Made by a program: the position numbers and the translations under genes
The notes under the pieces: model-generated
Told to the model about the DNA's origin: nothing
Seen by the model: only the letters and a program-made list of their open reading frames with translations
Database searches by the model: none
Shown here: positions 1 through 64,000 of the stretch, piece after piece
Numbering within the stretch: position 1 is the stretch's first letter
How the letters are laid out: every line of letters begins with the position of its first letter
Source of the DNA: Blepharisma stoltei ATCC 30299
Taxonomy: Eukaryota > Protista > Ciliophora
Direction of reading: 5' to 3'
Length of the DNA: 64,000 bases
Assembly (NCBI GenBank): GCA_965603825.1
Contig: CBFDEM010000051.1
Coordinates: forward strand, 620,001-684,000

Positions 1-3000
1 GCATTGATAGCAAGAATAGAAATTGATAATGGAGATACTGGAACTTGATTACAGCCTTGAATTGATGGAGGAGCTAGGAAATATGAAATCTACATAGACT
101 CTGTATTCTGGGCTACAGCAACTTTATCAACGATTGGCTATAATGATACAACACCATCCACTCTTGCAGAAAAGTATGCATCATCCTTTATCATGGTTAT
201 TGGGGCTTCCATCTGTGCGTGGGTCTCTGGGAGCATTGTTTCAGCATTAATTACATTAAAGTTTAAAGAATATGAAACTCAAGAAAAGATAGAAAGAGTA
301 AAGAAGTGATGCAGACTAAGGCATTTGACACCAAAACTAAGCAAGAGAATTATTACCTACTACTCTTCTATAAGAAATCAATTTTCCTACATCATTGATG
401 TCGAATTTTTGAAGGAGCTGCCAAGTTCACTGAGAGGTGAGATATCGACTGCTCTTCATGAAGATATGATACCAAAGGTTTCTCTTTTTGAAAAGGCCGA
501 GCCAAGTTTTGTTCTTGAAATTCTCAAATACTTAAAGCCTAGTATCTTTATGAAGGGAGACTTTATCATAAGACAAGGAGACTACGGAGAAGAAATGTTC
601 TTTGTCAAAGTAGGAATTGTTGAGATTATTGCAGCTGATGCAGAAATGATTATAACCCTTTTGTATGAAGGCGATTATTTTGGAGAAATAGGAGCTTTGC
701 TTAATATTAGAAGAACAGTTTCTGTTCGCGCACAAACAGCAGCCATGATCTCTTCGATAGCTAAAGAAGACTTGGTTAGAATCCTGAAAGATTATCCGGA
801 TTACCATGACTTTTTAGTCAAAGTTGGCCAGCAAAGAATGGCCACAACTAAAATGGAAGATTTTAACTTTACTTTAGAAATTCCAAAAGAGGAAGACTCT
901 CCTGAAGATGAAAATGATGATGGTAATGAAAATGATAATATGAAATTAGAAGACAACCCACAAAAACCTGAGAATGCAGATATTGGGTGGCTAAGAACGT
1001 TTATATATAATGAAAAGCATGACCAAAAAAACCAAGAGCTCATAATAGATCCGTTCTCGGGTTTTTTTTATCTTTGGTCTTTTGTGCTAACTCTAGCTTT
1101 TGGCTTTTATCTATTTTATATCCCGTTTGCAATTGCTTTTGAATTTCCCCTGTATGGAGTATGGCTAGGTTTTGATATAGTTTCTTATATAATTTACATA
1201 ATAGATATGCCTATACATCTGAGAACTGCAATTTTCACACAGCTTGGGACATATACATGAGATCCATCAGTTCTACAAAAAAACTACTTAAACCGCTATT
1301 TGCTATGAGATGTTATTTCTGTGCTACCAATTGATTTTATATGTGAAGCAGCTGGCAGCTATCAATATGTTCCTGCCTTTTTTAGAATTCTAAGACTTTT
1401 CAAGTCTAAGAGAATTTATAGGCTCTATAAATACTTTTTCTATAACCCTCACTCAACATTATCATATGCACGTCTTTTAGCTCTCTTCGTATTCACTATT
1501 TATTTCAGCCATTTTATTGCTTGCATTTCCTTTTATTTAGGTAAACTGCAATACTGAATTGATCCAGATGCTCGTTTTAATCATCAAAATTTCATCAATT
1601 CATTCCCTCTTAATCACTATTACCCTCCTGGAACAATCATTTTAGATATCCCAATATATGATCAATATGTGAATTTATTATACTTCGGGTACTCAATAAG
1701 TACCTCTGGAGCGTATGGTGATATCCCTGTCCCAACAGTAGCTGAAAAAGCCCTCAATATTTTCTTTAATATCTCTTCTATGATACTAGCCGCATTTATT
1801 ATTGGAGAAGCAGCAAGCTTGGCTTCAAGCTACCATAAAAATCAAACTGAGTATTTAAAAAAATTGAGAGTGATAAAGGAATGGATGGCTCACTGTGATC
1901 TTTCTCAGGAATTGCAAAGGCGTATCTTAAATTACTACGATCTTCTTTGAAACAAACTACAGGGCTATGATGATGAAGAAATCATGCAGGATTTCCCAGA
2001 AACCCTGAGAACTGATATCAAATTCTTTTTATTTTCAGACCTCACCAAGTCTGGGTTTTTCCCAGAGGAGGAAAAAGGAGCTATGCTGTCTATAGTGAGA
2101 AAATATAGGCTCTCGATGGTTTGCGAAGGTGAAACAATTGTTTCAGAAGGCGAATTAGGGCTCGAGATGTATTTTATACTTGATGGAGAAGTAGAAGTCG
2201 TGTCTTCAGCAGGGATTGTTTTGAATTCTATTAAGAGTGGCTCTGTATTTGGCGAAATGGCTCTACTTCATGACTTTCCCTCAGTTAGAGTTGCAACAGT
2301 GAGAGCCAAAACTGATGTGACAATTGCTATCCTTTCTATCAACGACTTCAATTTCATTATGAGCGCTTATCCTGAGTTTTCAGTAAAAATTCGTAAAATT
2401 GCAACTGAAAGACAAATGATGAACATAACCACATTGCAAAAGGCAGGAATTGAAATCCAAGGACTCCCAATTCTGACTGTCAGAACGTTGATGACTGAAG
2501 GTTCGGATGACTACTTCAGCAAGGATGAGCCTTCTGACAGAGTGGAAACTAAAGATGAAAATTCTCCTGCAAATGAAATTGCTGTAAGCTATTTCAAAAT
2601 CAATCCAATTCTTGTAAAATTCCACAACTCTAATATGAGGCATTATCTTTATTTTGTCCTTAACCTTTACAATTTCATATTTGTCCCTCTTCAAATAGCA
2701 TTTGAATATGATTTTAATGCAGCCTTTTTGCTTTTTGAAGTGCTGTCAATTGTTTTGTATTTGGCTTACAGCCTCTATTATTGAAACTTGTATCAGATCC
2801 TTAGCTTTGCTCCTCACTCAATTATAAAATTAAAACTTAAAGGTTCAAAACCACGAAGGTGTTTATATAAATGCTTCCATAACTTTTTAATGGCTATACC
2901 ATTTGCATTAATTTTTTGGCTTGCTGATTTATATGAACCAAGAGAGCTTGTGGCTATTTTTTCAGTTATTAGAATTACTGGGTGCTATTATATAGCAGAA

Positions 3001-5730
3001 TTTTATGACATTATGAAAAAGCAATTCCCATCTATTTTTACATTATTAAGAGTATTAGAAGTCATTGTAATATATGTAATGGTTAACCACTTTAGTGGGG
3101 CTTTCTTTATTGAGTGCGCAAAGCGAGAAGGTACTATGCATTCTTGGCTTTCAAGAGTTCCCTCTCCTCAACCCAACGAATTCAGAACCAGCTCCTCTGG
3201 GCCTTTAACGCATCAGACTGTTTATATCCATGCATTTCATTGGTCTTCAATAGTAGTTTCTCATGCAGGATATGGATGGGTTGTAAGCAACTCTCCATCC
3301 GAAAAAGCTTATAACTGCTTTATTTTCCTTATAGGGCTATTTGCTTTTTCTATATTATTTGGAAGCATCACATCGCTAGTCACAGAAATGGCTTCTAATC
3401 TACAATTTAAATTCCTCAAAAGCTATATCTTTGTGAAGGATTTTATCGCCAAGAAATTCCTTGATGATAATTTTTCTGGTGAAGTTGACGAATACTTTAA
3501 TTATCTGGATAAATGCAACAAAGGGATAAATGATAATGAAATATTAAAGGAACTGCCTGCTGGCTTAATGGTAGAAATAAAAATGAGCAGATATTCTGAT
3601 ACAATTGAGCAGTCTCAGATTTTTAAAAAGAATGGAGTAGTTGATGAAGAGCTTGCAAAGTCGATTTTCAGGCTACTTGAAATAGAAATTTATTTGGTCG
3701 GAGATCCTATAATCCATGCAGGAGAGAAAAGCCATGACTTGTTTATCATTTTAGATGGAGAAGTGGATCTCGTTAATTTTTGTGGAAAAAGAATTGTAAT
3801 GAATCTTACAAAAGGGAATCATTTTGGGGAAATTTCAGTTTTTATTGATTCAATAAGAGCAAGACCTTTTAATGCAATCGCAACTAGTGTGTGCCAAATT
3901 GGACTACTGAAAGCTGAACATATCGAGTTATTGAGGGATGCATTCCCTGAATGACACCAAGAAATGCTTGTTATGGCTCAAAACCGGCTAGCACAAATTT
4001 TTTCAGCTGAAAGTGTAGACTATGCAATTGCTGAGTTTGAAAGAGTTTACCAAAAATTCCAAAAAGACCCGAATGCTTCAATAAAATACTACAATCGAAC
4101 TGAAAAGCTCATGGAATCAAAAATTCAAATAATTCTGTCCAAAAAATCTAGTCACATCTGAAGGAACATTGCTATTATCCATATGATTTTTCTCACTTAT
4201 ACTTCAATAGAACTGCCTTTAGAAATTGGATTTGAAATGCCATATAACGGTTTTCTCCTATCTATGGAAATTTTATGCTTAATTTTTTCACTTGCGTTTT
4301 TTTTAGTTAACTTGAAATACTCATTTATATTTAGGGATAAATGAAACCATGAAAATGATGAGTGGGCAAATAAAGATTCTTATTGGTGCTTTTGTCTTGA
4401 TATAATTTCACTTTTGCCATTTGATGCAATTCTTGCTTCTTTAGGTGTTAACAGTCCTTATTATTTTATATCATTCCTAAGATCAGTCAGAATAATAGCA
4501 GTTTTCAGGCTATTTTCTTTGTTTGATAGATTAGGGAGACACATGAAAGATATTTCGACTGAGTTAAATGTGCTAGAGGCTTCTGTCACTGTTTTAATTT
4601 CTATACATTGGATGAGCTGCTTAATGTGATATTACAGTCTTCATGAAGTTCATTACTCATGAATAAATCTGAATAATTTGGAAGATACAGGAGTAGGAAA
4701 TGAGTACAGCTGAGGGTTATTTTACATACTTAACATTATTACTTGTACTGGATATGGCTTTATGCATGAAGCGAATGATTCTGAAAGAGTGTGAGCAATG
4801 TTTTGAATTTTCTTAGGAGATATAATGAATGCAATCGTTTTTGGACTTATGGCAACTGCAGCGGCAACTTCAAAATCTGAATTGATATACTATATAGAAA
4901 AACTTAATTCACCATTTTGCATGAGCCAAGGATCAGAAAAAATAAAAAAATTAATTAAGGATCTTGAAGAATATCACTCATTTTCAACCTCTCTAAGGCT
5001 GGTTTATGGTCCAATTGATTATAATCAACTCTTTCTCCATATTCCACAAAATTTGTCTAAATCTATCATTTTCGAATGCACAAAGCTGATGCTTGAAAAA
5101 GTTCCCTGCTTCCAATTCTCAGATTCCCATAAAATTTTTGAAAAAATCGCTATATATCTCAAGCCAAAGCTGTTTCTTCCAAAAGACTATATTATTTACA
5201 AAGATGAAGACTGTGAGGAAATGTATTTTGTTATAGAAGGATCAGTTGTACTAATTTCTTCAGATAACAAAGCAATGTTTAAGACACTTAGAAAAGGATC
5301 ATTTATTGGTGACATTGAATTACTAACAGAGGATAAGCCCAGCTTTTCCGTCATCGCCAAAAGCATGTGCTACACTTATTCTCTCCATAGGAACGACTTA
5401 ATGAAATTTGCCGAAAAGTACCCAGATATTTATGAGCAAATTTTGAAAAGAACTGTAAAAAATAATGGCTTGCCTTTGAATTTTCTCAATCAAGAAAGCA
5501 TGGACGAATTTGAGTCAGCTAAATTGTATAATAATGATTTAGGCAATGTTCTAGACATTTATACCACCATTAATATTCCTCAATTTAATAGAAATCATAA
5601 AAGCAGAAGGATACCAATAAACGAGAAAAAGAAGAGAAGAATGAGGAGGTCAATGACGCAAATCGGATCTCAAGTTTTTCAACACAATCCAAGTCTTATC
5701 AAATTAGATGAAAGGCAAATGAGTAGATAA
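1..5730 (+). CDS. Multi-repeat (at least 4 pore + CNBD modules) cyclic-nucleotide-binding K+-type channel, CNGK-like; 5' end lies outside the window
   Basis: All eight frame +1 ORF pieces join into one >1900-aa frame if TGA=Trp, ending TAA at 5728-5730. Four pore loops: TIGYND 130-147, TSGAYGD 1702-1722, SHAGYGW 3259-3279, TCTGYGF 4741-4761. Each is followed by a C-linker and CNBD (YFGEIGAL..RTVSVRA; VFGEMALL..RVATVRA; HFGEISVF..RPFNAIA; FIGDIELL). Confidence 0.9.
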
Positions 5731-5871
5731 ATTTCTAACAAGGAAACTATTTCCGATGTAGTGATTATTAGTATGAATAAATAATTCATTATTTGTAATT
5801 TAACTACCAAAATTGATAAGTAAAAGCTTTGAAAAATAGTTTATTGTATTTATTTCTATATTTTTCCAACT

Positions 5872-7908
5872 TTAAGCTGGGCTATTCATATACCCAAAAA
5901 AGTTGATGTCAGTTCCAGGATTGCTAAAGACTGAAGACTTTTGCTGTTTTTGATGGTTTATGGCTAACCTTTCAAATTCTGGAAGCTGCTCTATATGACT
6001 GGAAAATGTTTTAGACTGTCTCATTTTTTTTACACGTTTGCTACTTTTAAGAATCTCTTCAGTGCTCGAATCCTTGTCTGGGATCTGCTCACTTGACTCT
6101 GAAGAGGAGCTATCGCTCTCTGATTCAAATTTATTGTACTTACATTTATTGCTGCTGGCTGGGAATCATTCATAGAAATACTTGGAGTGAGAAATAGACT
6201 TTTGAGTTAAATCAAGAACATTGCAGACAGCTTCTTTTTCTGTTATGGTAAATGGAAGAAATATACTTATTTTGCCTTCTTTTGTGATGGAATTCATTCT
6301 ACAATCTGTGTAGCCTCTCATTGAGCAAATCATTGAATCAAACATAAAAAGTCCGCACCCATATTTTTTATAGATTTTTACGAAATCATTAAAGAACTTT
6401 CGCTTTGATCCTTGCATTTTAACTTGGAAAATTTCATCAAGCATTTCTTGAGTTATTGCTTTAGAGACAAAATCAAAGTTATATTGAATTAAAAACTCAT
6501 AGTCTTTCATATTACTAATCTGAGAAGAAATATTCAGTTCAGAACCAAGCTCACATTTATCAATTAAAAACGCCAAAAGCGAATTCAAAATATAGTTGTG
6601 AAATGTTTTGTCTCCATATAAACTCTCTGGAAGATCTGCTGATCCTTTTAATGATACTGTAATGCGCTTCTTTTCAGCCAAATTAAATAGTATCTCAATA
6701 ACATTATGCAGCTCTACAAAAATATTTAAAATTTCATTTTTGATATCAATCCGGCTTAGAAGAAGTGACTGATAAAGCAAGCTACTTCTAAGCTCATTTT
6801 GTAGCTTGCTGATTTTTACAATTAAGTTTTCCCAGACGAAGTGGCCAGATTCATAGGTTTCCAATGTTTCATTGAAAAACTTGTCAAGATAAAGCTGAAT
6901 GTATTTATAACTATTAGAAATGAAGATTCTGTTTGCAACAGCTGCAGAAATGTCAATAAAAGAAATCCTCATGGTAGCTTCATTGTTCCAGCCAACAAGA
7001 TCGGCCTTCACAATAAAACCTAAATTTTCGATATCCTCTGGCTTGAAGTCTGAGATTTGGTTGGTTATCAGATACTCTTCAGTTCTTTTTTCTCCTTTAA
7101 AAATGCTTTGTACGATTCCCTTTGCCCACGGTCGATGGTCATCGTCGAAAGCATCATAAAATTTGGTATTCAAAAGTGAATCCTCTGTTTTGCCCATTGT
7201 TTGAGCAAGTCACAAAGCACGCTGATTGTGAGACATAATATTTCCGTCTCTGTCTACAAGAAACAATGCACTATGTGCAGTATTAAATACATAATTTAAT
7301 TCCGTGAATTGATTTTTGCTGCTTGAATATTTATTTCATAAGCCTCTTAAATTAATTTCAACGGTAGTAACCATTCCTGTTCAAGCAATAATTGCAAAAA
7401 TTACATAACACACCTTAGTATTAGTAAAGTAAATCACCATTGCGCCTTCTAAAATACCATATAAAAGAGAGTACTTTCATTTTTTAAAACACATAGCAGT
7501 TAACATATAACAAGGGATAAAGCCTCCCATTATCTCAGCTATAGAACATGACTCTTTGAATGCAATTTGAAACTGAATAGAAAAGAATTCTGCAATAAAG
7601 CGTCTGAGATGAATATTTGAGCTGTTCCACATAAATAAGGGCAAGAGTGATAAAAATGAAGCAGCACTTATTATTCCAGATAAAGAATACAAAAATCCAC
7701 AAAAAATTACAGAAAACAGTGCTCACAGAGTAAGGTTTTTGTCTGAGGAAATTATCGGATTTCTGAGCTCTTCTTGAAAAAGCTTTTCCATCGCTGGATT
7801 TGTGAAATCTAAAGAGAGGCTTTTGGTGAAGATTCAGTTTTTAAGTTTGAAATCAGACGCAAGTGCAATATCATGCCATAGGACTTCCAATAAACCCCAT
7901 AATAACAT
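5872..7908 (-). CDS. Membrane protein with PAS-like domain and degenerate histidine-kinase (HisKA/HATPase) module
   Basis: ORFs 7834-8085, 7477-7692 and 6166-7197 share a frame and join via TGA=Trp. Probable ATG at 7908 (uncertain), TAA at 5872. Several hydrophobic helices, PAS-like 'ALFLVDRDGNIMSHN', H-box-like QNELRSSL, 'LPESLYGD..ILNSLL', G2-like 'GCGLFMFDSMICSMRG'. Confidence 0.7.
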
Positions 7909-8583
7909 TTTCAATAAAAAATAATATAATCGGCTAATATTTGAATAAAAACAAGAAAGTGGAACGCTTATATTGGCTGGGGTGAATTCATAGCTTGAAT
8001 TGTATTTATTTAAGTTATGCATTTTAAATTGGGCCTTAAGACAACAGGGATTTTGAATTTCCTGGTGAAATATAAATATGAGCACAGTGCTTAAGATAGT
8101 TTAGTGCATCAATAGACTTATTAGGCCATAAGGACTGAAATCGGTAGTTAGAAACAAATTTAATTTAGAAACATAATAAAATATGTTTATAAAATTAAGA
8201 CAATTAATATTCTTAAAAATAAGAAAAAGCCCTTGTCCAGTTTAATAATAAATGGCTTCTATATAATTATACCTATTCATATAGTAGAAGCATAAGCTCT
8301 CCCTATAATTTCTGGAATTCGTATATTGGTTAGAGATCTCCAGAAATCAGCTAGAAATCTGTAAGCAATCTATGTCATGCAAAATTTAATAAGATAAAAA
8401 ATAAATTGAAATTATTTACTTAAAATGGAAGCAACTCACGCTATAAACTGAACTATTTTTATCGTTGATATCTTTGGCTTTCTAGTAAATTTAATTTATA
8501 AATTTGGACTCATATTTTTCAGATATGAAATAGTAGTAAATAATTACCTTAATAACTATTTTAATTAATTGGTTATCAGATAA

Positions 8584-9477
8584 TTAAGTGAAATCAAGAT
8601 CCTTTTCTTCATCCACAACGACTTGTCCTCCAACTGGTACTTTAATGTTTCTAATCCCTCTTGTGAGCTAAATAAACCATACCTGTACTTCAACATTATT
8701 CCAAACAGCTTTTCTCGCTGCCTTATCATAGTCTTCTTGATTTCCTGCCTCATAAGCATCCAAGAGCTCTGTGATAGCCTGGTATTCCATTGACATAATA
8801 AACGGCTGCACCGCTGAGCACATTTCTCTGAATTTCCCTTCACATAAACTAGGGTTGTTTAGAAGTGTTAAAGCCACTATACAAAATGCAGCTTTATTCA
8901 TATAATGATCCCTGTTCAAGTTCTGGGCAAATTTAAGCTCTTTCTCATACACAATCATAGCATCCGCATATTTCCTGTTTTCTATAAGAAGCCCAACATA
9001 GGGTGTGATCACATCTCGGGCGAACATTTGCAATTGATCGTCATTAACTAGATTTAGAGCCAGGGCAAACATCCTACAAGCCAACTCAATTAGTCCTTTA
9101 TTAAGAGCTTCTGTTCCCATAAAGATGTACATCCTGAGAGATTTCTCACTGTTTCCATTGATTCTGAATAGCTCAGCTGCTTTTTCGGTGTTTTCTACAG
9201 CTTCTTTGACATGGTCATTTCTCAGCTGCAAAATTGAGAGACTTTCATATACTCTTCCAGCTGCCCACATGCTAATTAGAGCTTACTCATTCATTTTCTC
9301 GTTCGCTTGAGCAAGTTTTTCATATGCTTGAACTGCTCCGAAGTAATTTCTCATGGTTTCATAAGCCTTTGCTGCGTTTTCAAAGTGGATTGCTGCTTGA
9401 GGGAGATCGGACTTTCATTTAAAAACTCCTGTCGACATAGCCTTTTGGCCCTTCTTGAATTCCTTTTCAGGATCCAT
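8584..9477 (-). CDS. Gamma-SNAP (soluble NSF attachment protein gamma)-like, two 15-nt introns
   Basis: MDPEKEFKKGQKAMSTGVFK(W=TGA)KSDLPQAAIHFENAAKAY matches the gamma-SNAP FKWKPD N-terminus; TPR-like helices. Introns 9272-9286 and 8668-8682 restore a 287-aa frame ending EEKDLDFT-TAA. Confidence 0.8.
8668..8682 (-). other. 15-nt spliceosomal intron (gtatggtttatttag)
   Basis: GT..TAG with A at position 10. Removal extends the SNAP frame to an acidic C-terminus. Confidence 0.8.
9272..9286 (-). other. 15-nt spliceosomal intron (gtaagctctaattag)
   Basis: GT..TAG with A at position 10. Removal eliminates an in-frame TAA and joins the SNAP exons. Confidence 0.85.
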
Positions 9478-9575
9478 ATTAATAATTTGAGAAATGATAG
9501 CATAAATAAGTTAGGCACGATTTATAAGACATAGACATGAAAATTATGGGTATTTTAGAGAAAATCCAATACAAA

Positions 9576-11285
9576 TTAGGTCTGTTTAAGAGGTGGAAGG
9601 TCTAAAGAGTGATATTTGCTTGGACTCACTGTTGCAGCTGAAGTTCTCCTGATTTTTGATATACGGACTGTGGGAGGAGGACTGTACATGTCAAAAGTAG
9701 TTTGGTTCATATCAACCCGGACTTGGGTTTCTGCAAATTTTGATGTGAGGGAAATTGAGTTTCTAGGACTCCCTCCTTCTCCGCTTATCCAATTAACAAG
9801 AGAAGTGATGTACCGATATAAATCAAACCTCTGCTTTCTGATCACAGTGGGTGGCTCTCCACTCTTTAATAGTGTCCTACACATAGAATGCATAAGCACA
9901 GAGCTCATTTCTAGCTGCCTTTTAAGCCTGTCTGAGAAAATTTCAAGATTAATCAAGTCGTTTTTTCTCCCCATTTCTTCTAATATTGCTTCAATTTCAG
10001 ATTTTTCTGCTTTCTTGTCAATTTGTTCTTGAATTGCTTGAAGGGTGTAAGATATCTGGCTAACATCATGGTTATCTCGTTTTAATATTTCAAATTTGTA
10101 GGCAAGATGATTGATTTGTTCTTTGGATTCATCAGTTTTTTTAGCTATTTGCTGAAGCATGATTCGAGTTTCAGCTGATTCCTCTTTGTGCTTTTCTAAT
10201 AAGCTATGGAAATCTGTTTTACTTGCAGCTAGCTCAATGATAGATTTAAGTTCTCTTATATCATCTTTAGATGATTTTTCAAGGAGGATTTCATCGAATC
10301 TTTCTAAAATATTTTCAGTTTCATTGAGTCTTTTATTATATTTTTCAATCGTATCTTTAAATCCTGCTATAATTGGCCCAACTTCATCCTGCATATATTT
10401 CAGCTCTTCTATTGATGCTTTTCCTTCAAGATCTTTTATAATAGCTTGCAATTCGTCTTTTCAAGGTTTCGAGCCAATTTGATCTTTAAAAGATCTATGA
10501 AGTTCCCTAATCTTTGCTTCCATGTGTGCTGATGATTCCGCAAGACCTTTAATTCTGTCATCGCTTTTTGATAGAAATCTATTCACTTCTGCGCTTATTG
10601 TTTCCAATGAATCTTTAGTGCAGTAAAGGTCATTCATGCTACTAATAATATCATTTTTTGACTCTAAAATTAGTTTTTCAGTTTTTTCTTTGTTAATATA
10701 TTTTTTAAATTTTGTTTTGACTCTTTCTTGTTCTCTTTTTAAACTATCAACATCTGTAATTTGTGCACACTCACTGACTTTTTGTTTTAATTCACGATAT
10801 TTAGCCATTGTTGCGTATTTATTTAAAGACGATTTCAACTCTCCAAGCTGCTGAGATGTAGCCATGTCTTTGATGATTTCTGACTGTGTTCTGTCTAAAA
10901 TCGTAAATTCAGATTTTAGCTCAGCACACCTGTTAGTTGCAAACCTAAGATCCTCTTCGATCTTGGCTGATCGACTAAGCAGGCGATCAATTTCTTCTTT
11001 TGATAAATTAATTTCAGTTTCTTGGTCATGAATTTGAGTTTTCAAGGCTTTTATATCGTCAGATGATTCAATGCAAAGGCTGTACAGCTCACGCGATATT
11101 TCTGGCTTTAATTCTAAAATAAGCAAGTTTAAGATTGAAAAGTTTGTTTCAGTTGGGATTTTTCTCTTTCTTCGTATGTCATCAATTTCAATATTTAACT
11201 GAAAGGAATGGCGGATTGAATTTCTCAATTGCTCAAATTCTTGTGAAAGAGTAGAAATTTGTATTTGGATTTGTTCGTTATCCAT
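9576..11285 (-). CDS. Coiled-coil protein, unknown function (~569 aa)
   Basis: ORFs 10461-11294 and 9576-10451 are in frame, separated only by a TGA; heptad-rich E/K/L composition. Confidence 0.8.
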
Positions 11286-11570
11286 ACTTATCAATTTAGT
11301 ATTTTAGACAACTTATTGATAAAGAAAATTGATATAATTCTATTTTATCACCTAAAATTTGGTTAATTATATTTATAAATTGCAATGCCTGTAAAATAGG
11401 CTTCAGAATTTAAAAATGATAAGCAAATATTCATTTATCTGAAATTTTTATATTCTTTGCGCTTTTTAATTGTTTGATTATTTAATCACTCCAAATATAG
11501 CGTGGTTGGATCAAAAATGTTTTTATATTTTTGCGTTATTTTAAGTCAATAAAATCTTGAAAATTAGCAT

Positions 11571-12422
11571 ATGAAAAGAGATGATGATATATTCAGGCAG
11601 ACAAAGTAAATTTTAAATAGGCGAACAAGTTTGCCGCTTTATACAGCCACCTCATTTTTCGAAAGGCAGCAATCAACCTCCCCAGACAGCGCCCAGCGGG
11701 AACTTTTGAACCGATCTATTGACTACGGCTTAAACACTACCTCATATGGAATAAGAGGAAAATCAATCCGTCACAAGCGGGGTTTCTCTGAAACCAAAGA
11801 GCAGCTTGAAGTAATTCAGCAGACTCTAAGATCTCCTTACGATAAAATTTCCCTCGAAAACAGAAGCATGAGGCTAGACTCTATGAGAAATGAAAGCACT
11901 TTATCAACAATTCAGTGTGATCAATTAGGAAATCCCAAAAATTCATTAGCAGGCGAAATCGAAGAACTCTACGAAGCCCTTTCAAAGGCAAACGAATCTA
12001 TAAATTTGATATACACGCATTATCTATCACTTGAAAATATCAACGATGAGCTCAGAAAAGAAATAGAGGAACTTACAAGCAGCAACTCTTCAGCGAAAGA
12101 TAATGAAGTAAAAGCTGTAATGTTAATGCAGTTACAAGAAAATTTAAACACGAATGTGGAAAGTTTGAAGACAAATTATAGAGAAAAGAAAAATATTGAA
12201 AACGCAATAGATAAAGAAGAAGGGATTGTGAGAAAGCTGCAGGCAGAGTGTGATGCGTTGGATGCGAAAAGAAGAGTACTGCAGGGACCTCATGAGGAGC
12301 TGCTTACACCTGCTTCACTTAATCAGCAGCTTGGTATGTTAGCACAAAAGCAAGCTGCAATTGATAAAAAAAATGAAAAGTACGAAAAATACATTCAATC
12401 GAAAACGAAGGGTAAAAACTAA
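11571..12422 (+). CDS. Coiled-coil protein, unknown function; one 15-nt intron (11606-11620)
   Basis: The track ORF starts at TTG. An ATG at 11571 plus intron gtaaattttaaatag joins in frame (MKRDDDIFRQTK|RTSLPLY). Confidence 0.75.
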
Positions 12423-12641
12423 TTTTGAAATAATTTAAACGTTGTATGACTTAGATATACTTGAAATTTAAAGAATCTGCAATTGATATTTATCTATTTT
12501 ATATATCTTTCTTTATAATATTTAAGTATGATTAAATGTATGAGAGCTATTCATAATTCGATATAAGTGATACTATATTTATTTAGCTGGGCAAAGATTA
12601 GTGCTATTTGAGTCTAATTAAAATATAATTTGAGAAATAGA

Positions 12642-13421
12642 CTAGTTAGATTTAGAAAACTGCCATATAAATGCTCTTGCTCCAGAGCTAGATAATAAGC
12701 TTTTCAGAGGTAGTTCAGAGTCCGACACTTTAGTGACAAAATCAGATTCGCTAATGCTATCTCCATCCATTAGCACTGCTTTTACTTTTTGAAGAGCTTT
12801 TTCTTTCCCTTTATTCAATAATTCAATATACCCCTCAATTTCTTCTTTTGTGCAATATTCATCTCCTTCTCCAATTGCAATTATCGGAAGAATATTCGCA
12901 CACAAATCAGCGATTTCATTGAACATCAGCTCAACTTTTGCAGCATCTAAGCTTTCTGAGTTTTCTGGATCGTATAATTTAAACAGCGAGCTAACTTTTC
13001 CTTTTGTTGCGCCTTTTCCTATTAATATCCCTAATAAAGAAAGTTTTCTCACTTCATATAGTTTCTTTTCATTTTTTACCTTTGAGAGAATTTTATAAAA
13101 TGATGCGTCTGGGGAAGTTAAGGCTTCATCTGTTAGTTCAAGAGTCATAAATGCACGCTTCAGCTGAGGTTTACTTAATAGCCCTTCCATTCCTTCAGCT
13201 GCAAGAGCGCTTATAATATCTCTGCTTTTCAGTTGAACAAATTCTAACTTTTCTTCATAATTGACAATAAATTGTTCTTCTTTTGGTGGACTTTCTATTA
13301 TATTTTCCTTTTCTTTTTGAACTTCTTTCTTCTCTTCTGTTGCGTTATCTTCAACATTCGTCTTTTTCATCTGAGTGCTATCAGATTTTGGCTTCTTGGA
13401 CGTTCCGCAGCAAGCTCCCAT
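12642..13421 (-). CDS. Putatively N-acylated protein with degenerate EF-hand
   Basis: MGACCG N-terminus (myristoylation/palmitoylation consensus); 'LFKLYDPENSESLDAAKVELM' EF-hand-like loop. Confidence 0.65.
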   Translation of the reverse strand: MGACCGTSKKPKSDSTQMKKTNVEDNATEEKKEVQKEKENIIESPPKEEQFIVNYEEKLEFVQLKSRDIISALAAEGMEGLLSKPQLKRAFMTLELTDEALTSPDASFYKILSKVKNEKKLYEVRKLSLLGILIGKGATKGKVSSLFKLYDPENSESLDAAKVELMFNEIADLCANILPIIAIGEGDEYCTKEEIEGYIELLNKGKEKALQKVKAVLMDGDSISESDFVTKVSDSELPLKSLLSSSGARAFIWQFSKSN

Positions 13422-13680
13422 TTTGAAATAAATGTTGTTAAAACAGTTAGTAAAGATTAATCTTTTAGATCTGCTTTTAAAATTTATTTTTTATTTTTTC
13501 TATAAGCAATTGAAAATGTTGGTTTGAATTTATTTAAATTTATTTGAAATGATTACATTTATAAATCAGCCTGTAGCAAGATTATTAATTTAATAAAAAT
13601 AAAGCAGTGGTTATACTGATAGTTAAATGAGAATATTATAGAATTAAATTAAGAAATGTGGGCTAATCAATCTATTTCAT

Positions 13681-38569: not shown

Positions 38570-39607
38570 TTAGTTTACAATTAATTCGTCATTTTCTATT
38601 TCTCTAGGGGATTCTGGTGATTTTTGGGTCTTGTCTTCGTCAAATTCTTTCAGTTTGGCCTCAAATCTTTCTATGACCCTCGAGACTTTTAAGATGTGGA
38701 CACCTGATGATTCAGCAGCTTGCTCTATATTTTTGGTTAAATAGAAGGTTTCTAAGGCGTTGAGGATCATAATTGGGTGGAGTCCTGGCTCGCTGTCATA
38801 AATAGTGTCAAGCTCGTCTCTTTGGCTTTTGCTGATTCAGTTGTCTAACGTCCACGGAGAAATTCCAAGCTCTTTTACAGCTCGATTTTTGTTTTTTATC
38901 ATCTTGTAGAGGTGAAGGGCGTCTTTTATGTCGCGTTTTGCGTATATCAGTTTTGGCCTTTTAAGCTCTCCCATAATTTCTTTAATGACATGGCTTTTGA
39001 CGTTAAGAATTGCTGAAATTTCTTCGTCTGTTTTTCCTGCTTCTCTATGCTGCCTAATTTTTTCTCTGATATCTCGCTTATTGTTGGCTTCCCTTCGTTT
39101 CCAGTCTCCCCAGCTATGAATAATATGGGTGTTTCTTATATCATATAAAGCCATAATAACTTTGATTTTTACGTTCCCTTTGTAAAGCCGAATGATTCTA
39201 GTTCTCATTTCTTCTACAACGTTTTGAGGGTCTATTTCTGGGATTGGAGCATCATTGGATTCGGTTTTTTTGGGAGTTGTGGGGGCTTTGGTCGTTTTAG
39301 ATACCTCCATTTTAGGACGTTTTGTGACTGCTGGTGTAGATGATTTGGAGTTTGAGGCTAATTTCTCTTCGGAGATTATGAGAGATAAAATTTCTTGAGG
39401 GAAGTTAAGCATTTGGGCTGTGCGCTCTAAGCCTACATCTCTTGTAACATCTCGTAAAGTTTCGCTTAGCTTTGCTAAACAAGGAACTGAGTCATAAGAG
39501 ACTAGGAATTTGAAAGCCTCGATTTCTTCTCTTGGTCGCTTGACTGCTTGAGCTGTGTAGTCCACTCCACGGAGCAATGCACAAAGTCCTAAATTTTTAG
39601 GTTCCAT
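38570..39607 (-). CDS. Protein with multiple helix-turn-helix-like motifs (putative DNA-binding)
   Basis: ORFs 38837-39607 and 38570-38770 join via TGA. Motifs GKTDEEISAILNVKSHVI, RAVKELGISPWTLDN(W), EQAAESSGVHILKVSRVI. Confidence 0.65.
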
Positions 39608-40780
39608 TTTTATTATAAATCCCCTTTAATTTAAAAATTCTGGACGAATAATAATTAAAGAATCCCCTTGATTTTTATAATTTTTAATTGATTTATACAA
39701 TAAAATATAGTTTTTCAAATATAGCTCGGCTATTTGATAGCTGGGCTGATTTAATATTTTCGAAAAAGTCTGGATTGATTTTTTCAGAATGCAGCTATGC
39801 TATTAAAGTGTTCATACTATAATTTTTAAATATAATGCTTTTTTAAATAGCAGCTGACAATGTGTATTGGCTTGATTTACTTAAAAAGATAATTTTTATA
39901 CAATAATTAATTTTGTCTTAATTAAAAAAATGCCTTATTCACTTACAAGTAGAGAAGAAGCTTTTAGACAAGATATTATGATGATCCAAGGAGCTGATGA
40001 ATTGAATTTTTTAGAAAGAATTATTTATTAGTTAATAAGGAAAGATGGAAAATAGAAGCAAAATTTAGGGCATTCATCGGGAGGTCAGATCTTTATATGA
40101 TAATTTTTTTATGAAATGAAAAGGGCTAAGCAGTAAACTTTTTATGCTGAGTCCGTTTAGGAAAGATAATATTTTTAAGATTTGCAAATAAAATTTAACG
40201 GAAAATGGCCAAGCAATTGTAATCACCGATGGCTCCAGCTATCAATGATTATTTACTTCAATACAACAAATAAGTAATTATTTAGTCATTCCTAAATAAA
40301 CATTGCAAAATAAAGAATAAATATTGACGATTTTTGGTGATAAATTATGTCTTTAATATAATTAATTTTTTTAAGCAGTATAAATATAATATTGAATTTA
40401 TATCAAAATAGCATGAGAAAATAAGATTGCTAATTATTGACCCTTTACTAATTTATAATAAATATAATCCAATGTAATATATCAAATTTAGATTTCAGAA
40501 AAATATTTCCTATTAAAGCCAAATTCGTTATTTATTTTACTTATTATTTTTAATCAAAATAGCTATTTATTTTTTTGATTTTCCCCAACATAATCTATAT
40601 TTCTCTTCATAAATGGTAATAATTCTGACACTAACTATATATTTCTCCAGCATAAAAAGGCTAAAAATACCCTCACTTTCCCAAAATTTATTTATTCCAA
40701 ACTTCATTGATCCATATTCGCCCATATCCATTTGCCCGATTTCTCACTTCTAACAGCCTTTTTGTTATAAATACATAAAA

Positions 40781-41692
40781 ATGGGCTGCAGTGAGTCCTC
40801 GAGAGCTAATACCTCTTTCTATGTAAACCTTGACGAAGCTTACTTCAATAAATCCCAAATAAAACTTAAAAAACCCCTTTCCACAAAGCTTTGTGAGCTG
40901 TCGCGTGAAATTATTTGCCAAAATCTCAAAGAAGGGATTTCAACATCAAACCTAAAGTTCCAGATCAACCATAAGCAATGTCTCTTTGACTCTAACAATT
41001 ATGTCCCTCTCTTTGAAATCGGCGTGACCTCAGGTGACTCATTATCCTTCCAAGTCACCGAAGATTTGTCTGAAAAAATTACCCTATCCTTTATGATTTG
41101 TGAAAATACCAAAAAAGTCCTCAGAGCGTCGCTGCCAAAAAATGAAAAAATCGCAAACCTAAGGAAAAGGTTCTGCGGGACTGGAGACTGCCGAAATAAA
41201 GTCAAAATTCTTTATAAAGATATAGAATTAGACGATAATAACACCCTAATTGACTGTGGTGTGGAGCAAAGCGAGCTGATAACAGTTGTCATCAATGACA
41301 ATAACAGCACCAGAAGAGACTCTGTTGTCCCCAACTGAAAAATCAAAAAAGCAGGCTTGATTTTGGAAGGGATCTGCATGAACCACGAATGTGTCGCCTA
41401 CAAACAAAGAGTGTGCATTTGTTTGGGCATGGGCAAGTTCGACGCAGTCTTAGAGATGTCTGATGGGAGAGAGCATAAATGTCCTGTGTGTAACCAAGAC
41501 ATTTACAGAGCTAATAAATTTGGCTTTGTCATGTGCAATTATTCTTTTTGTGGTATATTAGAAGATGGCACTGTTAGCAATGAGTCTCGAAATATCAGAG
41601 GATATAGCGAGTTTCCAGAGGCAAATCTGAATTGGAGAGAGCTGAAAATTGAGGTCTCGGCTGCAGATTCGGCTGCTTGTCTTAACAATTAA
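40781..41692 (+). CDS. Ubiquitin-like domain protein with C-terminal Cys-rich domain
   Basis: Two in-frame ORFs join via TGA. UBL 'KILYKDIELDDNNTLIDCGVEQSELITVV', then '(W)KIKKAGLILEGICMN..C...CPVC'; MGC N-terminus. Confidence 0.75.
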
Positions 41693-41728
41693 ATTTATTT
41701 ATTTTAAGAGGGTTGAAGAAACAGGTTA

Positions 41729-42118
41729 TTATAAATTAGAGTCGTTTTCTTCTTTTTTTACCGGTTTTGTTGGGAGAATCGAGAAGTTGCCTGCGCTCGA
41801 AATAGTGCCTTTGTCGAGGAGCTTGTCGAGTTCTTCGTCATTTCGCATGGCGATTTGGATGTGGGTTGGAGTGATCTGTTTTTTGTTGAGGGCTCGAGCT
41901 GCATCTCCAGCGATTTCTAAGACTTCAGCTGTTAAATATTCTAATACAGCTGCAAGAAAGACTGGAGATTTGAAGCTGACATGGTTTGCAGGATCACTTT
42001 GCTTGAGACGGTTGGAAATTCGTGAAATAGGGAAGAAGAGGCCTGCTTTCAATGATTTTGAAGTGCGGCGTTTTGGTCCTTCTTTAGCTTCGATTTTTTT
42101 GATGATTTTAGCGGACAT
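41729..42118 (-). CDS. H2A: Histone H2A, divergent variant
   Basis: KAGLFFP.SR, PVFLAAVLEYLTAEVLE.AG, I.P.HIQIA.RNDEEL.KLL. Confidence 0.93.
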   Translation of the reverse strand: MSAKIIKKIEAKEGPKRRTSKSLKAGLFFPISRISNRLKQSDPANHVSFKSPVFLAAVLEYLTAEVLEIAGDAARALNKKQITPTHIQIAMRNDEELDKLLDKGTISSAGNFSILPTKPVKKEENDSNL

Positions 42119-42240
42119 TTTTTAAATTTATAAATTTTTGCCCCTTTTATGTTTCTAGGGGATCCAGCTACAAATATTTTACTAATATTAGTAAAAAGCT
42201 ATAAATAGAAGACATTTACAAATTATTGCAATATGTTTAC

Positions 42241-42876
42241 CTATAAAACATATATTAAAGTTATGCAGGCACACACTGATATAGTTACTCCAATCACTAT
42301 TGCATTAAATCGTTTTCTGCGCGAAATTCTGCCTAACAGAACATTTATTCCAGGAATAGTTTCAGCAAATCTGACAACTTTTTCAGATGCTGACGTAAGC
42401 TTTTCTTTTTGATAAGCAAGCGAATTTGACACTTCTTGAGTCGTCGCTAACACATTTTTGCCCATTTCTATAGAATTATCAAGACTCCGGCCTTCTCTGA
42501 ATAAAATGCTCAAGCGAGAGTCATCTGTGGAGTCTTTCAATCCTTTTCCCATTAGTTTTTGCTGCCATCGTTTCTGTTGGATGTTATTTTTTATAGCCAA
42601 AAATCGTTTAGAATTCACTCTGAAATCACTCAAATATTGGTTGCTCAAAGAAATCTCTATATGGCTGGCTGCAATCTTATTCATTTCTTCAGCTTGCTCT
42701 TTGATTTTAGCTAAAATTTCTTCAACTTTCCTTTCAAACTCATTCTCAGGATTTTTTCCATCATAAGAGACTTCAAGAGAGTCTGGATCTAGACCATTTT
42801 GTATGCTTTCTAATTCCTCAAACTTGTTCTCAAGATCTTTTGATAGTCCTCTCAATGATTTTTTGAGATCTTCCAT
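42241..42876 (-). CDS. Qb-SNARE, Gos1/GOSR1-like
   Basis: Helical N-terminus, SNARE motif (L.YQKEKL), 'IPGINVLLGRISRRKR.NAIVIG' followed by a C-terminal TM helix. Confidence 0.8.
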   Translation of the reverse strand: MEDLKKSLRGLSKDLENKFEELESIQNGLDPDSLEVSYDGKNPENEFERKVEEILAKIKEQAEEMNKIAASHIEISLSNQYLSDFRVNSKRFLAIKNNIQQKRWQQKLMGKGLKDSTDDSRLSILFREGRSLDNSIEMGKNVLATTQEVSNSLAYQKEKLTSASEKVVRFAETIPGINVLLGRISRRKRFNAIVIGVTISVCACITLIYVL

Positions 42877-42962
42877 TTTCCGAATCAGACAATAATTATT
42901 AGGATTTATTTAGGCTTTTTCTTTATATTATTTGTTGTAACTTATTTTTGTATATAAAAAAT

Positions 42963-43430
42963 ATGAGAAGCACTACAGGATCATTCCGTCCAGGCATGGA
43001 AGAAACCGCCTCTCCCCAAAGCAGAATGGCTCAAACTCAAGGCTCAATTGTTTCACTTTCTGGAGGACAAACAGCAAGTGGCTCAGCCTCACTCAAAGGA
43101 AAGCTTTTAAGTCTTGAAGAAATGATAAGGCAAATAACTGAAGAAATGAATTTTCATAAAAAAGAAGTCCAAATTCTGAGATCAGAAAAGGACACTTTGG
43201 AAAATGTGCTGAATATGAAAGTTAATGACGTAAGAAAAAGCTTGATGAACGAAATTTCAAGGGTGGAGGAAGAGATGAAGAGGCATTTTTCTCATCAAAA
43301 AGCTGAGAATAGTAGACTACAGCAACAAATTACGCAGCTGAAAGGCGAAAAGACTGCTTTGGAACAACAATTGATAGCTTTGCAAAGAAGGATTTCAGAA
43401 CTTGAGAACCAGGTAGGAAATGAGCCTTAA
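42963..43430 (+). CDS. Coiled-coil protein
   Basis: ATG at 42963 in frame with the track ORF; continuous heptads. Confidence 0.75.
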   Translation: MRSTTGSFRPGMEETASPQSRMAQTQGSIVSLSGGQTASGSASLKGKLLSLEEMIRQITEEMNFHKKEVQILRSEKDTLENVLNMKVNDVRKSLMNEISRVEEEMKRHFSHQKAENSRLQQQITQLKGEKTALEQQLIALQRRISELENQVGNEP

Positions 43431-43990
43431 ATATAAGTAATTATTTTATACAAAAAAGATTAGGTTTGAATAAATATTTAATTCATCGCGAGATTATAGA
43501 ATAAAGATCTCTATTTAGTGAGTTTAATACCTCTTATGGATATGACCACTATGAGAATTTCAATATAAATGAATTATGCAATAATAGCAATTAAAAACTT
43601 TTCGATTGATTTTATATAGGAACTCAAATTTCTAATGCCTGGAAAAATCGCTCAATGAAAATAATATGGTTGGATTAAAGAGAACTTAAAGTATATGAAA
43701 ATTATAATATAAAATAAGATAAATATCATTAGCATATAATTTAGCTAAATAAATATTAGGCTCACATTTGCTGTATAAAAATTAAATTTATTTTTAACAA
43801 AACAATATTTAGCTTGCAATTATTTTTATACCTATGAGATAGAAAAGTTATAAAATAAATATTTTCAAGAAATTTTCTCTAGCCAAAATTCTAAAGTTCT
43901 TATTTTCTGCTAAAATTCTATATTTTTTAATACAATTCTTCAAATCTTCCTTAAATATTTATAGATTTTCTACAGCTAAAAGATAATCAA

Positions 43991-46591
43991 ATGGATGATT
44001 TCGATGTCTGATGGGATCGATTACTCGGCTATCGCTTTACACATTTTTTCACAAAATTTGAATCTGAGGTAGTTTTTTGTAATCCTGACACTTTCCAAGA
44101 ATACACATTAACCCATAAATTTATATCGTCTCCAAATGCATTTTTAGGCACAGACCTTGATGGCAAAACCCACCACATTAAAATTCTTTCATTTGGCAAC
44201 TACAACCAATTACGAGAACAATTTCAAAGAATTCAGAAGATTCAGGAGTATAAATTCGCTTGAAAACTTGTAAAAGTTCTAGATTTATTTGAACTTTATA
44301 ATAAAGATAGATGAATACTTATAATTGTTAGCGAATTTCTAGATTGTCTTACATTGGAAGAAATATCGCAGATCATGAAACTTGAAAATAGATATAATGA
44401 AATTGCAAAGGAGACCTCTATTTATTTATACTTATATCTTCTGAACATTATTGAATCATCACAAAAACACAATATTTTCCTAAACTCAGTTTTCCCAGGC
44501 TCAGTTTTATTCGTAAGAGAAGAGCCTACAACATTGATTTCTATCAAAAATACGTCAAATTTTTCTTATAATGTGAAAATATCCACCACAAATAAATATT
44601 CATTATATAGCGGAAAAGGAAATATTAGCAACTACTATCCAAGTGAAAATTTATTCAATAGCTTAGAGAGTGAATTGTGAGGACTTGGGCTATGCCTATA
44701 TGCATTATCAGGAGCAAATAATGTAGATAGCTTACCTATTCTTAGAGAATTAAGCTTAGATGAGAGGATTCAGCATATAGACATTCGTTATATTGATCCT
44801 GCATTAAAATTAATTATCCAAAACTCGCTTTGTGTAATGAATAAGTCACCAATTGATAGCAAAATAGTCCAAATCTGATGAGGCCTATGGATAAATGACT
44901 GAGATGCAATAAAAATCTGCACACATGAAGATCTTGATGGCTTATTCTCAGGCCTTTTATTTGAGTCTTCATACTCCTCACGAAGAATCCTAAAACAAAT
45001 TTTATCTATTTCAGACAATTTACCTTCAGAAGTCTCAACTTATATAATGAATAATAACTTGCTGCAGATTTTTATACAAAAATGTATAAATTATGACTGA
45101 AAAGAATCCCCTCAATTGATAGATGCAGTCTTTAAAGTATTAAATTACCCAGATTTATCAGATGAAAAAGCCAGGAAATTCAATGAATCTTTGATTGAGT
45201 GTGGAATTTTGGAAATTTTGGATATTGCGATGGGGTTGAGTTTAGAATCTTATAGATTACTGCATCTTTTTATGTTGAAAATTAAGTATTCAAATACCTT
45301 ATCAGCTTTGCAAAGTCTTTGGGAAAATAGAATGATTTTTGATTTTTTGAAAAGAGCTGAAAATGGAAGTGAGGCGGATTTAATTTTTATTCAAAATACT
45401 CTTTCATGCTTTGGTCCGAATTCTGTAGATTTTATTAGGGAGTGTTATAAGCGAAATCTTTTTAATGAATCTGTATTAATGCAAGGACTTATTGAAATAC
45501 CTTATTATTTTAAGCTAGAAAAGCTAGATTCTTTATGTGATTTACTTAAGAAATTCATTATTAATTGTCAGCCAAAGTATTTGCTAAATATTTTAGAGAA
45601 ATCTGTCTTTATTCTTGAAGAGGTGGTATGCTATCCAGTAGCTCTTCAATATGACCAATTAATAGGAAAATGCAGCTCTCATACAGTTGATGAATTTGCG
45701 ACTTTGTTTGAGAAACACCCTATGCTTCTTTTTTGCGAAAACTGCAGAAAAGTCCTTTGTGCTAATTGCTCTCTTTATATAGCACATACAGACCATGAAA
45801 AAAGCTTTTTATTATATCAAAGTCCTTATAGTCGTTGTGATTGTGAGGAAAGTCACACTTTTGATCATTATAGCCTTGCCAAATTTAAGTTACCATTTTA
45901 TTCCAATGAGTTTTCTTTTGTAAGATCAGATAAAAAATTAAATAGAGAAGCAAACAACATTTTTAACTCAGAAGAAGAATTAACAGTAATGACAAATAAA
46001 TCAATTATGCAGAACAACAAACAAGGGACTATTGCTTATTTTGAAATAAAAATAATAGAATCAGGGCTATATGAAGATGTTGTAATAGAGCTGCAAGGAG
46101 CTCGGGCATCTTATTATGGAAAAAATGGGTATTTAAAGGTAAAAGATCAAATAATTAAAGGCCCAAGATATGGATCTTGAGATATTGTAGGTATTGGAAT
46201 GACTTATCAAGATCAAATTTACATTACTTACAATGGTTTGCTTATTCCTCAATTCATTGACACTCAGCCTGATTGTGATATTTTCGCTTGTGTTACTATT
46301 AAAAATAGAGCAAAAATCGAATTTAAACTGAGAGATTGACTTTTTAAGCCTGATGACAATTTTTCAAATAATAAATTTTATTCAGAAGACTCTGTCAATA
46401 GATCCAAATTTCTTCTTGAAGGGATTGTAAATCATATTAAAAAAGGTTGCAAGAAAATATGTAAAGATAAAAAGTTTATAAGCTGGCATGAAAAGTTTGT
46501 GAAGCTGCTCGAAACTTTGAATTTAAATGATTTGAAGGAAAAAGCAATTATGAAGAAAAAGAAGTTTTTGTTTTTTACTAAAAAAAATTAA
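43991..46591 (+). CDS. Multidomain protein: pseudokinase-like N-terminus, helical region, Zn-finger (B-box/UBR-like), SPRY-like C-terminus (~866 aa)
   Basis: A single frame from ATG 43991 to TAA 46591 with only TGA interruptions. HIKIL..KLVKVLDLF..IVSEFLD..L(W)GLGLCLY; C..H..CENC..LCANC..H..H..CDC; YFEIKI..GS(W)DIVGIG..YITYNG. Confidence 0.75.
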
Positions 46592-46721
46592 TGATAAAAT
46601 AATTATGATGCCTTATTGAGCAAATTTTTGAAAAATATCAAACTCTTTTTAAGTTTTTTTTGTTGAGAGTAGCTTTAAATGTCCTATTTATCCATTAAAA
46701 AATAATTTAATTATTAACATT

Positions 46722-47246
46722 TTAATTTAAGACTAATTTCTGGTCTTTAGCATAGGCTTTTTCTATCCTTGATATTTTTAATAGTGGTAGTGTTTTATCC
46801 ACAATTAATTGAATCTTTTTTGGTCTCTTATATCTCGGAATAGGGCTCATTTGTGACAAATAAGGATTTTTCACTTTTGGAAGTTTGAGTTTTATAGGTT
46901 TAATAATTGGCTGAGATGACAAAAAGTCATAAATATCAGCACTTGAAGCTTTGGCTTTCTTTGAATATGCAAGTCTTTGCAATCTAAAATTTTCCACTTG
47001 TGAAGGCTTTTCGTCGCTTCTTGCACTTACTGATTTTGAAATTGGATGCTTCAAAAGTGAGAAATCTTGATTTAGTGATAAGCAATAAGCTTTTTCAAGA
47101 TGTTTGTTTATTTGCAGCTCTAATTCGTCATAATTTGTGTTTAATGAAACAGTTGTAGGACTTGAAGCAATAAGATCAGCTCGTTTTACCATGGAATTTC
47201 TTAAATTTTTTGTACGATCTAAAAAGTCTCGAAGGTCTTGTGACAT
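46722..47246 (-). CDS. Hypothetical basic protein
   Basis: 174-aa ATG-TAA ORF. Confidence 0.6.
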   Translation of the reverse strand: MSQDLRDFLDRTKNLRNSMVKRADLIASSPTTVSLNTNYDELELQINKHLEKAYCLSLNQDFSLLKHPISKSVSARSDEKPSQVENFRLQRLAYSKKAKASSADIYDFLSSQPIIKPIKLKLPKVKNPYLSQMSPIPRYKRPKKIQLIVDKTLPLLKISRIEKAYAKDQKLVLN

Positions 47247-47452
47247 TTATTATAACTTGCAATTTTTTATAAAGATAATGTGAAACTGTAATATAAATTT
47301 AAAATTAATTCAAAAATAAAGCAATTTTATATGATAAATCACTTAAAATTCCTTCAAAAAACACGTTTTTTCATATTTAAAGCAATAAATTCTAATCAAT
47401 CTTATTTTTTTTATTTAAAAATACTTAAATTTAAATCTATCAACTATAACTA

Positions 47453-48052
47453 CTAATAAAGCTGACAGCATTGGTTATTTTTCTTGGCTCTCTTATAAAA
47501 ATCATACGAAACAGTCGACAAATCATTGCTTTTGGCCATAAGACTTTCCAAAGTTTCTCCCCTTTTTAATAGCTGATCAATGTTTTTATGCATAATGTCC
47601 CTTACCTGGTCGAGCTCGCTCTCAATCTTCATGAGTTTATCAGCTTCATTAGGGTTCTGATACGTCCTTAAAGTTTCAGCAAGCGGCGGAAATCTGACTT
47701 CAGTGTCCTTTTGTATTGTTTCCCATTGGATTCCGGATTGCAAGAATTGTTGCATTAACTCTGCAATCATTGAAAAAACGACCCTTTGAGGGTATTCTAC
47801 GTCAGCTACTGCAGTTACAGCGAAGGTGGAAGGGTGGATAGCCACATAGCAGATCCCTGCATTGTTTTCAAGATGAACAGCTGTTCGGTCACCTGGTCTG
47901 GCCCTTCCACAGACAGTTCTGCTGGAAAAGTTGATTAGGTCTTTGAGCACTCTTCTCTGTATGAAGCCTAAAAAGCTTAATTCTTGGACTGAGCCTAATA
48001 AGATAGGGTTTTCTTCTCTCCAGCGATAGATGTGAATGCTTAGAAGTCGCAT
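47453..48052 (-). CDS. YKT6: Longin R-SNARE Ykt6
   Basis: Longin domain (LSFLGFIQR, D.EYP.RV), 'YQNP.EADKL.KI..EL', LLKRGE.LE.L, C-terminal CCQLY prenylation motif. Confidence 0.93.
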   Translation of the reverse strand: MRLLSIHIYRWREENPILLGSVQELSFLGFIQRRVLKDLINFSSRTVCGRARPGDRTAVHLENNAGICYVAIHPSTFAVTAVADVEYPQRVVFSMIAELMQQFLQSGIQWETIQKDTEVRFPPLAETLRTYQNPNEADKLMKIESELDQVRDIMHKNIDQLLKRGETLESLMAKSNDLSTVSYDFYKRAKKNNQCCQLY

Positions 48053-48253
48053 TTTTATGATTTATTCGAAATTAATATATTTAAATAGCATTTTATTTAT
48101 TTTCACTTAAAATTTAGAGAAAATTTATCAATATTATTGACTGCTTTATCTCAATAAATATAATAAAAATACCATTGGAATTTGCAAATGATTTATATAA
48201 TTCCATAATTCGTATTATCTTTCTCTTTTTAATTAAATCCTCTTGTTTATTCA

Positions 48254-49315
48254 ATGTGGTGAATATTTTTGATCTCCTCAGCTTTTGCTCTTCAATGCCC
48301 AGAATTCATGTGCACAAGTGCAGAAGTTCCTCTAGGTCCTGGCCAGTGTGTTTATTACAATAACTCACAATACAGCTTATCTCCATGTGAAGATCAAAGA
48401 ATCTCATATTGTGATTCTCAAACTCACCCAGAAAATGTTTCTTGTACAATTCCTCCACAGGCTCCTACAATAAATATTGCATATCCAGGTGAGCCTTGCG
48501 TATTTGACTTAAATTGTGTCCAAAGTATCTGTCTAAAAGGTATATGTAAAGGATTGCCTATAAATAGCGCATGCACCCAAGATGCCCAATGTGATGTGGG
48601 CTTGTTTTGCTTCAGTTCTAAATGTGCACCACAAATAGCAATCGGCCAGCCAGGCTGCACAAAAGATTCACAATGTGTAAACAATGCAGGCTGCAACGTC
48701 GACACTGGAACCTGTGTTGCCTATTTATCATTTCCTCCAGGAACTATCTTATCATCATGCACCAATAACTATAACCCTCTATGCAGCTCCCAAGCCTGTG
48801 CTACAGTTCAAGGTAAATCATATTGCCAAGCCCAAGTAAAGTCCTTAAGCTCTTTACCAGCTTATTGTACAGATAGTAGCAATTGTCCAGCTTATTTCGA
48901 TATCGCTATAGGCGCCCAAGTAAATACTCAATGCGTATGTGGCCTTAACGGTTTCGGTGATTCTTTCTGCAGCTTAGCCCCTGGTGACGAGCCTTTCGCA
49001 AACTCTACCCTTTGGCTTTCCAAATGGTACGCATCTCAATCCATCAAGATGTGTCACACCAGCATGAGAACTGGCAACTTATGCATGAAAACTTATTGGG
49101 ACTATAACTCCTACATTGCTTTTCAATATTATGCTACTTATTCTCAAAATTACCCTCTTTACCAATTTAATGACCAATGTGTAAGAAATATATATACAAG
49201 TGCATTTTGGGAGCTAGAAGAAGAGTATATGAACTCTATCCAGCCTGCGGATAATGATGATAACTCTGCTGTTATAGCAGCAATTGGAGGCTTTCTATCT
49301 TTAATAGCATTTTAA
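48254..49315 (+). CDS. Cys-rich secreted/surface protein (signal peptide, possible GPI signal)
   Basis: ATG TGG TGA ATA.. = MWWIFLISSAFA signal peptide; >30 Cys in EGF/EB-like clusters; hydrophobic C-terminus SAVIAAIGGFLSLIAF. Confidence 0.8.
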
Positions 49316-49354
49316 GCTAAATTATACTGATTAAATCCAATAAATTCGTTAAAT

Positions 49355-51302
49355 TTAAACTGTTGGATATGATGGTTGCATTTGGATACCACAGATACCA
49401 GCTCCTGCCTTGACTGCGATTCTGAGGTATCCTTGTTCTCCCCAAGTTGGGCCCCAAGAGTTCTTGACTTTCCAGTATTGAGGGGAGTTGCTAAAGTTGT
49501 AACCTACAATCAAAACACCATGGTCTAAAGCTGTTCCACAATCCTTGCTAACAATGCCTCCTTTATAGAGTTGCCAAGAAAATTGATTAGCTTCAACTAA
49601 GGGATCATGAAAAAAAGCCGCATAACTTTTTACAGCTGTTCTTTGAAACGTCAAAAAGGCTGAAAATTTATTGAATGCAACTATAGATTTTTTTAAAAAA
49701 TAATTGCATGCAAAAAAAGTGTATAGCAAATAGAAAAAAGCCATAGGGGTTTAAATATAAATAAAAATCAGAAAATAAAATACAATCTAGGGTTGTTATC
49801 TATTTACTAAAATATAATAATATATCTTTTATGCAAAATTATTATCTTTCTTAAGATGGTTTCTGAGTTAACCATTTCCACTATTCGCCAGGTGAAAAGG
49901 CTTTTTCAGTCTATCTTCCCCTTATCTTTACGAGCCGCTAAGGCGGTTGCTTCTCCTAGAGTCTCCGCTTATTCCGATTTGCCTCAATATATCTGGCTTG
50001 GGTGTCTGCTATGATATTCAAAAAAAAGAAATTTCTGTAGACTTTCGGCTCTTATGAAAAAATGCAACCCAGGATTTAATGTCAGTATCGCGCTAGGTAT
50101 ATTTCAAACAGAAAATAATATGATTAAAATATCCATCTAATGAAATCTCTCTAATAGCAGGATTGTACGCTCATAAGTGCCTAAGAGAATTAGGAAAAAG
50201 TATATGGAAAAGCTACTGTACTTTTTATATGGTTGTTCTAATATTTAAATTGCTGGTCTTGTATTTTATTTTCTGGTTTTTTTTTTTATTATTTATATCC
50301 CTATGGGCATTTTTTCTATCCACGTTTTACGTTAGTTTTGGCAGTGAGCCTAAGCCATACACTTTTTGCCAATGGTTTTTTAAAAAAATTTCTATTTGCA
50401 CTTTTTAGCTTAAAATAGATTCAGTCACTTCGAGGGTTAAAAGAACAGCTTTAAACACTATGCTGTGCATTTATTCATGATCACCCTTCAACTGCGACTG
50501 ATACTGGTTATTGAGCAACTGTTGCTTGTAATTGAGAAATGTTATCTGGTGCAACGTCGGTGTACTTGCTAATGGTAGCGCTGACTTGGGAAGCTTTGGC
50601 CTTGTTGCAAGTGGCTTGGACTGCCGTGTAAGCATAGTTTGCTTCTGAGGTGATGCCTTGAGCAATGATGTATTTGAAAGCATTGTCCATAAGCCCGCCA
50701 TTGCAACCTTGATTTCCATAACTAGATGAGCAATCAACAAGTTCTTGTTCAGAGAGGGATACAAGGGTGTGTCCAGCAAGGAACCAGGCACCTTCCACAG
50801 ATCCAGTTGTTGAGAAAGCCCAGCAGCTTCCACAGTTTCCTTGGTTCTTGACAGGGGTTACTGCACCTTTGGTGGTCCAGTCAACTTGGGATGGGACTGA
50901 AACTTCATCAAGCATGACGACGTTGGTTGCTTCTTTAGGTTGGAATTTGGTCGGGAGGTACTTAGCCTTGAATTCTGAGAAGCTCATGTCAGCGAATTGA
51001 TTTACACCCAGAGTCCAAGAATTTCCAAGGCTGTTGAAAATGCGGATATAAGCTAAGTTGTCACGGAATATTTTGAATCTCATTCCGTATTCTTCATCAG
51101 ATTCGTAGGATTTCTGGTATTCGTCCATATAATCTCTGAATTCTTGCTCCTCAAAGGCAAACTGAGCAAGAGCTGGAGAAGCTGAGGAGCTTGTTACTGC
51201 AATTGTAGCAACAACTCCGACAACAGCTAGAAGACCGAGGACAGCAAAGACGGTCTTTTTGGAGGTTTTGGCTTGAGTGCTGACAGCGAAATAGCCTTCC
51301 AT
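49355..51302 (-). pseudogene. Cathepsin L copy 1, disrupted by a TAA (50508) and an 890-bp TIR insertion
   Basis: 5' part has ERFNIN, GNFD and [11 protein letters not shown] motifs. CAA>TAA at a Gln codon; the catalytic His/Asn part (49355-49598) is separated by the insertion. Confidence 0.88.
49599..50488. mobile_element. Non-autonomous TIR DNA transposon (MITE-like), 890 bp
   Basis: Absent from cathepsin copies 2 and 4. Imperfect ~45-50-bp TIRs (AAGGGATCATGAAAA..GCATA..AGCTGTTCTTT vs AAAGAACAGCT..TATGC..TTCATGATCACCCTT). Flanking duplication CAACT, extendable to CTTCAACT (49591-49598 / 50486-50493). Confidence 0.82.
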
Positions 51303-52554
51303 TTTAATTTATTAAATTCACCTATTTTATGGAGTAAATCATGTGATTTGTTTCATTTTGAACAAAAATAAAAAAATTTATTTGCTGCCTTTTATTAGCA
51401 GGAGCTTTCTATATTTAAAAAGCCTAATGCATAAATTTAACTGAATTAAACTCAATCTTAAATTGATTAAATTTTTTTATTCAATATATTTTATTTTTAA
51501 AAAATTTTTGATACAGGATATTCGGTATTTTTAAATCAGCTTAAATAGGCCTTATACTAAATATAAAATCAGAAATATCAAAAATATTTTTGAATAAGAA
51601 ACTTAAGCAATAAACTTAAAGACTATATAATTTCAAAGATATTTTGAAAGGTATTATTGAAAGCAAATCTATAATTAAAATCGATTAAACTGACCCTAAT
51701 AGGTTAAATCGGCTTTTATAATAAAAGATGACTAAATATATGGCTGTTCTTCTACCCATTTTCAGCTTTAAAGTCTATATTTAACTCAAAATCTAAGAGA
51801 TTCCAGGCTAAGAATTAATATCTATAAAAGCTCTCCATCTCCAAATTTACATTACCATATGAGATTTTAATATTGAAGAATTATAATGCTATAAATAAAT
51901 ATAGAAACAAGAAATTAAATTTACAAAACTCCTATACAAAAATTAAAAGAGAAAGCACTTGCAAGAGAAGATCAATAACACCTATAAAAGATAAAGATAA
52001 AGAACAAAATAATCGGTAATCTCAATTGACTAAGCGAAAGAATAATTCTTGGTTTTTAGTTTAGCTTTATCTATCAGAAATAGTAATTTTAGATTTTTTT
52101 AAATAATGATTCTACATTAAGACATTGCACTGAGTATTAAATCCATGATAATGATGATGACACAATAAGCAGGATTTTTAAAGAAATAGTAGATTTGCAA
52201 GATAAGATAATTTTTTTGCTTTGTTTTCCAAATGGTGCGCATTTCTATCTATCAAGATGTGCCACACCAGTATGAGAACTTATGTATGAAAACTTATTGG
52301 GACTATAACTCCTACATTGCTTTTCAATATATGCTACTTATTCTCAAAATTACCCTCTTTACCAATTTAATGACCAATGTGTAAGAAATATATATACCAG
52401 TGCATTTTGGGAGTTAGAAGAAGAGTATATGAACTCTATCCAGCCTGCGGATAATGATGATAACTCTGCTGTTATAGCAGCAATTGGAGGCTTTCTATCT
52501 TTAATAGCATTTTAAGCTAAATTATACTGATTAAATCCAATAAGTTCGTTAAAT

Positions 52555-53607
52555 TTAAACTATTGGGTATGATGGTTCCATTTGGATACCACAGACACCA
52601 GCTCCTGCCTGTACTGCAATTCTGATGTAACCTTGTTCTCCCCAATTTGGACCCCAAGAATTCTTGACTTTCCAGTATGGAGGGGAATTGTTGAAGTTGT
52701 AACCTACAATCAAAACACCGTGGTCTAAAGCTGTTCCACAATTACTGCTAACAATGCCTCCTTTATAGAGTTGCCAAGCATCTTGATCAGCTTCAACTGC
52801 GACTGATATTGGTTGCTGAGCAACTGCTGCTTGTAATTGGGCAACGTTATTTGGGGTGACATTAGAGTATCCGCTAATGTTACAGCTGGATTGGCCAACT
52901 TTGAACCAGTTGCATTTGCCATCGCTTGCCGTGTAAGGATAGTTTGCTTCTGAGTTGATTCCATAATCAACTATGAATTTGAAAGCATTGTCCATAAGCC
53001 CGCCATTGCAACCTTGATTTCCGAATTGAGTAGAGCAATCGACAAGTTCTTGTTCGGAGAAGGATAGAAGGGTGTGTCCAGCAAGGAACCAGGCACCTTC
53101 TACAGATCCAGTTGTTGAGAAAGCCCAGCAGCTGCCACATTGTCCTTGGTTCTTGACAGGGGTTACTGCACCTTGTGTGGTCCAGTCAACTTGGGATGGG
53201 ACTGAAACTTCATCAAGCATGACGACGTTGGTTGCTTCTTTAGGTTGGATTTTGGTCGGGAGGTACTTAGCCTTGAATTCTGAGAAGCTCATGTCAGCAA
53301 ATTGATTGACACCCAAAGTCCAGGAATTTCCACGGGTGTTGAAAATGCGGATATAAGCTGAGTTGTCACGGAATATTTTGAATCTCATTCCGTATTCTTC
53401 CTCAGAGTCGTAAGATTTCTGGTACTTGTCCATGTAATCTCTGAATTCTTGCTCCTCAAAGGCAAACTGAGCAAGAGCTGGAGAAACTGAGGAGCTTGAT
53501 ACAGCAATTGTAGCAACAACTCCGACAATAGCTAGAAGACCGAGGACAGCAAAGACGGTCTTTTTGGAGGTTTTGGCTTGAGTGCCAACATCGAAATAGC
53601 CTTCCAT
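52555..53607 (-). CDS. Papain-family (C1A) cathepsin L-like protease, intact copy 2
   Basis: 350 aa; N-terminal hydrophobic anchor, I29 prodomain (ERFNIN, GVNQFAD), [25 protein letters not shown]. Confidence 0.96.
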   Translation of the reverse strand: MEGYFDVGTQAKTSKKTVFAVLGLLAIVGVVATIAVSSSSVSPALAQFAFEEQEFRDYMDKYQKSYDSEEEYGMRFKIFRDNSAYIRIFNTRGNSWTLGVNQFADMSFSEFKAKYLPTKIQPKEATNVVMLDEVSVPSQVDWTTQGAVTPVKNQGQCGSCWAFSTTGSVEGAWFLAGHTLLSFSEQELVDCSTQFGNQGCNGGLMDNAFKFIVDYGINSEANYPYTASDGKCNWFKVGQSSCNISGYSNVTPNNVAQLQAAVAQQPISVAVEADQDAWQLYKGGIVSSNCGTALDHGVLIVGYNFNNSPPYWKVKNSWGPNWGEQGYIRIAVQAGAGVCGIQMEPSYPIV

Positions 53608-54657
53608 TTTAATTTATTCGACTCATCTATTTTTGGAGAAAATCATGATATTGGTTTTGAACAAAAATTAAAAAATTTATTTGCTTCCTTTTATTAGCAG
53701 GAGCTTTCTATATTTAAAAAGATTAATGATAAATGTAAGTGAGTTAAGCTCATGCTTAAATTGATTAAATTTTTTTATTCAATATATTTTATTTTTAAAA
53801 AATTTTTGATACAGGATATTCGGTATTTTAAAGCAGCTTAAATATGCTTTATACTAAATATAAAATCAGAAATATCAAAAATATTTTTGCATAAGAAACT
53901 TAAGCAATAAACTTAAAGACTATATAACTTCAAAGATATTTTGAAAGGCATTATTGAAAGCAAATCTATAATTAAAATCGATTAAACTGACCCTAATAGG
54001 TTAAATCGGCTTTTATAATAAAAGATGACTAAATATATGGCTTTTCTTCTACCCATTTTTAGCTTTAAAGTTTAGATTTAACTCAAAATCTAAGAAATTC
54101 CAGGCTAAGAATTAATATCTATAAAAGCTCTCCATCTCCAAATTTACATTACCATATGAGATTTTAATATTGAAGAATTATAATGCTATAAATAAATATA
54201 GAAACAAGAGATTAAATTTGCAAACTCCTATACAAAAATTAAAAGAGAAAGTATTTCTAAGAGAAAATCAATAACACCTATAAAGATAAAAAACAAAATA
54301 ATCTGTGATCTCAATTGACTAAGCGAAAGAATAATTCTTGGTTTTTAGTTTAGCTTTTCTGCGCTTTTTGGCATCTTGCTTGAAAAGATGGTTGCTGACG
54401 TCACCATTTGCAGTTAAGATGGCGACCTTATGTTTATAATAGCTTGCTAAAAGAGGAAGCACTTTAAAATCTAAATAAGTTGAATTAAGCTTATTTTATT
54501 GCATCATCATTATAAAGGAATTAATACTCAGTACAATGTCTTAATTTAGAATCATTATTTAAAAAAATCTAAAATTTCTATTTCTGAGTCTTTACAGGCA
54601 GCATTTGGCCTCTCTCAAGCAAGACTTCATAGTGTGCTCTACTTAATCGAACCCTCC

Positions 54658-54678
54658 ATTATTATTATTATTATTATT
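54658..54678 (+). repeat. (ATT)7 microsatellite ending a unit-specific filler segment
   Basis: Direct reading; absent from the homologous spacers. Confidence 0.8.
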
Positions 54679-55064
54679 AAGCAGATTTTTAAAGAAATAG
54701 TAGATTTGCACGATAAGATAATTTTTTTGCTTTGTTTTCCAAATTGGTGGCATTTCAATCCATCAAATTTGCCACACCAGCATGAGAACTTATGTATGAA
54801 AACTTATTGGGACTATAACTCCTGCATTGCTTTTCAATATTATGCTACTTACTCTCAAATTAACCTCTTTACCAATTTAATGACCAATGTGTAAGAAATA
54901 TATATACCAGTGCATTTTGGGAGCTAGAAGAAGAGTATACGAACTCTATCCAGCCTGCGGATAATGATGATTACTCTGCTGTTATAGCAGCAATTGGAGG
55001 CTTTCTATCTTTAATAGCATTTTAAGCTAAATTATACTGATTAAATGGAATAAATTCGTTAAAT

Positions 55065-56985
55065 TTAAACTGTTGGGTATGATGGTTGCATTTGGATACC
55101 ACAGATACCAGATCCTGCCTTGACTGCGACTCTGATGTATCCTTGTTCTCCCCAATTTTGACCCCAAGAGTTCTTGACTTTCCAGTATTGAGGAGAGTTG
55201 TTAAAGTTATAACCTACAACCAAAACACCGTGGCTTAAAGCTGTTCCACAATCCTTGGTAACAATGCCTCCTTTATAGTATTGTTAAATATAGTTAGCTT
55301 CAACTAAGGGGTCAGGAAAAAAACAGCATAGTTTTTTACAGCTGCTCTTTGAACCGTGGAAAAGGCTGAAAATTTCTTTTTTTTTCACTAATAGATTTTT
55401 AAAAATAATGGCATGCAAAAAAGTGTATAGCAAAAGAAAGAAAGCCATAGGTATAAATAATCAAAAATAAAATAAAATGCAAGCTAGGGTTGTTAACGAC
55501 TTACTAAAATATAATAATATATCTTTAATGCAAAATTATTAGCTTTGCTTAAGATGATTGTTGAGTTGGCCATTTCTATATTCGCCAGATGAAAAAGTTT
55601 TTTAACTCGTGTTTTCCACTTATCTTTTTGAATCGTTAAGGCGGTTGTTTCTCCTAGAGTCTTCGCTTATTTAGATTTTCCGCGATATTTCTTGCTTGGG
55701 TGTCTGCTATGAAATTCAAAAAAATGAAATCTCTGTTAGACTTTTAGCTCTTATGGAAAAATGCGACCCTGGATAAAATATAAGTATCCCGCTAGGTATA
55801 TGTTCGATGATCTAGTAATAATATATCTAGAGTTATGAAAAGAACTGGGCATTAGCGAGAGCATATCATATTTTCTTATTTTATTTTTTCCCTCAAAAAC
55901 ATCATACAAAATAACTGAATAATATGTTGCAAGTGCTTGCTTTGAAATTGATATATTATTTAGAACCGGGAATAATATAACTAAAATATTTATCTTCTTA
56001 AATATCTCTAATAGCAGGATTGTATGCTCATAAGTGCCTAAGAGAATTAGGAAAAAATATATGGAAAAGCTGCTGCACTTTTTTATATGGTTGCTCCAAT
56101 ATTTTAATTACTGATTTTGCATTTTATTTTCTGTTTTCTTTATTTATTATTTATATCCCTATGGGCATTTTTTTTCTATCCACATTTTACCTTAGTTTTG
56201 GCAGTGAGCCTGGCTGTTGAGCAACTGCTGCTTGTAATTGAGAAACATTGTCTGATGCGACGTCGGTGTACTTGCTAATGGTAGCGCTGACTTGGGAAGC
56301 TTTTGCCTTGTTGCAAGTGGCTTGGACTGCTGTGTAAGCATAGTTTGCTTCTGAGGTGATTCCTTGAGCAATGATGTATTTGAAAGCATAGTCAACAATC
56401 CCACCATTACAACCTTGATTTCCATAACTAGATGAGCAATCAACAAGTTCTTGCTCGGAGAGAGATACAAGGGTGTGTCCAGCAAGGAACCAGGCACCTT
56501 CTACAGATCCAGTTGTTGAGAAAGCCCAACAGCTGCCACAGTTTCCTTGGTTCTTGATGGGGTTACTGCACCTTTGGTGGTCCAGTCAACTTGGGATGGG
56601 ACTGAAACTTCATCAAGCATGACGACGTTGGTTGGTTCTTTTACTTAGCCTTGAATTCTGAGAAGCTCATGTCAGCGAATTGATTTACACCCAGAGTCCA
56701 AGAATTTCCAAGGCTGTTGAAAATGCGGATATAAGCTAAGTTGTCACGGAATATTTTGAATCTCATTCCGTATTCTTCATCTGACTCGTAGGATTTCTGG
56801 TATTTGTCCATGTAATCTCTGAATTCTTGCTCCTCAAAGGCAAACTGAGCAAGAGCTGGAGAAACTGAGGAGCTTGATACTGCAATTGTAGCAATAACTT
56901 CGACAACAGCTAGAAGACCGAGGACAGCAAAGACGGTCTTTTTGGAGGTTTTGGCTTGAGTGCCAACAGCGAAATAGCCTTCCAT
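55065..56985 (-). pseudogene. Cathepsin L copy 3, pseudogene
   Basis: Deletion near 56640 creating a stop, 1-bp deletion near 56559, scrambled 55279-55293, and the same TIR insertion as copy 1. Confidence 0.9.
55306..56210. mobile_element. Second copy of the TIR element, same insertion site, right TIR deleted
   Basis: Begins cttcaact|AAGGGGTCAGGAAAA..GCATAG..AGCTGCTCTTT and aligns with 49599-50350. Carries an extra ~170 bp (~55800-55965). Joins cathepsin directly after gcagtgagcc. Confidence 0.85.
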
Positions 56986-57594
56986 TTTGATTTATTAAAT
57001 TCAACTATTTTATGGAGTAAATCATGCGATTTGTTTCATTTTGAACAAAAATAAAAAAATATATTTGCTGCCTTTTATAAACAGGAGCTTTCTATATTTA
57101 AAAAGCCTAATGCATAAATTTAACTGAATTAAACTCAGTCTTAAATTGATTAAATTTTTTATTCAATATATTTTATTTTTAGAAAATTGTTGATACAGGA
57201 TATTCGGTATTTTAAAGCAGCTTAAATAGGCTTTATACCAAATATAAAATCAGAAATATCAAAAGAATTTTTGCATAAGAAACTTACGCAATAAACTTAT
57301 AGATTATATAATTGCAAAGATATTTGAAAGGTATTATTGAAAGCAAATTTATAATTAAAATCGATCAAACAGTCCCTAATAGGTTAAATCGGTTTTTACA
57401 TAAAAAGATGACTAAATGTATACGATTCTTCTACTCATTTTAGCTTTAAAGTTCATATTAACTCAAAATTTAATATTTTAGCCAGAAATCCCAGGCTAAG
57501 AATATAAGCTATAACCCTATATCTAATTGGAGTCCAAAGTATTAACAAAATAAAGTACAACAAAAAGAAAAGATATTAGCACTGATCTCCAGTT

Positions 57595-58292
57595 AGGGAG
57601 TATTCTGCCATTTAGCATATCGGCAGAAGTTATAGCCGTTTTTTCCGTATAGAGTTTAACATCGGCTACTCTTGAATAAGTATCGATATAAGTTTGAGTA
57701 TATACTTTACCTATGCCTTTGAAAGAACCTACATAATAGACATCTTGTGCTCCAAGATAACCTGGATGCTCCGTTTCTATCTCTCCATAAGCTTCTTTTT
57801 CAGTCTAAAACTTTCAGCTTCCGTAAGAAGAATACCATCTTGCGCCATCTTCTCTAATGCTACTAAGCGTTTCTTTAGATTGCTTAGATCATTTCTAAGC
57901 CATATTGATCTAACACCTCCTTGTGACACTAATATCTCTTTGCGTTTCAATTCATTAGATACGCGAAGTTGACTGTATGCTGGATATTCTATCGCCATAT
58001 CAAGCACTGCTTTCTCTATAGTAGGATCAACTCTGTTAGCTATTATAGGTTTCTTACGACTAATCTCGTATAAAGCTTCTTCGCCACCTGTTTCATATAG
58101 TTCTTTAAATCTATAGTAACTATCCCTACTATATCCCATGGCTTTATATGCGGATGATATACTGCCAAGACTCTTTGCAAGCTCAAGTAATACTAGTTTT
58201 GGCTTGATTATTTTTAAATTCAAGTTCATTTTAATCTCCATTTAATAATTAATTTAATTTATCTAATGTAAGATTAAGTTTAAACAAATTCA
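57595..58292 (-). mobile_element. Bacterial IS481-family insertion sequence remnant (Rickettsiales ISRpe1-like), frameshifted and 3'-truncated transposase
   Basis: ATG 58229 with GGAG Shine-Dalgarno. KIIKPKL.LLELAK.LG..MGYSRD.YYRFKELYE.GG, GVRSIWLR; after a frameshift EIETEHPGYLGAQD.YYVG.FKGIG.VY.QT.IDTYSR..KLYT.KT.IT.AD.LN.RILP. Candidate left IR at 58267-58292. Confidence 0.9.
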
Positions 58293-58349
58293 AAATTGTA
58301 TCATAATTTATTTCTATCTAACATAAGATCGTTCTTGTTAAATCTATTG

Positions 58350-58751
58350 TTATAGATAATCTAAATTATACCACATCCCATCTTCTATAATGTTCATTAC
58401 TGATTCCACATATAATGACTTAAGCTCAGCTTGTATAGATGCTATTAATATTTGTGTCTCAGCTTCATTTTTAGGTTGTTCACAAAGTCGTCCACTTAAA
58501 AGATGTGCGAATAGTTCTATATCACTCAGCTCTTTAACCTCGTGTGATTTATGTACACGATTCAACCACTCAGCAAGTTTGTATGATATCTCAGGTAGTT
58601 CAGATATTTGTATTTCCACTGGACTAGCGTTAATTATATTTATAAGAAATTTTTTCGAGTGCATTATTTTATGTAAACGAGTTAGTTTTGGTAGGATTAT
58701 TACCTCATGGTAATCTGCAATAACTTGTTTGAGCGTATCCGATAGCTTCAT
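58350..58751 (-). CDS. Bacterial-type hypothetical protein (133 aa)
   Basis: Intact ORF preceded by AAAAGGAGAAAATT-ATG (Shine-Dalgarno); Trp encoded by TGG; lies between IS481 and nusA remnants. Confidence 0.7.
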   Translation of the reverse strand: MKLSDTLKQVIADYHEVIILPKLTRLHKIMHSKKFLINIINASPVEIQISELPEISYKLAEWLNRVHKSHEVKELSDIELFAHLLSGRLCEQPKNEAETQILIASIQAELKSLYVESVMNIIEDGMWYNLDYL

Positions 58752-58820
58752 AATTTTCTCCCTTTTTATTATTACTTTCTATCACCACAACTCATAAGAG
58801 AGCTGGATTGCAAAACCGGC

Positions 58821-58951
58821 TTCATCGCTTCTTCGTTTATGTTCTTCTGTTATCACATTGATATTCCAATAAGTTTAGAAGCTAAATGAGCATTCTGCCC
58901 TATCTTGCCAATAGCAAGACTTAAATTTTCCGGATATACAGCTCCTATAAC
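58821..58951 (-). pseudogene. nusA: Fragment of bacterial transcription factor NusA (KH2 domain), frameshifted
   Basis: Translates VYPENLSLAIGKIGQNAHLASKL, then after a frameshift WNINVITEEHKRRSDE. Matches the NusA motif LSLAIG..GQN.RLAS.L.GW.IDI.TEE. Confidence 0.75.
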
Positions 58952-61900
58952 TTATTAATGCAGACTAAAGTTTCAATGAAGCCAAAACTCATATCTTATT
59001 TTTTCATCAAATATTTTTAAATTAATTTTTGTAATAAAATCAATTTTTTCTCATAATTCTTCCTAAAGGTTTGCTAATTCTTTTAATTCAGATACATCAC
59101 TTATGAGTCATAGATATGGTGTGGTTCTTTCGTAATTTACTCCAATAATATCTCTTAAATGATTGATAAAATCTCTTCTTTCATTCTTGTATTTGATACA
59201 TATATTTATGCTGTGTTTCTCTGTTTCTTTCGTTTTACATAAATTACACATATCATTTTGATTAATATTTTGATTTTTCTTTGAGTGTCTTAGGGCTGTT
59301 AGAGTTTGTGCAGGTCCTGCTGCGTATCTTCATGCTGCTTTAATTCTCGCTTCACTTACCAAGTTTTTATTTAGATTTCAAAATTGCAGTTGACATTTAG
59401 AGTTAAGGTTAATCTCTCTTAAGAATTTGTACGTTTTTAGTGTAATCTTTTTATCAATTTCTTTTTCATGTATTTTTTGCCAGTATCTTTTAACTTTTAA
59501 TTTGACGTCTTTCTTTCAGTCTTTGTTAATTCAATTTACTTCACTGTCAGAGTACCGATATGGTAAATTTAATTCATACTTGCTCAATAAATTTGCATAT
59601 AAATCTTGAGTTGGTGTTATTCTGTCCTTTAAATTTTTAAGAAAATGTAATGAAATTTCAGAATATGAGTTCATTTCATATATCTTTTGTAGAAATATCA
59701 ATGATTTTTGATCAATATATTGTTCGACTGTAGGAATATTTAAATCAAGTAATATAGGCTCTATTGGTGTTTTGCTGTATACGTGGCAACATTCTCTAAT
59801 AATTTTATTGAACATTCTTTGGATAAAAATAATTGCAGTTTTACTTCTTTTTCTTGAGCAAATTTCCAATCCATATGTGCATCTCGGAAGAAATATTGCT
59901 TTATAGCAGTTAATTAATGTTGTAGTTGGGATATTTAGCATTTTTCTAATTGCTGGTATAAATGAACTACATGTACCTATTGCTTTATTTTTTAAATAAG
60001 CATATTGTGATTGATCTAAACCTGTTGATTTTAAATTTCCTTTAAAAACAATTCCTAAGTATTTATATTTATCAACTATTGGAATTTCAGTTCTTTTAAA
60101 ATGTAGTTTGGGTAATTTTTGGAGGGTATTTTTTCTGTTTCTATTAATAATTGTCATCAATGCCGTTTTTTCAGGTCCTATATTTAAATCCATACCATTT
60201 TTTTCTGTTCATTTTTTAAGATTATTAAGAATTGACTGTAGATCCTCACATTTTCCTGTAATAAAAGCTGTATCATCTGCATATTGAAAATTTATTTTTG
60301 AGTATAAATTCTCGTTTTTAATTAATTCTAGGCTAATATCTTTTGTTACATTTTCAATATCATCGATATAGATATTAAATAGTAATGGAGAAATCGCACT
60401 TCCTTGTCTAACCCCTTTAGTAATATCGATTTTAAATGTTTCATTTCCGTTGATTATTAAGGTAGTCTTTTCTCCTTTAATCATCTGGGAGATTGATTTT
60501 CAACTATCATCTGTGACTCTCTTACTTTTTATCTTTTCCATGAGTTTAGTTCTATCCACAGAATCATATGCTTTCGAAAAATCTATAAAAAGTATATATG
60601 AATCACTCTTTTTCCCTTTATTGTAATATTTTCGATATTCTAAGGTATTTTTCAGTAAGAAACTTTGTGTTATGCATGATTTTCCTTTTCTAAACCCATG
60701 TTGTCTATCTGAGATCTTAACGTTCTTTTCAATTTTTCTTAGTTCAGCCTTGTCAAGAATCTTCATAAAACTGTTCATTAATGTTATAGGTCTGTGATTC
60801 TTCAGTTCTTTATGATTTCCTTTACCTTTATATATAAGAATAGTCTTAGCTTCATTTGCAACATCCGGTATACCATAAATTCTGCAAGTATTTAAAAAAT
60901 GTGTTATTGCTTCTACCATTATATCTCCTCCTTTTTTTATTATTTCATTCGTTATATTATCTGGTCCAGGAGCTTTTCTGTTAGGCAAAGATTTAATAAT
61001 ATTCTCAATCTTTTTTGAGTTTCAAAGTTCATCTTCTAGACAACCTGCTTGTGGAATAAAAGATATCGTACTCCTAAATTGATCTTCAAATTCTTTTGTT
61101 CAAGATTGAATCTCAAATGCATTCATTGGTAAGACCAGTTTTTTTTTATTCAATAATCTTTTTATTTTGTTTCAAGCTCCATAGGGATCATTTATGCATT
61201 GTTTTAATCTATTTTCACTTATTATTTCATATCTATCTAGTCTTTTTAACTGATCAATGCATATTTTCTTTACTTTCCGTATTCTTTCAATAAATTCATT
61301 ATTTTTCTGAGAATAGCAAAATTTGATTCATTCTTTGAGTTTGCTATTTCTTTTCCTTAAAATTTTCATTTCTGGAGTTTTAAAATGATCAGGCTGTAAT
61401 TTAGTTTTTAGAATAATTGATTCTTCATCTAAGATAGTCTTTATTTCGGTATAGATTTGAGAAGGGTTATTTGTTATGAAAATACCTTTTTCTTTGAATT
61501 TAAGAAAGAGTCTACTTTTAAAGCCTTCATGTTCATCTCCTTCTAGTTTATATCATGGAATAATTGTTTTTTGAGTTCTTAATGATATAATTATCGAAAT
61601 GCGTGATAGGAGTAAAATATGGTTAGTATTTAATTGAGGGACTTCTATATAAATAATTTCTGATGTTGAGTTTGAGAGAATGTAATCAATAATTGTGTGT
61701 GTATTATGACCTCTAAAAGTTGATATTTGCATATCATTGAGAATGTATAGATGAGAATCTTTTATAAATTTAGAAAATATCTCTCCTGTTAGATCATCGA
61801 TTTCAGATAAATATCCTTTTAGATGTGCATTAAAATCACCCAATAGTACTATTTGACGTCTATCCTTTTGATTCTTTTGAATAATTTCTTGAACTTCTAT

Positions 61901-62206
61901 GATAAAGTCAATATAGTCATCAATTGATTTCTTACTTTGGTGATTTGCTACTACTGGGGCATAAGCTACTATTATTAAGTAATCTTCAATTAATGTTGCT
62001 GTTATTCTATGATTGTTAGTTTCAATTGATGTTATTAGATTTGCAAATGTTTCATGTATTAGTAACCCAGTTCCGCCTGATCCTCTGTTGCCAGCAATTG
62101 GCCCATTATTTCCAATTCAGATAAATCCTTGAATATATAAGGAAGTTTTCAGTCATGTTTCAGCAATTCCAAGAATAGAAATATCATTAGTAATCATTAA
62201 ATTAGT
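58952..62206 (-). mobile_element. Non-LTR retrotransposon (LINE; APE endonuclease + reverse transcriptase + CCHC), 5'-truncated
   Basis: With TGA=Trp there is one open frame 62197-59063 (~1044 aa). EN motifs AETW, GGTGLLI, YAP, LGDFNAH, IDYIL; RT motifs KAPGPD, RPITL, QHGFR, FIDFSKAYDSV, GVRQG..SPLLFN.Y, YADD, YKYLG; C-terminal CNLC..ETEKH..C. The frame continues past TAG 59063 to TAA TAA at 58952-58957. Confidence 0.93.
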
Positions 62207-62768
62207 ACACCTATAGAAGATAAAGATAAAAATCAAAATAATCTGTGATCTCGATTATCTAAGCGAAAAAATAATTCTTGACACTTTGTAAGTTCATTTA
62301 GTTCAGCTTTATCTATCAGCAATAGTGATTTTAGATGTTTTGCTAAATGATAATCTTACATTAAGACATTGTGCTGACTATTAATTCATAAAATAATAAT
62401 GATAATGATGATGCTAATAAGCAGATTTTTAAAGAAACAGCAGAATTTGCATTAAAACAAAAATTTATGCTTTGGCTTTTCAAATTGGTACGCACTTCAA
62501 TAGATTAAGATTTTCCACACCAGTATGAGAACTGGAAACTTACTGGGACTAAGCTACTTCAATATACCCTCTTTACCAATTAAAAGACCAATGTGTAAGA
62601 AGTATATATACAAGTGCATTTTGGGAGCTAGAAGAAGAGTATATGAACTCTATCCAGCCTGCGGATAATGATGATAACTCTGCTGTTATAGCAGCAATTG
62701 GAGGCATTCTATCTTTAATAGCATTTTAAGCTAAATTATACTGATTAAATGGAATAAATTCGTTAAAT

Positions 62769-63827
62769 TTAAACTGTTGGATATGATGGTTGCATTTGGA
62801 TACCACAGATACCAGCTCCTGCCTTGACTGCGATTCTGATGTATCCTTGTTCTCCCCAATCTGCACCCCAAGAGTTTTTGACTTTCCAGTATTGAGGGGA
62901 GTTGGTAAAGTTGTAACCTACAACCAAAACACCGTGGTCTAAAGCTGTTCCACAATCCTTGCTAACAATACCTCCTTTATAGAGCTGCCAAGAATCTTGA
63001 TTAGCTTCAACTGCGACTGATATTGGCTGTTGAGCAACTGCTGCTTGTAATTGGGCAACGTTGTCTGGGGCGACATCGGTGTACTTGCTAATGGTAGCGT
63101 TGACTTGGGCAACTTTGATCTTGTTGCAGGCTCCTTGGACTTGTTGATAAGGATAGTTTGCTTCTGAGGTGATTCCTTGAGCAATGATGTATTTGAAAGC
63201 ATTGTCCATAAGTCCACCTTTGCAACCTTGATTTCCATAAATGGAGTTAGATGAGCAATCAACAAGTTCTTGTTCGGAGAGGGATACAAGGGTGTGTCCA
63301 GAGAGGAACCAGGCACCTTCTACAGATCCAGTTGTGGAGAAAGCCCAGCAGCTTCCACAGTTTCCTTGGTTCTTGACAGCGGTAACTGCACCTTTGGTGG
63401 TCCAGTCAACTTGGGATGGGACTGAAACTTCATCAAGCATGGCGACGTTGGTTGCTTCTTTAGGTTGGAATTTGGTTGGGAGGTATTTAGCCTTGAATTC
63501 TGAGAAGCTCATGTCAGCGTATTGATTGACACCAAGAGTCCAGGAATTTCCAAGGGTGTTGAAAATGCGGATGTAAGCTGAGTTGTCACGGAATATTTTG
63601 AATCTCATTCCATATTCTTCATCAGACTCGTAGGATTTCTGGTATTTGTCCATGTAATCTCTGAATTCTTGCTCCTCAAAGGCAAACTGAGCAAGAGCTG
63701 GAGAAACTGAGGAGCTTGATACTGCAATTGTAGCAACAACTCCGACAACAGCTAGAAGACCGAGGACAGCAAAGACAGTCTTTTTGGAGGTTTTGGCTTG
63801 AGTGCCAACAGCGAAATAGCCTTCCAT
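62769..63827 (-). CDS. Papain-family (C1A) cathepsin L-like protease, intact copy 4
   Basis: 352 aa with all catalytic motifs ([21 protein letters not shown]). Confidence 0.96.
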   Translation of the reverse strand: MEGYFAVGTQAKTSKKTVFAVLGLLAVVGVVATIAVSSSSVSPALAQFAFEEQEFRDYMDKYQKSYESDEEYGMRFKIFRDNSAYIRIFNTLGNSWTLGVNQYADMSFSEFKAKYLPTKFQPKEATNVAMLDEVSVPSQVDWTTKGAVTAVKNQGNCGSCWAFSTTGSVEGAWFLSGHTLVSLSEQELVDCSSNSIYGNQGCKGGLMDNAFKYIIAQGITSEANYPYQQVQGACNKIKVAQVNATISKYTDVAPDNVAQLQAAVAQQPISVAVEANQDSWQLYKGGIVSKDCGTALDHGVLVVGYNFTNSPQYWKVKNSWGADWGEQGYIRIAVKAGAGICGIQMQPSYPTV

Positions 63828-64000
63828 TTTGGTTTATTAAATTCACCTGTTTTATGGAACAAATCATGTGAGGCTTATAATGTTTTGTTTATTTATCAGA
63901 TATAAATATAAGATTACAATAAATCAGTAAGGTTTTATACACACTCGTTTCATATAATTTTTTACTAAGCTATTTTATATGTGAACCCAAATTAATTATT

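Follow-up and report, generated by a model that had tools for sequence, protein, structure and literature searches.

The question raised by this locus is whether a stretch of bacterial-looking DNA within a ciliate gene array is a genuine part of the host chromosome and, if so, which bacterium supplied it and whether it arrived together with the retrotransposon lying beside it. In the 64,000-nt window analysed (Blepharisma stoltei ATCC 30299, contig CBFDEM010000051.1, positions 620,001–684,000 of the forward strand), the space between two cathepsin L genes is occupied by bacterial DNA at 57504–58994 and by a host non-LTR retrotransposon (LINE) at 58995–62206. We regard it as quite probable that these represent two separate insertions at almost one spot, an old capture of symbiont DNA and a recent LINE.

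Both flanking genes belong to the papain-family cathepsins (Peptidase_C1 and I29 domains). On the left lies the 5′ part of cathepsin L copy 3 (56211–56985, minus strand; 89.6% identity to the copy 4 CDS by blastn, I29 propeptide domain E = 8e-19), which sits ~520 bp downstream of the insert’s left edge. On the right, copy 4 (62769–63827, minus strand) is intact and encodes 352 aa (Peptidase_C1 E = 2e-74, with I29). Alignment of paralogous spacers placed the insert within the cathepsin array at the breakpoints initially annotated: host spacer at 57199–57503, homologous to the spacers at 51640 and 53937, loses homology at ...GGCTAAGAAT (57503), and homology is regained at ACACCTATA (62207), from where host spacer continues to 62768. 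No direct repeat was found in the sequence around the 4.7-kb insert, in line with the earlier claim that target-site duplication was lacking. The further claim that ~160 bp of spacer had been replaced stood in part: the counterpart of spacer 51816–51977 is absent from the assembled form, but 47 bp of it are present in a LINE-less form recovered in read contigs. The first 52 bp of the insert (57504–57555) are filler lying outside the transposase homology; they match nothing else in the genome and do not match the paralogous spacer significantly. Over 58949–58994 the bacterial part has a fuzzy right edge: these 46 bp may be diverged host spacer or junction filler and show a weak collinear similarity to spacer 51889–51935, not significant on its own.

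The bacterial part comprises three pieces, all on the minus strand. At 57556–58292 lies an ISRpe1-type IS481 element reduced to its left end and transposase codons 1–235 of 366, with the 3′ side cut off. The suspected transposase remnant was recognised by NF033577 at model positions 2–112 (E = 8e-21) and 119–179 (E = 5e-13), with scores that truncation of the gene keeps under the full-length cut-off. In tblastn against a Tisiphia copy, aa 1–144 aligned at 84% and aa 155–235 at 73%, with one frameshift near 57800 (residue ~150) and an end to homology at residue 235. The left end of the element, set by comparing Tisiphia copies, lies 51 nt before the ATG; the right end is missing. This copy is a relic and not an active element, and does not carry a full DDE catalytic core with both terminal inverted repeats. 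Its transposase N-terminus is 81–84% identical at the amino acid level to Ca. Tisiphia and Rickettsia endosymbiont copies, which bears out the Rickettsia-like origin first proposed. Among the matches listed from 72,556 plasmids, the annotated ISRpe1 transposase of Rickettsia peacockii (80.9%) was among those at or above 80% identity, three records fell into the 80–90% band, and the next best outside Rickettsia were Cardinium (69%) and Piscirickettsia (61%). Nucleotide identity of the relic to Rickettsia and Tisiphia copies was 75–77%; taken with the related relic on contig 15 (below), values to reference copies were 73–79%, and from values of 75–79% against reference copies the window element would represent a lineage outside those references.

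The second piece (58791–58948) is an internal fragment of nusA from the KH2 region, spanning approximately codons 315–369 of 502. Its identification as a KH fragment was upheld by TIGR01953 (positions 306–331, E = 9e-6) and by tblastn to residues 317–369 of Tisiphia NusA, in two frames. With ~55 codons it covers a small part of the N-terminal, S1 and KH1-KH2 architecture of the full protein, and a 4-bp deletion after 58868 breaks its frame. Of the six genomes compared, Tisiphia provided the closest NusA, sharing the wording WNINV.TEE..KRR. A contig from run X9 (guessed to be RNA) covering 58385–58920 holds a slightly different, less decayed version with an additional GCCG after 58868 which, judged by reading the sequence, brings the frame back; this variant hints at another source.

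Between these two broken genes lies an intact 133-aa ORF (58350–58751 in the ORF list), preceded at ~7 nt from its ATG by a Shine-Dalgarno-like GGAG, just as had been described. It is predicted to encode a small all-helical protein (AlphaFold pLDDT 81), and the predicted model found no fold match in the PDB. Two weak relatives were detected among 1.8 billion representatives; the family, searched for within the Rickettsiales, is tiny and includes ORFs in two genomes of that order (hhalign probability 96%). Three synonymous and six nonsynonymous changes separate the strains (dN/dS ~0.5).

The remainder of the insert, read on the minus strand from 62206 to 58995, forms one frame with 16 in-frame TGA codons, two TGG codons and, close to its end, one TAG. 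With TGA taken as Trp, as initially read, this ORF contains Pfam domains Exo_endo_phos_2 (E = 6e-8) and RVT_1 (E = 1e-12 and 1e-10), the combination of AP endonuclease and reverse transcriptase that characterises RTE-like LINEs, and the N-terminal portion of the endonuclease seems to be lacking where the copies share their 5′ end. Sister copies on contigs 11 and 45 are 99.2–99.5% identical to this one. Across eight copies the 5′ ends fall within 8 nt, while the 3′ ends are spread over 2.6 kb, so that the target-primed signature of duplication, common 3′ end and variable 5′ truncation is not displayed; the family includes 3′-truncated copies without poly(A), some of them abutting telomeres. Direct contact of this LINE with bacterial DNA, without poly(A), had been claimed; a long poly(A) is indeed absent, but the element terminates with a short A6TA at 58995, and nusA homology starts beyond a further 46 bp. 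It is probably the published family rnd-1_family-276, described in the genome paper as a 3.2-kb LINE with AP endonuclease and RVT_1 domains, having three copies >3 kb that are >98% identical on different contigs, and loci that are partly excised or are missing from a fraction of the population (PMC9942856).

An assembly chimera, in which the assembler had mistakenly linked ciliate DNA to reads from a bacterium sequenced alongside it, would be suggested by the occurrence of bacteria in ciliate cultures, by the bacterial gene signals of the segment and by the silence of the genome paper’s main text and one supplement about it (PMC9942856). We nevertheless find it scarcely credible in view of the read evidence, taken from Logan contigs rather than raw reads. 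In runs X1 and X4, which come from two independent studies, a 492-nt contig (57199–57690) spans the left junction and shows 0 differences. The same junction is bridged by a contig (57336–57557) of run X8, which carries the same species label, is ~3% diverged and also contains the bacterial pieces. Depth over the bacterial part equalled that of the flanks (109 vs 92–113 in X1; 187 vs 224–243 in X4), the genes are broken, as dead DNA should be, and neither another NusA match nor a further copy of the segment was found in the 41-Mb assembly, making it single-copy. Contigs over one of the junctions singled out at the outset (57400–57700) and the comparison of depth proposed there agree that the bacterial sequence is physically joined to host DNA at host depth, and the junction shared by X8 would imply germline inheritance. 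A different fate met the proposal that bacterial DNA and LINE entered together, through template switching, 3′ transduction or joint capture at a single break. The two lie side by side in the assembly, no target-site duplication surrounds the whole 4.7 kb, and the LINE lacks a long poly(A) tail; yet joint entry has become very improbable. A 1771-nt contig from X4 passes from 57696–58994 through 47 nt of spacer-like DNA directly into 62207–62632, with 21 of the 47 nt equal to spacer 51939–51959, so that an allele empty of the LINE retains ancestral spacer at this point. X8 possesses the bacterial DNA and left junction with a LINE-family depth of only 0–19 vs ~165. The ages are discordant as well: the LINE is young, as its near-identity to its sisters indicates, whereas the bacterial DNA is old, differing by ~3% between strains and, in its IS, by ~15% from a relic on contig 15. 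The search for other LINE copies with the same bacterial 3′ tail returned none in the genome, and the 46 bp separating the two parts are neither LINE nor nusA. No contig bridging the LINE junctions was present among those listed. The other observations argue for two insertions, the bacterial one being the older.

As to the donor, the assignment to a Rickettsiaceae-type bacterium is strong for the IS and suggestive for the other pieces, since IS elements are mobile among bacteria, little of nusA is present and the search for the ORF family covered Rickettsiales. The best named matches were to Ca. Tisiphia and Rickettsia. An alternative donor into which an ISRpe1-type element had moved, such as a prey bacterium or another intracellular lineage, would accord with the horizontal spread of such elements (relatives occur in Cardinium and Piscirickettsia, and one match is located on a contig binned as Chitinophagaceae), with the 58–73% identity of the nusA fragment to any Rickettsiales NusA, and with our finding no link between Rickettsiaceae symbionts and Blepharisma in the literature searched. 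It is unlikely all the same: all three bacterial pieces agree in direction, contig 15 carries another relic from that IS lineage (84.5% identical to the window copy) next to a TraB/GumN-like fragment, and the Rickettsiaceae genus Ca. Megaira has been recorded in the heterotrich Stentor roeselii (PMC10132079). The order nusA, ORF and IS was absent from the reference genomes examined, and the mosaic could therefore have arisen either in the donor or at integration. Whether the intact ORF, alone or with its surroundings, has become an expressed functional host gene is a separate matter, and we judge it quite unlikely. In favour of domestication are its integrity between two broken neighbours, the confident structure model and a third study whose runs, taken by guess to be RNA, have contigs over 58385–58920 and none over the IS or left flank. 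However, given that the neighbouring pieces carry ~2 disruptions in 856 bp, the probability that 402 bp would escape disruption by chance is estimated at ~0.4, and the dN/dS value, based on nine changes, is not distinguishable from neutrality. The supposed RNA contig is a variant fitting neither DNA strain, at a depth of ~10 compared with ~500 for the cathepsin gene, and neither TGA-as-Trp codons nor an intron nor host-type signals were observed.

The history that we consider most consistent with two separate insertions would begin in an ancestral germline from which the sampled B. stoltei strains descend. A double-strand break in the cathepsin L spacer may have been repaired by end joining that captured ~1.45 kb of Rickettsiaceae DNA from a bacterium, presumably an intracellular symbiont, whose genome contained ISRpe1-type IS481 elements. 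Some 75–115 bp of spacer would have been lost, without target duplication and with short filler at the edges, and the captured mosaic would have comprised the internal nusA piece, the small ORF of the Rickettsiales family and 60% of the IS, counted from its start. The segment is decaying, with frameshifting and truncation of the IS and the 4-bp deletion in nusA, and since development does not eliminate it, the bacterial DNA passes into the somatic nucleus. More recently, in the ATCC 30299 lineage, a copy of the young LINE family would have landed 0–45 bp from the bacterial DNA, replacing 47 bp without target duplication, with reverse transcription probably primed on a broken DNA end and not by endonuclease nicking; it is present in some molecules only. 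Two independent insertions within 45 bp are an unlikely coincidence, left unexplained unless a fragile site is assumed. Rather unlikely, in our estimate, is a broader version in which this spacer is a recurrently broken capture site that took up symbiont DNA first and LINE cDNA primed on a broken end later, and in which the less decayed version from the RNA-seq study, its nusA frame intact, derives from a living relative of the donor in Blepharisma cultures. If that reading were true, a break-primed, endonuclease-independent route would account for the fixed 5′ end, the scattered 3′ ends and the telomere-capped copies of the LINE family.

The insert provides physical evidence that a Rickettsia-family bacterium was probably once close enough to Blepharisma to leave DNA in its germline. 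Together with the relic on contig 15, it suggests that this ciliate's compact somatic genome tolerates raw symbiont DNA, which bears on the quality of developmental DNA elimination as a genome defence. The locus also constitutes a dated natural marker with three states (no LINE, LINE and deletion form), which could be used to follow a young retroelement in a ciliate, both as it inserts and as it is partly removed. A new transfer mechanism is not demonstrated by the locus, and the LINE family itself is already published.

Compared with that published family, the element shares the 3.2-kb length, the domains and the partial absence from molecules, and differs in having a bacterial neighbour that the main text and one supplement do not describe (PMC9942856). 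The IS resembles ISRpe1-type elements of Rickettsia and Ca. Tisiphia in its transposase N-terminus and in a 51-nt leader of the same length, but only the first 737 of ~1190 bp are present, frameshifted and with an incomplete catalytic core, and unlike the bacterial copies it resides in a eukaryotic chromosome. Endonuclease-independent insertion of LINE-1 at DNA breaks and dysfunctional telomeres was reportedly described by Morrish and colleagues in 2002 and 2007; the likeness here consists of missing duplication, a 47-bp target deletion, 3′-truncated poly(A)-less copies and copies abutting telomeres, although in the present case the route is suggested by anatomy, and the 3′ truncations could reflect developmental DNA elimination. 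Transfers from Wolbachia to arthropods or nematodes place endosymbiont DNA in the host nucleus, and NUMTs and NUPTs are captured by end joining at double-strand breaks. The bacterial insert shares with them the character of a non-functional intergenic fragment without duplication, with a small target deletion, junction filler and later decay, and differs in its Rickettsia/Tisiphia-type donor, in its short (~1.45 kb) and mosaic nature, and in its host, a ciliate with separate germline and somatic nuclei in which the fragment survives developmental DNA elimination.

The assembly holding the window spans 41.46 Mb in 64 contigs with CCCTAACA telomere repeats at contig termini, and for Blepharisma stoltei ATCC 30299 a macronuclear genome of 64 telomere-to-telomere contigs has been published (PMC9942806). 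The insert (57504–62206) is situated among tandemly arrayed cathepsin genes of the papain family, represented for instance by a 352-aa ORF at 62769–63827 with Peptidase_C1 (E = 2e-74) and I29 propeptide domains. The array is a unit repeated twice, each unit having one interrupted and one intact copy. Copies 1 and 3 (49355–56985) carry a ~0.9-kb stretch within the coding region, between CDS positions ~804–823, the two stretches being 81–91% alike, and copies 2 and 4 are uninterrupted; this alternation identifies the array as a duplicated two-gene unit. The break in the spacer described in the initial annotation was borne out by alignment: homology to two paralogous spacers ended at 57503 and restarted at 62207, and ~160 bp of the paralogous spacer (51816–51977) had no counterpart at the insert site. 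Inspection of the sequence likewise agreed that no direct repeat flanks the insert. No tRNA or Rfam family was found in 57300–59200. Elsewhere in the window, a 5-kb block (26000–31000) had 45–52% G+C, compared to 27–41% in the remainder.

The bacterial part of the insert (57504–58994) contains three features, all on the minus strand. The IS481 relic (58292–57556; NF033577, E = 8e-21 and 5e-13) aligned to a 366-aa Tisiphia transposase at residues 1–144 (84% identity) and 155–235 (73%), with a frameshift separating the two blocks, and its left end was 51 nt ahead of the ATG, the same spacing as in Tisiphia copies. The best 80 genome matches to the transposase were Ca. Tisiphia and Rickettsia endosymbiont copies (81–84%) with one exception, a 3-kb contig binned as Chitinophagaceae. 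As an independent control, the transposase was compared with 72,556 plasmids; among the matches listed, the one at 80% or more was Rickettsia peacockii ISRpe1 (80.9%), followed by Cardinium (69%) and Piscirickettsia (61%). A second relic of the same lineage was located on contig 15 (434739–438015), 5′-truncated and internally deleted with its 3′ half retained. The two relics were 84.5% identical to each other (15.5% apart), while each was only 73–79% identical to reference copies. Neighbouring the contig 15 relic was a TraB/PrgY/GumN-like fragment (E = 1.6e-4). A 204-aa ORF in the same place is intact, and searches of Pfam and of 151 Rickettsiales-order genomes gave no match to it.

The nusA fragment (58948–58791) corresponds, in two frames, to residues 317–369 of the 502-aa Ca. 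Tisiphia NusA and also matches TIGR01953 positions 306–331. Its WNINV.TEE..KRR wording was best shared with Tisiphia among six Rickettsiales-order genomes compared. As a taxonomic marker the fragment did not discriminate, since 282 of 301 genomes of this order matched a 32-aa piece at 56–73% identity. Between the nusA fragment and the IS relic lies an intact 133-aa ORF (ORF133, 58751–58350) with GGAG ~7 nt ahead of its ATG. No Pfam or NCBIfam family matched it, a word-index search returned the self-match only, two metagenome scans found nothing, and its exact sequence had no match in public assemblies. An exhaustive search of 1.8 billion representatives yielded two weak relatives (E = 2e-4), both on short contigs lacking informative neighbours, and a profile built from ORF133 and these relatives matched ORFs in two genomes of Tisiphia's order with 96% probability. 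The AlphaFold model was all-helical (pLDDT 81) and had no Foldseek match in the PDB below E = 1. Synteny did not point to a donor: NusA was on a different contig in both genomes with an ORF133 homologue, and the nusA–ORF133–IS order was found in no reference genome searched.

Sequences of the stretch were found in 12 runs from three studies under a single organism label, and four of these runs were placed on 57000–62700; all read evidence was in the form of Logan contigs. The left junction was spanned without differences by a 492-nt contig (57199–57690) in both X1 and X4, coded runs from different studies. Depth over the bacterial part was found to equal that of its flanks (X1, 109 versus 92–113; X4, 187 versus 224–243). 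A third run, X8, contained a contig over 57336–57557 plus more bacterial pieces, and differed by 14 substitutions and 5 gap positions in 490 nt. X8 shares one study with the reference, and since both the German ATCC 30299 and a Japanese strain, HT-IV, were sequenced there (PMC9942806), X8, run names being coded, is probably HT-IV. An assembly chimera or contamination would have to account for a junction contig identical in two studies and crossed also by the diverged run, for flank-level depth, and for an assembly in which no other NusA match exists and only the IS relic is copied elsewhere, on contig 15; on these grounds it is excluded for practical purposes. The placement of bacterial DNA in the host chromosome, proposed in the initial annotation, is thus upheld. 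The insertion would already have been present before the two strains diverged, which suggests that it was inherited through the germline. X8 also skips 54 bp (57558–57611), starting exactly at the end of the transposase homology (57556/57557), which suggests further indel turnover at the insert's left edge.

The remainder of the insert is a LINE read on the minus strand from 62206 to 58995. Its single frame, with 16 TGA and 2 TGG codons, one TAG near the end, and Exo_endo_phos_2 and RVT_1 domains, identifies it as a LINE in the host code. Sister copies were found on contig 11 (99.5%) and contig 45 (99.2%), along with shorter ones, as was a second group of eight copies, 72% identical, in which ~186 bp of the endonuclease region is absent. 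The window LINE and the 72% group fit two published families: rnd-1_family-276, with a 3270-bp consensus and 'three >3 kb sequences ... >98% identity', and rnd-1_family-273, whose endonuclease domain contains a central IES (PMC9942856). Eight LINE copies were compared, namely that in the window (58995–62206), L005 (contig 11:662–3868), L006, L007, L008 (contig 51:865002–866783), L009, L019 and L020. Their 5′ ends fell within 8 nt of each other (window-equivalent 62196–62203; TAAGA precedes three of them), and the endonuclease N-terminus appears to be absent at this common end. The 3′ ends were spread over 2.6 kb, the opposite of usual LINE truncation. The right-end copy of contig 51 abuts the terminal telomere repeats, which extend for 1.5 kb or more, with its 5′ end, and the contig 11 copy abuts the left telomere with its 3′ end. 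This pattern is consistent with free DNA ends having served as primers for reverse transcription, and developmental trimming of germline copies could also produce it.

The initial annotation had further proposed that the LINE and the bacterial DNA were captured jointly, and this part did not hold. A single 1771-nt contig in X4 runs from 57696 to 58994, continues through 47 other letters and resumes at 62207–62632. The first 30 of these letters form a loose end in X1, and 21 of the 47 are identical to the paralogous spacer at 51939–51959 (0 matches expected by chance), so that the LINE-less form keeps ancestral spacer, of which the LINE replaced 47 bp. X8 was nearly empty for the LINE family (depth 0–19 versus ~165) even though it carries the bacterial DNA. 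The ages are discordant as well, with the LINE <1% diverged from its sisters and the bacterial DNA ~3% diverged between strains. ATCC 30299 is reported to be virtually homozygous (PMC9942806), and the presence of both forms in such a strain indicates a recent insertion not shared by all molecules or cells. Taken together, this points to the LINE as a separate, recent insertion absent from some molecules or cells, in accord with the published remark that such loci are sometimes partly excised or missing in part of the population (PMC9942856).

The bacterial DNA has decayed: the IS is truncated and frameshifted, and what is left of nusA amounts to 55 internal codons, disrupted by a 4-bp deletion. 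Given the disruption rate of its neighbours, ORF133 would have a chance of ~0.4 of being intact under neutrality, and the nine strain differences listed in it (3 synonymous, 6 nonsynonymous) give a dN/dS of ~0.5; the segment is accordingly best read, from its sequence, as a neutral relic. Two further forms of the locus were seen. A contig in X1 links 58840 to 62218 through AGAT, omitting the nusA fragment and the LINE; on one side of the joint it has just 30 letters. It may be an imprecise deletion product. In X9, a run of the third study guessed to be RNA, a 540-nt contig over 58385–58920 is ~98% identical to the window and window-like at X8-variant sites. It has two C>T changes (58844 and 58847) and GCCG added after 58868, an addition that would restore the nusA frame. 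Neither of the DNA strains sampled agrees with this contig, which may come from a living relative of the donor, from a copy confined to the germline or from a different allele.

The literature searched showed no link between Blepharisma and Rickettsiaceae symbionts, and neither the main text nor the one supplement consulted of each B. stoltei genome paper (PMC9942806, PMC9942856) mentions this locus, Rickettsia or IS481. The heterotrich Stentor roeselii has yielded Ca. Megaira (PMC10132079). Comparison of the fillers at the edges of the bacterial part (57504–57555 and 58949–58994) with the paralogous spacer gave no significant match, and the left one had no further copy in the genome. The lack of target duplication, a target loss of ~75–115 bp, short unassigned filler on either side and a mosaic make-up from fragments unrelated to one another form an end-joining capture anatomy, from which the bacterial DNA would have been captured by end joining at a double-strand break. 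The LINE insertion, with no duplication and a 47-bp loss, would share this anatomy, and the two independent insertions lie at most 45 bp apart. The locus is a real, old Rickettsiaceae-type insertion in a ciliate chromosome, and the adjoining LINE is a separate, recent element of an already published kind. The bacterial insertion is an event of a kind already known; organelle and Wolbachia DNA in nuclei displays the same end-joining capture anatomy.
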